Origin: an uncultured Lentimicrobiaceae bacterium
GTDB lineage: Bacteria; Bacteroidota; Bacteroidia; Bacteroidales; WCHB1-69
Length of the DNA: 64,000 bases
Direction: 5' to 3'
Assembly (NCBI GenBank): GCA_964610025.1
Contig: CAZSTX010000002.1
Location: forward strand, 2,752 to 66,751
Shown one piece after another: positions 1-64,000 of the stretch. The position numbers and the translations under genes were made by a program. Position 1 is the first letter of the stretch; every line of letters starts with the position of its first letter. The notes under the pieces are model-generated. The model made no database searches. It was not told the DNA's origin and was given only the letters and a program-made list of their open reading frames with translations.

Positions 1-2
1 GT

Positions 3-632
3 TTTCGAAAATTAATATATCCTTATATGGAGTCCATGCAATGGTGGCGTTTAGGAATCGACATTGCTTTGGGTATGCGTTGCGATAAAAGAGCAAGCAA
101 TTTTCAATATATGTTTCTTCCTACCGAGTTAATGCTGCAATTAGACACAGTGAAAATGGAAGGAGTAAATTTTGCAAAAGAAAAAAAGATGCTTTTAACA
201 GAATCTAAACCTGCATTGTCGAAAAACATTTCTCCATTGCTTGTTACTTCAATACTTTGTCTTATCATTATTGTATTCACTTTTTTAGAAAACAAAAAGA
301 AATCTTATTTCAAGATAATGGATATTGTTTTATTTTCACTTATAAGCATTGTGTCTTTACTAATTGTTTATTTGTGGTTTTTCTCCAATCACTATGCTAC
401 TAAATATAATTTGAATATACTGTGGGCTAATCCTTTATTTGTTTATTTTCTTTTCCGACTACAACATTCGCATCGTTTGTTGTTGTGGATAGCATTAGCT
501 TGCATTGCATTGCCGTTATTGTTTTTTTGGGTGTTGCCACAAACATTCAATATAGCTACTTTTCCTTTGATGTTATTATTAAGCATAAGGATTATTAACT
601 TAATAAAACAAAACAAGAAGTTAGCAATTTAA
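3..632 (+). CDS. Integral membrane protein, C-terminal part (gene begins upstream of the window); possibly DUF4105/Lnb-like
   Basis: The frame of ORF 27..632 stays open back to base 3, so the ATG at 27 is probably internal. The C-terminal half has 4-5 hydrophobic helices. The family guess is from memory only. Confidence 0.5.
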   Translation, partial: FRKLIYPYMESMQWWRLGIDIALGMRCDKRASNFQYMFLPTELMLQLDTVKMEGVNFAKEKKMLLTESKPALSKNISPLLVTSILCLIIIVFTFLENKKKSYFKIMDIVLFSLISIVSLLIVYLWFFSNHYATKYNLNILWANPLFVYFLFRLQHSHRLLLWIALACIALPLLFFWVLPQTFNIATFPLMLLLSIRIINLIKQNKKLAI

Positions 633-666
633 ATAATTCTCTTTGATAGTTTGTATTGCTTGTTTT

Positions 667-3303
667 TCATTTTAACAACAAATAAACATAAGCAATCGTT
701 TTTCCTAAAAATACATTTAAAAAATGGATGTGTTCTTGCGATAATTGATAAGGTTTAATAGCTTGAAAACGATTCAATTTATTCGTTTTAACGTATTGCA
801 AAAAAGATTTCCCTATTGTTTTTTGATATTTATTAAAAGGTATTTTTTGTGAGACAGCAAGCAACATTATTTCTATTGCTTTATCAAATTCTTTTTCTTG
901 CACATATTTTTCGCAAACATAGGTATAGTAATATATGTTTTTTGCATTAGCTAAAAATTGCTTTTCTTCGACACATTCTAATCCATAATTTTCAATAGCT
1001 TGTGTTATAAAATAATGATAGGCTTCGTTATATAAGCGAAATCCTTCTTCGTATTTTTGCAAAGAAATATCTAACAATGCTTTATCGTAAATTCGTTGAA
1101 AAAAAGCTGGTTTTTCAATATGTTTTAGCAAATTGTTAATACTATCGTCGTAAGATGAAGCAACACATAATACAGGAAATGTTATTATAGATAAAAGGGT
1201 TTTTTCTGCTTTATCATATTCTTTTTGTTTGCACAATTCAGATGCTTTGTTGAACTGGTCTACTTTTTCTCTTTCCATATAGGCACATGCTCTAATTGCT
1301 AAAATAGATTGCGTTTCTTGATACTTTGACCAAATAATGCTATCTGTTGTTACAGACAAAGTTTGCATACTAAGCGTTAATTGTTCGAATAAAGGCAGTG
1401 CTTTTTTATACTCATTGCCCCAGATGTGAGTATTAATGCGTGATATGATAGATAAAATAATAGGTTTGCATTTGATTTCAACAATATTATGCCATTCGTT
1501 ACAGCAGTCAAACTGATAAGATATGTACCATTGCCTGCATAGATTGCAACTATCTAAAAAATGATAGTCAAGTTCAGTTACTTCGGTATTATTCAAATAG
1601 CTGCAGAGTCGATTATATTGAATTTCATAATACAATCGTTCTTTTTCTTCTTCGGTTTCTAATAATGTTATTTTTTCGTCTTGAATATATTGTTGATTTG
1701 CTAAATAAAAATCATCTGTTTCTTTGATTTTTTTTGATAAATTCTTGCTGTTTCTATGTTGTTTTAACTTTTCGATTTCTGTTATTTTTTCTTTGTATAA
1801 ATTAGAATAACAAATTGTATAAATATCTGAAAACATTTGCTTTGGATAATCAAAAGCTAAAGTATCTAATAGATTATTAAATTCTTTAGCATCTATTAAT
1901 GCAAATACACATTGTTTATTAACTATTTTTTTATTAATATAATATGAATAGCTATTCCACAAAAATTTTAGCATATTGTTATATTGTTCGTTAGCTTGTA
2001 AAGTGTCGCCATTTTTTTTTATAACTTTTTCTAATCCTTGTAAATAATTGATAGCTAAATCAAATTTTTTATTATTAATAGCAACACGAATCACATCTAA
2101 ATAAGAATCATAAATTCCTTGTTTTGATTTTTGTTGTAATAGTTTGTAATGAGTATTACAAAAATGAGGAGGCATAAACAAACAATAGTATTCTAATGTA
2201 TCTAAAGTTTTTAAAGCTGAATAGTAATCATTTCGTTCTATTTGCTCTTTTGCTAAATCGTATAATGTTTGATAAATAGAATGAGCTGTGGTATGATTTT
2301 CTATAATTTGATTGCTATCTTGATATAAATTATGGATAAGCGAAATGGCTTTTAAATAATTTTTTTGATGTAAATAATAATTAGACAATGCTACTATTGA
2401 TAGCGAACAGTTAGGATTATAATCAAGCGAGCGTTGATAGTAGTAAATAGCTTTTTCATCATCATTCTGTTGTTTAAACTCTTCTCCTTTGCGATATAGC
2501 ATCTCGTCCATATCGGGCAAGATAGCTGTTAAATATTTTTTTGTATTGTTAATACGATTAAATAATTTTGAGACTTTCATCAAATACGGGCTATTGTCTA
2601 AATTTGAAAGTGCCAATAAATTTTCAAATTGATTATAGACATAATTTGTTGCTTCTTTTTCAACATCTTCTACAGTAAATTTATAGATAGGAAGCATGTC
2701 TACATTCGACAGATTTAATTTGTCTAATGTTTTATTCCATTTATTAAATAAGCTATCATTATGATAATAAGCATCAATTTTTTTTATGCGTAAATAATTA
2801 TTTTCGACCAAGCTATCATCTAAGTAAAATTGAAGATATTCAATGCGATGACTCCAAATAATATTATTTTCTGTCAATGAAATAATCGTATCTAACAAAG
2901 TGTTATTTAACGGAATAGCTTGATTTTGAATTTTTAGATTCAATACATTTTTTTCATTTGCTACTATATTTCCATTGCAAAAAACGCGTTTAGGATAAAA
3001 CAAGTCGGCTAAAGTAAGCTGCCGATAAAACACATCTCCGACAACGCTATCTTCTTGATAAGAAATAAGAACAGTATAAACATTTTCTTTTTTTTGATAA
3101 ATTTTTATTTGAAAAGTATAAAAAATAGAAATAGTGGCATTATCATTAAGTGTAAATGCCTGAAACAATTCGGTGTAATCAGAATTTATTGCCGACAATT
3201 GTTGTACATGCTGAATATTATAAGAATAAACTAAAGATTGTGTGTACCCAATTTTTATTAATCCATTGAACAATAATAAAAAGAATATTATTTTCTTCCA
3301 CAT
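667..3303 (-). CDS. Secreted 878-aa TPR-like repeat protein of unknown function
   Basis: N-terminal signal peptide (MWKKIIFFLLLFNGLIKIGYTQ). Repeated Tyr/Asn/Leu-rich helical segments resemble TPR repeats (e.g. AIYYYQRSLDYNPN..ALSNYYLHQKNYLKAI). No catalytic motif recognised. Last gene of the surE operon. Confidence 0.6.
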   Translation of the reverse strand: MWKKIIFFLLLFNGLIKIGYTQSLVYSYNIQHVQQLSAINSDYTELFQAFTLNDNATISIFYTFQIKIYQKKENVYTVLISYQEDSVVGDVFYRQLTLADLFYPKRVFCNGNIVANEKNVLNLKIQNQAIPLNNTLLDTIISLTENNIIWSHRIEYLQFYLDDSLVENNYLRIKKIDAYYHNDSLFNKWNKTLDKLNLSNVDMLPIYKFTVEDVEKEATNYVYNQFENLLALSNLDNSPYLMKVSKLFNRINNTKKYLTAILPDMDEMLYRKGEEFKQQNDDEKAIYYYQRSLDYNPNCSLSIVALSNYYLHQKNYLKAISLIHNLYQDSNQIIENHTTAHSIYQTLYDLAKEQIERNDYYSALKTLDTLEYYCLFMPPHFCNTHYKLLQQKSKQGIYDSYLDVIRVAINNKKFDLAINYLQGLEKVIKKNGDTLQANEQYNNMLKFLWNSYSYYINKKIVNKQCVFALIDAKEFNNLLDTLAFDYPKQMFSDIYTICYSNLYKEKITEIEKLKQHRNSKNLSKKIKETDDFYLANQQYIQDEKITLLETEEEKERLYYEIQYNRLCSYLNNTEVTELDYHFLDSCNLCRQWYISYQFDCCNEWHNIVEIKCKPIILSIISRINTHIWGNEYKKALPLFEQLTLSMQTLSVTTDSIIWSKYQETQSILAIRACAYMEREKVDQFNKASELCKQKEYDKAEKTLLSIITFPVLCVASSYDDSINNLLKHIEKPAFFQRIYDKALLDISLQKYEEGFRLYNEAYHYFITQAIENYGLECVEEKQFLANAKNIYYYTYVCEKYVQEKEFDKAIEIMLLAVSQKIPFNKYQKTIGKSFLQYVKTNKLNRFQAIKPYQLSQEHIHFLNVFLGKTIAYVYLLLK

Positions 3304-3309
3304 AAAATA

Positions 3310-4191
3310 TTAACTTTCAACAAATTTCATTTTATGTTTCCAACGTTTATGGCTCCACAACCAATAAGCAGGCTCATGTATAATATCTCTTTCTAAAAGT
3401 TGTGCATATTTTTTTGTAATATTACCATAAGCTGTTGCTGTAGGATTATCGGTAATAAGTTCTAATTCCATTTCATAAAAACCTCGTTTTTTTTGTTTTA
3501 CTACATAATATAATACAGGATAATTATATTTTACGGCAAAATATTCGCCGCCATAAATCATATCTGTTGCTTGGTTGAGAAAATTGATTAGAAAAGGCTT
3601 TTTAACATTTCCGGGGGCTTGGTCGCTAAGCATCATATAGGCAATAGGTTCTTTTTGTTTATGGTATTGCTTGAAAACTTCTCTGATTGTATTTGCAAAA
3701 ACAACTTCTGTTCCATATCTTGTTCTGAAAAGATTAATTGTTTTTTCAAAAGATTTATTAGAATTCTCTTTTCCTACTCCTACTCCATGATGTTTAAACT
3801 GCATGCTTAACGACAGCACCAACCATTCCCAATTATTATAATGACTTGACATTAAAATAACGCTTTTTCCTTGATCGAAAAATTGATTTACCAATTCAGG
3901 ATTATGACAAGTGTAATGTTTCATTACTGCTTTTTGCGATAATGTCAACATTTTTACCCCTTCTACCAGTAAATTGCAAAGATGTCTATAATAATCTTTT
4001 TCTATTTGCTGACGTTTTGAAGAAGAAAGTTCAGGAAAAGAATTTAGTAAATTAGTCCGAGTAACCTTAACCCGATAACGTAATAGTTTGTATAAAACAA
4101 AATAAATAATCTTGGCTATTCCATACAAAATTGTCATTGGAAGCAAAGAAAGAGGATACAGCAAACAATAAACCGCTATCTTAGTGAGCAT
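3310..4191 (-). CDS. Lipid A biosynthesis (LpxL/HtrB/MsbB family) lysophospholipid acyltransferase
   Basis: N-terminal TM helix, HX4E acyltransferase motif (SSHYNNWEW), and ~290 aa length typical of late lipid A acyltransferases. The start overlaps the sirtuin gene end by 11 nt. Confidence 0.75.
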   Translation of the reverse strand: MLTKIAVYCLLYPLSLLPMTILYGIAKIIYFVLYKLLRYRVKVTRTNLLNSFPELSSSKRQQIEKDYYRHLCNLLVEGVKMLTLSQKAVMKHYTCHNPELVNQFFDQGKSVILMSSHYNNWEWLVLSLSMQFKHHGVGVGKENSNKSFEKTINLFRTRYGTEVVFANTIREVFKQYHKQKEPIAYMMLSDQAPGNVKKPFLINFLNQATDMIYGGEYFAVKYNYPVLYYVVKQKKRGFYEMELELITDNPTATAYGNITKKYAQLLERDIIHEPAYWLWSHKRWKHKMKFVES

Positions 4192-4891
4192 TTTTAGGAT
4201 TTTCTAATAATCTGTTTACTAATTGCTGAACGCCAACACTTGCTTTTTCTGCAATTCGGATAGTGTTTTTGCTAACATTTGGGGTTTCATTTGCTTTTGG
4301 GTCAATATAATATATTGGGACTCCAGGATTTACATAATATATCAACCCAGCAGCAGGATAAACTGCCATCGAAGTGCCAATAATGATAAAAATATCAGCC
4401 TTTTCAACTAATTTTGCTGCCTCTTCAATCAAAGGGACTGCTTCGCCAAACCATACAATATGAGGTCGCATTTGCTGCCCCCAAGGACAAAGATCGCCCT
4501 TTTTTATGCAATTTTCTTTGCTATCAATTGTTATTATATGATCTGGGTTTACTTGACTTCTTTTTTTTCTCAATTCTCCATGTAAGTGTAAAACATGAGA
4601 CGAGCCTGCCTTTTCGTGTAAATCATCAACATTTTGCGTAATTATTTTCACTTCATAATGCGACTCTAAACGAACAAGGTGACGATGCCCTTCATTAGGA
4701 AGCACACTGTTTAATTGCTGAAGGCGTTCGTTATAAAATCTCAATACCAATTCATAGTCATTTTCCCAAGCCTCAGGAGTTGCCACATCTTCTACGCGAT
4801 AGTTTTCCCATAACCCATCCGAATCGCGAAATGTTTTCACTCCGCTTTCTGCACTTATTCCCGCACCAGTTAATACTACAATTTTTTTCAT
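4181..4891 (-). CDS. cobB: NAD-dependent protein deacylase, Sir2/CobB family
   Basis: GAGISAESG NAD-binding motif, QNVDDLHEKAG, catalytic His in HLHG. The 236 aa length fits a short housekeeping sirtuin. Confidence 0.85.
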   Translation of the reverse strand: MKKIVVLTGAGISAESGVKTFRDSDGLWENYRVEDVATPEAWENDYELVLRFYNERLQQLNSVLPNEGHRHLVRLESHYEVKIITQNVDDLHEKAGSSHVLHLHGELRKKRSQVNPDHIITIDSKENCIKKGDLCPWGQQMRPHIVWFGEAVPLIEEAAKLVEKADIFIIIGTSMAVYPAAGLIYYVNPGVPIYYIDPKANETPNVSKNTIRIAEKASVGVQQLVNRLLENPKNAH

Positions 4892-5179
4892 TTATACTAC
4901 GTTTAAATATATCAAAAAATACACAATAGCAAATATAAAAGTAACTAAAAGAATGCCTCTCCCTGTGCGGTCGTATTTTAACTTTGTTAAATAATAACGA
5001 AGTGTAAATAAATTAGGAAAAATTGAAACCAATAAAATTGTTGACATTTTCACTAAATATTCTTTTCCTTCAGGAGCAAGCAATTTAGATAAGCTAAATA
5101 AAATAGCAAATAAAATAGCAGGAAATACAATTCCTATTATTATCCCTAACCATATACTATCTCTACGAAATTTTTCCAT
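4892..5179 (-). CDS. Small membrane protein (3 predicted TM helices), unknown function
   Basis: 95-aa hydrophobic ORF that abuts cobB with no gap and lies 10 nt downstream of surE. The packing suggests a real gene. Confidence 0.5.
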   Translation of the reverse strand: MEKFRRDSIWLGIIIGIVFPAILFAILFSLSKLLAPEGKEYLVKMSTILLVSIFPNLFTLRYYLTKLKYDRTGRGILLVTFIFAIVYFLIYLNVV

Positions 5180-5189
5180 TGTTATCTTT

Positions 5190-6008
5190 TTATTTAAAAT
5201 TCCATTTTTTCATAATTCCCATATAATCATACGCTGTTAAATCAGGTAAAATAGGCTGTATAGATACATAATTATTTCGCAAAGCCCATTCGTCTGTATC
5301 ATCATTATTATCTGTTTCTACCAAAAATCCACTCAACCAATAATATGGCTTCCCAATAGGGTCGAAACGCTCTTCTAACTCTTCTTTCCAATGATTTAAA
5401 CCCTGACGCGTAATCCGATAACCTTTTATTTCTTCTAAAGGAATATTCGGAATATTGACATTTAAACAAATATTTTCAGACAGTTTATTTTCCAAAGCTG
5501 CTTTTATTATACGATAAGCCACTTCTTTTGCAGCCTCAAAATCAGACGATGACGAATAATCTATCAATGAAAAACCAATAGAAGGAATTTTATTCAAACA
5601 ACCTTCTATAGCAGCAGCTATGGTTCCAGAATAAAATACACTTGAAGATGAATTAGGTCCATGATTAATACCTGCTACCAATAAATCTATTTTTTGGTCT
5701 TTCAACAACACACATTGTGCTAATTTTACAGCATCGACAGGCGTATTGTTAGCTTTATAAATTAAAAAATCTTTTTCGGCATGTATACGATTAAGACGTA
5801 AAGGAGAAGTAAATGTAATTGCATGACTTTTCCCCGATTGCGGTCCACTTGGAGCAACCAATACCACACGCCCAAACTGACGTGCAACATCAGCCAATGC
5901 ACGCACCCCTCTAGCATCAACGCCATCATCGTTAGTAACTAAAATTAAAGGCTTATCTGATTGCTTACTTGGGATACTTTGTTTTTTAATCCCTTCTTTT
6001 TTTGCCAT
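5190..6008 (-). CDS. surE: 5'/3'-nucleotidase SurE
   Basis: LILVTNDDGVDARG motif and SurE-length body. The start was moved to ATG 6008 (MAKKEG...) because the ORF-track TTG start at 6056 lies inside the putative -7 promoter box. Confidence 0.9.
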   Translation of the reverse strand: MAKKEGIKKQSIPSKQSDKPLILVTNDDGVDARGVRALADVARQFGRVVLVAPSGPQSGKSHAITFTSPLRLNRIHAEKDFLIYKANNTPVDAVKLAQCVLLKDQKIDLLVAGINHGPNSSSSVFYSGTIAAAIEGCLNKIPSIGFSLIDYSSSSDFEAAKEVAYRIIKAALENKLSENICLNVNIPNIPLEEIKGYRITRQGLNHWKEELEERFDPIGKPYYWLSGFLVETDNNDDTDEWALRNNYVSIQPILPDLTAYDYMGIMKKWNFK

Positions 6009-6053
6009 TATTATTTTAATAATTAAATGTATATACTTTAAAATTATTCTATG

Positions 6054-6061
6054 CAAATGTA
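6054..6061 (-). promoter_or_regulatory. Putative sigma-A -7 box (TACATTTG) for the surE operon
   Basis: Minus-strand TACATTTG matches the Bacteroidota -7 consensus TAnnTTTG, 45 nt upstream of ATG 6008. Confidence 0.45.
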
Positions 6062-6373
6062 TGAAAAATTATTGAACAATATGTACATAATAAGAAGATA
6101 TTATATTTATTAAAAATTCAAAACACTCAAAAAAAACATCAACATAAGAACACAACGCTGAATATCAACTGCTAACAAGTATATTTTTATATCTAAAAAT
6201 TTCAAAGAAAAAATTCAACCCAATTTTATGTTTATTTTGTCTAACTATTGCAACAACAAAAGTTGCAATATAATCATTCCCAATAAAAAAACTAACAAAA
6301 TGCAACAATAATTACTAAAAAAAAGAGTAACTAAAAAAATATTTGCAAAAAAAATTATACTATTAAAATAATG

Positions 6374-6892
6374 TTTTTCTAAAAACTCACTAATTATTTG
6401 ATTATTAAGAGCAGAATGCCTTCTTTTTTGGTTATACTATATCTCTATATGCTCAAATAAAATTGTTTTCATTCATTCTTTTATGATTAATTTATTACCA
6501 TAAATGAGTTCTGTTTTAAGTGTTTTGAAAAAAGATTCAGCACAGGCATTGTCCCAGCAATTACCTTTTCTGCTCATACTTTGAATAATTTTGTAAGGAG
6601 ATAAGAGATTAATGAATGCTTGACTTGCGTATTGTACCCCTCTATCAGAATGAAATATAAGTCCTTTATTGAGGAATCTGTTTTTAACAGCCATATTAAA
6701 AGCAGGAATAACAGTTTCTTCTGTTGTTATACCATTACTATTAGCCCAACCAATTACTTTTCTATCAAATAAATCCATTACAATTGTATGATATATAAAG
6801 CCTTCTGAAGTTTGAATATAGGTAATATCAGAAACCCAAACTCTTGACGGTTCTTTAACATTAAATTGTCTATCAAGCAAATTATCAAACAC
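6374..6892 (-). pseudogene. IS3-family transposase orfB (rve integrase core) fragment, 5'-truncated with in-frame stops
   Basis: Reads NLLDRQFNVKEPSRVWVSDITYI...HSDRGVQYAS...GNCWDNACAESFF (DDE/rve core). Past the stop at 6473 the same frame continues as EHIEI*YNQKRRHSALNNQIISEF, which is the IS3 C-terminal signature. orfA and the N-terminal third of orfB are absent. Confidence 0.8.
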
Positions 6893-6919
6893 TTTTTCCT
6901 GATTTTGTCATTGCGTACC

Positions 6920-7377
6920 CTAAAATTCTTCTTCAAATAATGATTCAATAATTTTATGTCTTTTCATGAGCATTGTTTTTGGAATTATTTTTTTATTTAA
7001 TGGCAATCGCACTTGTATTGTAGTAACAGAAGCAGTCATGTTCAGCACTTTATTGACACTAAGTTTGACCCCAGCTTGTTTGAGTCTTCTTTTCAATTCT
7101 TTGTAAACTTTCAAAGCAACAAAACAAATGCAAACATGAGCTTCAATATGCTTTTTTGTAAAATTGGAACATAGTCGAAGTTTCAGAACTCATTTGGGAA
7201 CTCTAAAAACACACTTAATTTGCCATAATTCGCTATATTACTTGTAAATTTGTTCGTCAATTCTGGCTGCATCAGAACTTATACCGATTGTTTTAAGGTA
7301 ACAGGCCTTCCCTTTGCGTTTTTCTATTGTAACGACACTCGTGCTTTCTGATCTATTTGTTTTTTTCGTACAAACAT
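6920..7377 (-). pseudogene. IS1634/IS4-like DDE transposase collapsed to its N- and C-terminal ends (internal deletion, frameshift, in-frame stops)
   Basis: ATG at 7377 gives MFVRKK, then an A7 run shifts the frame to ...KKTNRSESTSVVTIEKRKGKACYLKTIGISSDAARIDEQIYK*. In the same frame it continues YSELWQIKCVFRVPK*VLKLRLCSNFTKKHIEAHVCICFVALKVYKELKRRLK..., which resembles the conserved C-terminus of this family. About 400 aa of the middle are missing. Confidence 0.7.
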
Positions 7378-7641
7378 ACTGCAAAAATAGAAAATTTTTA
7401 ATGCGACACCAAAAAACATGTTTTATTAGTCGCAAAATCTGATTATTAAGTAAATAAAAAATATCGAAAAAAAAATGATAAAGCCAGGAAGAAGCAGGCT
7501 TCCAAAAATTAGAAAACTAAAAAAAGCTGAATTTCTTAGTTATGAACTAAATGGTGATGAAATGCCTATTACTAATCCTGCAGAACATAAAACAAAACTC
7601 GATAAGTTATTTAAAAAATCGAATTTTTGTCAGGAAGCAAA

Positions 7642-10600
7642 TTAATTTTTACTTTTTTCAATTTCAATCCCTAAACTAATCGTTGCTGATAGTTCTATTT
7701 GTTGTTTAAAATTAAAATTATCAATTAGTGTTAAACTATTACATAAGGTTTCGGAGCAAATATAATGGTTATATGATTGTAAAACTTTTTCTATTTCAGA
7801 ATGATATGATAATCTGATATTAATTTTATCTATTACATCAAAATCGTTTTCTTTACGAATATTTTGAATTCGATTTACTAACTCACGAGCAATTCCTTCA
7901 TAAAGAAGCTGATCAGTAATAGTAATGTCAAGAGCAACGGTAACAGCATCTTCTTTTGCTACTATCCAACCGGGAATATCGTCAGTAAGAATTTCTACAT
8001 CTTCTAAAGTAATAGTAATATTTTGATTTTCAACATTAAGATTTAATTCTTTTTCTGCTTCTATTTGAGTAATGTCATTTTGAGAAAAATGTGAAATAGC
8101 TGTAGCAATTGCTTTCATCATTTTGCCATATTTTGGACCTAATACTTTAAAGTTAGGTTTAATTTTCTTTATTAAAATATTATTATCATCGCTTAAAAAT
8201 TCTATCTTTTTAATATTAACTTCCGACATAATTAATTCTTCTACTGCTTCGATTTGCTCTTGCATTTGAGGCGAAATAATGGGTATAATAATGCGTGAAA
8301 GTGGTTGTCGTACTTTAATATTATTACGTTTACGTAAAGAAAGTACCATTGATGAAATTTGCTGTGCCAATTGCATTTGTTTTTCTAAAGATATATTAAT
8401 ATATTTTTTATTTGCTATTGGGAAATCGCTATGATGTACAGATTCTGCTTTATTTTTTTTGCTAACCTTATTTAAATCGCGATAAATCTGCTCGGCAAAG
8501 AAAGGGGCTATAGGAGCCATTAGTTGAGATAATACTTCTAAACAAGTATAAAGAGTTTGATAAGCAGATATTTTATCTTCATTGTATTCTCCTTTCCAAA
8601 AACGTCTACGGCTTAAACGGACATACCAATTGCTTAAATAAACATCAACAAAATATTGTATGATTCTTCCGGCTTTAGTTGGCTCATAGTCTTCATAAAA
8701 AGCATCTACTTTATTGATAAGAGTATTTAATTCAGAAAGTATCCATTGGTCAATTTCAGGTCGTTGTTTTAAAGGAATATCAGTTTCTTCATATTTAAAT
8801 TTATCAATATTAGCATATAAAGCAAAAAAACTATATGTATTATATAATGTTCCAAAGAATTTACGTCTTACTTCATCAATACCATCGATATCAAATTTTA
8901 AATTTTCCCATGGTTGTGTATTGGTAATCATGTACCAACGGGTTGCATCTGGACCATATTTTTCTAATGTTTCAAAAGGATCAACAGCATTTCCTAATCG
9001 TTTCGACATTTTATTTCCACTTTTATCTAAAACTAAACCATTAGAGATTACATTTTTATATGATACAGAATCAGATATAATGGTAGCAATAGCATGAAGA
9101 GTAAAAAACCAACCGCGTGTTTGGTCAACACCTTCGGCTATAAAATCAGCTGGAAAAACATTTGATATATCATTGTGAGGATAAAAATACTGGGCATAGG
9201 GCATTGCTCCGCTATCAAACCAGACGTCAATTAAATCAAGTTCTCTCATCATTTTTTTGCCTGAAGGAGATACTAAAATTACGTGATCAATATAAGGGCG
9301 ATGCAAATCGAACGTTTTGTAATCCTCTGATTTATATGGATTTTCATTCATAAAGCCAAAATCAATAGCTTTATTGATTTCTTGACGTAATTGTGCTACT
9401 GATTCAATGCAAATTTCTTCTTTTCCATCTTCAGTACGCCATATAGGAAGTGGTGTGCCCCAATAGCGAGAACGTGAAAGATTCCAATCTACTAAATTTT
9501 CTAACCAATTTCCAAAACGTCCAGTTCCTGTAGATTCGGGTTTCCATCGAATAGTTTTATTTAATGCTATCATTCGTTCTTTAATAGCTGTTGTGCGGAT
9601 AAACCAACTATCTAAAGGATAATATAGTATTGGTTTATCTGTTCGCCAACAATGGGGATAACTATGTGTGTGTTTTTCGATTTTAAAAGCGAGGTTTTGC
9701 TGTTTTAACATTACGCAAATATCTACATCTAACGATTCCGTTTGGGATTCTACTGCGTATTCATTTTTAACATATCTTCCCGCAAACTCTTTGTATAATG
9801 CTACATTAACTTGATGTTTAATGAATTCTGAGCTTAATTCTTCTAAACGATAAAATTTTCCTGTTTTATCAACCATCGGTTGATGTTTTCCTTCATTATC
9901 TATCACAAAAAGAGGAGGCACACCCGATTGTTTTGCAACACGGTCGTCGTCAGCCCCAAAAGTAGGAGCTATATGTACAATTCCTGTTCCATCTTCGGTT
10001 GTAACAAAGTCGCCTGCGATAACTTTAAAAGCTCCTTTTCCGGGATTAACCCACGGAATAAGTTGTTCATATTCCATGCCTATTAGTTTTTCTCCCTTGC
10101 ATTGAGCTATTATTTGATAAGGAATATTTTTATCGCCTAATTGATAATTATCAAAAGAAAGATTTTCATTTTTTTCTGAAAAATAGATTGATAATAAGGC
10201 TTTCGCTAAAATAACAAAAATAGGTTTGCCTGAATAAGCATTAATAGTGTGTACTAAAACATAATCGATAGTTGGACCTATGGCTAAAGCTGTATTGGAA
10301 GGCAAAGTCCAAGGGGTTGTTGTCCATGCTAATAAATAAACATTATCCGGCATCTCTCCTGTGAGATTCCAAGGACAAGTTTTTAAATAGCGTTGTTGTT
10401 TTGATAGATGAAATTGAGCGACTACTGTGGTGTCTTTAACATCGCGATAGCAGCCGGGCATATTTAATTCGTGAGAGCTAAGTCCTGTTCCTGCTGCTGG
10501 CGAATAAGGTTGAATGGTGTAGCCTTTGTATAATAGTCCTTTTTTATACATTTGGGCTAATAAATACCATAAGGTTTCAATATATTTGTTTTCAAAAGTA

Positions 10601-11052
10601 ATATAAGGGTGTTCTAAATCAACCCAATAGCCCATTTTTATGGTTAAATCATCCCATAAATCTTTGTATTTCATTACTTCTTTACGACAGGCTTGATTGT
10701 ATTCATCGACAGATATTTTTGTACCTATATCTTCTTTTGTAATACCTAAGCTTTGTTCAACTGCTAGTTCAATAGGTAGTCCATGTGTATCCCATCCGGC
10801 TTTACGTTCAACATAAAATCCTTTTTGTGTTTTATAGCGGCAAAAAATATCTTTGATAGTACGTGCCATTACATGGTGAATGCCTGGCTTTCCATTGGCA
10901 GAAGGAGGTCCTTCGTAAAAAATGAAAGGAGTTTTTCCTTTGCGAAGAGCAAGGCTTTGCTGAAAAGTATTGTTTTCAATCCAATATTGTAAAATTTTAT
11001 TGCTTACATCAACAAGGTTGAAATTTTTATATTCAGTGTATTTCTTAGTCAT
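7642..11052 (-). CDS. ileS: Isoleucine--tRNA ligase (long, type 2 form)
   Basis: 1136 aa, HIGH-type motif region (PGIHHVMAR), KMSKS motif (NKMSKRLGN), CP1 editing-domain length. Confidence 0.97.
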   Translation of the reverse strand: MTKKYTEYKNFNLVDVSNKILQYWIENNTFQQSLALRKGKTPFIFYEGPPSANGKPGIHHVMARTIKDIFCRYKTQKGFYVERKAGWDTHGLPIELAVEQSLGITKEDIGTKISVDEYNQACRKEVMKYKDLWDDLTIKMGYWVDLEHPYITFENKYIETLWYLLAQMYKKGLLYKGYTIQPYSPAAGTGLSSHELNMPGCYRDVKDTTVVAQFHLSKQQRYLKTCPWNLTGEMPDNVYLLAWTTTPWTLPSNTALAIGPTIDYVLVHTINAYSGKPIFVILAKALLSIYFSEKNENLSFDNYQLGDKNIPYQIIAQCKGEKLIGMEYEQLIPWVNPGKGAFKVIAGDFVTTEDGTGIVHIAPTFGADDDRVAKQSGVPPLFVIDNEGKHQPMVDKTGKFYRLEELSSEFIKHQVNVALYKEFAGRYVKNEYAVESQTESLDVDICVMLKQQNLAFKIEKHTHSYPHCWRTDKPILYYPLDSWFIRTTAIKERMIALNKTIRWKPESTGTGRFGNWLENLVDWNLSRSRYWGTPLPIWRTEDGKEEICIESVAQLRQEINKAIDFGFMNENPYKSEDYKTFDLHRPYIDHVILVSPSGKKMMRELDLIDVWFDSGAMPYAQYFYPHNDISNVFPADFIAEGVDQTRGWFFTLHAIATIISDSVSYKNVISNGLVLDKSGNKMSKRLGNAVDPFETLEKYGPDATRWYMITNTQPWENLKFDIDGIDEVRRKFFGTLYNTYSFFALYANIDKFKYEETDIPLKQRPEIDQWILSELNTLINKVDAFYEDYEPTKAGRIIQYFVDVYLSNWYVRLSRRRFWKGEYNEDKISAYQTLYTCLEVLSQLMAPIAPFFAEQIYRDLNKVSKKNKAESVHHSDFPIANKKYINISLEKQMQLAQQISSMVLSLRKRNNIKVRQPLSRIIIPIISPQMQEQIEAVEELIMSEVNIKKIEFLSDDNNILIKKIKPNFKVLGPKYGKMMKAIATAISHFSQNDITQIEAEKELNLNVENQNITITLEDVEILTDDIPGWIVAKEDAVTVALDITITDQLLYEGIARELVNRIQNIRKENDFDVIDKINIRLSYHSEIEKVLQSYNHYICSETLCNSLTLIDNFNFKQQIELSATISLGIEIEKSKN

Positions 11053-11085
11053 AAAAAGTATTAAAAATAGAAAACGTTCTTTATA

Positions 11086-13518
11086 TTAATTGTGTAATGG
11101 AATTCTTGTTTTATAAAAAGACCTCCAAACAAACACTAATCCTATTAATAAGAAAACACTTCCAATAATCATCGTATAATCAAATCCATTAGTAGCAGCA
11201 ATTTTCATTTTCACTGCAATTTCTACTGCTAATAATCCAAATAGCGTTGAAAATTTGATAATAGGATTAAGAGAAACAGACGAGGTGTCTTTAAATGGAT
11301 CGCCTACTGTATCGCCTACAATAACTGCATCGTGTAATTCTGTTCCTTTTTCTTTCATGTCGACTTCTACATATTTTTTTGCATTATCCCATGCTCCACC
11401 TGCATTTGCCATAAAAATAGCTTGGAACAATCCAAAGACAGCAATTGATATCAAATAAGCTATAAAAAAGTAAGGATCAAAAAATGCAAATGCTAAGGTA
11501 AGTGTCATTAAAGCTAAGAATATATTCCACATTCCTTTTTGAGCATATTCTGTACATATTTTTACAACGGTTTTAGAATCTTCAATATCAGCAGCAGCTT
11601 TATTGATATTAAAGTTTCTTTTAATAAAATCGACAGCTTTATAAGCACCCGTAGTAACAGCTTGCATAGATGAGCCGCTGAACCAAAAAATAACAGCCCC
11701 GCCACAAATAAATCCAAGAATAATGGGAGCACTTGTAAGACTTAGTGGGTTGAAAGCTTCTGTTAGTGTTGGAAATAATAAATGCTGTACATTTTCTAAT
11801 AAAAGAATAATAGAAAATATCATTGTTGTTGCTCCAACTACTGCTGTTCCGATAAGTACAGGTTTTGCGGTTGCTTTAAATGTATTTCCAGCCGAATCAT
11901 TGGCTTCAAGATAATGTTTTCCTTCTTCAAAATTAGGTTGAAATCCAAAATCATTTTTAATTTCTTCTTCAATATTAGGTAATTGTTCTATTTGTGATAA
12001 TTCAAAAATAGACTGTGCGTTGTCGGTTACAGGTCCATAACTATCTACAGCAATGGTTACAGGTCCCATACAAAGAAATCCAAAAGCTACCATTCCGAAA
12101 GCAAATATAGAAGCATGTGGTCCCATAATTTCGGAAAGCCCTGCTTGGCTGATAAAATAAGCAAGTGTCATTAGTCCTACTATAAGTAATCCCTTCCAAA
12201 AAGCACTAAAATAGCCAGCAATAAGTCCTGAAAGTATTGTTAAAGAAGAACCTCCTTCTTTTGAGGCGGTAACAATTTCATGAACATGAGCCGATTTTGA
12301 ACTTGTAAATTTTTTAGTAAATTCTGGAATAAGTACAGCAGCAAGTGTTCCACAACTAATAATAGATGCCATTTTCCACCATAAAGTTACATCAGCAAGG
12401 TCGCCTATTAACATATAGCTCATGCCGAAAGAAGTAAAAATACTCAATATAGCTGCAATCCAGATTAATCGTGTTAAAGGTTCTTCAAAATCGAAAAATT
12501 TTAAATTTTTATATTTTCTTTTTGAAATAGCTTGATTAATAAAATAAGATATTCCTGACATAATATCCATTAAAAAACGCATTGCAAATATCCATACAAT
12601 TAATTTTGCTTGTATATCAACTTCTTTTACTGCCAATGAGATAAAAGAAATGAGGGCAACTCCTGTAACACCGTAAGTTTCAAACCCATCTGCTGTAGGT
12701 CCAACACTGTCGCCAGCATTATCGCCTGTACAATCAGCTATTACACCGGGGTTGCGAGGGTCGTCTTCTTTTACTTTAAAAACTATTTTCATTAAATCAG
12801 AACCAATATCTGCAATTTTAGTAAAAATACCACCTGCAATACGTAGTGCAGATGCACCCAATGATTCGCCTATTGCAAAACCAAGAAAACAATAGCCCAC
12901 AATATCACGAGGTACAAATAATAATATAACTACCATCATTATTAATTCAAGGGAGATAAGAAATAATCCTACGCTCATACCCGAACGAAGTGGAATGTTG
13001 ACAACATCCCATGGATTACCTTTTAGTGCAGCAAATGCTGTTCGTGCATTGGCAAAAGTATTAATACGAATACCATACCATGCTACAGAATAGGAACCTA
13101 CCATTCCTACAATAGAAAATAAAAGGACTAAAGAAACCACAGACAATCCTTGCCCTTGAAGAACAAGAAAATAATAAGTCATTAAAGCTCCGATAATTAT
13201 AAATAGATAAATTAAAAATTTTCCTTGCTGTATCAAATAGGTACTGCATGTTTTGTAAATGGTGTTAGCTACTTCTAACATTGATTGATGAGCAGGTAGT
13301 TTTTTTATTTGATGTCTCAGATAAAGGCTAATACTCAGCGTTCCTACTATTACCAATGCGCCATATAGCATCAAATTCCACCCGGTTATTCCACCAAAAA
13401 AGGCAAAAGTACTACTGTGTAAGTCTGGAATGGGTAAATCGGCTTCACTTGCAAAAGTTAAAAAAGGGAGCATTATTAATGCGAAACTTGTCATTAAGGT
13501 TTTTAAATTGATTTTCAT
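11086..13518 (-). CDS. hppA: Membrane-bound ion-translocating pyrophosphatase, divergent long form with signal peptide
   Basis: 810 aa, polytopic. Motifs GVIADCTGDNAGDSVGPTADGFETY, AWDNAKKYVE and GDTVGDPFKDTSSVSLNPIIKF match the membrane PPase signatures. N-terminal signal-like segment MKINLKTLMTSFALIMLPFLTFA. Confidence 0.9.
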   Translation of the reverse strand: MKINLKTLMTSFALIMLPFLTFASEADLPIPDLHSSTFAFFGGITGWNLMLYGALVIVGTLSISLYLRHQIKKLPAHQSMLEVANTIYKTCSTYLIQQGKFLIYLFIIIGALMTYYFLVLQGQGLSVVSLVLLFSIVGMVGSYSVAWYGIRINTFANARTAFAALKGNPWDVVNIPLRSGMSVGLFLISLELIMMVVILLFVPRDIVGYCFLGFAIGESLGASALRIAGGIFTKIADIGSDLMKIVFKVKEDDPRNPGVIADCTGDNAGDSVGPTADGFETYGVTGVALISFISLAVKEVDIQAKLIVWIFAMRFLMDIMSGISYFINQAISKRKYKNLKFFDFEEPLTRLIWIAAILSIFTSFGMSYMLIGDLADVTLWWKMASIISCGTLAAVLIPEFTKKFTSSKSAHVHEIVTASKEGGSSLTILSGLIAGYFSAFWKGLLIVGLMTLAYFISQAGLSEIMGPHASIFAFGMVAFGFLCMGPVTIAVDSYGPVTDNAQSIFELSQIEQLPNIEEEIKNDFGFQPNFEEGKHYLEANDSAGNTFKATAKPVLIGTAVVGATTMIFSIILLLENVQHLLFPTLTEAFNPLSLTSAPIILGFICGGAVIFWFSGSSMQAVTTGAYKAVDFIKRNFNINKAAADIEDSKTVVKICTEYAQKGMWNIFLALMTLTLAFAFFDPYFFIAYLISIAVFGLFQAIFMANAGGAWDNAKKYVEVDMKEKGTELHDAVIVGDTVGDPFKDTSSVSLNPIIKFSTLFGLLAVEIAVKMKIAATNGFDYTMIIGSVFLLIGLVFVWRSFYKTRIPLHN

Positions 13519-13591
13519 ATACTTAAATTTATATTTATTAATTGTATGGATATAATTACATATTGTCTATACTTTATAGAAAATAAAGTTG

Positions 13592-13599
13592 CAAAATTA
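13592..13599 (-). promoter_or_regulatory. Putative -7 box (TAATTTTG) upstream of hppA
   Basis: Minus-strand TAATTTTG matches TAnnTTTG, 74 nt upstream of ATG 13518. Confidence 0.4.
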
Positions 13600-13633
13600 T
13601 ACTTTTTTTATTCTATTACAGTCTTTTTTATAA

Positions 13634-14866
13634 CTATTTCTTAAATATTAACATACTTAATCTGTCTTTATCAAGTATTTCATTAGCAAGTTCAAGTAAA
13701 TCAGAAGCAGTAATTTTTTCTATTTTTTGACTAATTGTATAGATTGTATCTACTTCTTTATGTAAGAGATGATTACGCCCAATAGATAACATTTCTGTTA
13801 CATTTGATTCGTGTACTATATATGTTTGCCCTATAAGTTGTTGTTTAGCTCTATGTAGTTGCAAAACACCTAATTTACGCGTTCTTAATTTATTTATTTC
13901 TTTAAAAATAAGTTGAATACTTTTTTCTATTGTTTTTGGGTCAGAGGCAGCATAAACGGCAAATATTCCTGCATCGCTTAGTGGAGTATAAGAAGATTCT
14001 ATTGTGTAGGCATATCCATTTTTTTCTCTGATTGCCATATTCAACAATGAACTTAAACAAGGTCCGCCTAAAATATTATTAAGTAAAATAGCTGTTTTAT
14101 TTTTGTTTTCATCGTAATGTGGCAAGGCTTGCCCTATCATTACGTGCGATTGCAACCCATTGATTTTCTTTATTTTTTGTTTTGCATTAAAATTATTAAA
14201 GGCAAATCGTTTATAAATACGTTTTTTTTCTACAAGAATACCAAAATATTTTTGGATTAATATGATACATTTTTTAAAACTCACGTTGCCAACTATTGCT
14301 ATTACCATTTGGTCGGTATGATAGGTTCGGTCTAAAAATGTTTCTATTTTTTCTTTATTAAAGCTTTTCACACTTTTAGTTGTTCCTAAAATGTTTGTTC
14401 CTAAGGTATGTCCTTCAAATATTAAATTTTCGAATTCGTCAAAAATTGATTCAGAAGGATTATCTTTATAAGATTTTATTTCTTCTATTACTACATCTTT
14501 TTCTATAACTATATTTTTCTCGTCAAATATTGAGTTAAAAACGATATCGGCTAATATTTCAATGGCTTTATTGATATAGGTATTCATTATTGAGGCATAA
14601 AAAAAGGTTTCTTCTTTTGTTGTGTAAGCGTTTAAATCGCCTCCTACATTTTCGAGGTAAGATAAAACTTGATAGGTATTTCTTTTTTTTGTCCCTTTAA
14701 AGATAACATGTTCAATAAAATGAGCCAATCCATTTTCGTTTTCTAATTCATCTCGAGTGCCAGTATTGACCACTAATCCTATATGGGATACAGAAGATTG
14801 GACTTGTTTGTGGATAATTTTTATTCCATTTGATAATTGATAATAATTATATGATTCTTGCTGCAT
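13634..14866 (-). CDS. M16 (pitrilysin/insulinase) family zinc peptidase
   Basis: Inverted zinc motif HxxEH (HFIEH) near the N-terminus, 410 aa, two-lobed M16 length. Confidence 0.85.
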   Translation of the reverse strand: MQQESYNYYQLSNGIKIIHKQVQSSVSHIGLVVNTGTRDELENENGLAHFIEHVIFKGTKKRNTYQVLSYLENVGGDLNAYTTKEETFFYASIMNTYINKAIEILADIVFNSIFDEKNIVIEKDVVIEEIKSYKDNPSESIFDEFENLIFEGHTLGTNILGTTKSVKSFNKEKIETFLDRTYHTDQMVIAIVGNVSFKKCIILIQKYFGILVEKKRIYKRFAFNNFNAKQKIKKINGLQSHVMIGQALPHYDENKNKTAILLNNILGGPCLSSLLNMAIREKNGYAYTIESSYTPLSDAGIFAVYAASDPKTIEKSIQLIFKEINKLRTRKLGVLQLHRAKQQLIGQTYIVHESNVTEMLSIGRNHLLHKEVDTIYTISQKIEKITASDLLELANEILDKDRLSMLIFKK

Positions 14867-14875
14867 TATAATATT

Positions 14876-15367
14876 TTAATATAATTTAATCCATTCGTAA
14901 ACATTATTACAATGTTGTAAAAATCGCAAAAAGTCGGAAGTTGTAATAAACAAAGATGCTGTATTAATACAAGGGTGAAAACTTAATTTATTAGCAAAAC
15001 GTAAATTTTCATCTATAAACAAATGCACATGTTTCATAGTGTCGTTAATCAATCCAAAAGGTGTTACCGAACCAGGAGTCAATCCAAGATATTGATATAG
15101 GCGTTTTTCGGAAGCAAAGCTTAATTTTCCTTGTTTTAATTGTTGTTCAATAGCACGAATATCCATTTCTTTATCACAATCGAGTATCACAAGGAAATGT
15201 TTGTTGCCTTTATGGTTTCTAAAAAATAAATTTTTACAATGTTTTGCATCATGTCCTTCCCAAAATTGTTTAGCTATTTCTATAGTTGGTGCAGGTGGAT
15301 GTGCTATATATTGATATTTTATATTCAAATTATCAAGCAGTTGATATAGTTTTGGGTCTCCATTCAT
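14876..15367 (-). CDS. YbaK/ProX-type aminoacyl-tRNA deacylase (prolyl-tRNA synthetase associated domain protein)
   Basis: 163 aa with HCKNLFF...FLVIL...LGLTPGSVTPFGL pattern typical of ProX/PrdX trans-editing proteins. Confidence 0.7.
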   Translation of the reverse strand: MNGDPKLYQLLDNLNIKYQYIAHPPAPTIEIAKQFWEGHDAKHCKNLFFRNHKGNKHFLVILDCDKEMDIRAIEQQLKQGKLSFASEKRLYQYLGLTPGSVTPFGLINDTMKHVHLFIDENLRFANKLSFHPCINTASLFITTSDFLRFLQHCNNVYEWIKLY

Positions 15368-15398
15368 GTATTTATATTTTTATTTTTTTTATGATTCG

Positions 15399-15406
15399 CA
15401 AAAGTA
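15399..15406 (-). promoter_or_regulatory. Putative -7 box (TACTTTTG) for the ProX-like/M16 unit
   Basis: Minus-strand TACTTTTG, 32 nt upstream of ATG 15367. Confidence 0.45.
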
Positions 15407-15468
15407 CACATTAATATTTAATTCTTAAAGAGATAACGTTTTTATCTATTTTTCATCTAATAATTTTA

Positions 15469-15476
15469 TACATTTG
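15469..15476 (+). promoter_or_regulatory. Putative -7 box (TACATTTG) for the response regulator gene
   Basis: TACATTTG, 14 nt upstream of ATG 15490. Confidence 0.45.
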
Positions 15477-15489
15477 CAAAAAAAAACTC

Positions 15490-16182
15490 ATGTCCAATCA
15501 GCATATTCGTATTTTATTAGTTGACGACGAACAAGATATATTAGAATTTATTAGTTATAATTTAAAAAAAGAAGGTTATCAAGTGTTTACTGCTAATAAT
15601 GGGAAAAAGGCTATTGAAAAAGCTTTGACAATCAAACCTCATTTGATTTTATTAGATGTAATGATGCCTGAATTAGATGGCATAGAGACTTGCTTGGCAA
15701 TAAAAACTTATCCTAAACTTTCACAAACTATCATAGCTTTTCTTTCTGCTCGCGGAGAAGATTATACAAAAATTTCCGGATTAGATTCTGGTGCAGACGA
15801 TTATATTACTAAACCTATTCATCCTAAAATGTTGTTGTCAAAAGTAAAATCATTGTTAAGGAGAACCATTGACGACTCATTGTTAGAGTGTAATTATCAG
15901 CGGATTACATTAAAAGATATTGTTATTGATAGAGAATGTTATATTGTTATTTGTAAAGGGGAAAAAATATTACTACCTCCTAAAGAGTTTGATATATTGT
16001 GGTTGTTAGCTACAAAAATAAATAAAGTTGTTAGTAGAAATGAAATCTATCATCAGTTATGGGGCAATAAAATAATCGTTGGTGATAGAACGATTGATGT
16101 ACATATTCGTCGTTTGCGAAAACATATTGGGATAGAAAATATTAAAACTATCAAGGGGAAAGGTTATCTTTATGAAGAATAA
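15490..16182 (+). CDS. OmpR/PhoB-family two-component response regulator (receiver + winged helix)
   Basis: Receiver motifs LLVDDE and LLDVMMPELDG, K in ITKP, C-terminal wHTH (RTIDVHIRRLRKHI). No histidine kinase gene is adjacent. Confidence 0.9.
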   Translation: MSNQHIRILLVDDEQDILEFISYNLKKEGYQVFTANNGKKAIEKALTIKPHLILLDVMMPELDGIETCLAIKTYPKLSQTIIAFLSARGEDYTKISGLDSGADDYITKPIHPKMLLSKVKSLLRRTIDDSLLECNYQRITLKDIVIDRECYIVICKGEKILLPPKEFDILWLLATKINKVVSRNEIYHQLWGNKIIVGDRTIDVHIRRLRKHIGIENIKTIKGKGYLYEE

Positions 16183-16186
16183 AAAA

Positions 16187-16548
16187 AACAGCAATTCTAT
16201 AAGCCGGATTCTGTGTGCTGATATATCAGCCTTTCTGTCATTTATCTGGGATATTTATCACTAAATACCTCTATCGACCCACCCTCCGAGATTGGACGAG
16301 CAGCCCTCAAGCCTCGGTTTACATGGTCTTTCAACTCGTAAGGTTTACCCTACGGCATAGTCGCCTATCCCATACGTGAGCTCTTACCTCGCGTTTTCAC
16401 CCTTACCTTTTAAAAGGCGGTTGTTTTCTGTGGCACTATCTGTACTTGCTGTTACAAGCCCTTCCCGTTAGGAAGTACGATGCTCTGCGTTGTCCGGACT
16501 TTCCTCTATATCAAATATATTAATATAGCGACAGAACGAATTGCTGTT
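16187..16548 (-). ncRNA. rnpB: RNase P RNA, bacterial type A
   Basis: Minus strand reads AACAGCAATTC...GAGGAAAGTCCGGAC...GTGCCACAGAAAACA...GGTAAGGGTGAAA...GTAAGAGCTCAC...ACAGAATCCGGCTTATAGAATTGCTGTT. All universally conserved RNase P blocks are present, and an 11-bp P1 helix forms between the two ends. This is a GC-rich island in AT-rich DNA. Confidence 0.95.
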
Positions 16549-16550
16549 GT

Positions 16551-17168
16551 TTATTCAATGAACGATACATCTCCTTTTCCTTTTCGTAAAATCGTAATTT
16601 CGTTATCAATACAACGAATGACAGATGAAGGTTCAAAACCTCCAGCACCACCATCAATCATTATATCAACAAGTCCATTATATTGTTCGTATATAAGTTC
16701 AGGATCTGTGTAATATTCTAAAAAATCATCTTTAATTTTTAAAGAAGCATTTAAAATAGGATTTCCTAATTCTTCTACAATAGCACGAGCTATATTGTTA
16801 TCTGGAATACGAATTCCCACTGTTTTCTTTTTCTGTATATGTTTAGGGACGTTGCTATTCGCTTCTAAAACAAAGGTGTAAGGACCTGGCAATACTTCTT
16901 TCATTAATTTAAAGACAGTGTTATTTAAAGGAAGTGTATAATCTGATAAATTTTTTAAATCGTAACATATAAAAGAAAAATTTGATTTTTCTTTTATCTT
17001 ATTTGTTAAAAAACATAAACGTTCCAATGCTTTTGTATGGTATAAATCACATCCGATACCATAAATTGTATCGGTAGGATAAATAATAATACCTCCATTT
17101 TTTAAACAATCAACTATTTGATTGATATGGCGTTCGTTAGGATTATTTTCATATAGTTTTAACAGCAT
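16551..17168 (-). CDS. tsaC: L-threonylcarbamoyladenylate synthase (TsaC/YrdC family, t6A biosynthesis)
   Basis: YPTDTIYGIGCD motif, 205 aa YrdC-domain length. Confidence 0.9.
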   Translation of the reverse strand: MLLKLYENNPNERHINQIVDCLKNGGIIIYPTDTIYGIGCDLYHTKALERLCFLTNKIKEKSNFSFICYDLKNLSDYTLPLNNTVFKLMKEVLPGPYTFVLEANSNVPKHIQKKKTVGIRIPDNNIARAIVEELGNPILNASLKIKDDFLEYYTDPELIYEQYNGLVDIMIDGGAGGFEPSSVIRCIDNEITILRKGKGDVSFIE

Positions 17169-17190
17169 AAATAATGTTTTTATAAAAAAA

Positions 17191-17287
17191 GGGTAAGCTA
17201 CTTATATCGCATCGCTCAACCATCTTACCCTTGCTATTTTCCAATCCTGGGGGAGTTTGACAGGAGCAGATCGTATAAGACTTACCC
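17191..17287 (-). ncRNA. ffs: Signal recognition particle RNA (small bacterial 4.5S type)
   Basis: The minus strand, GGGTAAGTCTTATACGATCTGCTCCTGTCAAACTCCCCCAGGATTGGAAAATAGCAAGGGTAAGATGG...GCTTACCC, folds as one long hairpin. It has a GGAA tetraloop and an AGCA/AGG asymmetric-loop signature of SRP domain IV. Terminal helix GGGTAAG/CTTACCC, followed by T7. Confidence 0.85.
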
Positions 17288-17292
17288 AATAG

Positions 17293-17300
17293 CAAAAGTA
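17293..17300 (-). promoter_or_regulatory. Putative -7 box (TACTTTTG) for ffs
   Basis: Minus-strand TACTTTTG ends 5 nt before the first G of the predicted SRP RNA. This is the spacing expected between the -7 box and the transcription start. Confidence 0.6.
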
Positions 17301-17359
17301 TAATTTTTTTTGAAACAAAATGCAGTTTTTGATTATCTTTTCTTTTAAGATGTGTGTTT

Positions 17360-18505
17360 TTAATTTAATATTTTAATGATTTCTTCACATATATAGTGTG
17401 CAGCAGTTCCATTGCCGAATAGTGAAGGAAAGTTATTAGGTCGATTTTTAGTGAAATATTTATATCCTTCTAAAATAGCATTTGATTTAGCATCACTAAG
17501 ATAGGCAACATTATAAGTTGCCAATTCTTCCCATTCTGTTTCGGCTCGGACAATAATACAAGGTTTCTTATAAAAATAAGCCTCTTTTTGTACGCCTCCT
17601 GAATCAGTAATAATCATTTGTGCATTTTTTTCTAAATACATCATTTCAAAAAAAGAAAGGGGAGAAATACGATGGATATATTCATTAGAAAAGAATGTTT
17701 TATAAAGTTGTGTGTCTAAATGTGTGTGTAGCATTTTGGAAGCACGTGGGTGTATAGGGAACAATATATGTTGTTTGTAGTTAGTAATAGCTATTAATCC
17801 TTTGACAAATTCTTTTAAACGATTTGCATCGTCTGTATTATGTTGTCGATGTAGTGTTGTAAGTATGTAAGAGGGTATTTCTTGTATAAGAGTTTGAAGT
17901 TGAGAGTTTGATGTTATATTTTTATTTTCAAAAAATAATGTGTTATCGTACATAATATCTCCTGAAAACATAATTTTTTTATTTTTAGGATGATAAATAG
18001 GATGTGTATTAAGAGAATATCCTTCTTTTTGAAGGTTTTGCATTGCAGTTTGTGTAGAACAAAATAAATAAGTAGCTAACTTATCGGTTTCTACTCGATT
18101 TATTTCTTCAGGCATCGATTTGTCATAAGAACGCATACCAGCTTCTATATGAACTAATGGCACCCCTGTTTTTACGGTAGCTATGGCTCCTGCCAAAGTA
18201 GAATAGGTGTCGCCATACACTAAAACGATGGAAGGTTGTTCTTTTAAAATAATATTTTTAATTGCATCAACTGCTTTTTGCATCGGAAAAATATTATTAT
18301 CAGAATGTATATTCAAATTATAAAGAGGTGAATCTAATTGCAATTCTTCAAAAAAAACAGTTGACATATTATAATCATAGTGCTGCCCTGTATGTAAAAT
18401 ACAATGTTCTATTTGTGAAGAAAAAGTTTTTTTGATTGTTCTACATAAAGCTGCTACTTTTATGAATTGGGGTCTAGCACCTACTATAGAAATTATTTTA
18501 TACAT
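17360..18505 (-). CDS. wecB: UDP-N-acetylglucosamine 2-epimerase (non-hydrolysing)
   Basis: 381 aa. N-terminal GARPQFIK, HTGQHYD, and DSGGVQKEA near the C-terminus are typical epimerase_2 motifs. Confidence 0.9.
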   Translation of the reverse strand: MYKIISIVGARPQFIKVAALCRTIKKTFSSQIEHCILHTGQHYDYNMSTVFFEELQLDSPLYNLNIHSDNNIFPMQKAVDAIKNIILKEQPSIVLVYGDTYSTLAGAIATVKTGVPLVHIEAGMRSYDKSMPEEINRVETDKLATYLFCSTQTAMQNLQKEGYSLNTHPIYHPKNKKIMFSGDIMYDNTLFFENKNITSNSQLQTLIQEIPSYILTTLHRQHNTDDANRLKEFVKGLIAITNYKQHILFPIHPRASKMLHTHLDTQLYKTFFSNEYIHRISPLSFFEMMYLEKNAQMIITDSGGVQKEAYFYKKPCIIVRAETEWEELATYNVAYLSDAKSNAILEGYKYFTKNRPNNFPSLFGNGTAAHYICEEIIKILN

Positions 18506-18515
18506 TGCTATTTTA

Positions 18516-19040
18516 TTACTCTATGATTTTGTTTTTATCAACTATTTTTTTCTCATTAATTATTGTACGTATAGTCTTAATTTTTGGGAGTAAAAATTTA
18601 GCCGAAGCGTAAGCAGGTTGATATAAAATTATTTTTTCTTTTGCATTGGCAGTTAGTATTTTTTCTTGTTTGTCGGCAGAAGTTATATAATAAAAAATAA
18701 TACCTGCTATAAATAATATTTTAAATGCTCCAAAAATAAAACCTAATATTTTATCAAAAAATTCGGGAATAATTAAAGTAATACCAGCTTTAATTATTTT
18801 TCCAATTAAAAACACTATAATAATACAAGCAAAAAAAGTTATTGCTAATGATATGAGATGTCCTGTTTCGGTTTTAATTCCAATTATTCCTACAGTAATA
18901 TGCGATAAATAAATACTAGCCCATGCTCCTATTATCAAAGCCAATACGTAAATAATTTCATAAATAAATCCTTTTTTTATTCCTTTATATCCAAACCAAA
19001 TCATAGGGAGGATAATGAGTATGTCAATTATTTTTAACAT
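18516..19040 (-). CDS. cvpA: CvpA family membrane protein
   Basis: 174 aa, four TM helices, N-terminal DILIILPMIWFGYKGIKKGFI typical of CvpA. Confidence 0.7.
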   Translation of the reverse strand: MLKIIDILIILPMIWFGYKGIKKGFIYEIIYVLALIIGAWASIYLSHITVGIIGIKTETGHLISLAITFFACIIIVFLIGKIIKAGITLIIPEFFDKILGFIFGAFKILFIAGIIFYYITSADKQEKILTANAKEKIILYQPAYASAKFLLPKIKTIRTIINEKKIVDKNKIIE

Positions 19041-19046
19041 TTCTAT

Positions 19047-19799
19047 TTATTGAATAGATCTTAATTTTTGTGCAAATTTAGAGGCATATACAAAATCGTT
19101 TAATTCTTTATTGTCAGTATGTAATATTTCTTCTTTTATTCCTTTCCACCAAAGTTTTCCTTCAAAAATAAAAGATACGGTTTCGCCTATTGCCATCACA
19201 GAATTCATATCGTGAGTATTTACGATAGTAGTCATTTTATATTCGTGTGTAATTTCAGAGATTAACTCGTCTATTAGAAGAGAAGTTTTAGGGTCTAATC
19301 CTGAATTAGGTTCATCACAAAATAAATATTTAGGATTTAAGGAAATTGCTCGGGCAATTGCGACACGTTTTTTCATTCCTCCACTTAATTGTGAAGGGTA
19401 AAGTTGATGTGTATCTTGTAAGTTTACACGTTCTAAACAAAAATCGACACGGTCGTTTTTTTCAGCATCTGTCATATTGGTAAGCATAATTAAAGGAAAT
19501 ATTACATTTTCTTTCACTGTCATAGAATCGAATAAGGCTCCTCCTTGAAAAAGTACTCCCATTTCTTGTCGTATGTTTTTACGTTCTTGTTTTGTTAAAG
19601 CATAAAAATCGCGATTGTCGTAAAATATTTTTCCTTTATCAGCTTTGTATAATCCTATTAAACATTTCATTAACACTGTTTTTCCTGAACCGCTTTGCCC
19701 AATAATCAGATTGGTTTTTCCTTGTTCAAAGCTACAATTAATATCGTGTAGTACTTCTTTTCCATTAAAGTATTTGTATATATTTTCTATTTTCAACAT
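19047..19799 (-). CDS. mlaF: ABC transporter ATP-binding protein, MlaF-like
   Basis: Walker A GQSGSGKT, signature LSGGMKKR, Walker B LFCDEP. Sits directly downstream of the MlaE-like permease. Confidence 0.85.
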   Translation of the reverse strand: MLKIENIYKYFNGKEVLHDINCSFEQGKTNLIIGQSGSGKTVLMKCLIGLYKADKGKIFYDNRDFYALTKQERKNIRQEMGVLFQGGALFDSMTVKENVIFPLIMLTNMTDAEKNDRVDFCLERVNLQDTHQLYPSQLSGGMKKRVAIARAISLNPKYLFCDEPNSGLDPKTSLLIDELISEITHEYKMTTIVNTHDMNSVMAIGETVSFIFEGKLWWKGIKEEILHTDNKELNDFVYASKFAQKLRSIQ

Positions 19800-19801
19800 G
19801 C

Positions 19802-20608
19802 TTATCCGAGAAATAATTCTGTTAATAATAAATCGAATAATAAAATCATAAAACTACTTGCTACCACAGCTTGTGTACTTGTTTTTCCAACTTCTAAAGC
19901 TCCTCCTATCGTTTTGTATCCCCAATATCCTGAAATGGAAGACATTAAAAAAGCGAAGAAAAAAGTTTTAACCAAAGCATAATAAATATCACGCGTTACA
20001 AACCATGACCTAATCCCTTCTATGTATTGAGAAGGCGGAACTGTTCCTAAAAATTCAGAAACTGCCCATCCGCCTAATATTGCTAAAAATATACTAATAA
20101 TAATTAATAAAGGATTTGTGATAATACATGCTAAAATTTTTGGAAAAATTAAATGTGAAGCTGAATTAATTCCCATAGTTTCTAATGCATCAACTTGTTC
20201 GGTTACTTTCATCGTTCCTATTTCTGATGCTATTCGCGAACCAATTTTTCCTGCAAGAAAAATACTTACAATAGTTGGAGCAAATTCGAGAACAATGGAT
20301 TGGCGTACTACAAAACCAATTGTCCATGTAGGTAATAAAGGATTTTCTATTTGCAATTTTGTTTGGATTGTAATTACTGCTCCCATAAAAATCGAGATAA
20401 TGATGACTATAGGTAAAGAATCGATACATAATCCATTAATTTCATCTACTATTTGTTTCCTAAAATATTTATTGTTTTCGGGCTTATCCACTACTCGTTT
20501 CATTAATAATAAATATTCTCCCATACGGTGTAAAAAGGTTTCAATAATAGTGAGACGTTTATTATTAATTGTTAATTGTCCTAATTTTGTCAAAGTTACC
20601 TTGTTCAT
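19802..20608 (-). CDS. mlaE: MlaE-family ABC transporter permease
   Basis: 268 aa polytopic protein with the MlaE/YrbE pattern (QIVDEI..., VTEQVDALETMGI). Confidence 0.85.
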   Translation of the reverse strand: MNKVTLTKLGQLTINNKRLTIIETFLHRMGEYLLLMKRVVDKPENNKYFRKQIVDEINGLCIDSLPIVIIISIFMGAVITIQTKLQIENPLLPTWTIGFVVRQSIVLEFAPTIVSIFLAGKIGSRIASEIGTMKVTEQVDALETMGINSASHLIFPKILACIITNPLLIIISIFLAILGGWAVSEFLGTVPPSQYIEGIRSWFVTRDIYYALVKTFFFAFLMSSISGYWGYKTIGGALEVGKTSTQAVVASSFMILLFDLLLTELFLG

Positions 20609-20668
20609 TTATGTATTTATATAAACATTATTTAAACGTTTATTTAATTTTTTTATTTCAAATTATTC

Positions 20669-23299
20669 TTAATAATCTCTATAGTCTTTATTAAAATCAT
20701 ATTTTAAATCTTTTAACATATCTGCTTTAACATTAATAGAAAATTCAAATCCACGTAGATAGCCAAATGGACGCCACTTAAAACCCATTTCCCAACAATG
20801 TAAATCTCTGTATATATCAAACGAAGATAAGGAAATACTTTTTGAAACAAAATCATAACCTGTTATAAATGCAATGCGCCATTTTTCTGTTAGTTGAAAT
20901 CGACCAGAAAGATTTAAGGTATTGGTCATGTTTTTTGCGTATTTATTTGTATCGGGTTGATTAAGAATGTAGTATCGATAGTTGTCGGAAAGATTATAAT
21001 TAAAGGCATAGCTTATGTCAATATTCCATCTGCCAAGTGAGGAAAAACCTTGTTCGTTGTCGTTTTTCTTAAATGTTTGATCGTTAATTGAATAAGTTAA
21101 CGATATTGAAAAAGCAGTATTAGATAAGCGAAATAAGCGTTTGTTTTCTTTTATTTCTAATGTATCAACTCTTCGCCCAGAAGTACCAATAATATAAGGG
21201 TCTAATCCTGCATTGAAATTAAGAAATAGTGTTTTCAAAATTGTTGTTCTTCCTGAAATACTTAGAGGTTGCCAGCACATAGAATCGGCAGTAAAAATAT
21301 ATCGCGATCCAATACTTAAATTTTCTATTAGTGTAATTTTTTTAGTATTTCCAGTAGAATCTTTTTTATTTACTATTTTCATTTCTAATCTGTTACCAAA
21401 CATTAAACTTATATCAGCCGATTGTTTTTCGAGAGGTTTGCTAAATAAAAATCCTTCTGTTGGAGAATAGGTTTTAAGAGTTTTTTCAATTGAATCGTAA
21501 TAAGATTTAAAATGACTTTTATTGATAGCAGGGATATAACTAAATGATAACGAAGGAATAAATTCGTGACGAAAAGCTTGTACTTTCCCTTTTTTCATGC
21601 TATACATTCCATATAATGTCGTCTTTAATGTAGAGCTATATACCATATAGTGGCTTGCAAAAAATCCATAAATGGTATCTCTATTAATTTTTGCTTTCCC
21701 ATTTGTATCTTGTTCCCAACTGCGTGTTGCTCCTCTAAATTGCCAATATTCGTTAAAACGTATGGAATTGTTCCAATCTAAATATTTAAAAATTTTAATT
21801 GTGCTCGAAATAGGGATAGTATGAGAAATTCCATATCGCATGTTGTTTGGTATTTGCTGCGACAGTGCGATACTGTCATATAGTCCTATGTTGTTCACTA
21901 TAATAGTATTATATGACATTGAAATGTTTTCATACCATCGTAATTTTCCTACTACGGTTCTTCTCCGTAAGGGATAAAATTGACTAATATTAAAATTAAT
22001 ATTTGGCAATGTCAATTGCATGTATTTAGTTTGTACATTTTGAGATAAATCTGCATTAATTCCTAAAGAATAATGATTTTTCCAACTTGTCGAAAAACTG
22101 ATAGCTGATGTAAAGTTGGTGTTTACATAATCGTTTACTTCGACAATGTTGCGTTTATTATAATTGCTTGTTATAAAATTGACATCTGCCGTAAAGCGAT
22201 TACGTGGATGGGCTTTAGGGTCTTGATTATGTTTCCAATTAATTTTAAAATCATTCGATTTTACAAACGAAGGAGTAGTTGGTTCACCCGAACGAGTGTT
22301 ACTGTAAGATGCATCAATAAAACCTGAATATTTATAACGTTTAATATAATTTGATTTTGCATTTATAGCAAATGAACCTCGCGTATAAATATCGGCTGTA
22401 AGTGCTATATCCACTTTATCTCTGAATGCAAAATACACTCCCATTCCTTTGAAATAAAACCCTAATTCTATTGATTCTCCATAAGAAGGAATTAAAATTC
22501 CATTTCTATGGCCTTTTTGATTGGGAATGATAGCAAAAGGAGCGACTAAAGGAGTAGGAACGTCTGCTATTTGTAGTTGAATTGGACCGGTAACTATTTT
22601 ATCGTTGGCTATAGCTTTTGCTTTTTTAAAATAAAACCCATAATGTGGATGTTCCAAATTACAAGTTGTAAACGAACCTTTATAAATATAATTAGTGCTA
22701 TCGTCTATTTTTTTTACTAATTGTCCATGCAAATAACCTTCTGATTCTTGTGTAATTACATTAACAACTAAACCTTTTTTAGAGTTAAAGTTATATTTAA
22801 TCTCATACGCTTTAAATTCTGTTTGATTTTGTTTGAAAATAGGATTTCCCTGCAGACTGTCTGCCGTATCTTTTACCCCACAAGCATATAATTGATGAGA
22901 ATCAAAATCAATTTCCATATAATTAGATGTCAAAATAATGTCTTCGTATTTTACATCAACAAGGTGGTGTAATAAAGCTTTTTTGTTTTTAATATTAAAA
23001 ACAACTGAATCTTCGGCATAATAATCGACAATAGAACTTATAGCATCTTTCGATATTTTAAAAAGACTGTCTTTATATTGAGTAGTATCTGTTGCTTGTA
23101 AACTGTCAGTGGTAGCAATAGCAATTGTAGAATCAGCACTGCTTATCTCTTTGGAAATTAATTGCAAACGAGTTGATTTGCTTTGAATAGGAATACTGTC
23201 TTTTTCTTGAGCTATTATGATAGAAAAAAAACCTGTAAACAAAATTGTTTGCAGAGTTAGAAAAAGATGTATATATTTTTTCAACAGATTGCTATACAA
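20669..23299 (-). CDS. Large outer-membrane beta-barrel protein, LptD-like (Bacteroidota putative LPS-assembly protein family)
   Basis: 876 aa, signal/anchor segment, long run of alternating amphipathic strands rich in Y/F/N/S, aromatic C-terminal residue (..DYRDY). The family call is from memory of Bacteroidota LptD-like proteins. Confidence 0.6.
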   Translation of the reverse strand: MYSNLLKKYIHLFLTLQTILFTGFFSIIIAQEKDSIPIQSKSTRLQLISKEISSADSTIAIATTDSLQATDTTQYKDSLFKISKDAISSIVDYYAEDSVVFNIKNKKALLHHLVDVKYEDIILTSNYMEIDFDSHQLYACGVKDTADSLQGNPIFKQNQTEFKAYEIKYNFNSKKGLVVNVITQESEGYLHGQLVKKIDDSTNYIYKGSFTTCNLEHPHYGFYFKKAKAIANDKIVTGPIQLQIADVPTPLVAPFAIIPNQKGHRNGILIPSYGESIELGFYFKGMGVYFAFRDKVDIALTADIYTRGSFAINAKSNYIKRYKYSGFIDASYSNTRSGEPTTPSFVKSNDFKINWKHNQDPKAHPRNRFTADVNFITSNYNKRNIVEVNDYVNTNFTSAISFSTSWKNHYSLGINADLSQNVQTKYMQLTLPNINFNISQFYPLRRRTVVGKLRWYENISMSYNTIIVNNIGLYDSIALSQQIPNNMRYGISHTIPISSTIKIFKYLDWNNSIRFNEYWQFRGATRSWEQDTNGKAKINRDTIYGFFASHYMVYSSTLKTTLYGMYSMKKGKVQAFRHEFIPSLSFSYIPAINKSHFKSYYDSIEKTLKTYSPTEGFLFSKPLEKQSADISLMFGNRLEMKIVNKKDSTGNTKKITLIENLSIGSRYIFTADSMCWQPLSISGRTTILKTLFLNFNAGLDPYIIGTSGRRVDTLEIKENKRLFRLSNTAFSISLTYSINDQTFKKNDNEQGFSSLGRWNIDISYAFNYNLSDNYRYYILNQPDTNKYAKNMTNTLNLSGRFQLTEKWRIAFITGYDFVSKSISLSSFDIYRDLHCWEMGFKWRPFGYLRGFEFSINVKADMLKDLKYDFNKDYRDY

Positions 23300-23332
23300 T
23301 TTTATTAAATTGAATTTTATATAAAAAAAATT

Positions 23333-23367
23333 TATACTTTTGTAAATTAAAATTTTACAAAAGTATA
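23333..23367. promoter_or_regulatory. Palindrome (14-bp arms, 7-nt spacer) carrying two opposed TACTTTTG -7 boxes for the divergent LptD-like and amidase genes
   Basis: TATACTTTTGTAAA (23333-23346) is the exact reverse complement of TTTACAAAAGTATA (23354-23367). TACTTTTG sits at 23335-23342 on the plus strand and 23358-23365 on the minus strand. Confidence 0.5.
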
Positions 23368-23405
23368 AAAATACAACATAAGGTTTATCTTTAAATTAAC
23401 AAAAT

Positions 23406-24566
23406 ATGAAAATAAAATCAATGCTAACTACAATGAAGATTACCTCTAAAATAACGATATTACATATTGTTTTATTATTGATTACTATTTCTATTCCTAC
23501 GCAGATATTATCTGCACCTATAAAAGTAGTTGTTATTGATGCTGGCCATGGCGGGCATGACCCCGGAGCTATAGGGAAATCAAACATTTATGAAAAAGAT
23601 ATTACTTTAAAAGTCGCTCTGAAACTTGGAAAATTGATAGAAGATAATTTTAAAGATATTAAAGTCATTTATACTCGCAAAACAGATGTTTTTGTAGAAT
23701 TAAAAAGACGTACGCAAATAGCGAATGAAAATCATGCGGACCTTTTTATATCAATTCATTGTAATTCAGCAACTAATAGCACAAGCCATGGCTCTGAAAC
23801 TTTTGTGATGAGTCCTGATAATAGCACTGCTAATTTAGCGGTAGCACAAAAAGAAAATGCTGCTATTTTATTAGAATCGAATTATAAAGAAAACTATGAA
23901 GGCTATGACCCTAATTCTACAGATGCATATATTATTTTTTCGTTATATCAAAATTCCTTTTTAAATCAAAGTGTTAAATTTGCTTCTAAAATTCAGTCGG
24001 AATTCAAAACAAATGCTAAATTAGAAGATAGAGGAGTTAAGCAAGCAGGATTTTTAGTCCTTTGGCGTACAACTATGCCAAGTGTATTAGTTGAAATAGG
24101 ATTTTTAAGCAATCCTAAAGAAGAAACTTTTTTAGCTTCCGATAAAGGACAAAATGACATAGTCAATTCACTTTTTAAGGCTTTTGCACAATTAGTGAAA
24201 GAAAAAAATAATATAAGTATAGAAAACCCTATTGTATTTGAAAATAATGACCAACTTCCTGAAAATAAAGAAAGCGAAATAAATCCAAGTTTACAAGAAA
24301 ATGATATTATATTTTGTATTCAAATTTCTTGTTTAAGAGAAAATAAAAGTACAAATGACCCAATATTCAAAGGGTTGAAAAATATACGAATGTGGAAAAA
24401 TGGGAACTACTATTGTTATACTGCTGGCGAAGAAACAAGCTATGAAGGTGCAAGTGCATTATTAGAAGAAATAAAAACGTTAGGGTTTCAAGACGCCTTT
24501 ATACTAGCCTATAAAAATGGAGAAAAAATTTCAATAAATGAAGCAAAAAAATATCTAAAACAATAA
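23406..24566 (+). CDS. N-acetylmuramoyl-L-alanine amidase (Amidase_3) with C-terminal SPOR domain
   Basis: VVIDAGHGGHDPGA zinc-amidase motif, SIHCNS, and a C-terminal ~80 aa SPOR-like repeat (YCYTAGEETSYEGASALLEEIKTLGFQDAFILAY). Confidence 0.88.
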   Translation: MKIKSMLTTMKITSKITILHIVLLLITISIPTQILSAPIKVVVIDAGHGGHDPGAIGKSNIYEKDITLKVALKLGKLIEDNFKDIKVIYTRKTDVFVELKRRTQIANENHADLFISIHCNSATNSTSHGSETFVMSPDNSTANLAVAQKENAAILLESNYKENYEGYDPNSTDAYIIFSLYQNSFLNQSVKFASKIQSEFKTNAKLEDRGVKQAGFLVLWRTTMPSVLVEIGFLSNPKEETFLASDKGQNDIVNSLFKAFAQLVKEKNNISIENPIVFENNDQLPENKESEINPSLQENDIIFCIQISCLRENKSTNDPIFKGLKNIRMWKNGNYYCYTAGEETSYEGASALLEEIKTLGFQDAFILAYKNGEKISINEAKKYLKQ

Positions 24567-24570
24567 AATC

Positions 24571-25476
24571 GTGGCAAAAAAAATATTTAAAACACAGGAA
24601 ATTAAAATAGCCGTACTATCTCTTGTCAGTTTATTTTTAATCGTTTGGGGAATTAATTTTTTAAAAGGGAAAAATATTTTTAAAAAACAATTTATTTACT
24701 ATGGGGTTTTTGACCAAGCAGCTGGACTGCTGATGGCTAATTTGGTAACTATTAATGGAGTAACTGTAGGAATTGTTGATGATATTGCCTTGTTTGGCGA
24801 AGCAAACGACAAAGTATTAATTACTTTTTTAGTTAATAAAAAAATAAAAATTCCAACAAATTCTGAATTGCGTATTATTTCGCCTGGAATAGTTGGCGCT
24901 TTACAATTAGAATGTGTTTTAGGCGATGCCTCCACTTATTTTAATAATGGCGACACTATTATAGGTTATGTAAAACCAAATATGTTAGCAGGAATTGACC
25001 AAATAAAAAACAACTTAGATACCATTATCGAAGGCTTAAAAGATATAATTCAAAATGGCAATATACAAAATTCTATATCACATATTAATGCTATTTCCAA
25101 TCAAATAGATTCCTTTATGAGTGCTGGTAAAATAGACAATATTATTAATGATATCCAACAATTTACTTCTACAATAAAACAAAATAGTACGGAAATTGAT
25201 AGTATTATTAAAAACATTCATCAGTTTTCGGGGTCGCTTACAGAAACAGATATTCCTAAGGTTTTAACCGATTTATCATCTCGATTAAAACAATTAGAAT
25301 CTATTTTAGCCAATGTTGAAAAAGGAGAAGGAACAATAGGAAAATTAAATAATAACGATTCTTTGTATCAAAATTTGAATAACACAATTGTTAATTTAGA
25401 CGAACTACTAAAAGATATTAAGGCTAATCCCAAAAGATATATTAATGTTACTGTTTTTGGAGGAAAGAAAAAATAA
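24571..25476 (+). CDS. mlaD: MlaD/MCE-domain protein
   Basis: GTG start, one N-terminal TM helix, MCE core (VTINGVTVGIVDDI), long coiled C-terminal region. Confidence 0.8.
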   Translation: MAKKIFKTQEIKIAVLSLVSLFLIVWGINFLKGKNIFKKQFIYYGVFDQAAGLLMANLVTINGVTVGIVDDIALFGEANDKVLITFLVNKKIKIPTNSELRIISPGIVGALQLECVLGDASTYFNNGDTIIGYVKPNMLAGIDQIKNNLDTIIEGLKDIIQNGNIQNSISHINAISNQIDSFMSAGKIDNIINDIQQFTSTIKQNSTEIDSIIKNIHQFSGSLTETDIPKVLTDLSSRLKQLESILANVEKGEGTIGKLNNNDSLYQNLNNTIVNLDELLKDIKANPKRYINVTVFGGKKK

Positions 25477-25478
25477 AG

Positions 25479-26570
25479 ATGTATTTAAAAACTATTCAAT
25501 TAATTAATTTTAAAAACTATCGTGAAGCTAATTATGATTTTGTAGAAGGTCTAAATGGGGTAGTTGGATTGAATGGAGTTGGGAAAACCAATTTATTAGA
25601 TGCTATTCATTATTTATCTATGTGTAAAAGCTATTTTAATAATTTAGACCAATTAAATATTAATTTTTCCTCAGATTTTTTTGCTATTCATGGCACTTTT
25701 CAATCTAATGATATAGATGGATTTAACAAAGTAAGTTGCATCCAAAAAAGAGATTGTAAAAAAAAAATCAAACTTAATCAAAAAGAATACGCTCGCTTAT
25801 CAGATCATATTGGATTATTTCCATCGGTAATGATTTCACCTTACGATAGTGATTACATTAATGGCGGAAGCGATTTGAGAAGAAAATATTTTGATAGTAT
25901 TATTTCTCAATACGATAAAATTTATTTAGACAATCTTATACAATACAATAAAGTGTTGTTACAACGAAATATATTATTAAAACATTTTGCAGAACATAGG
26001 TTGTATGATAAAGATGCAATCTCTATCTGGACAGATAAATTAATCATATTAGGAAATGAAATTTATAAAAAACGAAAAACGTTTGTTAATGAGTTTATCC
26101 CTGTTTTTCATACTTATTTTAATAAAATTTCTTCAGAAAAAGAAGAAGTTACTATTACTTACGAAAGTATGCTGCACGAAAATGAATTAGAAAATTTGTT
26201 AAAAGACGCTGAAAAAAAAGATTTATTAGCACAATATACAACCGTAGGAATACATAAAGATGATTTTTCTTTCATGCTTAATGGCTTTGCTGTAAAAAGA
26301 TTTTGTTCACAAGGACAGCAAAAAACATTTCTAATTTCTTTAAAATTAGCTCATTATGAATATTTAAAACATGTTAAGAATATTAAACCATTATTATTAC
26401 TTGACGATGTTTTTGACAAATTAGATGATTTACGTGTAGAAAAACTAATGTTTTTAGTTTCTAAAAAAGAATTTGGACAAGTATTTATTACGCACGTACA
26501 AAAAGAAAATATAGAAAATTTATTTAAAACAACGAATATTAATTTTAAAATTCACGAACTTAATCATTAA
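25479..26570 (+). CDS. recF: DNA replication and repair protein RecF
   Basis: N-terminal LINFKNY...GLNGVGKTNLLDAIHYL Walker A, SQGQQKT signature, LLLDDVFDKLD Walker B. Confidence 0.93.
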   Translation: MYLKTIQLINFKNYREANYDFVEGLNGVVGLNGVGKTNLLDAIHYLSMCKSYFNNLDQLNINFSSDFFAIHGTFQSNDIDGFNKVSCIQKRDCKKKIKLNQKEYARLSDHIGLFPSVMISPYDSDYINGGSDLRRKYFDSIISQYDKIYLDNLIQYNKVLLQRNILLKHFAEHRLYDKDAISIWTDKLIILGNEIYKKRKTFVNEFIPVFHTYFNKISSEKEEVTITYESMLHENELENLLKDAEKKDLLAQYTTVGIHKDDFSFMLNGFAVKRFCSQGQQKTFLISLKLAHYEYLKHVKNIKPLLLLDDVFDKLDDLRVEKLMFLVSKKEFGQVFITHVQKENIENLFKTTNINFKIHELNH

Positions 26571-26625
26571 TTTTAAAATAGATTTATCATTTAACAAAAA
26601 AAATGTAGAGTATTATTTTTTTTTA

Positions 26626-26633
26626 TACCTTTG
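26626..26633 (+). promoter_or_regulatory. Putative -7 box (TACCTTTG)
   Basis: TACCTTTG, 42 nt upstream of ATG 26675. Confidence 0.4.
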
Positions 26634-26674
26634 TCAATATTTATTATTAACTTTAAATAAAAAAAAACATCAAC

Positions 26675-28864
26675 ATGAAAAAGATATTATCATTTTGTTT
26701 ATCAGTATTTTTCTTATTAAATACTATTTATTCTCAATCATTCGATATAGTCGAAAAAAGAGTAGAAAAAACTCCTATTCAGAAAGAATTAGTTCAAAAA
26801 TCAGCCCAAACATGGGAAGTGCAATTTGCAGATACATTAAATCCTGGTGCTAGTACTCCTATAGGTATAGTAAGTGATGGGACGTTTTTGTATTCAGGTA
26901 ATGCAAATAAAAATATGATTTTTAAAATTAGTTTTGAATCTGAATTGTTAGATTCTATTGCCATTGCAGGAATGCCTGGAAAATCTCCAGCAACTGGAGC
27001 GTTTATGATAGGATTAGCATACGATGGCACCTATTTATATATGACTAATGGAAACGACACCATTTATCAAATAGATTTAGTAGAAGACAGTGTTGTCGGG
27101 AAAATACCTCTTCCTACCAATACTATCCCATTGGGAATTACTTATGCTTCTGATGCAGACAATGGTAATGGCGGTTTTTGGTTGTCTATGGGAACTGATT
27201 ATGGAGTAAAACTGGCTTCTCTTACTGGAGATATTTTAGATTCAATAAAATGGAATGATTTAAATTATGAACCAGAATACGATATTATTTGGGCACTCGC
27301 TTATGATAATATCTCTGCTGATGGACCTCTTTTATATGCATTAGAAAGAGGACCTCAAACTATTCTTTGTATTAATCCTGCTGATAAATCTATTTATTTT
27401 CCTATTCATAACGTAGGAGACGATATCCCAGATTGGGAAGATTATTATGCTTATGGTATTTATGTGCAAAATGGTGTTGTAGGAGCTACAAATACCTTGG
27501 GAGTTTTCTTTATGTCAGGATTTCATATCGGATATGATATGGCAGGATTACAACTTCCCGCTATTGGATTAGAAATTATAAATAGTTATACCAAACCTTG
27601 GCTAAAAGTAAATGAAACAGGAAATATTTCGGTTAATGTATATCGTTCAGGAAGTGCTGCAATTACATCTTATGATTACAACTACAGTATTGATGATGTT
27701 GTATATACTGAAAATGTTTCAGATGCTAATATCGCTTTAGTTTATCCTTTTACTACTTTATTACATCCAACTACTTTTACTCCTACAGAAGAAGGAGAAT
27801 ACGATTTGAAAATATGGTTCTCAAATATCAATGGGAATGCTTCTGTTACATCAGACACATTTAATATGAAAATAATTGCTTATCAAAAAGTAGTACAAAG
27901 AACTGTTTTACACGAAGTGTTTTCAAGTTCAACTTGCGCCCCTTGTGTAAGTGCAAATATAAAATTAAAATCTATTTTTGAGAAAAATGCTGATAAATTT
28001 ACTTGTGTAAAATATCAAATGAGTTGGCCTGGGTCAGGCGATCCTTACTTTACATTAGAGGGAGATGTTCGTAAAGCATATTATAACGTTTCCGCTGTTC
28101 CTTATTTAGCTACTGATGGAGAGTATTATAATGGAGCACCTAATGTTTATTCTAATGAATTATTACTTTTTGAATATTTACAGCCATCATTTGTTGATAT
28201 GGAGGCCACATTTATTTATGATGGCAACCATAAATACAATACTACATTAACTATCAATCCATTAAAAACTTTTACGGGAAATAAAAAACTTTTTGTAGCT
28301 CTTGTCGAATCGATTACTCGTATGAATATGAAAACAAATGGAGAAAGAGAATTTTTCTATGTATTTAAAAAATTTATGACCAGCGATAAAGGAGATAATA
28401 TTTCATTACAAGAAGACCAAGAAGTAAAAGTCGATTTAGCATTTCATTTTAAAGGAAATTATCGCTTGCCAATAAATGCAGGAAGAGCAATAGATAATGC
28501 TATCGAACATTCTGTTGAAAATTTTAATAATATTATGTTAGTGTATTGGATACAAGATTACGACACTAAAGAAGTTTTGCAATCGGGCAAGGTTGATAAA
28601 GCAGTATTGGGAATTGAAGATATGCAAAGTGGCAAAGGAAATATAAAAGTATATCCTAATCCTGCTGAAGATATGCTTAATATTCAATCTGAAATAGTAT
28701 TTTCAAATATAAAAATTCTCAATGTTTTTGGGCAGGTTATTTATAATATTGCTGTTAATACAAACGAATATAGACTACAAACCTCAGGTTTAGCTGCCGG
28801 ATTGTATATTTTACAGTTGCAAACAGAAAATGGAGTAGAAACGAAGAAAATAAGTATAAAATAA
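26675..28864 (+). CDS. T9SS-sorted secreted protein with propeller-like N-terminal region and an Omp28/thioredoxin-like CxxC module
   Basis: Signal peptide. Repeated GT(F/Y)LY...I(F/Y)(K/Q)I blade-like segments. CAPC motif at 27935-27946 within HEVFSSSTCAPCVSAN. C-terminal Por/T9SS sorting domain (IKVYPNPAEDMLNIQ...GLYILQLQTENGVETKKISIK). Confidence 0.7.
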   Translation: MKKILSFCLSVFFLLNTIYSQSFDIVEKRVEKTPIQKELVQKSAQTWEVQFADTLNPGASTPIGIVSDGTFLYSGNANKNMIFKISFESELLDSIAIAGMPGKSPATGAFMIGLAYDGTYLYMTNGNDTIYQIDLVEDSVVGKIPLPTNTIPLGITYASDADNGNGGFWLSMGTDYGVKLASLTGDILDSIKWNDLNYEPEYDIIWALAYDNISADGPLLYALERGPQTILCINPADKSIYFPIHNVGDDIPDWEDYYAYGIYVQNGVVGATNTLGVFFMSGFHIGYDMAGLQLPAIGLEIINSYTKPWLKVNETGNISVNVYRSGSAAITSYDYNYSIDDVVYTENVSDANIALVYPFTTLLHPTTFTPTEEGEYDLKIWFSNINGNASVTSDTFNMKIIAYQKVVQRTVLHEVFSSSTCAPCVSANIKLKSIFEKNADKFTCVKYQMSWPGSGDPYFTLEGDVRKAYYNVSAVPYLATDGEYYNGAPNVYSNELLLFEYLQPSFVDMEATFIYDGNHKYNTTLTINPLKTFTGNKKLFVALVESITRMNMKTNGEREFFYVFKKFMTSDKGDNISLQEDQEVKVDLAFHFKGNYRLPINAGRAIDNAIEHSVENFNNIMLVYWIQDYDTKEVLQSGKVDKAVLGIEDMQSGKGNIKVYPNPAEDMLNIQSEIVFSNIKILNVFGQVIYNIAVNTNEYRLQTSGLAAGLYILQLQTENGVETKKISIK

Positions 28865-28871
28865 TATCTGT

Positions 28872-28902
28872 AAAGCTGTCTCAAAAAGGCAGCTTTTTTT
28901 TT
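28872..28902 (+). terminator. Rho-independent terminator after the T9SS cargo gene
   Basis: 9-bp stem AAAGCTGTC/GGCAGCTTT (one G-U pair) with a 7-nt loop, followed by a run of 9 T. Confidence 0.7.
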
Positions 28903-28906
28903 ACTT

Positions 28907-29272
28907 CTATTTTTTTATATCATTACTATTTAAAGTAATGCTTACAGCTTCAATTTTACCTCCCATTGGAGGATTAAGTTTACGTATTTTCACTTCTATC
29001 GATTTGATTTGAGGAAATTGTTTTTGAATTTTCTTAATGATTCGGTAGGCTATATTTTCTAATAATAAGGAAGTTTTTTTGAGTTCTTGTTGTATTAATA
29101 AATAGACTGTTTGGTAATTGATAGTTTTGGTTAAATCATCTTCTTTTGCAGCAGTCAATATATCACATTCTAAACAACAATCTACAGTAAAATTAGTCCC
29201 TATTCTACGCTCTTCTTCATAGCACCCGTGATGTGCATAAAAATACATATTTTCTATTTCAATTTTTGCCAT
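28907..29272 (-). CDS. folB: Dihydroneopterin aldolase
   Basis: MAKIEIENMYFYAHHGCYEEERRIGTNFTVD is a typical FolB N-terminus. The start is set at ATG 29272 because the ORF-track start at 29317 lies upstream of the putative -7 box. Confidence 0.85.
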   Translation of the reverse strand: MAKIEIENMYFYAHHGCYEEERRIGTNFTVDCCLECDILTAAKEDDLTKTINYQTVYLLIQQELKKTSLLLENIAYRIIKKIQKQFPQIKSIEVKIRKLNPPMGGKIEAVSITLNSNDIKK

Positions 29273-29295
29273 AATCTTTCTTTTTTTTATGCCTG

Positions 29296-29303
29296 CAAAA
29301 GTA
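29296..29303 (-). promoter_or_regulatory. Putative -7 box (TACTTTTG) for folB
   Basis: Minus-strand TACTTTTG, 23 nt upstream of ATG 29272. Confidence 0.45.
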
Positions 29304-29366
29304 CATTTTTTAGTCAAATAAAAAGAAAAAAACTATATTTTTATTGTTTTATATCATAATTTTACG

Positions 29367-29374
29367 TATCTTTG
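29367..29374 (+). promoter_or_regulatory. Putative -7 box (TATCTTTG) for gyrB
   Basis: TATCTTTG, 27 nt upstream of ATG 29402. Confidence 0.45.
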
Positions 29375-29401
29375 CCATAGATCGTGATAATTATTAAATA
29401 A

Positions 29402-31375
29402 ATGAATATGAGTGATTTAATCTTAGAAAAAGAAAAAAATTATACCGCCGACAACATACAAGTATTAGAAGGTTTAGAAGCTGTTCGTAAACGTCCAGCT
29501 ATGTATATAGGAGACATAGGAGAGCGAGGACTTCACCATTTAGTTTATGAAGTGGTCGATAATTCTATTGACGAAGCTCTTGCAGGTTATTGCGATAAAA
29601 TAGATGTAATAATTCATCAAAATAATTCCATATCGGTTCAAGACAATGGACGAGGTATTCCGACTGATTTACATGAAAAGGAGAACAGATCGGCATTAGA
29701 AGTTGTATTAACTGTGCTACATGCTGGCGGAAAATTTGATAAAGGCTCGTATAAAGTATCAGGAGGGCTGCATGGGATAGGAATTTCATGTGTCAATGCT
29801 TTAGCTAAACAATTAAAAGTTGAAGTGTTTCGTGAAGGGAAGCATTTTAAACAAGAATACGAAATAGGAGTGCCTTTATATCCTGTTAAAGAAGTAGGAA
29901 CAACTGATAAACGAGGCACTTATATATGGTTTTTGCCCGATTATAGTATTTTTGCTGCACAAGAATATAGATTTGAAACACTAGCTGCCCGTTTGCGAGA
30001 ATTAGCATTTTTAAATAAAGGAATTACATTGACAATTATCGATGAACGAGTGAAAGATATTAATAATAATTACTTAACACAAAGTTTTTATTCAGAGAAA
30101 GGATTAATAGATTTTATTAATTATTTAGATGGAAATAGAGAAAAGTTAATGGAAAATCCTATTTATATGGAAGGAGAAAAGGCAGGAGTTCCTATCGAAG
30201 TAGTGATGCAGTACAATACAGCTTATTCTGAAAACTTGCATTCTTATGTCAATAATATCAACACCCATGAAGGAGGAACTCACTTAACAGGATTTAGAAG
30301 AGGATTAACTCGCACCTTAAAAAAATATGCAGATGACCAAAAATTATTAGAAAAACTTGAAAAACAAAAGATAGAAATTAGTGGCGATGATTTTAGAGAA
30401 GGGCTAACAGCAATTATATCGGTAAAAGTAGCAGAACCCCAATTTGAAGGACAAACTAAAACTAAATTAGGAAATGGTGAGATAGAAGGAGTTGTTAGTC
30501 AGATTGTAAGCGAAATGCTTTCTTATTATTTAGAAGAACATCCCAAAGAAGCACGCTATATAGTAGATAAAGTAATTTTAGCAGCTACAGCACGACATGC
30601 TGCACGTAAAGCACGCGACCTTGTTCAACGAAAAAATATATTATCAGGTTCAGGGTTACCTGGTAAACTCTCTGATTGTTCGGATAAAGACCCTGCAAAA
30701 TGTGAACTTTTTATTGTGGAGGGCGATTCGGCAGGTGGAACTGCAAAACAAGGACGGGATAATCGTACACAAGCCATACTTCCTTTACGTGGAAAAATAT
30801 TGAATGTTGAAAAAGCAATGCAACACCGTATATTCGATAATGAAGAAATTAAAAATATTTATACAGCATTAGGTGTTACTATTGGCACTGAAGAAGATTC
30901 AAAAGCATTGAATTTGGCGAAATTAAGATACCATAAAATAGTCATTATGACCGATGCCGATATTGATGGAAGTCATATTGCGACCTTACTTTTAACTTTC
31001 TTTTTCCGCTATATGAAAGAACTTATCGAACAAGGTTATGTTTATATTGCAACACCGCCTTTGTATTTAGTAAAAAGAGGAAAAGAAGAACAATATTGTT
31101 GGAGTGATGAAGAAAGAGATGCAATTGTGAAAAATTATCAGGAAGAAGGAAAAGATAAAGGAATTATAATACAACGTTATAAAGGACTTGGAGAGATGAA
31201 TTATGACCAATTGTGGCAAACAACAATGAACCCTGAATTTAGAACACTTAGGCAAGTTACTATAGAAAATGCTATTGAAGCAGATTATGTTTTTTCGATG
31301 CTTATGGGTGATGAAGTTCCGCCACGTAGAGAATTTATCGAGAAAAATGCTCGTTATGCTAACATTGACGCATAA
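29402..31375 (+). CDS. gyrB: DNA gyrase subunit B
   Basis: GLHHLVYEVVDNSIDEA (GHKL ATPase), EGDSAGG and PLRGKILNVEKA (Toprim), IMTDADIDGSHI. Confidence 0.97.
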   Translation: MNMSDLILEKEKNYTADNIQVLEGLEAVRKRPAMYIGDIGERGLHHLVYEVVDNSIDEALAGYCDKIDVIIHQNNSISVQDNGRGIPTDLHEKENRSALEVVLTVLHAGGKFDKGSYKVSGGLHGIGISCVNALAKQLKVEVFREGKHFKQEYEIGVPLYPVKEVGTTDKRGTYIWFLPDYSIFAAQEYRFETLAARLRELAFLNKGITLTIIDERVKDINNNYLTQSFYSEKGLIDFINYLDGNREKLMENPIYMEGEKAGVPIEVVMQYNTAYSENLHSYVNNINTHEGGTHLTGFRRGLTRTLKKYADDQKLLEKLEKQKIEISGDDFREGLTAIISVKVAEPQFEGQTKTKLGNGEIEGVVSQIVSEMLSYYLEEHPKEARYIVDKVILAATARHAARKARDLVQRKNILSGSGLPGKLSDCSDKDPAKCELFIVEGDSAGGTAKQGRDNRTQAILPLRGKILNVEKAMQHRIFDNEEIKNIYTALGVTIGTEEDSKALNLAKLRYHKIVIMTDADIDGSHIATLLLTFFFRYMKELIEQGYVYIATPPLYLVKRGKEEQYCWSDEERDAIVKNYQEEGKDKGIIIQRYKGLGEMNYDQLWQTTMNPEFRTLRQVTIENAIEADYVFSMLMGDEVPPRREFIEKNARYANIDA

Positions 31376-31397
31376 CAAAAGAATAGTTTTATACTAT

Positions 31398-32027
31398 TTA
31401 ATAAGTATATACCAACATATAATCATCTATTTCTTTATAAAATAAATGATGGTTACGAATAAAATCATTGATTTTTATAGATATTAAAGAAAATTGTTCC
31501 TTGTCATAAAAATTGAATGCCTCTAAACATAGATGCTCATTAAATAGTGGTTGTTTATCGGAATACATCTTATAAATACATTCTTTAGCTCCCCAATACA
31601 CATGCAACAGTTTGGTATCTTGCAAATTGATGGTGTTAAATTCTGAGAAAGTTAAAAATCGAGATGCTAATGTTGGCATACGTTCTGAAATTTTTTCAAT
31701 ATCAATGCCTATTGGTTGGTTGGGAGAGATAAAAACTGCAGCATATTTACCAGAATGAGAAACAGAAATATGTGTATTGCTATTTTCTATAAAAGGCTTC
31801 CCTTGTGAGTTATACACAATAGAAACATCTTGTTCGAGAAGGTGTTTTAATAAAATACGATATGCTAAACCTTGCTTACGCTTTTTTTCGGTTTTTATAC
31901 TGTTAAAATAGAATGTATCTATAGCCGATGGGTGGTATAATTTCAATAAAGTATTTTCATCTTCATTAATTTCCCATATACCCCATTTGCCAACTCCTTG
32001 AATATTTTCGATAAAACTAATAGGCAT
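31398..32027 (-). CDS. 4'-phosphopantetheinyl transferase (Sfp-type)
   Basis: 209 aa with GKPF...ISVSHSGKYAAV and IGIDIE motifs of the PPTase superfamily. Confidence 0.75.
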   Translation of the reverse strand: MPISFIENIQGVGKWGIWEINEDENTLLKLYHPSAIDTFYFNSIKTEKKRKQGLAYRILLKHLLEQDVSIVYNSQGKPFIENSNTHISVSHSGKYAAVFISPNQPIGIDIEKISERMPTLASRFLTFSEFNTINLQDTKLLHVYWGAKECIYKMYSDKQPLFNEHLCLEAFNFYDKEQFSLISIKINDFIRNHHLFYKEIDDYMLVYTY

Positions 32028-32035
32028 AATCGTTG

Positions 32036-34096
32036 CTATTTAACGGAACTACCGTTATCTGTCTGATTGATAGGGGAAACTAAACATAATTCTCCTTTTG
32101 AATTTTCAGCCATAAGTATCATTCCTTTAGAATAAATTCCTTTTATTTCTTTCCCTTCCAAATTAATTAGCATAATAACTTGCTTGCCGATTAAATCTTC
32201 AGGTTCATAAAATTCGGCGATGCCACTGACAATAGTACGTTGGTCGATTCCTGTATCAACTTTTAATTGTAAAAGTTTTTTTGTTTTTACTACTTTTTTG
32301 GCTTCTAATATTGTACAAGTTCGTATATCCATTTTCTGAAAATCGTCGAAAGAAATATTTTCTTTTTGAGGATTTATCGACTGGGAGTTTATTTTATTTT
32401 CGATTTTATTTTTATTTAATTTTTCTAATTGCGTCTCAATAATTGAATCTTCAATTTTATCAAATAATAGTTGAGGCGTATTGATTTTATGATTGTTAGA
32501 GAGCAAGCTGATAGAGCCTGCTTGTTCCCAATTTAATTTTGACAAATTCAATAAATTTCTTAATTTAGTAGCAGTGAATGGGAGAAATGGTTCAGATAAA
32601 ATACTTAAATTAGCTCCAATTTGCAATGCAAGGTTCAATATAGTCTGGACTCTTAAAGGATTATCGTTATAAATTTTCCATGGTTCCATATCAGTCAAGT
32701 ATTTATTCCCCAAACGTGCAAGATTCATTAATTCGGACAGTGCTTCACGAAAATGGTATTTTTCTATATTTCGACCAATAAGTTCAGGATATTGAGTTAT
32801 AGAATGTATGAGTGTGTTATCTTCTGTTTCCAAAGAGGAAATAGCAGGGACTTTCCCGTTAAAATATTTATGTGTAAGGACAAGCGTTCTATTAATAAAA
32901 TTACCGTAGATGGCTAATAGTTCGTTATTGTTTTTTGCTTGAAAATCTTTCCATGTAAAATCATTATCTTTTGTTTCAGGAGCATTAACAATTAATGTAT
33001 AACGTAATACGTCTTGTTTGTCTTTAAAATCGGCTAAATATTCGTGTAGCCAAATAGCCCAATTTTTAGAAGTAGATATTTTATCATTTTCTAAATTCAT
33101 AAATTCATTGGCAGGAACGTTGTTGGGCAATATATAAGAGCCATTTGCTTTTAGCATTGCAGGAAAAATAATGCAATGAAATACAATATTATCTTTTCCA
33201 ATAAAATGAACAAGTTTTGTTTCGTCTGATTTCCAATAATGTTGCCAATCTTTCTTGTGATTTAAAGCCCATTCTTTTGTAGCAGAAATATAGCCTATTG
33301 GAGCATCAAACCAAACATAGAGTACTTTGCCTTCTGCATTAGGGAGAGGTACTTTTACACCCCAATCTAAATCTCTTGTAACAGCACGCGAACGTAATCC
33401 CATATCAATCCAAGACTTGCATTGCCCATATACATTTGGTTTCCAATCGTTTTTGTGGTCTTCTAAAATCCATTGACGAAAAAAACTTTCGTATTCTTCT
33501 AATGGCAAAAACCAATGTTTTGTATCTTTCATAATGGGTTTATTGCCACTTAGCAGGGAAGTTGGGTTAATTAAGTCTGTAGCATTTAAACTTGTGCCGC
33601 AAACTTCACATTGGTCACCATAAGCTTTTTCGTTACCACAGTGCGGACAGGTGCCTATAATGTAACGGTCAGCTAAAAATTGTTGGGCTTCTTCATCATA
33701 GTATTGTTGGGTAGTTTTTTCAATAAATTTATTATTGTTGTATAGTTCGGTAAAAAATGTAGCTGCTGTTTCGTGATGAATGGCATTAGAAGTGCGAGAA
33801 TAAATATCAAAACTAATTCCAAATTCTTCAAAAGATTTTTTATTCATATAATGATAACGATCAACAATAGCTTGAGGTGTAGTATTTTCGCTACGTGCTT
33901 TAATAGTAATAGGAACCCCATGTTCATCAGAACCTCCAATAAATAAAACTTTATTGTTCGTCGAACGTAAATAGCGAACATAGATGTCGGCAGGAATATA
34001 AACTCCTGCTAAATGACCAATGTGCAAAGGTCCATTTGCATAAGGAAGAGCAGAGGTAACTGTATATTGTTTAAATTTATTTTCTGTATATGTCAT
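32036..34096 (-). CDS. metG: Methionine--tRNA ligase with C-terminal tRNA-binding (Trbp111/EMAP-like) domain
   Basis: HIGH motif (PLHIGHLAG), zinc knuckles CPHCG...CEVCG, KMSKS-like KISTSK, C-terminal OB-fold tail. Confidence 0.96.
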
Positions 34097-34143
34097 TGAT
34101 ATTTAGTTATTTATTTTAAATAAAAAAGCCTTATTATAAGGTG

Positions 34144-34151
34144 CAAATATA
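34144..34151 (-). promoter_or_regulatory. Putative -7 box (TATATTTG) for metG
   Basis: Minus-strand TATATTTG, 48 nt upstream of ATG 34096. Confidence 0.4.
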
Positions 34152-34217
34152 CATGATTTTTTCTATAGATTGGCAAAGTTAGCAAAACAATATTTATTTT
34201 TATATAAAAATAAATAC

Positions 34218-34225
34218 TATCTTTG
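34218..34225 (+). promoter_or_regulatory. Putative -7 box (TATCTTTG) for the ccsBA-like pair
   Basis: TATCTTTG, 27 nt upstream of ATG 34253. Confidence 0.45.
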
Positions 34226-34252
34226 CATAATAAGATTTTAAAAAGTTATTAA

Positions 34253-35125
34253 ATGCAAGAAAAAAACACATTAAAAATAAAGAGTAGTATTAAAATAATT
34301 CTTTCTCTGATAGCAAGTGTTATATTAATAGTAACTTTAAGTATGATTACTGTTGATATTCGTAGTTTTTCTTTTCCTATTAACTTGTTTATAATATTAG
34401 GGTTAGTATATATAATAGTGCTTGCTGGTAGATTGTCAGAGAGAGTTCGTTTTTTATCTACCAAAAAAGCAGCTTTAGTAAGTATTGTTAGTGTTATTGT
34501 GTTGATGATATTACATTGGTTGTTTTATCATCGTCAGATTTTTTTTCATAACAACTTCCCTGTAGCATTATATGATTTTCCCTTTTCTGCTTTATTTATT
34601 GTTGTTTGGATATTTTTCTTATTAGTATTGGGAGCTATTGTGGTACGAAGAATAACAGTAGTAAAAAAAAATAATATTGGTTTTTTATTGAATCATATTG
34701 GATTGTGGCTTGCATTGTCGGCAGGTCTTTTTGGACAAGCCGATAGTTATACTTTACAAACAACGTTGATTAAAAACAATATGACGTCACAAGCTATTAC
34801 AAAGAGAGGGCAGCTTATGGACTTGCCTTTTCATGTAGGCTTATATGAAATTTATTCAGAATTTTACGCTACGGGCGAACCTAAAACTCTTAAAGCGACT
34901 ATTTTTATAGGAAAAAACAATAAAATAAAGAAAAAAACAATTGCTGTCAACCATCCTTATCGCTATAAAAATTATGACATATATTTAATGAAAGTAGGGA
35001 GTAATAGCTGTAAAATACAAATTGTATATGAACCATGGCGTTATATCGTCTTGATAGGTATTATAATGATGATGTTTGGAACAGTGTGTCTTTTCTATAA
35101 CGGAATAAAATCTTTAAAAGAATGA
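34253..35125 (+). CDS. ResB/CcsB-like cytochrome c biogenesis membrane protein (short form)
   Basis: TM helices flank a soluble loop. ResB-like C-terminal block VNHPYRYKNYDIYL, His in NHIGLW. Overlaps ccsA by 4 nt. Confidence 0.6.
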   Translation: MQEKNTLKIKSSIKIILSLIASVILIVTLSMITVDIRSFSFPINLFIILGLVYIIVLAGRLSERVRFLSTKKAALVSIVSVIVLMILHWLFYHRQIFFHNNFPVALYDFPFSALFIVVWIFFLLVLGAIVVRRITVVKKNNIGFLLNHIGLWLALSAGLFGQADSYTLQTTLIKNNMTSQAITKRGQLMDLPFHVGLYEIYSEFYATGEPKTLKATIFIGKNNKIKKKTIAVNHPYRYKNYDIYLMKVGSNSCKIQIVYEPWRYIVLIGIIMMMFGTVCLFYNGIKSLKE

Positions 35126-35907
35126 TTAATTGGGATAATTTTTATATTTTTATATTGATTACAATATTTTTTTGGGGAATATCTTCTTTGTTTTCAATGC
35201 GTAACAATTTAACTAAACAAAAATATGCTATTGTTTTATGTTTTTATATAGTTGGGATAGTTTCATTGGCAATATTTATTGTTGGGCTTGGTTTTTATTT
35301 AGACCGTCCTCCTATGTTGACAATGGGTGAAATACGTTTATGGTATGCTTTTTTTCTTGGAATAGTTGGCTTGATTATTTATTTACGTTGGAATTTTACA
35401 TGGATTTTATTATTTTCAACTATTTTATCTTCTGTATTTTTAATAATAAATCTGATGCGTCCAGAGTTGCATAGCAAAATCTTAATGCCAGCTTTACAAA
35501 GTATTTATTTTATCCCTCATGTGATAATATATATGTTGTCTTATGCCTTATTGGGAGCTTCTTTTTTTATAGCGCTTTATGGATTATTGAAAAAAAATAC
35601 ATCTTATTTGCATGCATGTGATAATTTGGTTATTGTAGGAGTCGCACTTTTTATGTTTGCAATGTTGATAGGAGCTTTATGGGCTAAAGAAGCATGGGGG
35701 CATTATTGGACATGGGATGCTAAAGAATTATGGGCAGCTATTACTTGGATGATTTATTTGTTTTATTTGCATTTTAGAAGTTTCAAATCAAAAAATGATA
35801 AAACTTCTTATCTTATTCTTATTTTCGCTTTTATTGCTTTGCAAATGTGTTGGTATGGAGTGAATATTTTCCCTTCATTAAAAGAAAGTTTACATACTTA
35901 TATTTGA
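35122..35907 (+). CDS. ccsA: Cytochrome c-type biogenesis protein CcsA (system II heme handling)
   Basis: Tryptophan-rich WWD motif (WAKEAWGHYWTWDAKELWA), 8 predicted TM helices, conserved His residues. Confidence 0.85.
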   Translation: MINWDNFYIFILITIFFWGISSLFSMRNNLTKQKYAIVLCFYIVGIVSLAIFIVGLGFYLDRPPMLTMGEIRLWYAFFLGIVGLIIYLRWNFTWILLFSTILSSVFLIINLMRPELHSKILMPALQSIYFIPHVIIYMLSYALLGASFFIALYGLLKKNTSYLHACDNLVIVGVALFMFAMLIGALWAKEAWGHYWTWDAKELWAAITWMIYLFYLHFRSFKSKNDKTSYLILIFAFIALQMCWYGVNIFPSLKESLHTYI

Positions 35908-36486
35908 AGATGATAAATGAAGTAGTTGTTTATGAATTTCTAATACTTGAGGAATTTCTAGGGTTTTTTCATCGCTGGTAATACAAAAATCATAAGGAGG
36001 AATAGCTGAATTTTGTTTTGACATACGTTCTAAAACAGATAAATGAGTAATATTATCTCGCTTCATTACTCTTTTAATAGCAATTTGTTCTGGACAATTA
36101 ATGTAAATAATTTTTGAAAATAGATGTGTTAAATTACTTTCATAAATAATTGCAGATTCAAAAAGAATATAGGGTACATTTATTTTATTTTGACACCAGT
36201 TTTGGAAATCGTTTATAACTAAAGGGTGTATGATGTTGTTTAATGCCAATAATTTATTATTATCATTAAAAACAATAGATGCCAATATTTTTTTATCAAT
36301 ATTTTTATTAGTATCTAGTATTTTATTGCCAAACAACTTGAAAATTGTTTGAATAACATCAGGGTCGTTATAAAATTTTTTTGCTTCAATATCGCTATAA
36401 TAAACAGGAATACCAATACTTTCAAATATACGACATATGGTACTTTTACCACTACCTATTTTTCCAGTAATTCCTATTTTTAGCAT
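35890..36486 (-). CDS. coaE: Dephospho-CoA kinase
   Basis: P-loop GITGKIGSGKST at the N-terminus, 198 aa. The 3' end overlaps the convergent ccsA 3' end by 18 nt. Confidence 0.88.
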   Translation of the reverse strand: MLKIGITGKIGSGKSTICRIFESIGIPVYYSDIEAKKFYNDPDVIQTIFKLFGNKILDTNKNIDKKILASIVFNDNNKLLALNNIIHPLVINDFQNWCQNKINVPYILFESAIIYESNLTHLFSKIIYINCPEQIAIKRVMKRDNITHLSVLERMSKQNSAIPPYDFCITSDEKTLEIPQVLEIHKQLLHLSSSNISM

Positions 36487-36489
36487 AAT

Positions 36490-37914
36490 TTATTTTTTTG
36501 GTGTTAATCCTATCTTTTTTGCTTCTTTTAACATATACAAATAGGCATCTTCATATTTATTAGAAATAATTCCATCTAAAATAGCTTCTCTAATAGTATT
36601 TTTTATAATGCCTACTTCTTTACATGGTGGTAAATCAAATGTTTCCATAATAAATTCTCCTGATATAGGAGGTTGAAAATTGCGAATTTTATCTTTTTCT
36701 TCTATTTCTTTTAATTTTAAACGTACTAATTCAAAATTTTTCAATAATTTTCTAACTTTATTTAGATTTTTAGAAGTAACGTCAGCTTCGCAAAGAAGCA
36801 TTAAATCGTCAATATCGTCTCCTGCATCAAATAATAAACGCCTTATAGCAGAGTCGGTAACATGGTCTTCTATCAGTGCAATAGGTCGTAAATGTAAATA
36901 GACTATTTTTTTTACATATTCCATTTTTTCATTTAAAGGAAGTCGTAATTCGCGAAAAATTTTGGGAACCATTTTGGCTCCAACTAATTCGTGTTGATAA
37001 AATGTCCATCCTTGTTCTTCGATATATTTTTTTGTTTTTGGTTTGCCAATATCATGTAGCAAGGCAGCCCAACGAAGCCAAATATTTGACGAATGTTCTG
37101 ATATTTTATCTAATACTTCTAATGTATGATAAAAATTATCTTTGTGCTTGTTCCCATTAATAATATCTACTCCTTGTAAATTAGATATCCATGGCAATAT
37201 TTTAGGTAAAATATCGGTAACATCCATAAGTTGAAATCCAACAGAAGGCTGCTTGCATAAAATTATTTTATTTAACTCATCAACAATACGCTCTTTTGAA
37301 ACAATTAGAATGCGTTGCGATTGCTGTTTGATAGAAAAAAGAGTTACTGGGTCAATACTAAAATTTAATTGTGTCGAAAAACGTATTGCACGCATTATAC
37401 GCAAAGGGTCGTCAGAAAATGTAGTATTAGGGTCTAAAGGAGTACGAATTATTTTATTTTTTAAATCATCTAAGCCCGAAAATGGGTCAATTAATTTTCC
37501 GTAATTTTTTTCTGATAATGAAACAGCAATGGCATTAATAGTAAAATCTCTTCTATTTTGGTCATCTTTTAAATTTCCTTTTGCTACAATTGGATTGCGA
37601 GATGTATTGCTGTAAGATTCTTTACGCGCTCCAACAAATTCTATATCAAATCCTTTATAATGAAACATAGCCGTTCCATAATTTTTAAAAATAGTAATCA
37701 TTTTTTCAGAAATTCCAATTTTTTGAGCAACAGCTTTAGCTAAAACTATTCCACTTCCAATAGCTACAATATCAATATCTTTACTTTCTCTCCCAAGAAA
37801 AAAATCTCTAACATAGCCACCGATTACAAAACTATCAATGTGTAATTCAATACTACATCTGTGAATGATATTGAAAATATCATGTTTAAGCAAATCGGAT
37901 ATATTCTGTTTCAT
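36490..37914 (-). CDS. tRNA nucleotidyltransferase/poly(A) polymerase family protein with HD domain (CCA-adding-enzyme family)
   Basis: GGYVRD...DIDI nucleotidyltransferase head, RDFTINA, HD motif (LLHDIGK). Confidence 0.85.
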   Translation of the reverse strand: MKQNISDLLKHDIFNIIHRCSIELHIDSFVIGGYVRDFFLGRESKDIDIVAIGSGIVLAKAVAQKIGISEKMITIFKNYGTAMFHYKGFDIEFVGARKESYSNTSRNPIVAKGNLKDDQNRRDFTINAIAVSLSEKNYGKLIDPFSGLDDLKNKIIRTPLDPNTTFSDDPLRIMRAIRFSTQLNFSIDPVTLFSIKQQSQRILIVSKERIVDELNKIILCKQPSVGFQLMDVTDILPKILPWISNLQGVDIINGNKHKDNFYHTLEVLDKISEHSSNIWLRWAALLHDIGKPKTKKYIEEQGWTFYQHELVGAKMVPKIFRELRLPLNEKMEYVKKIVYLHLRPIALIEDHVTDSAIRRLLFDAGDDIDDLMLLCEADVTSKNLNKVRKLLKNFELVRLKLKEIEEKDKIRNFQPPISGEFIMETFDLPPCKEVGIIKNTIREAILDGIISNKYEDAYLYMLKEAKKIGLTPKK

Positions 37915-38280
37915 ATGATTGCAAAATTACATTTTTTTTAAATATGGCTCCAATATTTAATAAAATATTAATGCTGATTTTTTATGAAAATAAAAATGCG
38001 TAAAAAAATAAATTTTTCTTGTTTTTTCAGAAAATAATGCAAAAAAAAATCATATTTTTAGTACAGATATTAAAAATTATCTGTTGATAACTCGAAAAAA
38101 AATAGAAAAGTTACTTTTTCTTATAAAAAATTTAGAGAAAAAAAAATAACATAAAAATATAAATACCATATAATCAGTTAAATAATTCTTATAAAATAAC
38201 AATGTAAAAAGCTTTTAAAAAAAAGTATAAAAAAAATACAAAATGGATAATAACAAGTTATTTAGTATTATAAAATGTTG

Positions 38281-38288
38281 TATCTTTG
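38281..38288 (+). promoter_or_regulatory. Putative -7 box (TATCTTTG) for the ribosomal-protein superoperon
   Basis: TATCTTTG, 70 nt upstream of the rpsL ATG, at the end of a 443-bp A-tract-rich non-coding region. Confidence 0.5.
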
Positions 38289-38357
38289 CAATCCCCTAAA
38301 AAAGGGGGTTGTTACAATGAAATTAATTAAAAAATCTAAAAGGAAAATTTAATACAT

Positions 38358-38738
38358 ATGCCTACAATACAGCAATTAGTAAGAAAAGGAAGAACGCAAA
38401 TTAAGTATAAGAGCAAATCTCCCGCTTTGGATTCTTGTCCACAACGTAGAGGAGTTTGTGTAAGAGTTTATACAACAACGCCCAAAAAACCAAATTCAGC
38501 GATGCGTAAAGTTGCTAGAGTAAGACTTACTAATCAAAAAGAAGTGAATGCATACATTCCAGGCGAAGGTCATAATTTGCAAGAACACTCTATTGTGATG
38601 ATAAGAGGAGGTAGAATAAAAGATCTTCCAGGAGTAAGATACCATGTTATTAGAGGAGCATTAGATACTTCTGGAGTTGACGGGCGGCATCAGAGACGCT
38701 CTAAATATGGTACTAAAAGACCAAAAGATAAAAAATAA
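38358..38738 (+). CDS. rpsL: 30S ribosomal protein S12
   Basis: [12 protein letters not shown]...PKKPNSA(M)RK signature. Confidence 0.98.
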
Positions 38739-38787
38739 CTTTCATTAATATATATAGTTGAATATTCTTAAAAAATAATAATATAAT

Positions 38788-39255
38788 ATGAGGAAAACAA
38801 AACCCAAAAAAAGAATAATTTTACCAGACCCTAAATATCAAAATTCACAAATTACAAAATTCGTGAATAATATTATGTTAAAAGGTAAAAAAAATATTGC
38901 TTTCAAAATATTCTATGATGCTATTAATATTGTTACAGAAAAAATAAGTGAAGATGGCGTTGATGTATGGAAGCAAGCATTAGCAAATGTTACTCCTTCG
39001 GTCGAAGTTAAAAGTCGTCGAATAGGAGGAGCCACATTTCAAATTCCTTCTGAAATCAGACCAGAAAGAAAACAATCTGTTGGGATGAAAAACCTTATTA
39101 ATTTTGCTCGTAAACGCCACGAAAAATCAATGAGTCAAAAATTAGCAGCAGAAATTATGGCAGCATACAAAGAAGAAGGCGCTGCATTCAAACGCAAGGA
39201 AGACATTCATCGAATGGCAGAAGCGAATAAAGCTTTTTCACATTTTAGATTCTAA
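38788..39255 (+). CDS. rpsG: 30S ribosomal protein S7
   Basis: Length and conserved [11 protein letters not shown] block. Confidence 0.98.
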
Positions 39256-39279
39256 TACTTATATTAAGCACTATTAAAA

Positions 39280-41373
39280 ATGGGAGATTTATCGTTCATA
39301 AGAAATATCGGAATCATGGCACACATTGATGCTGGGAAGACGACTACTACCGAGCGAATTCTCTATTATACTGGTGCTAATTATAAATTAGGAGAAGTGC
39401 ACGATGGGACTGCAACTATGGATTTTATGGAACAAGAACAAGAAAGAGGCATCACCATCAATTCTGCAGCTACAACTGTACAATGGCATTATAACCAAAC
39501 TCCTTATAAAATAAATATTATAGACACTCCTGGTCATGTCGATTTTACAGTAGAAGTCGAACGTGCATTAAGAATTCTTGATGGTGCGGTAGCATTGTTT
39601 TGTGCTGTAGGAGGCGTTGAACCTCAATCGGAGACAGTATGGAAACAAGCAAATAAATATAATGTTCCACGCATTTGTTATATCAATAAAATGGACAGAG
39701 TAGGGGCTGATTTTTTCTCTGTAATTTCACAAATAAAACAACGATTAGAAATCAATCCTGTTCCTCTTCAAATTCCAATAGGAGCAGAAGATAATTTTAT
39801 TGGCATTGTCGATTTGGTTACTAATAAAGCATATGCATGGGATGAGCAATCGCAAGGAACTGTTTTTACCGAGATTTCTATTCCCGACGAAATGCAAGAA
39901 GAAGTAAAAAAATATCGTTTACAATTAATAGAAGGCGTTGCAGAAGAAAGCGATGATTTATTAAATAAATATATAGAAAATCCGGATAATATACTTTTTG
40001 AAGATATAGTCCCAGCTATAAGAAAAGCTACAATAGAATTAAGAATAACCCCTGTTTTATGTGGTTCTTCTTTTAAAAATAAAGGCGTGCAACGCTTGTT
40101 AGATGCCGTTGCATTATATTTGCCTAGTCCAGAAGATAAAAATGCAGTTGAAGGAATTAATCCTTATACAAATCTTGTTGAAACGAGAAATCCTAAAGAA
40201 AATGACCCCTTTGCAGCTTTAATATTTAAAATAACAAATGATCCTTTTGTCGGAAAAATTGCTTATTTTAGAGTGTATTCAGGAAAACTATTAGCAGGCA
40301 GTTATATACTAAATGCTTCAACAGGGAAAAAAGAAAGAATATCCCGTATTTTCGAAATGCATGCTAATAAACAAGTGTCTCTTGATAAAATAGAAGCTGG
40401 TAATATTGGCGTCGCAGTAGGATTGAAAAATATACGCACGGGGCATACTATTACTGATGAAAAACACCCTATTTTATTAGAATCAATGAATTTCCCAGAA
40501 CCAGTAATTAGTGTTGCAATTGAACCTGCTACACAAGAAGATGTTGATAAACTAATATTGACACTTCAAAAATTAGTAGAAGAAGACCCAACATTAACAG
40601 TAAAAACAGACGAAGAAAGTGGACAAACTATTCTTAGTGGAATGGGAGAATTACATTTAGAAATTGTATTAGAAAGAATTAAACGCGAATTTAATGTCAA
40701 ATGCAATTATGGAAATCCCATGGTATCCTACAAAGAAGTCATTACAAAATCAGTAACACATCGGGAAATTCATAAAAAACAAACAGGAGGTAAAGGACAA
40801 TTTGCCGATATAGAATTTGAAATATTACCAGCAGACAGTACTATAAGAGGATTAGAATTTATTAATGAAATAAAAGGTGGAAATATTCCAAAAGAATTTA
40901 TTCCTGCTATTAAAAAAGGATTTGAAAAAGCAATGACAACAGGCCCATTATTAGGTTATCCTTTAATAAATTTAACAGCTCGCATAATAGATGGCTCTTT
41001 TCACACAATAGATTCAGATTTTAATTCATTTGAAATATGTGCTTATAAAGGACTGAAAGAAGCAGCAAAAAAAGCAAATCCAACTATATTAGAGCCTATT
41101 ATGAAGCTTGAAGTAATAGTATCGTCTGATTATATAGGTAATGTTACAGGAGATTTAAACAGAAGAAGAGCTATTATTGAAAATATATCAAGTAAACAAA
41201 ACAGTCAAATTATTAATGCAAAAATTCCATTATCAGAAGCATTTGGATACATTACTACTCTCAGAACATTAACCTCTGGAAGAGGCACAGCATGTATGGA
41301 ATTTTCACATTATGAAGAACCCCCATTAGCAATAGTGGAAGAGATAAAAAATAAATGGAAATTTAACTTTTAA
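39280..41373 (+). CDS. fusA: Elongation factor G
   Basis: G1 [10 protein letters not shown]3 DTPGH, G4 NKMD, 697 aa. Confidence 0.98.
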
Positions 41374-41395
41374 AGTTTTTTTAAATATATATATC

Positions 41396-41710
41396 GTGAG
41401 CGAAAAAATAAGAATAAAACTAAAATCATACGATCATAATTTAGTTGATAAATCAGCTGAAAAAATTGTAAAAACGGTTAATGCAGTAAAAGAAGATGAA
41501 GTAGTTGTTGTAGGACCTATTCCACTTCCAACACAAAAGAAAATATTTACAGTGAATCGTTCGACCTTTGTTAATAAAAAATCAAGAGAACAATTCGAGT
41601 TGTCTTCTTATAAAAGATTGTTGGATATTTATGGAACTACATCTAAAACTATTGATGCTTTGATGAAAATTGAACTACCAAGTGGAGTAGAAGTTGAAAT
41701 TAAAATATAA
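41396..41710 (+). CDS. rpsJ: 30S ribosomal protein S10
   Basis: GTG start, [14 protein letters not shown] signature. Confidence 0.97.
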
Positions 41711-41757
41711 ATAGAGCAATAATACAATAGAATAATAATAAAAAAACATATAAAATA

Positions 41758-42387
41758 ATGTCTGGGTTAATAGGTAAAAAAATTGGGATGACTAGTATCT
41801 TTGATGCCTCTGGTAAAAACATACCATGCACGATTATAAAGGCTGGTCCTTGTGTAGTAACACAAGTAAAAACCATAGAAAAAGATGGCTATGATGCCAT
41901 ACAATTAGCATTTGACGATAAAAAAGAAAAAAATACGACAAATGCATTAAAAGGACACTTTAAAAAAGCAAATACCTCTCCTAAAAGAATTTTAAGAGAA
42001 TTTACCCGCTTTGAAGTAGGGTCAAGAAAAAATCATGGAGAAATTGTAGATGTTAGTGTTTTCTTTGAAGGAGAATACGTAGATGTTTCAGGAATTAGTA
42101 AAGGGAAAGGATTCCAAGGAGTAGTAAAACGCCATAACTTTGGAGGAGTTGGCGATAGAACTCATGGGCAACATAATCGCTTGCGTTCGCCAGGGTCATT
42201 AGGCGCATCTTCATGGCCATCAAGAGTAATGAAAGGAATGAAAATGGCAGGAAGAACAGGAGCTCAAAAAGTTAAAATGATAAATCTCCAAATAGTTAAA
42301 ATATTCCCAGAAAAAGAATTAATTTTAGTTAAAGGATCGGTCCCCGGTCATAATGGTTCATATTTAAAAATTGAAAGATGGAGCTAA
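41758..42387 (+). CDS. rplC: 50S ribosomal protein L3
   Basis: [10 protein letters not shown]...FQGV(V)KRHNF signature. Confidence 0.98.
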
Positions 42388-43019
42388 AAGTATTAAAAAT
42401 AGATGGAACAGAAACCGGAAGAACAGTATCTTTAAATGATGCAATCTTCGGAATAGAACCGAATCAACATGTTATTTGGTTAGATGTTAAGCAATATTTG
42501 GCTAATCAACGTCAAGGAACGCACGCTACTAAAGAAAAATCGATGCTATTGGGAAGTACTCGTAAACTAAGAAATCAAAAAGGTGGTGGTAGTGCTCGAG
42601 TAGGAAGTATAAAAAATCCATTATTCCGCGGAGGAGCACGAGTATTTGGACCTCAACCAAGAGATTATAGCTTTAAATTAAATAAAAAAGTAAAACGTCT
42701 TGCAAGAATGTCAGCCCTGTCTGTAAAAGCAAAAGAAAACAATATTGTTGTTTTAGAAAACTTTGATATAGAGGCACCTAAAACAAAAGAATATATTAAT
42801 ATATTACAAAATATTAATCTTTTTGAAAAAAAGACATTATTGGTTCTAAATGAAACAAATAAAAATATATATTTGTCTTCTCGAAATTTAGACAAGGCTA
42901 AAGTTGTAACAGTTTATGATTTAAATACTTACGATATTTTAAATGCACAAAATTTAATTATAACTGAGCAAGCAGCTTCCAAATTCGATGAATATTTTAA
43001 AATTAATGAAAGGAAATAA
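42378..43019 (+). CDS. rplD: 50S ribosomal protein L4
   Basis: Position in the S10 operon, RQGTHATK and QKGGGSAR motifs. Overlaps rplC by 10 nt. Confidence 0.97.
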
Positions 43020-43024
43020 AAATA

Positions 43025-43315
43025 ATGAGCGTAATAATAAAACCTTTAGTAACTGAAAAAATGACAGCCATGAGCGAAAAAGGAAATCGCTATGGTTTTA
43101 TTGTAGAACGTAATGCTGATAAAATCAAAATTAAAAAGGCAATAGAAACTCTTTATAAAGTAGAAGTAGAAAGCATTAATACAATAATGCAACGCGGCAA
43201 AAATACAAGCCGTTATACTAAAACAGGTTTTATCAAAGGGCATAAAAATACCTTTAAAAAAGCAATAGTGCAATTAAAAGGCGATTATACAATAGATATT
43301 TTTAGTAATATATAA
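43025..43315 (+). CDS. rplW: 50S ribosomal protein L23
   Basis: Operon position, 96 aa, IIKPLVTEK N-terminus. Confidence 0.96.
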   Translation: MSVIIKPLVTEKMTAMSEKGNRYGFIVERNADKIKIKKAIETLYKVEVESINTIMQRGKNTSRYTKTGFIKGHKNTFKKAIVQLKGDYTIDIFSNI

Positions 43316-43331
43316 GAGAATATAAAAAAAG

Positions 43332-44156
43332 ATGGGATTAAAAAAATTTAAACCGGTTACACCCGGACAAAGATTTAAATTAGTAAGTAATTTTACTGAG
43401 ATAACACATACAACCCCCGAAAAGAGTTTATTGTTATCCAAAAAAAGGACAGGAGGACGAAATAATCAAGGTAAAATGACCATGCGCTATTTAGGTGGAG
43501 GTCATAAAAAACAATTTCGTATCATTGATTTTAAAAGAAATAAAGATGGCATTCCTGCAACAGTAAAAACGATAGAATACGACCCTAATCGTTCAGCACG
43601 TATTGCCTTATTATTTTATGCAGATGGAGAAAAGAGATACATTATAGCCCCACATGGATTGGAGGTTGGGCAAAAACTCATGTCGGGAACAGGAGCAAAT
43701 TTAGAAGTAGGCAATGCCTTGTGTTTTGCAGATATACCTCTTGGAACAGTAATTCATAATATAGAATTACAACCTGGTGCAGGAGCAAAAATTGCACGTA
43801 GTGCAGGCTCTTACGCACAGTTAATGTCGAGAGAAAACAATTATGTTATTATTAAATTACCTTCCGGTGAAACTCGAAAAATATTGTCAACTTGTAAAGC
43901 AACAATAGGAATGGTTTCTAACATTGACCATAACTTACAAATATCAGGGAAAGCAGGTAGAAATCGTTGGTTAGGAAGACGACCACGCGTTCGCGGCGTA
44001 GCAATGAACCCAGTTGATCACCCAATGGGAGGAGGAGAAGGAAAAGCATCGGGTGGACATCCAAGATCTAGAACAGGATTATATGCAAAAGGACGTAAAA
44101 CAAGAAATCCTAAAAAAGCATCAAATCAGTTTATTATTGAAAAAAGAAAAAAATAA
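43332..44156 (+). CDS. rplB: 50S ribosomal protein L2
   Basis: [23 protein letters not shown] signature. Confidence 0.98.
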
Positions 44157-44173
44157 AATAAAGATAAAGCAAA

Positions 44174-44452
44174 ATGAGTAGATCATTAAAAAAAGGACCG
44201 TTTATTCATTATAAATTAGAGAAAAGAGTTCTTGAAGCTCAGCAGTCAAATAAAAAAATGACAATTAAAACATGGTCAAGAGCATCTGTTATTTCTCCTG
44301 ATTTTGTTGGACAAACTATAGCAGTACATAAAGGGAATAATTTTATTCCTGTTTATATAACAGAAAATATGGTAGGGCATAAATTAGGAGAATTTGCCCC
44401 AACACGTATATTTCGTGGACATGCAGGGAGTAAAGATAGAGGTAAAAAATAA
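44174..44452 (+). CDS. rpsS: 30S ribosomal protein S19
   Basis: SRSLKKGPF...[11 protein letters not shown] signature. Confidence 0.98.
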
Positions 44453-44469
44453 AGCAAATACAGAATAAA

Positions 44470-44892
44470 ATGGGAGCAAGAAAAAGATTAGCAGCAGAAG
44501 CAAGAAAAGAAAAAAATCAAAAAGTAGCTATGGCTCGTTTGGTTAACAATAGCACATCACCTCGTAAAACTCGCTTAATGGCTGATTTAGTAAGAGGAAA
44601 AGATGTAGAATACGCTTTAAATGTGTTAAAATATAGCAAAAAAGAATCAGCAGAAAAAATACGTAAATTATTACTTTCTGCAATTGCTAATTGGCAAGCA
44701 AAAAATGAACATGCACGTGTAGAAGATAGTGATTTATATATAAAAGAAATTTTTGTAGATGGAGGAACTATGTTGAAACGTTTACGCGTAGCATCACGAG
44801 GGCGTGGCTATAGAATTAGAAAACGTTCAAATCATATTACCATTATTGTAGACAGTAAAACCGAAAACACAAATCAAATAATAGAAGAGTAG
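44470..44892 (+). CDS. rplV: 50S ribosomal protein L22
   Basis: Operon position, SPRKTRLMADLVRG motif. Confidence 0.96.
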   Translation: MGARKRLAAEARKEKNQKVAMARLVNNSTSPRKTRLMADLVRGKDVEYALNVLKYSKKESAEKIRKLLLSAIANWQAKNEHARVEDSDLYIKEIFVDGGTMLKRLRVASRGRGYRIRKRSNHITIIVDSKTENTNQIIEE

Positions 44893-45627
44893 ATGGGACA
44901 AAAAGTTAATCCAATAGGACTGCGTTTAGGAATTATTAGAGGTTGGGACTCTAATTGGTACGGTGGAAAAAAGTTTGAAGCAAAACTTGTTGAAGACGAT
45001 AAAATTAGAAAATATATCAATGCGAGACTATATAAAGCTAGCATTTCAAAAATTTATATAGAACGTACACTTAAATTAATCATTGTAACTATCAATACAG
45101 CACGCCCAGGTCTTATTATAGGTAAAGCCGGACAAGAAGTTGATAAATTAAAAGAAGAATTAAAAAAACTTACCAATAAGGAAGTACAAATAAATATATC
45201 AGAAATTAAACGCCCTGAACTAGATGCAGTTTTAGTTGCTCAAACAATAGCTAGACAGATAGAAGGACGTATGCTTTATCGAAGATCAATCAAAACTGCT
45301 ATAACATCAACAATGCGTGCAGGAGCCGAAGGAATTAAAGTTACTATTTCCGGACGTATAGGAGGAGCTGAAATGGCTAGAACAGAGCATTTTAAAGAAG
45401 GTTCTACTCCATTACACACATTACGTGCTGATATAGATTACGACCATGCAGAGGCACATACTACTTATGGTCGCTTAGGAGTAAAAGTGTGGATATGTCG
45501 TGGACTTGTTTATGGAAAAAAAGATTTATTCCAACCAACAACAGATACTAAAGAAAACAAGATAACTCCAGCAAAGCGAATAGGACGTGGCAGAAGAGAA
45601 TTAGGTAGTCAAAGAAGAAAAAAATAA
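44893..45627 (+). CDS. rpsC: 30S ribosomal protein S3
   Basis: [15 protein letters not shown]-terminus, KH domain. Confidence 0.98.
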
Positions 45628-45667
45628 AATTAAGTAAAAAAGTAGAAAACGCTAAATATTATTAGAA

Positions 45668-46093
45668 ATGTTACAACCAAAAAAGACGAAATATAGAAAA
45701 ATGCAAAAAGGCAAAATGAAAGGCAATACCAAGCGAGGTGCAGAAATTGCCTTTGGGTCATTTGCTATAAAAGCATTAGAAGAATGTTGGATAACAAGTC
45801 GTCAAATAGAGGCAGTACGTCAAGCTACTACACGATATATGAAACGTGAAGGACAGTTATGGATACGTATATTTCCCGATAAACCAGTAACTAAAAAACC
45901 AGCAGAAGTACGTATGGGAAAAGGAAAAGGAGCACCCGAATATTTTGTTGCAAGAGTTTCGCCAGGAAGAATATTATTTGAAGCCGATGGCGTTCCTTTG
46001 GAAGTAGCAAAAGAAGCTATGCGTTTAGGAGCACAAAAACTTCCTATTTTAACACAATTTATTGTAAGAAGAGATTATTCAGAAGAAATATAA
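45668..46093 (+). CDS. rplP: 50S ribosomal protein L16
   Basis: [11 protein letters not shown]...RMGKGKG signature. Confidence 0.98.
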
Positions 46094-46100
46094 TATAAAT

Positions 46101-46310
46101 ATGAAACAGGCAGTAATATCGGAATTTTCCACGAAAGAATTGTATGAAAGATTGGAGGCTGAAACTCTCCAATTAACAAAATTAAAATTACATCATGCAG
46201 TTTCTTCTATTGAAAATCCAAATAGAATAAAAGAATATAGAAAAACAATCGCAAGATTGAAAACAGAAATACGCAGTCGTGAACTTGCAGAAAAGAAATC
46301 TCAAAAATAA
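46101..46310 (+). CDS. rpmC: 50S ribosomal protein L29
   Basis: 69 aa, operon position between rplP and rpsQ. Confidence 0.93.
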   Translation: MKQAVISEFSTKELYERLEAETLQLTKLKLHHAVSSIENPNRIKEYRKTIARLKTEIRSRELAEKKSQK

Positions 46311-46316
46311 TTGATG

Positions 46317-46571
46317 ATGGAAAGAAATTTTAGAAAAATAAGAGAAGGTATTGTTGTTAGCAATAAAATGGAAAAATCTATAATTGTAGAGGTAGAACGA
46401 AAAATCAAACATCCAAAATATGGAAAATTTCTAAAGAAAACATCTCGTTTTATGGCTCACGACGAAGATCAAAGCTGTAATATTGGAGATACAGTAAAAA
46501 TAATGGAAACAAGACCATTGAGTAAAAATAAATGTTGGAGATTAGTGGAAATAATTGAAAGAGCAAAATAA
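46317..46571 (+). CDS. rpsQ: 30S ribosomal protein S17
   Basis: MERNFRK...[14 protein letters not shown] signature. The ORF track starts at TTG 46311, and ATG 46314 or 46317 is more likely. Confidence 0.95.
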
Positions 46572-46574
46572 GAT

Positions 46575-46943
46575 ATGATACAGCAAGAATCAAGATTATC
46601 AGTAGCAGATAATAGCGGTGCAAAAGAAGTTTTATGTATTCGCGTTTTAGGCGGAACAAAAAAACGTTATGCCCGCATTGGCGATAAAATTATCGTAACC
46701 ATTAAAGATGCAATTCCTTCTGGCAATATTAAAAAAGGGACTGTAACAAAAGCTGTTGTTGTTAGAACAAAAAAAGAAACACGTCGTAATGACGGGTCAT
46801 ATATTCGTTTTGACGATAATGCAGTTGTATTGCTTACTGCCTCAGAAGAATTAAGAGGCACCCGTATATTTGGACCTGTAGCTCGTGAGTTAAGAGATAA
46901 ACAATATATGAAAATTGTTTCATTAGCTCCTGAAGTTTTATAA
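46575..46943 (+). CDS. rplN: 50S ribosomal protein L14
   Basis: [18 protein letters not shown] signature. Confidence 0.98.
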
Positions 46944-46965
46944 ATAATTGTAAATAAATAAGAAA

Positions 46966-47280
46966 ATGAAAATACATATTAGAAAAGGAGATACGGTAAA
47001 GGTCTTGTCAGGAGAAGATAAAGGACGTACTGGGAAAGTACTTAAAGTTGAAGTTAGTAAATATAGAGCAATTGTTGAAGGAGCTAACATGGTTTCAAAA
47101 CACAGTAAACCCAGCGCTAAAAATCCACAAGGTGGAATAATAAAAAAAGAGGCATCTATTCATATTTCAAACCTTATGGTAGTAGATGCAAAAGGAGTAG
47201 CCTCACGCGTTGGAAGACGTTTAAATGATAAAAATATACTAGTGCGTTATTCAAAAAAAACAGGAGAGGAGATTAAATAA
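46966..47280 (+). CDS. rplX: 50S ribosomal protein L24
   Basis: [27 protein letters not shown] motif. Confidence 0.97.
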
Positions 47281-47837
47281 TGAGTTATATTCCAAGATTA
47301 AAAGAAAAATATAATAAGGAAATAGTACCTGTTATTAAACAACAATTTGAATTTAAGTCGACAATGCGCGTCCCGAAAATTGTAAAAATTTGTTTAAATC
47401 AAGGTATTGGAGCAGCAACTGCCGATAAAAAACTAATTGACATAGGTATTAATGAAATGACAATGATAGCAGGACAAAAAGCTGTCCCCACAAAATCACG
47501 AAAAGACATTTCAAACTTTAAATTAAGAAAAGGAAATCCCGTTGGAGTACGTGTAACGCTTAGAGGAGATAAAATGTATGAATTTTTAGATCGTTTAATA
47601 TCTGTATCAATTCCACGTATTCGTGATTTTAGAGGTATAAATGATAAAGGCTTTGATGGAAAAGGAAATTACTCTATGGGGATTGCAGAGCAAATTATTT
47701 TTCCTGAAATAGATATTGATAAAATCAATAAAATTAATGGCATGGATATTACTATTGTTACAACAGCTCGTAACGACCAAGAATGTTTATCTTTGTTGAA
47801 AGAATTTGGATTTCCATTTAAAAATCAAAAAAAATAA
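47280..47837 (+). CDS. rplE: 50S ribosomal protein L5
   Basis: Operon position and conserved FP(E)I block. TAATG overlap with rplX. Confidence 0.97.
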
Positions 47838-47838
47838 T

Positions 47839-48141
47839 ATGGCAAAAGAGTCAATTAAAGCAAGAGAAGTTAAAAGAGCAAAATTAATAGCTAAATACGA
47901 AAGCAAACGAAAAGCGTATAAAGAAACTATTCGTATAAGTGAGAATTATGAAGAGATAAAAGCAGCACAAATAGGCTTGCAAAAACTACCTCCTAATTCG
48001 AACCCAATACGTTTACATAATCGTTGTAAATTAACAGGAAGACCTAAAGGTTATATGAGAATATTTGGTATTTCAAGAATAAATTTTCGTGAAATGGCAT
48101 CAAAAGGACTCATTCCTGGAGTAAAAAAAGCAAGTTGGTAA
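47839..48141 (+). CDS. rpsN: 30S ribosomal protein S14 (long, non-zinc form)
   Basis: [13 protein letters not shown]...[13 protein letters not shown]..., ends in W. The start is set at ATG 47839, since the ORF-track start at 47806 lies inside rplE. Confidence 0.95.
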
Positions 48142-48171
48142 TTACATTAATATTAAGGATAGATAATAATT

Positions 48172-48570
48172 ATGAATACGGATCCGATAGCAGATTATTT
48201 AACAAGAATCAGAAATGCCATCATGGCAAAGCATAAAGTTGTAGAAATACCTACATCTAACATAAAAAGAGAAATAACAAAAATTCTCTTTGAAAAAGGA
48301 TATATTTTGAACTATAAATTCGATGAAGGAGAAAAATATGGAATTATAAAAATAGCATTAAAATATCATCCTATTTCAAAACAAAATGCTATTACAGAAT
48401 TACAACGTATTAGCAAGCCAGGATTAAGAAAATATGTAAAAACAAACGAACTCCCTCGCGTATTGAATGGCTTAGGTATTGCAATTATTTCCACTTCAAG
48501 AGGATTAATTACCGATAAAGAAGCACGCCAACTACAAGTGGGAGGCGAAGTTATTTGTTATATAAGTTAA
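48172..48570 (+). CDS. rpsH: 30S ribosomal protein S8
   Basis: [13 protein letters not shown] signature. Confidence 0.98.
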
Positions 48571-48587
48571 AGTAAGGAGAACAAGAT

Positions 48588-49148
48588 ATGTCAAGAATTG
48601 GAAAATTACCTATAACATTACCTAAAGAAGTAACTATCACCATTAATGAGAAATCAAATGATGTTACTGTAAAAGGACCTCTTGGAGAAATGACACAAAA
48701 AATAGACCCTTGTATTTCTCTCGAAATCGAAGATAATACATTGTATCTTAAACGTCATACAGAACAAAAACGCCATAAAGCAATGCATGGACTATATCGT
48801 TCGATATTAGCGAATATGGTAAAAGGAGTTTCAGAAGGATTTACTATTACACAAGAATTGATTGGAACCGGATATAAAGCACAAGCAACAGGTCAACAAT
48901 TAAATCTTTCACTAGGCTATTCACATGATATTATTTTTGAATTACCTACAGAAATAAAAGTAGAAACGATTACAGAAAGAGGAAAAAGTCCTATTATTAA
49001 ATTAACTTCTTATGATAAGCAATTATTAGGACAAGTAGCTTCTAAAATACGTTCTTATCGCAAACCAGAACCTTATAAAGGAAAAGGTATACGATATGAA
49101 GGTGAAGTCGTTAGAAGAAAAGCAGGAAAATCAGCAGAAAAGAAATAA
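48588..49148 (+). CDS. rplF: 50S ribosomal protein L6
   Basis: MSRIGKLPI N-terminus, operon position. Preceded by an AAGGAG motif. Confidence 0.97.
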   Translation: MSRIGKLPITLPKEVTITINEKSNDVTVKGPLGEMTQKIDPCISLEIEDNTLYLKRHTEQKRHKAMHGLYRSILANMVKGVSEGFTITQELIGTGYKAQATGQQLNLSLGYSHDIIFELPTEIKVETITERGKSPIIKLTSYDKQLLGQVASKIRSYRKPEPYKGKGIRYEGEVVRRKAGKSAEKK

Positions 49149-49172
49149 GAGAAACGTAATAATTACACAGTA

Positions 49173-49529
49173 ATGAAAGACTTAAGAACATATAGAAGAA
49201 ATCGAATCAGAAATAGAATTCGTAAATCTATTAAAGGAACAACAGAACGTCCAAGACTATCTGTCTTTAGAAGTAATAAACAGATATATGCACAAATAAT
49301 AAATGATCAAACAGGCACTACTCTTGTTGCCGCATCATCAATGATAGAAGCAATAGATATTCAAAAAATTACTAAAATAGAAAAAGCTAAATTAGTAGGA
49401 AAAGAATTAGCTATTAAAGCAAAAGAAGCAGGTATTAATACTGTTGTCTTTGATCGCAATGGCTATTTATATCATGGAAGAGTAAAATCTTTAGCTGAAG
49501 CAGCAAGAGAAGAAGGTTTAATATTTTAA
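49173..49529 (+). CDS. rplR: 50S ribosomal protein L18
   Basis: [18 protein letters not shown] and [13 protein letters not shown] signatures. Confidence 0.97.
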
Positions 49530-49538
49530 ATTATAATT

Positions 49539-50051
49539 ATGTCAACAGTAAAAAGAGTAAAGACAAGTGAAATAGAACTTAAAGATAGGTTAGTAAGCGT
49601 ACAACGAGTAACCAAAGTAACTAAAGGAGGACGAACATTTAGTTTTTCTGCTATTGTTGTTGTAGGTAATAAAGAAGGAATAGTCGGTTATGGTTTAGGA
49701 AAAGCAAAAGAAGTAAATATGGCTATTCAAAAAGGGATAGAAGATGCAAAAAAACATCTTATACAAGTTCCTATTTTAAAAGGAACACTACCACATGCTC
49801 AAGAAGGAAAATATAGTGGTGCGTTAGTATTGGTTAAACCTGCTTCTCCTGGTACAGGAGTTATAGCTGGCGGAGCTATGCGTGCCGTATTAGAAAGCGT
49901 TGGATTAAAAAATGTGTTAGCAAAATCAAAAGGTTCTCCTAATCCACACAGTGTAGTAAAAGCAACTATAGATGCATTGTCGAAAATTAGAGACCCTTAT
50001 GCAATAGCACAATTAAGAGGAGTAGAACTATCAAAAGTGTTTAATGGCTAA
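49539..50051 (+). CDS. rpsE: 30S ribosomal protein S5
   Basis: [12 protein letters not shown]...VVVGN signature. Confidence 0.98.
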
Positions 50052-50059
50052 TAGATAAT

Positions 50060-50242
50060 ATGATGAAGAAATTAAGAATAACACAAGTTAGAAGTCAAAT
50101 AAATAGACCTAAAGAGCAAAAAAGAACAATTATTGCATTGGGATTGAAAAAATTAAACCGCCCTATAGAAGTAGAGGCAACGCCACAAATATTAGGAATG
50201 ATAGAAGCAGTGAAGCATTTATTAAAAATAGAAGAAATATAG
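50060..50242 (+). CDS. rpmD: 50S ribosomal protein L30
   Basis: 60 aa, LRITQVRS...GLKK pattern, operon position. Confidence 0.94.
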   Translation: MMKKLRITQVRSQINRPKEQKRTIIALGLKKLNRPIEVEATPQILGMIEAVKHLLKIEEI

Positions 50243-50273
50243 ATAATAATTTGGAAAGATAGAATTTAAAGAT

Positions 50274-50720
50274 ATGAATTTACATAATTTAAAACCAGCA
50301 GAAGGTTCGACAAAAAAAAGTAAACGTATTGGTAGAGGACAAGGGTCAGGTAAAGGAGGCACTTCTACAAAAGGACATAAAGGCGCTCAATCTCGCTCTG
50401 GTTATTCAAGAAAAGCTGGATTTGAAGGCGGGCAAATGCCGCTATATCGCCGTGTCCCAAAGTCGGGGTTTAAAAATATTAACCGTATAGAATATAATGC
50501 TATTAATATTTCTACTTTACAATATTTATACGATAAAAAAGGAATAACATCTTTCGACCCAGAAATATTTTGTGATAATGGATTAGCTTCTAAAAAAGAC
50601 ATGATAAAAATATTAGCTAATGGCACATTAACAGCAAAAGTAGAAATTAAAGCACATGCTTTTTCAGGAAAAGCAATACAAGTAATTGAAGAAAATGGTG
50701 GAACAGCAATAAAATTATAG
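50274..50720 (+). CDS. rplO: 50S ribosomal protein L15
   Basis: LHNLKPAEGS...GRGQGSGKGGTS signature. Confidence 0.97.
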   Translation: MNLHNLKPAEGSTKKSKRIGRGQGSGKGGTSTKGHKGAQSRSGYSRKAGFEGGQMPLYRRVPKSGFKNINRIEYNAINISTLQYLYDKKGITSFDPEIFCDNGLASKKDMIKILANGTLTAKVEIKAHAFSGKAIQVIEENGGTAIKL

Positions 50721-50721
50721 C

Positions 50722-52107
50722 ATGAAAAAACTTATAGCGACAATTAAGAACATTTATAATATTGAAGAATTACGCAATCGAATTCTTTATACCTTAGGAA
50801 TTGTATTAATATATAGAGTTGGTTCTTATATTGCATTGCCAGGAGTAGATGTTCAAGCACTTGCCAACACATCTTTCACTTCAAGTTCTCGAGAAGGCTT
50901 GTTAGGGTTGTTAGATATGTTTTCAGGAGGAGCTTTTTCTAATGCCTCTATATTTGCATTGGGAATTATGCCTTATATATCGGCATCTATTGTTATACAA
51001 TTAATGACATTAGTAGTTCCTTATTTTCAACGATTGCAAAAAGAAGGAGAAAGCGGAAGAAAAAAAATCAATCAGTTAACGAGATTTTTAACCATAGCAG
51101 TTACGGCATTACAAGCTCCTGCTTATTTAACTAATCTAGTATCTCAAGTGGGATTTAGTTCGGGCGTTTTTCACACATTTACAGGGGACCCAATATTGGC
51201 AGGGTCAGGATTGCCATGGTCATTTACATTTGTGTCTATCATAGTTTTAGTGTCAAGTACACTATTTATTATGTGGTTAGGCGAACGAATTACGGATAAA
51301 GGAATCGGGAATGGAATTTCTCTTTTGATTATGGTAGGTATTATTGCACGATTACCTTTTTCGCTATCAGCAGAATTTGTATCAAAAGTAGCAGAGAGAG
51401 GCAATGGAGGACTTATAACTTTTTTGATTGAAATATTAGTGTTGATGGCAGTAATATTGATATCCATTTTATTAGTGCAAGGAACGCGTAAAGTACCAGT
51501 ACAATATGCAAAAAGAATTGTTGGAAATAAACAATATGGCGGTCAAAGACAATATTTACCTATCAAAGTAAACGCCGCAGGCGTAATGCCTATTATTTTT
51601 GCACAAGCAATCATGTTTTTACCATTAACATTAATGGGCTTTGCATCTAATAGTGAAACAATGGGAAAATTAGCAGCTGCCTTAACAAATAATACAGGTT
51701 TTTGGTATAATTTTGTATTTGCAATATTAATTATATCATTTACTTATTTTTATACTGCAATAACATTTAATCCAAGTCAAATTGCAGACGATATGAAGAA
51801 AAACGGCGGTTTTATTCCAGGAATAAAACCAGGGAAAAAGACAGTAGAATTTATTGATAATGTTATATCGAAAGTAACACTACCAGGTTCAATTTTTCTT
51901 GCTTTTATTGCTATTATGCCAGCATTTGCTAGAATATTTGGAATAAATTCTCAATTTGCACAATTTTTTGGAGGAACATCTTTATTGATTATGGTAGGTG
52001 TAGTATTAGATACGCTACAACAAATAGAAAGTCATTTATTAATGCGTCATTATGATGGATTAACAAAATCAGGTAGAATAAAAGGACGTAGTACCTTGCC
52101 TATTTAA
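50722..52107 (+). CDS. secY: Preprotein translocase subunit SecY
   Basis: 461 aa, 10 TM helices, GIMPYISASI(V)IQL motif, operon position. Confidence 0.97.
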   Translation: MKKLIATIKNIYNIEELRNRILYTLGIVLIYRVGSYIALPGVDVQALANTSFTSSSREGLLGLLDMFSGGAFSNASIFALGIMPYISASIVIQLMTLVVPYFQRLQKEGESGRKKINQLTRFLTIAVTALQAPAYLTNLVSQVGFSSGVFHTFTGDPILAGSGLPWSFTFVSIIVLVSSTLFIMWLGERITDKGIGNGISLLIMVGIIARLPFSLSAEFVSKVAERGNGGLITFLIEILVLMAVILISILLVQGTRKVPVQYAKRIVGNKQYGGQRQYLPIKVNAAGVMPIIFAQAIMFLPLTLMGFASNSETMGKLAAALTNNTGFWYNFVFAILIISFTYFYTAITFNPSQIADDMKKNGGFIPGIKPGKKTVEFIDNVISKVTLPGSIFLAFIAIMPAFARIFGINSQFAQFFGGTSLLIMVGVVLDTLQQIESHLLMRHYDGLTKSGRIKGRSTLPI

Positions 52108-52130
52108 TAAATGAGTAAATTCTAAAAAAA

Positions 52131-52904
52131 GTGATACATTTAAAGACGGAAAAAGAAATTGATATTATAAAAAAAAGTTCTTTGATAGTTGGGAAAACCT
52201 TAGCTGAAGTTGCAAAATTAATTCAACCAGGTATAATGTGTAAAGTTTTAGATAAAGTTGCCGAAGAATTTATTCGCGATAATGAGGCAATACCATCTTT
52301 TAAAGGTTATAATGGTTATCCAGCCACATTATGTATTTCGGTAAATGATGTAATAGTACACGGAATACCAGGAAATTATGAACTACAAGATGGAGATATT
52401 GTAGCTGTAGATTGTGGAGCAAAGAAAAATGGATTTCATGCAGATTACGCATATACCTTTCAAGTAGGAAGAGTAACAGAAGAAATTCAAAATCTTTGTA
52501 TAAGAACAAAAGAATCTTTATATAAAGGTATTGAACAAGCAAAAGAAGGCAATAGAGTGGGAGACATTAGTTATGCTATTCAATCTTATGTAGAAGGATT
52601 TGGCTATTCGGTTGTAAGAGAATTGATAGGGCATGGTGTAGGGAAACATTTGCATGAAAAACCAGATATTCCAAATTATGGACAAAAAGGAAAAGGACCA
52701 AAAATAAAAAAAGGAATGGTCTTTTGTATAGAACCTATGATTAATTTAGGACAAAGATATATACGAATAGATAAAGACGGCTGGACTACACGTACAGCAG
52801 ATAAAAAACACTCTGCACACTTTGAGCATATGGTAGCAATTAGAGAAAATGGAACAGAAATATTATCAACATACGAATATATAGAAAAAGTATTAATAAA
52901 ATAA
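52131..52904 (+). CDS. map: Type I methionine aminopeptidase
   Basis: GTG start. Metal ligands are in VAVDCG, ADYAYTF, GHGVG and CIEP blocks. Confidence 0.95.
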   Translation: MIHLKTEKEIDIIKKSSLIVGKTLAEVAKLIQPGIMCKVLDKVAEEFIRDNEAIPSFKGYNGYPATLCISVNDVIVHGIPGNYELQDGDIVAVDCGAKKNGFHADYAYTFQVGRVTEEIQNLCIRTKESLYKGIEQAKEGNRVGDISYAIQSYVEGFGYSVVRELIGHGVGKHLHEKPDIPNYGQKGKGPKIKKGMVFCIEPMINLGQRYIRIDKDGWTTRTADKKHSAHFEHMVAIRENGTEILSTYEYIEKVLIK

Positions 52905-52911
52905 AAAATAA

Positions 52912-53133
52912 ATGGCAAAACAGTCATCAATAGAACAAGATGGTATAGTGTTAGAATCACTTGGAAATGCGATGTTTCGTGTTGAATTAGAAAATGGACA
53001 CAAAGTCATTGCATATATTTCAGGTAAAATGAGGATGCACTATATCAAAATTTTACCAGGAGATAAGGTAAAAATGGAAATGTCTATTTATGACTTATCA
53101 AAAGCTAGAATTATATTTAGGTATAAAAATTAA
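52912..53133 (+). CDS. infA: Translation initiation factor IF-1
   Basis: 73 aa S1-like OB fold, FRVELENGH...ISGKMR signature. Confidence 0.97.
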
Positions 53134-53146
53134 GAGTGAAATAAAC

Positions 53147-53263
53147 ATGAAAGTCAGGGCATCAGTAAAAAAAAGATCAGACGATTGTAAAGTTGTACGT
53201 CGTAAAGGGGTTGTTTATGTGATTAACAAAAAAAATCCTAAATTTAAACAAAGACAAGGTTAA
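53147..53263 (+). CDS. rpmJ: 50S ribosomal protein L36
   Basis: 38-aa ORF missing from the track because it is under 60 aa: [38 protein letters not shown]. Canonical position between infA and rpsM. Confidence 0.93.
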
Positions 53264-53281
53264 AATTAAATAAAGAAGTAT

Positions 53282-53656
53282 ATGGCAAGAATTGCTGGTA
53301 TTGATTTACCAAAAAATAAAAGAGGAGAAATCGGATTAACGTATATCTACGGAATTGGCAGAACGACATCTCAACAAATATTGACAAAAGCCAATGTCTC
53401 TTGGGATAAAAAAGTACAAGATTGGAATGACGAAGATTTGAATGCTATTCGTACTATCATTGGAGAAATGAAAATAGAAGGAGCATTACGTTCAGAAGTG
53501 CAAATGAACATTAAACGTTTAATGGACATAGGCTGTTACCGAGGAATACGTCATCGTATCGGATTACCTGTTAGAGGACAATCAACAAAAAATAATGCGC
53601 GTACGCGTAAAGGAAGAAAGAAAATTGTTGCAAATAAGAAAAAAGCAACCAAATAA
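53282..53656 (+). CDS. rpsM: 30S ribosomal protein S13
   Basis: [10 protein letters not shown]...GLRHRxGLPVRGQ signature. Confidence 0.98.
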
Positions 53657-53696
53657 AATTTTAGAAAATAAACTTTAAGAGAATAAAAAATCGTTT

Positions 53697-54086
53697 ATGG
53701 CAAAATCAACAAAAGTTACTAAAAAAAGAGTAGTAAAGGTAGATGCAATAGGAAAAGCATTTATACAAGCATCTTTTAATAATGTTATTGTTACTTTAAC
53801 CAATAATTTTGGTCAAACTATTTCATGGTCATCGGCCGGAAAAATGGGATTTAGAGGCTCAAAGAAAAACACCCCTTATGCAGCTCAAATGGCAGCACAA
53901 GATGCCTCGAAAGTGGCTTATGATTTAGGATTGAGAAAAGTAAAAGTGTTTGTTAAAGGACCAGGAAGTGGAAGAGAATCAGCAATAAGAACAATTAATG
54001 CTGCTGGAATTGAAGTTACAGAAATTGTTGACGTAACACCATTACCACATAATGGATGCAGACCCCCTAAAAGAAGAAGAGTTTAA
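53697..54086 (+). CDS. rpsK: 30S ribosomal protein S11
   Basis: [11 protein letters not shown]...[16 protein letters not shown] signature. Confidence 0.98.
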
Positions 54087-54119
54087 TAATTAAGAAAAAA
54101 CAGTTTAATTTAGATAGAA

Positions 54120-54734
54120 ATGGCAAGATATATTGGTCCAAAATCAAAAATAGCGAGGAAGTTTAAAGATCCTATATATGGTCCTGATAAATATTTAGAA
54201 AAGAAAAATTATCCTCCCGGACAACATGGAATAAATAAAAGAAGAGGCGCAGGTAAGATATCAGAATATGGATTACAACTTCAAGAAAAACAAAAAGCAA
54301 AACTTACCTATGGTATTTTAGAAAAACAATTTAAAAATATTTACCATAAAGCTTCTTCTAAAAAAGGAGTTACAGGAGAAATATTACTCCAATTAATAGA
54401 ATCTCGTTTAGATAATATAGTTTATCGTTTAGGAATAGCTCCAACAAGGGCTGCTGCACGCCAATTAGTAACACATAAACATATTGTTGTAAACGAAAAA
54501 GTAATTAATATTCCTTCTTATACATTAAAAGTAGGAGATATTGTTGGTGTAAGAGAACGATCAAAAGCCCTTGAAACAATTCAAGAATCACTAAACCGAC
54601 ATTCAGCAAGCAGATACCCATGGTTAGAGTGGGATAATAATAAAATGGTAGGAAAATATATGATGGTTCCTGAAAGAGATATGATACCTGAAAATATTCA
54701 AGAACAACTAATAGTAGAGTTATATTCTAAGTAA
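54120..54734 (+). CDS. rpsD: 30S ribosomal protein S4
   Basis: MARYIGPK N-terminus, S4 RNA-binding domain ([10 protein letters not shown]). Confidence 0.98.
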
Positions 54735-54767
54735 AAGTAAGTTAATAATAAATAAAAATATAATAAA

Positions 54768-55766
54768 ATGGTTATAATCCCTTTTCAAAAACCGGATAAA
54801 ATAATAATGTTGGAAGCAAATGACTATTTTGGAGTCTTTGAATTTCGACCTTTAGAACCCGGCTACGGAGTTACAATAGGAAATGCATTAAGAAGAGTAT
54901 TGGTATCTTCCCTTGAAGGATTCGCAATTACCTCTATTAAAATAGAAGGAGTATTGCATGAATTTTCAACTATCCCTGGAGTTTTAGAAGATGTTACAGA
55001 TATTATTTTAAATATTAAACAAATTCGATTAAAAAGTAAAATTGAAGATCAAACAAGCGAAAAAGTTCGTTTTACTATTATAGGACAAAACGAATTCAAA
55101 GCAGGCGATATCAATAGTTTTTTAAGCGGATTTCAAGTCTTAAACGAAGATTTACATATCTGTACAATGGAACCAAATGTGAAGTTGGAAATAGAATTAA
55201 CAATTGATAAAGGACGTGGTTATGTACCAGTAGAAGACAACAGACAATTACATAATGAAATTGGAGTTATAGCATTAGATTCTATTCATACTCCACTTAA
55301 AAATGTAATGTACAGAGTAGAAAATTATCGCGTTGAACAAAAAACTGATTTTGAAAAATTGATTTTTGAAATTACTACCGATGGGTCAGTACATCCAAAA
55401 GAAGCCCTTAAAAAAGCAGCTAAAGTTTTGATACATCATTTTATTCTGTTTTCAGAAGACAAAATTACAACAAATATTGACGAAATATCGTTAAGTGAAG
55501 AGTTTGATGAAACGTCATTGCATATTCGACAAATATTGAAACAGAAATTAATAGATATGGAACTTACTGTTAGAGCATTAAATTGCTTGAGAGCAGCCGA
55601 TATAGAAACCATAGGAGATTTAGTTGTCGTTCATAAATCCGAATTGTTAAAAATTAGAAATTTCGGAAGAAAATCATTAGCTGAATTAGAAGAATTTGTT
55701 AAATCAAGAGGCTTAGAATTTGGAATGAATGTGGCAAAATATAAATTAGATTTAGAAAAAGATTAA
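54768..55766 (+). CDS. rpoA: DNA-directed RNA polymerase subunit alpha
   Basis: [11 protein letters not shown]-type motif ([11 protein letters not shown]), C-terminal domain with [10 protein letters not shown]. Confidence 0.98.
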
Positions 55767-55781
55767 TATTATAAAAGAGAT

Positions 55782-56429
55782 ATGAGACACGGGAAAAAAA
55801 TAAATTCATTAAGCAGAAAAAGTGCTCACCGTAAAGCTATGTTAGCTAATATGACAGTATCTTTGATTATGCACAAAAGGATAAATACCACAGTAGCTAA
55901 AGCAAAAGCACTTAAAAAATATGTAGAACCATTGCTTACAAAATCAAAAACCGATTCCACTCATTCAAGACGTGTTGTGTTTAGTTATCTACAAGATAAA
56001 ACAGCAATCAATGAATTGTTTAGAGAAATTTCACAAAAAATAGCTGATAGACCAGGTGGATACACACGTATTTTACGTACAGGATTTCGTGCAGGAGATG
56101 CTGCCGAAATGTGTATAATTGAATTGGTAGATTATAATGAAAATTATACTCAAAGTAAAAGCGATAAAAAAGCTAAAACTAAAACAACCCGTAGAAGTAG
56201 AAGTAAAAAAACAACAGAAAAAGAAATACTTGAAGCTACTACTCCTTCTACACCAGCAAGTGAAGATACAATAACAGAAAATGAAAACGTAGCAACAGAA
56301 AAAGTTGTAGCAGAAAAAGTTGTAGCAGAAGAGGTTGTAATAGAAGAGGCTGTAAAAGAAAAAGTTGTGGAAGAAGAGGGTGTAACTGAAGATACCCCAA
56401 AAATAGAAACGTCTACTGAAAAAGAATAA
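55782..56429 (+). CDS. rplQ: 50S ribosomal protein L17 with a ~95-aa acidic repetitive C-terminal extension
   Basis: [22 protein letters not shown]-terminus and the L17 core to about residue 120. This is followed by a Lys-rich segment and then a Glu/Val-rich pentapeptide repeat tail. Confidence 0.96.
56283..56387 (+). repeat. Seven tandem 15-bp (pentapeptide) repeats inside the rplQ 3' extension
   Basis: GAAAAAGTTGTAGCA occurs twice perfectly (56298-56327), flanked by diverged copies. They encode [35 protein letters not shown]. Confidence 0.85.
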
Positions 56430-56453
56430 TAAAATTTATAATAATATAAAGAT

Positions 56454-56497
56454 AAAGGTGTTGTTTTTACATAAAATAATACCTTTTTTTATTTTTT
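56454..56497 (+). terminator. Putative rho-independent terminator ending the ribosomal superoperon
   Basis: Stem AAAGGTGTT/AATACCTTT (one G-U pair) with a 15-nt loop, followed by TTTTATTTTTT. The loop is long, so confidence is moderate. Confidence 0.5.
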
Positions 56498-56604
56498 AAA
56501 GAAGTCTTGCGTTAAAAATTACCACAATTATTCCGTCTGAAATAATAAACAGAAAATTGTTAGAAAAAACGGAAATAAATCTTTTAAATATAAAAACTTT
56601 TTTC

Positions 56605-56612
56605 TAATTTTG
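56605..56612 (+). promoter_or_regulatory. Putative -7 box (TAATTTTG) for prs
   Basis: TAATTTTG, 26 nt upstream of ATG 56639. Confidence 0.45.
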
Positions 56613-56638
56613 GAAAATATTAAATTTAAACAACAATA

Positions 56639-57604
56639 ATGTCTTCAAAAGTTAAAATAGCCTCAGGAAGAGCAAGTAAATCACTTGCCGAAAAGATAGC
56701 AATAGCTTATAATCAGAAATTAGTAGAAGTAGAAGTTCTTGTATTTAGCGATGGAGAATTTCAACCTTCTTATTGTGAAAATTTACGAGGGTCCGATGTT
56801 TTTATCATTCAATCGACATTCCCACCAGCCGATAATCTTTTAGAACTACTATATATGATAGATGCAGCGAAACGAGCATCAGCTCATCGTATTATAGCCG
56901 TTATACCTTATTTTGGAGTGGCAAGGCAAGATAGAAAAGATAAACCAAGAGTGGCTATTGGCGCTAAATTAGTAGCTAATTTATTAACAGTTGCAGGAGC
57001 CGACCGTGTTATTACGATGGATTTACATGCCGACCAAATACAAGGTTTTTTTGATGTTCCTGTTGACAATGTATATGCTTCTCGTTTATTTCTACCATAT
57101 TTAAGACAAAGAAATTTTGACAATCTATGTTTGGCTTCTCCCGATACGGGAGGAACACGCAGAGCAGCTTCTTATGCTAAATACTTAGGTGCTGATCTTG
57201 CTATTGGATTTAAACAACGATCAAAAGCTAATGTAGTTGGCTCTTTACAAATAATAGGAGATGTAACCAATAAAAATGTAGTAATAGTTGATGACATTAT
57301 TGATACTGCCGGGACTATATGTAAAGCTGCAAATGCTATTAAATCTTTAGGAGCTAAAAGTGTTCGTGCTATGTGTGTGCATCCAGTTTTATCTGGAAAT
57401 GCTTATGAAAACATTGAGGCATCGTCTTTAGAAGAATTAATAACTACAGATACTATTCCTTTAAAAAGAACATTAAATAAAATTACGGTATTATCTACAG
57501 ATAAATTATTTGCAAAAGTTATTAATGGAGTGGTAACAAGTAGCTCTATCAGTTCATTATTTGATTATAATCATTTTATAGAATTTGATGATATTAAATT
57601 TTAA
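56639..57604 (+). CDS. prs: Ribose-phosphate pyrophosphokinase
   Basis: PRPP-binding loop VVIVDDIIDTAGT, DLHADQIQGFF motif, 321 aa. Confidence 0.95.
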   Translation: MSSKVKIASGRASKSLAEKIAIAYNQKLVEVEVLVFSDGEFQPSYCENLRGSDVFIIQSTFPPADNLLELLYMIDAAKRASAHRIIAVIPYFGVARQDRKDKPRVAIGAKLVANLLTVAGADRVITMDLHADQIQGFFDVPVDNVYASRLFLPYLRQRNFDNLCLASPDTGGTRRAASYAKYLGADLAIGFKQRSKANVVGSLQIIGDVTNKNVVIVDDIIDTAGTICKAANAIKSLGAKSVRAMCVHPVLSGNAYENIEASSLEELITTDTIPLKRTLNKITVLSTDKLFAKVINGVVTSSSISSLFDYNHFIEFDDIKF

Positions 57605-57617
57605 ATAAACTCTTTTT

Positions 57618-59690
57618 TTATTGTTTAATAAATTTCTTAGTAATATTACCTGTATTGGTATTAATATTGATAAAATACATTCCTTTTGCTAAATCACTAA
57701 CATCTATTGTTATAATAGGTGTCTTGATATAATAATGCTTTAATTGTTTTCCCATATAATCGTACAAGCTTATACGATTTACTTTATAGTGTTCTAAGTC
57801 GATTATTAATTTATCTGTAGCAGGATTAGGATATAATATTATTTGATTTTCAAAATCTTCCTTATCGTATACTCCTATTATTCCCGAAGTATAGTTTAAT
57901 TCCCATCCATCAAAAGTATTTTTTTCGTCTGTTTTAAAAGAAAAGAACAGAAAATTGGAGTTAAATGTGAAAGTAGTATCTCCTATATTGCCCGAAAGGC
58001 TTACTAATAAATCTTTTTGACTAGAACTATAATCGTAAATATACAATATATCTTTTTCCTTTTCAGTTTCAAATTTTGTAAAATTCAATGTAATAGAAGT
58101 AACTCCATTTATTTTTAGTTGTTTTTTACATTCTGTAAAGTTATTATATCTTTTATTTCCACTTCCATCTTCTATTTTTCCCGATTTAGCGGTTACTATT
58201 TGTAGTGGGCTACAGTAAATAGGAATAGTTGTAATATAATATGCATAAAATCCATCTTTTGTTGAGGCGTTTTGAGAAGTAAAGCGTACTGTTATTTCTG
58301 TTCCTATTACAACTAATTTCATATCTGCCGAATCGTTAGTAATAATAATGTCTTCTCCATTTTTATCGTTAGAAGTAATGAATAAAGTGTCGTTTTCAGC
58401 GATTTGATATTGGATGTAAAAGTCTATTTTTTGAATACTATCTAAATCAGGGATAATTTTCCATGTATAATCCATATTATTGCTATAGTTATAAATTCTC
58501 CCACTTCCGTCTTCAAACGACCCAGCCTCTGCTGTAAGTATTGTTTCGCCAACAATTGTTTTATTGTCAGGGTAGACATATAAAGATGTGTCAGGATAAG
58601 CATTAATAATAATTTCTTGAGCTAAATTAAAATTATTTCCTCCCGGACTTAAAGTATTGGTGTAGAAATATCCATCCATATATCCATCCCATCCAAAATT
58701 GAAATGATAATAATAATTAGAGTCAATATGTTGATAACCATCGCAAATAAATCCATGTCCATTTGTGTCGGGGACACTCCATCCTGCATAATAAAGCGGG
58801 ATTTTTTGATTTAAATGTGATACTATAATACTATCCCAATTTTGGGTAGTTGTATCTCTGAAAACATATTCAGTTGTTGGTGAATATCTAAAATAAGTGC
58901 GTAAGGCATAAGCCGCTTTGTGATTATACATTCCCGAAGATTTTGGTCCATAAACCATATCAACGGCGACACCACAATGGTGTATTAATAAAGATGCTGC
59001 AGCATTAATAGTATTGGGGATATCGGTCATTGCTGCATAATCGTATAATGCTGCACTAAAGTCGGCTTCTATTGTATTATAAACATCGTGATTATAAGAA
59101 TATGCTCCTATGCCTGTTGTTGGGAAACGAAAATAATACATTAATTGCGCCATAGCTGTTGCTACACAGCCTGTTACAGCACGACCATTGGTGCCCATTT
59201 CATCTTTTGGACAAAAATAATTATAATTAGCTCCTTGTCCCCATTTAGAGGTTAACAAAGGAGAAATAAACTCAATATCATTTTCAAAATCTTTTTGATT
59301 TTTCAATAATTTATTCCACAATTGAATGTTTTTATTTGATATTTTTTCAGGAGATGATTTTAATAATTGGATTTGATTTTTATAATGTTCTAACCACATT
59401 TCTACTGGTGGAATTATATTGTCTGTTTCAAAAATATTTTTTTCTGAAAAAGCCAATATGGGTACGGAGCGTTTATCGGCTGCTATTATTACAAAACCTT
59501 TTGTTGCATTGAATACGTAAAAGAGTGTATCTCTTTTATCTTTAGCAATATAAGAGCATGTTTTTGTTGATTTTTGTTGTTTTGAAAAAAAATTTTGTGC
59601 TACTTTTTGAGCTTCATTGTAGGTAATTTGTTGTGAATTTATCGTATGTATTACCAACAAAATAGAAAATAGAATGAATAACCTTTTCAT
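57618..59690 (-). CDS. C10 (streptopain/SpeB-like) family cysteine peptidase with Spi-type propeptide, two CUB-like modules and T9SS C-terminal sorting domain
   Basis: Signal peptide and propeptide-like ITYNEAQKVAQNFF. Catalytic Cys block LLTSKWGQGANYNYFCP...TGCVATAMAQLMYYF and His block GHGFICDGY. Two repeats of G(S/K)(F/I)EDGSG...Y.N. T9SS tail ILYPNPATDKLIIDL...GMYFININTNTGNITKKFIKQ. Confidence 0.85.
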   Translation of the reverse strand: MKRLFILFSILLVIHTINSQQITYNEAQKVAQNFFSKQQKSTKTCSYIAKDKRDTLFYVFNATKGFVIIAADKRSVPILAFSEKNIFETDNIIPPVEMWLEHYKNQIQLLKSSPEKISNKNIQLWNKLLKNQKDFENDIEFISPLLTSKWGQGANYNYFCPKDEMGTNGRAVTGCVATAMAQLMYYFRFPTTGIGAYSYNHDVYNTIEADFSAALYDYAAMTDIPNTINAAASLLIHHCGVAVDMVYGPKSSGMYNHKAAYALRTYFRYSPTTEYVFRDTTTQNWDSIIVSHLNQKIPLYYAGWSVPDTNGHGFICDGYQHIDSNYYYHFNFGWDGYMDGYFYTNTLSPGGNNFNLAQEIIINAYPDTSLYVYPDNKTIVGETILTAEAGSFEDGSGRIYNYSNNMDYTWKIIPDLDSIQKIDFYIQYQIAENDTLFITSNDKNGEDIIITNDSADMKLVVIGTEITVRFTSQNASTKDGFYAYYITTIPIYCSPLQIVTAKSGKIEDGSGNKRYNNFTECKKQLKINGVTSITLNFTKFETEKEKDILYIYDYSSSQKDLLVSLSGNIGDTTFTFNSNFLFFSFKTDEKNTFDGWELNYTSGIIGVYDKEDFENQIILYPNPATDKLIIDLEHYKVNRISLYDYMGKQLKHYYIKTPIITIDVSDLAKGMYFININTNTGNITKKFIKQ

Positions 59691-59720
59691 TATTATAATA
59701 ATTTAACTTTTTATGAAATG

Positions 59721-59728
59721 CAAAAATA
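59721..59728 (-). promoter_or_regulatory. Putative -7 box (TATTTTTG) for the C10 peptidase gene
   Basis: Minus-strand TATTTTTG, 31 nt upstream of ATG 59690. Confidence 0.4.
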
Positions 59729-59774
59729 ATAAATAAATCAAAAGAAACTATTGATTATTTATAAGTAACGTATT

Positions 59775-60635
59775 TTATTGAGTAATTTTACGATAAATTG
59801 CTTCTATTCTTGTTGCTATTTCTGAGTTTTTTGCATATTCAATAATGCTTTTACAATTTACCATTGCATTAACTATTTGTATATCAAATGGCAACTCTCC
59901 AACTACTGGAATGTTTTGTTCTTTACACCAATTTGATATATTTTGAGTCATTGCAAGATTTAAATCATATTTATTAATAATAACCCATATTTTTAATCGA
60001 AATTTCGATGTAAATTCTACTGCTCGTTGCAAATCGTATAATCCTGAAAGTGTAGGTTCGGTAACTATCACAACATGGTCTACTCCCGTTATACTTGAAA
60101 TAATAGGGCAGCCTATTCCAGGAGAACCATCAATTATTATTGTTTGCAATCGATTTTCTTTTAAAATTTCTTTTGCTTTTGTTCTTATAATATTCACTAA
60201 TTTTCCTGAATTTTCTTCACCTGGTGCTAATTTACCATATACCATTTTGCCATTACGAAAACTCCCTGTAAACATTCTACTTTTATCATTATCAATCATT
60301 TCTATAGCTCCTATAGGACATACTCGCGAACATAATTTACACCCATCGCAAGAGATTTCAGAAATGACAACTTTATTGTTTATTGATTCAATGGCATCGA
60401 ATCGGCAATAGTTAATACATAATTTGCAATTGTTACAAATTGTATCATCTATCTTTGCAATTTGTTTGCCAATAAAAACTTCTTCTTCTTCAATGATTGG
60501 ATTAAACAAAATGTCTAAGTTAGCTGCATCGACATCACAGTCGGCTAAAACTACTTTTTCGGATAAGGTCGCAAAAGCTGCACTGATGCTACTCTTCCCT
60601 GTTCCTCCTTTTCCACTAATGATTGCTATTTCCAT
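59775..60635 (-). CDS. MinD/ParA-superfamily P-loop ATPase with inserted 2x[4Fe-4S] ferredoxin domain (copy 2)
   Basis: Deviant Walker A SGKGGTGKSS. Two Cys clusters CNNCKLCINYC and CDGCKLCSRVC. Conserved GSPGIGCP. Its start overlaps copy 1 by 20 nt. Confidence 0.85.
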   Translation of the reverse strand: MEIAIISGKGGTGKSSISAAFATLSEKVVLADCDVDAANLDILFNPIIEEEEVFIGKQIAKIDDTICNNCKLCINYCRFDAIESINNKVVISEISCDGCKLCSRVCPIGAIEMIDNDKSRMFTGSFRNGKMVYGKLAPGEENSGKLVNIIRTKAKEILKENRLQTIIIDGSPGIGCPIISSITGVDHVVIVTEPTLSGLYDLQRAVEFTSKFRLKIWVIINKYDLNLAMTQNISNWCKEQNIPVVGELPFDIQIVNAMVNCKSIIEYAKNSEIATRIEAIYRKITQ

Positions 60636-61500
60636 ATTGCTTATTTATTGAGTGAAACATTTTGATAAATTTAGTTTGTAATTCAGGATAGTAATGATTA
60701 ATTAGTTCCCCTTTTGAATAATGAAAAGCGATTGTTTTGTCGAATGGAATTTCCATTAATAATTGAATGTTATTTTGTTTGAGATATTGATAAATTGTGC
60801 TGTCTCCTATTCCAGCACGATTAATAATTACTCCATAATCTTTATTCATTGTTTTTAATGTCGCTATTGATTGCTTTAAATCACTCATACCAAAGGGTGT
60901 AGACTCGGCAACCAATATAACATAATCTGCTGCTGCCACAGTTTGAATAAATGGACAAGAAGTGCCTGGGGGAGAATCGAAGATGACGATTTTTTTGTCA
61001 AAAGCTTCTTTTATTCCTGCATTAATAACTGCAACGGGTGCAAGGGTTCCTACTTTAATGCGTGATTCTATAATAGAAGCTTGTTTTGATATTGCATATG
61101 TTGTAACATTTCCTATAACGATATCTTTTTCTGTAATTGCATTATAGGCACATGCATATAAGCAAGCTCCACAATCATGGCACAATTCTTCAACTACTTT
61201 TATAAATTTTAAAGATGGCTGTATTACAATTGCATTATAATTGCAATATTCGTGACATTTTCCACAAAAAGTGCATTTATTTTCATCTATGACAGGTATT
61301 TTTTGTTGAATTTCAGTTGATTTTTCTTTTGTCCCTTTAAAAAAAATCATTGTATTGGGTTCTTCTGCATCACAATCTACTAACACTAATTGTTGATTTA
61401 GCTGTAGTAAAGCATAAAATAGATTGGTAGCAACTAATGTTTTTCCTGTTCCTCCTTTTCCACTTGCTATAGCTATTTTAATTTTTTTCAATTCAACCAT
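60616..61500 (-). CDS. MinD/ParA-superfamily P-loop ATPase with inserted 2x[4Fe-4S] ferredoxin domain (copy 1)
   Basis: Deviant Walker A SGKGGTGKT. Cys clusters CTFCGKCHEYC and CHDCGACLYAC. Conserved SPPGTSCP. Confidence 0.85.
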   Translation of the reverse strand: MVELKKIKIAIASGKGGTGKTLVATNLFYALLQLNQQLVLVDCDAEEPNTMIFFKGTKEKSTEIQQKIPVIDENKCTFCGKCHEYCNYNAIVIQPSLKFIKVVEELCHDCGACLYACAYNAITEKDIVIGNVTTYAISKQASIIESRIKVGTLAPVAVINAGIKEAFDKKIVIFDSPPGTSCPFIQTVAAADYVILVAESTPFGMSDLKQSIATLKTMNKDYGVIINRAGIGDSTIYQYLKQNNIQLLMEIPFDKTIAFHYSKGELINHYYPELQTKFIKMFHSINKQYGNSNH

Positions 61501-61507
61501 ATTTATT

Positions 61508-62374
61508 TTATTTTTTGTTATATACTATAAAACTACCTTTTTGCACTTTGAGTTTTTCGGCTATGACATCGCATTTTGTCATCAATAAGAAAAAAAGTCT
61601 TGCATCATTTTCATCCATCAATCCTTCGTAGTTACCTTGCCCTTTCGATATGATTAAATCGGCACGAGCATATATTTCAAGAAATTCTTTACTGCACTGA
61701 CTTAATATAGTTGATGGTCCATTAAATCCATTAGATACAATTTTGGCTGTTTTTTCTAATCCAACTTCTTTGGCTTCTTTTAATGTAACATCGTTTAGAA
61801 TAGGAGCATTGCGAACTGCAAAAATTACTTTTTGAGGCATAACTGTTTCTATAAAAAGTTTATCAAAAACGATTTCTCCTGCATTATCGCCTAAATATAA
61901 TATTTTTTTTGCTTTTTTTATTTTTTGATAAAGCAGCTGTGAGTTATCTATTGCAAATGATGTTTTTAACACTTTATTGATAGTCTCTTGAATGTCAAAA
62001 TTATTACTTGCGGCATAATCCATAATATTGCCTGCAATAGCTAATCGTAATGCCATATCAAAAGGATTTTTAGCACTCAACACTTGTGGTTGATATTTTT
62101 CATATAAGTGCAATCCTATTGCATTGCTATTCTTTTTTTCTTCGTCAAAAGGGTCGAATGTGCCTACTAATTCATAGAATTTATAATGCAGTTTTTTTTG
62201 GATATCCAATCTATTTTGATGTTTTTCTATAACTGTATCAAAATAGGCTAAAAAAATATGTTGTGTTTCAGATGAAACGTTAAATTTTTTGAATAGTCGC
62301 CGATATGTTTTTAAAAAACATGCACTACATCTCTTGTCTATTATATTGTTAACAACATAATTGTTTTTATTCAT
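61508..62374 (-). CDS. DUF89 / ARMT1-like (damage-control phosphatase family) protein
   Basis: 288 aa. N-terminal C..C (CSACFLKTYRR), central GDNAGEIVFD and C-terminal ISKGQGNYE blocks are characteristic of DUF89 metal-dependent phosphatases. TAATG start/stop overlap with the upstream NifX-like gene. Confidence 0.75.
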   Translation of the reverse strand: MNKNNYVVNNIIDKRCSACFLKTYRRLFKKFNVSSETQHIFLAYFDTVIEKHQNRLDIQKKLHYKFYELVGTFDPFDEEKKNSNAIGLHLYEKYQPQVLSAKNPFDMALRLAIAGNIMDYAASNNFDIQETINKVLKTSFAIDNSQLLYQKIKKAKKILYLGDNAGEIVFDKLFIETVMPQKVIFAVRNAPILNDVTLKEAKEVGLEKTAKIVSNGFNGPSTILSQCSKEFLEIYARADLIISKGQGNYEGLMDENDARLFFLLMTKCDVIAEKLKVQKGSFIVYNKK

Positions 62375-62712
62375 TAATGATTACAATAGTTGGCGTTAAG
62401 CATTAATTTATTGTCTAAAAAATCGCGGACAAGTTCTTCCGAAGTTTTTATCGGAGCACCTACAAAAACATTAATTTTTTGTTGATTGAAAAGGGTAATT
62501 GCTTTTTGTCCCATTCCACCAGCTATAACATCGGTTGTCCCAAATTCAGCTACCCATTTAGGATATAATCCGGGTTCGTGCTGTGGGGGAATTATTTCTT
62601 TTATTTGAGTAATATTATTGTTATCTACATGTATAATTTCAAATGATTGACAATGCCCAAAATGAGCACATAATTTTCCATTTTCTAATGGTATTGCTAT
62701 TATTTTTTTCAT
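62374..62712 (-). CDS. NifX/NifB-C-terminal-like (dinitrogenase FeMo-cofactor-binding fold) protein, type B
   Basis: MKKIIAIPLENGKLCAHFGHCQSF...PPQHEPGLYPKWVAE...VIAGGMGQKAITLF...NYCNH matches the small NifX-like proteins of anaerobes. Confidence 0.8.
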   Translation of the reverse strand: MKKIIAIPLENGKLCAHFGHCQSFEIIHVDNNNITQIKEIIPPQHEPGLYPKWVAEFGTTDVIAGGMGQKAITLFNQQKINVFVGAPIKTSEELVRDFLDNKLMLNANYCNH

Positions 62713-62751
62713 ACTATAAAAATTACTAATTTAAATTATAAGATTTTTTAA

Positions 62752-62781
62752 AACAACGAGAGAATTAACTCTCTCGTTGTT
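62752..62781 (-). promoter_or_regulatory. Perfect 12-bp intercistronic stem-loop immediately after the DUF5320 stop codon
   Basis: AACAACGAGAGA (62752-62763) pairs with TCTCTCGTTGTT (62770-62781) around a 6-nt loop. On the coding (minus) strand only TT then A6 follow, so it is not a canonical terminator. Confidence 0.6.
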
Positions 62782-62787
62782 ATGATT

Positions 62788-63021
62788 TTATCTTCTTCCG
62801 AAGCCAGGTCTTCCCATTCCAAACCCTCTACCACATCTATTGCTTCTAAAGCCGAACTCTCTTCTTGCTCCAAATCCTCTTCCCATAAAGTTTCTTGCTT
62901 CACTTCTTTCATTTTCAGCAAATTGTGTAGTGTTGTTTAAGTTTGAGGTAGAACAATCTCCCATCTTTCTACCTGTCATAGGACCTTGTCCAGATGGACC
63001 TGTTTGATCAAATCGTGGCAT
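62788..63021 (-). CDS. DUF5320-family small Gly/Arg/Phe-rich protein
   Basis: MPRFDQTGPSGQGPMTGRKMGDC N-terminus (family hallmark MPR.D.TGP.G.GP.TGR..G.C) and an RGFG-repeat tail (GRGFGARREFGFRSNRCGRGFGMGRPGFGRR). Confidence 0.75.
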   Translation of the reverse strand: MPRFDQTGPSGQGPMTGRKMGDCSTSNLNNTTQFAENERSEARNFMGRGFGARREFGFRSNRCGRGFGMGRPGFGRR

Positions 63022-63026
63022 ATGAT

Positions 63027-63033
63027 ACCTCCT
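63027..63033 (-). promoter_or_regulatory. Canonical Shine-Dalgarno sequence (AGGAGGT) for the DUF5320 gene
   Basis: Minus strand reads AAAAAAGGAGGTATCATATG. That is a 7-nt perfect complement to the 16S anti-SD with a 5-nt spacer to the ATG. Confidence 0.6.
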
Positions 63034-63057
63034 TTTTTAAATTATTATAAACTTTTT

Positions 63058-63378
63058 TTATTTTTTTTCTAATTTTTCTATAATATCTTTTATTTTTTGT
63101 TCAGGTTCCTTAAGTATAATCATTTGTATTTTAAGACTGTCAAATAAAGATTTGATTTTCATTCCAAATTCACCCGAAATAACTTTACTTACATTACGTG
63201 AAGCTACTAATTGCACTGATGCAGGACCTGCTCCATCTTCAACGTTCTTATTTGGATTTGGGACAATTTCTATTGCTTTGCTTTCTAAATCGTAAAAAAC
63301 AAAATAAGCACAACGACCAAAACGAGGGTCGATGTTTGATTCTAATGAATTTCCTGTTGATGTTATTGCTACTTTCAT
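63058..63378 (-). CDS. NifX/MTH1175-like (dinitrogenase FeMo-cofactor-binding fold) protein, type A
   Basis: MKVAITSTGNSLESNIDPRFGRCAYFVFYD...DGAGPASVQLVASRNVSKVISGEFG matches the MTH1175-like subgroup of the NifX/NafY/orange-protein fold. Confidence 0.8.
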   Translation of the reverse strand: MKVAITSTGNSLESNIDPRFGRCAYFVFYDLESKAIEIVPNPNKNVEDGAGPASVQLVASRNVSKVISGEFGMKIKSLFDSLKIQMIILKEPEQKIKDIIEKLEKK

Positions 63379-63384
63379 ATTTTT

Positions 63385-63879
63385 TTATTTTTTATGTAAT
63401 TTTCCGTGTTTATGTCCTCTGCCTATTTTTTCTTGATATTGATTAAATTCTTTTTCTATATCTACTTGCTGACAGGCTATTACTTCTTTGTTTTTACACA
63501 AAGGACAATATATGTTTTCTGATTCTTCTTCAATACTATTGAAATAACAATTGCATTTTTTGCAATAAAACCAATTGCTATCAAAATAAACCTTTCCTCC
63601 ATCTATTGTTATTGGTCTTCCTTCGACAAAAGCTTGTGCAATTTTTTGCAATGCAGAAGCATATATTCTTGTGAAAGTTGGTCTTGACACGCACATCACA
63701 ATAGATGCTTGATGATGATTTAGCAGGTTGTAATCGCTTAAACGTATAGCTTCGTATTCTTCATATAGCATATTAATGGGTGTAGCCTCCTTGTTTTCTA
63801 AATCTTTCCCATAAGGTTTAAATCCTTTAACTTTCGGTATATCAGATATTTTTCTTAATATTCTAACTCTTGTTGTCAT
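63385..63879 (-). CDS. DUF134 (UPF0251) putative DNA-binding protein with added C-terminal CxxC...CxxC zinc ribbon and basic His/Lys tail
   Basis: FKPYG...LYEEYEAIRLSDYNLLNHHQASIVMCVSRPTFTRIYASALQKIAQAFVEG is the DUF134 sigma-70 region-4-like HTH core. CKKC...CPLC follows. The start is set at ATG 63879 because ATG 63903 lies 2 nt after the -7 box. Confidence 0.75.
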   Translation of the reverse strand: MTTRVRILRKISDIPKVKGFKPYGKDLENKEATPINMLYEEYEAIRLSDYNLLNHHQASIVMCVSRPTFTRIYASALQKIAQAFVEGRPITIDGGKVYFDSNWFYCKKCNCYFNSIEEESENIYCPLCKNKEVIACQQVDIEKEFNQYQEKIGRGHKHGKLHKK

Positions 63880-63905
63880 AAATTTTAATGAACTATTGTT
63901 CATTG

Positions 63906-63913
63906 CAAAAGTA
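63906..63913 (-). promoter_or_regulatory. Putative -7 box (TACTTTTG) for the seven-gene orp-like cluster
   Basis: Minus-strand TACTTTTG, 26 nt upstream of ATG 63879. Confidence 0.5.
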
Positions 63914-64000
63914 ATAAACTATTGTTTAATATGCAAGCGTTAAATAAAAAAAATAAAAAAAAATTATTTTACTATTTCGGCAACCGTAAAAGCGCTTCCT

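Follow-up and report, generated by a model that had tools for sequence, protein, structure and literature searches.

In this study, we followed up a cluster of seven genes in a 64 kb stretch of DNA (the whole of which is referred to here as the window), and comparative analysis identifies them as a genuine operon that is widely conserved among anaerobes and akin to the orp (orange protein) system of Desulfovibrio. We propose, with a confidence somewhat better than even, that the cluster acts as an ATP-gated module for Fe-S storage and delivery and is one form of an ancient orp-type module shared across anaerobes. A survey of 80 genomes gives testable roles to three of its families, DUF134, DUF5320 and DUF89.

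Gene content and conservation of the cluster

The open reading frames (ORFs) place seven co-directional minus-strand genes at 63903–59775, in agreement with the preliminary description of this DNA, and reproduce exactly the intergenic spacings of 6, 36, 75, −1, 7 and −20 nt that it had given. The ORFs are those of a DUF134 protein (gene 1, longest ORF 63385–63903), a NifX-like protein (gene 2, 63058–63378), a DUF5320 protein (gene 3, 62788–63021), a further NifX-like protein (gene 4, 62374–62712), a DUF89 protein (gene 5, 61508–62374) and two MinD-ferredoxin proteins (gene 6, 60616–61500, and gene 7, 59775–60635). All of the families claimed for them were upheld by a Pfam profile search, which detected DUF134 in gene 1 (76 bits), Nitro_FeMo-Co in genes 2 and 4 (57.9 and 53.2 bits, respectively), DUF5320 in gene 3 (41.8 bits), ARMT1-like/DUF89 in gene 5 (207.7 bits) and CbiA/ParA plus Fer4 in each of genes 6 and 7. 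Motif searches of the window ORFs screened found neither a further GKGGxGK[ST] P-loop nor a CX3CX2C radical-SAM motif, supporting by motif only the earlier statement that nifH and nifB are absent from the window. An Mrp/NBP35 (Orp9) gene was also not found in the window.

Conservation was assessed in 80 loci, which ranked highest in a tblastn search with gene 6, at one genome per species, and are a sample rather than a census; the family assignments in these loci were verified by Pfam re-scoring of 140 ORFs. The core and its associated families recur together across these genomes: 70 of the 80 loci have another MinD-ferredoxin gene next to the first and 73 have a NifX-like gene, with DUF5320 in 36, DUF134 in 32, Mrp/NBP35 in 29 and DUF89 in 20. 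Across 62/62 loci, which span more than 15 phyla of bacteria and archaea, the order of the ATPases was constant, the first member of each pair being gene-6-like and the second gene-7-like by margins of ~100–165 bits. DUF5320 and DUF89, together with DUF134, had been regarded as a Bacteroidota extension of the orp system, a view that did not hold, as DUF134, DUF5320 and DUF89 recur beside the core in 16, 20 and 9, respectively, of 53 sampled loci outside the Bacteroidota, including archaea and loci with a true MrpORP. The recurrent neighbours of the cluster are iron and Fe-S genes, comprising NifU_N scaffold genes (15 loci), Mrp, FeoAB, ZIP and ferritin, the last three of which, along with peroxiredoxin genes, adjoin it in some loci. 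A NifU-Mrp fusion was found in one locus.

Promoter, operators and the probable DUF134 regulator

Upstream of gene 1 on the minus strand is a Bacteroidota-type −7 promoter box, TACTTTTG (63906–63913), with an inverted repeat of the TGAAC-N4-GTTCA type on either side. Operator site 1 (TAAAC-AATA-GTTTA, 63915–63928) lies between this box and a −33-like TTG element (cTTGca, 63934–63936) that was read from the sequence and has a putative promoter role. Operator site 2 (63889–63902), over the expected transcription start, is a perfect palindrome, TGAAC-AATA-GTTCA, from which site 1 differs by 2 mismatches, and is the one occurrence of GAAC-N4-GTTC in the 64 kb. TAnnTTTG is not enriched across the window (114 matches versus 118 expected), and the box at 63906–63913 is credible only because the entire promoter layout is kept in relatives: the position of the box upstream of DUF134 and that of site 1 are both retained in related loci, and TTGCA directly upstream of operator 1 also occurs in four survey loci (L004, L010, L011 and L020). 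The layout also bears on the start of gene 1. The ATG at 63903 is only 2 nt past the box and within the conserved palindrome, residue 10 is the first that Pfam matches, and M9 is the start chosen by gene callers for identical contigs; together these indicate that the ATG at 63903 is spurious and that the DUF134 gene starts at the ATG at 63879 (63385–63879, 164 aa).

The DUF134/UPF0251 protein combines a helix-turn-helix (HTH) domain with a C-terminal CxxCxC...CPLC ribbon; all of 46 homologues retain C106, C109, C111, C125 and C128. Superposition of the modelled HTH (AF2) on the DeoR DNA-binding domain and on sigma-70 region 4 gave deviations of 0.6–0.9 Å, although the Foldseek E-values are weak. 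Perfect palindromes of this type are ~78-fold enriched upstream of DUF134 genes, with 23 in 9.4 kb compared to 31 in the other 981 kb. In addition, the half-site varies with a single recognition-helix residue of DUF134 in 21/21 loci, a correlation partly confounded by phylogeny: Thr is paired with GAAC in 10/10 loci, Ala with GAGA in 9/9 and Gly or Gln with GAGC in 2/2. These conserved operators, co-varying with the recognition helix, support the suggestion that DUF134 regulates the cluster. No sigma-54 activator was found in the cluster or among its upstream genes on the source contigs. DUF134 is likely the autorepressor and sensor of the operon. One locus (L072) encodes a fusion of DUF134 with a NifX domain, and Gly/Arg tails are present on DUF134 in five.

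NifX-fold proteins, DUF5320 and an internal hairpin

The alignments identify genes 2 and 4, which are 28% identical, as distinct NifX-fold carriers, the former Cys-free and Arg-rich and the latter with a His/Cys site of the MrpORP type. Gene 2 is of the MTH1175/orange protein/IssA type and is without conserved Cys; it matches the PDB entries 1rdu, 1eo1 and 2wfb (E 4e-10 to 2.4e-8), and 76 relatives show conservation of D17, R19, F20, G21, R22, N41 and G49-A-G51. Gene 4 is of the TM1816/MrpORP Di-Nase type, matching the PDB entries 1t3v and 1o13 as well as positions 265–365 of the NCBIfam MrpORP profile (117.6 bits). Its site, CxHFGHC...PPxHxPG...CxH, is strongly conserved among 59 sequences, with H17 and C110 present in all, H20 in 54, H45 in 53, C21 in 50 and H112 in 49.

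Gene 3 encodes a short DUF5320 protein, as judged by Pfam, alignment, composition and hhalign, with the N-terminal motif MPxFDQTGPxGQGPMTGRKMGxC and a cationic, Gly/Arg/Phe-rich tail (pI 11.7). Profile comparisons indicate homology between DUF5320 and the Gly/Arg tails of many NifX-like proteins, which occupy the same position in other phyla. Canonical DUF5320 is matched in hhalign by both the gene 3 type (98.5% probability, E 1.9e-15) and the NifX tails (98.9%, E 1.8e-17), and the tails of six NifX proteins pass the Pfam gathering threshold for DUF5320. Gene 3 and the NifX tails match one another directly at 77.9% over 19 columns of a low-complexity Gly/Arg stretch only; therefore, their link passes through canonical DUF5320. 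Either standalone or as a tail, the module is present in 47/80 loci, and in one locus it is fused to a NifU_N scaffold. A NifX-like protein with such a tail is the architecture of IssA, the iron-sulfur store of Pyrococcus (PMC5524996).

Directly after the DUF5320 stop is a 12-bp perfect hairpin (62752–62781, minus strand), a candidate partial terminator or RNA-stability element. It has a folding energy of −20 kcal/mol (z = −6.2), which 0/200 shuffles equalled, and a hairpin occupies the equivalent position in L009, L010, L011, L021, L022 and L035, showing compensatory changes in L010 and being followed by T tails in L022 and L035. A single transcript from the one box first described is therefore doubtful, and transcription of the cluster may be non-uniform.

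The paired ATPases and DUF89

Profile and motif evidence identifies genes 6 and 7 as obligately paired SIMIBI ATPases, each with a deviant Walker A motif and a two-cluster ferredoxin. As described previously, the two are paralogues (29% identical) that each have GKGGTGK[TS] and two CxxCxxCxxxC motifs; the 2x[4Fe-4S] ferredoxin is inserted directly past switch I in both. Gene 6 is a MinD/NifH-class ATPase, the first paralogue and of the Orp3/Orp4 kind, and gene 7, which overlaps it by 20 nt, is likely its heterodimer partner. Tandem fusions of the pair (~600 aa) exist naturally. An AF2 model of gene 6 (pLDDT 85) matched MinD, FleN, BchL and NifH in Foldseek, which does not separate a MinD-like from a NifH-like reading.

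Gene 5 belongs to subfamily I of the metal-dependent phosphatase-like DUF89 proteins and matches PH1575 (2g8l, E 2.9e-46). The canonical motifs DNxGE, ND and KGQGNxE are invariant in 20 cluster-linked homologues, as are three extra Cys (C16, C19 and C268). The phosphatase site is intact, and DUF89 may have an accessory role outside the steps of the mechanism proposed below. A second TAnnTTTG lies within this gene, at 61996–62003.

Proposed mechanism and alternatives

In the storage and delivery module that we propose, genes 2 and 3 would form a two-piece IssA-like unit that binds an anionic iron-sulfide species or cluster; the NifX fold would provide the site for it, and its charge would be countered by the cationic Gly/Arg/aromatic peptide. 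Gene 4 would carry a small Fe-S cluster, and ATP binding and hydrolysis by the gene 6–7 heterodimer would drive or gate the transfer of material to client proteins, to which its four [4Fe-4S] clusters may add reduction. Gene 1 would repress the operon by sitting on both operators, and its Cys ribbon would sense the metal or cluster state that governs release. Potentially, the hairpin after gene 3 results in the binding and regulatory genes being expressed above the enzymatic genes.

The same ATPases could act as an ATP-dependent low-potential reductase, injecting electrons into a client in the manner of NifH, BchL and CfbC, and the NifX-like proteins would then be that client or its cofactor carriers, and no store; we consider this reading unlikely. 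The deviant Walker A in both proteins and the ferredoxin insertion right behind switch I are consistent with it, as is a near-invariant Cys located 7 residues past the switch II Asp (D175...C182), a spacing we take to be the register of Asp125–Cys132 in NifH. BchL (TMq 0.60) and NifH are among the best structural matches, but MinD, FleN and Soj score just as well, the sampled loci have no conserved NifDK- or BchNB-like catalytic partner, and the neighbouring Mrp and NifU genes suggest cluster trafficking. A slightly less probable reading is heterometal handling, in which the cluster bound by the NifX-fold proteins would be a Mo/W-Cu-S thiometalate, with the ATPases responsible for its assembly or delivery. 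Homologues of Orp8 contain an S2MoS2CuS2MoS2 cluster (PMC6345978) and gene 2, whose conserved Arg-rich, Cys-free pocket would fit any anionic metal-sulfide, matches 2wfb, the orange protein of D. gigas (E 2.4e-8), although it is no closer to this protein than to TM1290 and MTH1175. The Mo-Cu role raised in the preliminary description gains no support from genomic context, in which iron and Fe-S genes are the recurrent neighbours and no Mo/W genes (molybdate/tungstate transporter or pterin-cofactor), nor copper genes, are among the 25 most recurrent neighbour families of the 80 loci.

We regard as improbable a role in positioning or division, whereby MinD-like ATPases at the membrane or pole would organise division by redox state. 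Such a role has been put forward for the ORP complex of D. vulgaris, where lost orp expression leads to morphological defects and MrpORP localises at the pole (PMC6345978), but this phenotype could follow from an Fe-S defect. The products of genes 6 and 7 do terminate in amphipathic helices (muH ~0.65, with a weak benchmark), yet both score far under the MinD equivalog cut-off (41.8 and 53.4 bits versus 212.9), the 25 neighbour families that recur most often include no division or MinC/MinE family, and the system is widespread in archaea, whose division machinery differs. That the genes are not a system, being unrelated neighbours or a mobile or anti-phage defence island, seems to us barely conceivable: gene order kept across more than 15 phyla contradicts it, the families are joined by domain fusions, PADLOC returned zero matches, and no compositional break was seen.

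Comparison with known systems

The storage part of the proposed Fe-S module has a precedent in IssA, whose architecture the tailed NifX-like proteins share. The ironome of P. furiosus has reportedly been examined in wild-type and IssA-deletion cells in one study (PMC8219758). The delivery part recalls the orp system, and the initial designation of the cluster as orp-like stands, since the MinD-ferredoxin ATPase pair and the NifX-fold proteins match the orp core. Six of the 62 loci have a true MrpORP (501–557 bits versus an NCBIfam cut-off of 450), and gene 6 is 36–40% identical to the first ATPase of such NCBIfam-validated loci. In the orp system, Fe-S clusters pass from MrpORP to Orp3-Orp4-Orp8, and Orp3 and Orp4 end in C-terminal amphipathic helices (PMC6345978). 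The three motifs of the MrpORP Di-Nase domain, CxHFGHC, PPxHxPG and CxH (PMC6345978), are all present in gene 4.

Gene content of the cluster and its surroundings

Seven minus-strand open reading frames with spacings of 6, 36, 75, -1, 7 and -20 nt had been claimed for this region, and our analyses returned the same values, with Pfam agreeing with the claimed family for all seven genes. Gene 1 (63385-63879) encodes a DUF134 protein (76 bits) and is followed by gene 2 (63058-63378), a NifX-like protein of the Nitro_FeMo-Co family (57.9 bits), gene 3 (62788-63021), a DUF5320 protein (41.8 bits), and gene 4 (62374-62712), a second Nitro_FeMo-Co protein (53.2 bits) with 28% identity to gene 2. Gene 5 (61508-62374) encodes an ARMT1-like/DUF89 protein (207.7 bits), and genes 6 (60616-61500) and 7 (59775-60635) encode CbiA/ParA ATPases with Fer4 domains, in each of which a motif scan located GKGGTGK[TS] and two CxxCxxCxxxC motifs. 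The two ATPases are paralogous, as proposed in the preliminary description, with 29% identity. Its statement that nif genes are absent was also borne out by a motif screen of the window's open reading frames, which detected no other NifH-type P-loop and no CX3CX2C radical-SAM motif. There was no compositional break at the cluster, an Rfam scan of 55000-64000 identified no riboswitch or known RNA, and there were zero PADLOC matches to anti-phage defence systems.

Adjoining the cluster downstream, and outside it, is a minus-strand gene for a C10 (streptopain-like) cysteine peptidase (57618-59690) with a Spi inhibitor prodomain, a CUB domain and a C-terminal sorting domain for type IX secretion, preceded by the promoter box TATTTTTG (59721-59728, minus strand). 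Such a gene agrees with an origin of the DNA in the Bacteroidota. This neighbor is kept in two of the related loci described below, L001 and L010.

Conservation across phyla

An exhaustive profile search with gene 6 returned 4009 clusters (50% identity) at E <= 0.001. One genome per species was scanned and the best 80 loci were kept, representing a sample of gene 6 orthologues and not a census, from the Bacteroidota, Clostridia, Planctomycetota, Dehalococcoidia, Desulfobacterota, Zixibacteria, Acidobacteriota, Lentisphaerota and Campylobacterota, as well as from Bathyarchaeia, Thorarchaeota, Altiarchaeota and methanogens. The loci were annotated with HMMs built for this analysis, and re-scoring of 140 open reading frames with Pfam agreed with those annotations (DUF5320, 49; DUF134, 32; NUBPL/Mrp-type ParA, 29; ARMT1-like, 20; CGGC, 6; Zip, 3).

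The families of the cluster recur together around MinD-ferredoxin genes in these best 80 loci, in keeping with the co-occurrence check across genomes that had been proposed. A second MinD-ferredoxin gene is adjacent in 70 of the 80 loci and a NifX-like gene is present in 73, followed in frequency by DUF5320 (36/80), DUF134 (32/80), Mrp/NBP35 (29/80), DUF89 (20/80), CGGC (6/80) and ZIP (3/80). The complete seven-family set was found in four Bacteroidota loci and one Planctomycetota locus. The earlier suggestion that the accessory genes are a Bacteroidota extension has to be abandoned, as outside the Bacteroidota DUF134 occurs in 16, DUF5320 in 20 and DUF89 in 9 of 53 loci. The cluster has four cultured carriers that could serve genetics: Plebeiibacterium marinum D04 (L028), which has the full set and also an Mrp-like gene, and Mangrovibacterium marinum DSM 28823 (L014), Geofilum sp. 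OHC36d9 (L026) and Maribellus sp. CM-23 (L036), which have variants of it. Two loci (L018 and L033) are on contigs in MAGs labelled Hyphomicrobiales and are probably mis-binned, because they have a Bacteroidota-type cluster, TAnnTTTG promoter and Bacteroidota operator.

The wider neighborhoods contain genes for NifU_N scaffolds (15 loci), a radical-SAM protein (16), an FmdB-type zinc ribbon (16), a metallo-beta-lactamase-fold protein (14), sigma-54 activators (13) and FeoAB (3), and ZIP transporters neighbor the cluster in several loci. In a Smithella MAG (L045:8550-9830), a fusion of a NifU/IscU scaffold to an Mrp/ApbC ATPase directly follows the second MinD-ferredoxin gene. In one locus of a Lentimicrobiaceae MAG (L054), ferritin-like and 1-Cys peroxiredoxin genes are inserted between the DUF5320 gene and the next NifX gene.

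Promoter, predicted operators and the putative DUF134 regulator

The promoter of the cluster reads on the minus strand cTTGca, TAAACAATAGTTTA, T, TACTTTTG, CAA, TGAACAATAGTTCA, 9 nt and ATG, with a palindromic putative operator (63915-63928), a -7 box (63906-63913) and a second such operator (63889-63902). An ATG at 63903 falls within the second palindrome. The first residue in the DUF134 profile match is residue 10, and on identical contigs the gene is called from M9; we therefore place the start of gene 1 at 63879. The single TAnnTTTG box to which the preliminary description had drawn attention is not distinctive in itself, as the motif occurs in the window at chance frequency (114 matches versus 118 expected), and a scan for the sigma-70 consensus gave 26 sites versus 26.2 expected. 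The layout of -33 TTG, palindrome, -7 box and palindrome is repeated upstream of DUF134 in many related loci, and GAAC-N4-GTTC has a single occurrence within the 64 kb. A second TAnnTTTG match, TAATTTTG (61996-62003, minus strand), lies within the DUF89 gene ~500 nt upstream of gene 6 and represents either a possible internal promoter or a coincidence.

Perfect TGAnn-N4-nnTCA palindromes number 23 in 9.4 kb of DUF134-upstream DNA (21 of 36 loci), versus 31 in the remaining 981 kb. Several of those 31 are upstream of the first NifX, DUF5320 or ATPase gene, at a promoter without DUF134, and two precede a tailed NifX gene in a Thorarchaeota MAG. The operator half-site tracks one predicted recognition-helix residue, in a manner partly confounded by shared ancestry: SRPT[FLY]-T-RIY is found with TGAAC...GTTCA (10/10 loci), SR[PA]TF-A-RIY with TGAGA...TCTCA (9/9 loci) and TF-G/Q-RI[VL] with TGAGC...GCTCA (2/2 loci). 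Such co-variation is the pattern to be expected if DUF134 binds these sites. We infer from the operators that DUF134 is a DNA-binding protein, one that probably recognizes the palindromes. For gene 1 the AF2 model reaches only moderate confidence (pLDDT 66); in it the HTH can be overlaid on sigma-70 region 4 and on the DeoR DNA-binding domain at 0.6-0.9 A (Foldseek E >= 0.13), and DUF134 relatives also match Sigma70_r4 and Sigma70_r4_2 in Pfam. With one operator occupying the -33/-7 spacer and the other lying over the expected start, their placement suggests that gene 1 encodes a repressor.

Five DUF134 cysteines (C106, C109, C111, C125 and C128) are invariant in 46 homologues. Most (Bacteroidales) relatives have a second ribbon module, and the window protein is a short form lacking it. 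At the ribbon position, DUF134 proteins of five loci from other phyla (L047, L049, L056, L067 and L075) have a Gly/Arg C-terminal tail; the additions differ by clade, being a zinc ribbon plus Gly/Arg tail, a Gly/Arg tail alone or, in L072 (6909-7601), a gene-4-type NifX domain fused to DUF134. These C-terminal additions suggest that the regulator senses a ligand handled by the system. A match for DUF134 in the Bacteroidetes iron-stimulon literature proved to be DUF1349, and other DUF134 matches were mostly to DUF134x families.

Directly 3' of the DUF5320 stop is a perfect 12-bp hairpin (62752-62781, minus strand) with a folding energy of -20 kcal/mol (z = -6.2; 0 of 200 shuffles as stable). 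Hairpins of other sequence occupy the equivalent position in six loci, L010 (with compensatory changes), L009, L011, L021, L022 and L035, the last two with T tails after the hairpin. The operon may thus fall into two parts, with high expression of genes 1-3 on the 5' side and transcription of genes 4-7 on the 3' side by read-through.

The paired MinD-ferredoxin ATPases

In each of the 62 loci with a complete pair, a gene-6-like ATPase comes first and a gene-7-like one second (median score margins, 102 and 165 bits), which indicates that the duplication predates the divergence of these phyla. In addition, many database proteins of ~600 residues (P0139-P0160 and others, and a 595-residue ORF in L054) are tandem fusions of both paralogues. 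The fixed order and the fusions together argue for genes 6 and 7 forming an obligate heterodimer.

The predicted structure of gene 6 (pLDDT 85, pTM 0.82) is about equally like MinD, FleN, Soj, BchL, NifH and HypB (TMq 0.5-0.6), so Foldseek did not separate a MinD-like from a NifH/BchL-like identity for this model. Switch I (DCDAEEPN) is followed immediately by the inserted ferredoxin domain, and both paralogues have a near-invariant Cys seven residues past the switch II Asp, which we take to be the register of Asp125-Cys132 in NifH.

NifX-like proteins and the orp system

The ORP complex of D. vulgaris contains the MinD-like Orp3 and Orp4, each with two [4Fe-4S] motifs, the NifX-fold proteins Orp5 and Orp8, and Orp9 (MrpORP), an Mrp-type Fe-S carrier that matures Orp3-Orp4-Orp8; OrpR, which regulates it, is a sigma-54 activator that senses redox state through a [4Fe-4S] cluster (PMC6345978, PMC8359166). 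Genes 6 and 7 correspond to Orp3/Orp4 in being adjacent paralogous MinD ATPases with a deviant Walker A and two CxxCxxCxxxC motifs each. Single-domain NifX-fold (IPR003731) proteins corresponding to Orp5/7/8 are also present, including an orange-protein homologue, since gene 2 matches TM1290, MTH1175 and the D. gigas orange protein 2wfb (E 2.4e-8). The proposal that the cluster is a version of orp therefore holds for its core, a MinD-ferredoxin pair with NifX-fold proteins, and fails for Orp9 and OrpR, which the window lacks. There is no further GKGGxGK[ST] P-loop in the 64 kb that could represent MrpORP, and gene 4 is a Di-Nase domain alone (117.6 bits versus the NCBIfam MrpORP cut-off of 450). 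Likewise, no OrpR-type sigma-54 activator lies between divergent operons, the cluster being co-directional with DUF134 first behind a TAnnTTTG box. The claim that DUF134 apparently stands in place of the activator found support, as DUF134 is the first gene and Bacteroidales-type metagenome contigs with identical proteins have a Mur-ligase-family gene and ExbB/ExbD genes upstream.

The D. vulgaris Orp sequences are outside the best 80 loci, and for that reason our comparison with orp runs through loci carrying MrpORP. Six loci carry Mrp-NifX fusions above the MrpORP equivalog cut-off (501-557 bits versus 450), and in each there is also a MinD-ferredoxin pair, the first ATPase of which shares 36-40% identity with gene 6. 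Three of the six have DUF5320, of which one also has DUF89, one DUF134 and one CGGC. The cluster is very probably an orp-type system.

Three motifs of the MrpORP Di-Nase domain have been proposed as ligands and contacts of a [3Fe-4S] cluster (PMC6345978), and gene 4 has versions of all three: LCAHFGHCQ, IIPPQHEPGLYP and CNH. In an alignment of 59 gene-4-type proteins (gene 4 and 58 relatives) H17 and C110 are invariant, and H20, C21, H45 and H112 each recur in 49-54 of them. Gene-2-type proteins (n=76) conserve D17, R19, F20, G21, R22, N41 and a G-A-G and have no conserved Cys.

In the searchable literature there was no link of DUF134, DUF5320 or DUF89 to orp, and no functional paper joined two or more of DUF134, DUF5320, DUF89, COG1149, COG1433 and COG1342, the sole match being a G-quadruplex survey. 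Our literature search found no bacterial ORP work after 2021. Three links drawn in the present comparison appear to be new: a gene order conserved across phyla, a predicted DUF134 operator, and a connection of DUF5320 to NifX tails and a NifU scaffold.

DUF5320, NifX tails and IssA

IssA of P. furiosus consists of an MTH1175-type NifX-fold domain and a disordered, cationic tail rich in Gly, Arg and aromatic residues that bears the protein's single Cys; it serves as a store of iron and sulfur in the form of thioferrate and is able to rebuild ferredoxin's [4Fe-4S] cluster (PMC5524996). The sole remark on it by the MrpORP authors is that the IssA tail is missing from Orp9 (PMC6345978). Tailed NifX-like proteins occur in 20 of the 80 loci, mostly upstream of the ATPases, and their tails typically comprise (GMGR)n repeats and then a coiled coil. 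Six tails pass the DUF5320 Pfam gathering threshold (29.7-43.9 bits), and in profile-profile comparisons with hhalign canonical stand-alone DUF5320 matched both the NifX tails (98.9% probability, E 1.8e-17) and the Bacteroidota gene-3 type (98.5%, E 1.9e-15). The direct match between gene-3 type and NifX tails is weak (77.9% over 19 low-complexity columns), and the link therefore holds only via canonical DUF5320. The latter has an N-terminal motif (MPxGDGTGPxGxGPMTGRxxGxC), a Gly/Arg/aromatic stretch and a coiled coil, of which gene 3 retains the first two parts and the NifX tails the last two; the match of gene 3 to PF17253 (41.8 bits, threshold 27) covers profile positions 1-56 of 99, without the C-terminal coiled coil. 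A word-indexed search with gene 3 returned 16 relatives, and our literature search found no functional papers on DUF5320.

As a stand-alone protein or a tail, the DUF5320 module is present in 47 of the 80 loci, and a NifX gene adjoins 34 of 49 DUF5320 genes. Fusion partners of DUF5320 are a NifX domain in L019 and, in the Lentimicrobiaceae locus L054 (4309-6324), a NifU_N Fe-S scaffold domain. A DUF5320-like N-terminal motif also precedes a CxCPxCG...PC...CPxC ribbon in a 76-residue protein of 11 loci. This Cys module (CxCPxCG-x5-H-x2-G-x-PC-x4-CPxC), weakly recognized by Pfam as a zinc ribbon, has three settings: the 76-residue protein (L046:2496-2723 and ten further loci), the end of a tailed NifX protein (L053:509-1069) and the C-terminus of long DUF134 proteins (L004 and L007).

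The operational description of tails in the IssA paper is a pI >= 9, <5 Cys and >=20% Gly in the last 40 residues. Gene 3 lies within these bounds (pI 11.7; last 40 residues with 25% Gly, 6 aromatic residues and 1 Cys), as does a concatenation of genes 2 and 3 (pI 9.8, 3 Cys). Gene 2 has the IssA-type globular domain (Pfam 57.9 bits; 1eo1 E 7.1e-9) and itself lacks a cationic Gly-rich tail, fused forms being found in relatives. By analogy, genes 2 and 3 may constitute a split IssA-like unit.

The DUF89 protein

Gene 5 is closest to PH1575 (2g8l, E 2.9e-46), a member of subfamily I of the metal-dependent DUF89 phosphatases (PMC9062747), and its score against the NCBIfam equivalog NF040824 is below the cut-off (197.5 bits versus 440). 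All active-site residues are kept in the 20 cluster-linked DUF89 copies, together with invariant C16, C19 and C268. In some loci a CGGC-domain protein, instead of DUF89 or in addition to it, sits at this position between the second NifX-like gene and the ATPases.

Proposed function and alternatives

At the level of sequence comparison, homologies, a fixed pairing of the ATPases, domain fusions, operators with their co-variation, and an iron/Fe-S gene context are established. As a composite mechanism, we lean towards the cluster being an Fe-S (iron-sulfide) storage and delivery module. In such a module genes 2 and 3 would bind anionic Fe-S species, gene 4 would carry a small cluster, and the heterodimer of genes 6 and 7 would couple ATP to transfer, reduction or both, while DUF134 would repress the operon and sense the ligand and the hairpin would set the stoichiometry of the 5' versus the 3' genes. 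Only tentatively do we extend this to a joint reading in which the NifX-fold protein and DUF5320 are a two-piece or fused store of the IssA/thioferrate type, loaded or unloaded with ATP by the MinD-ferredoxin heterodimer and controlled by a DUF134 repressor that senses the same ligand.

An ATP-dependent reductase acting on a client protein would accommodate the NifH-like register of the switch II Cys, and we regard it as unlikely, with no NifDK-type catalytic partner conserved among the recurrent neighbors in the 80 loci. The handling of a Mo/W-Cu-S cluster, for which the resemblance of gene 2 to the orange protein might speak, is distinctly unlikely: Mo/W transport, pterin and copper genes are all missing from the 25 most recurrent neighbor families of the 80 loci. 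A redox-linked role in division or positioning would draw on the MinD fold shared by genes 6 and 7. Gene 6 (41.8 and 54.1 bits) and gene 7 (53.4 and 66.4 bits) score below the cut-offs of both MinD models, TIGR01968 (212.9) and TIGR01969 (201.75), and we consider such a role very improbable, although a hydrophobic-moment test for a MinD-like membrane helix, which had no valid benchmark, points to amphipathic C-terminal helices in both ATPases (muH about 0.65). That the genes are adjacent by chance has a negligible probability, since a 16-kb neighborhood is ~0.5% of a 3-Mb genome and the observed frequencies are far higher, in a rough estimate that assumes at most a few copies of each accessory family per genome.

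The COG1149 MinD-ferredoxin ATPases, MTH1175-type NifX-like proteins, DUF134, DUF5320 and prokaryotic DUF89 are among the most widespread uncharacterized families of strict anaerobes, and what the D. vulgaris ORP complex does has been a standing question since 2011. The cluster and its relatives join these families in one neighborhood from which specific experiments follow, on a defined operator for the DUF134 regulator, on the predictions of a heterodimeric ATPase and of a split IssA-like Fe-S binding pair, and on a stand-alone MrpORP-type cluster domain. If storage and delivery is correct, it would account for the buffering and distribution of iron and sulfide in many anaerobes, abundant environmental Bacteroidales among them; if it is wrong, the synteny nevertheless points to a major system still in need of explanation. 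Should the store itself prove real, the orp neighborhood would represent a widespread route of Fe-S storage and supply in anaerobic bacteria and archaea beside SUF and ISC, possibly an ancient one drawing on sulfide directly. Although the cluster founds no new category, it gives experimenters an entry to an old puzzle of anaerobe biology.

Comparison with known systems

Gene 5 has in common with the DUF89 subfamily I damage-control phosphatases (PH1575, AF1104) its fold and all metal/phosphate-site residues, and differs from them in three extra invariant Cys and a fixed place inside a metallocluster operon. The ATPases share with Mrp/NBP35/ApbC and MrpORP the SIMIBI type with a deviant Walker A; however, they lack the Mrp CxxC bridging motif, having an inserted ferredoxin domain instead, and against MrpORP genes 6 and 7 score 48 and 56 bits (cut-off 450). 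With NifH/BchL/CfbC they would share the dimeric SIMIBI fold and Fe-S clusters coupled to the nucleotide switch, and they have the switch II +7 Cys, although in those proteins one cluster bridges the dimer, whereas here the clusters are in the inserted ferredoxin domain of a predicted paralogue heterodimer without a known catalytic partner.

Both IssA and the cluster have an MTH1175-type NifX-fold domain and, judged by composition criteria, a cationic, Gly/Arg/aromatic-rich and presumably disordered segment with a lone Cys, and Fe-S supply to apo-proteins would fit the genomic context. In contrast to IssA, the globular domain and cationic segment are in separate genes 2 and 3, and gene 3 has a conserved N-terminal motif not described for IssA.

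The closest counterpart is orp of D. vulgaris Hildenborough (orp3-orp5, orp7-orp9 and OrpR). Both have paired paralogous MinD ATPases with two [4Fe-4S] motifs each, several single-domain NifX-fold (Di-Nase) proteins of the orange-protein and His/Cys types, restriction to anaerobes, and a dedicated regulator with Cys ligands. Ligand sensing by DUF134 would parallel the Fe-S sensor of OrpR, although the two regulator families are unrelated. The window has one co-directional operon, in contrast to two divergent ones, and a Bacteroidota -33/-7 promoter with a DUF134 repressor-type regulator where orp has sigma-54, IHF and OrpR; it has no MrpORP or any Mrp gene, and the DUF5320 and DUF89 genes are additional. 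The system is of a known kind, and the window version is a variant of it without Mrp or apparent sigma-54 control and with DUF134, DUF5320 and DUF89.
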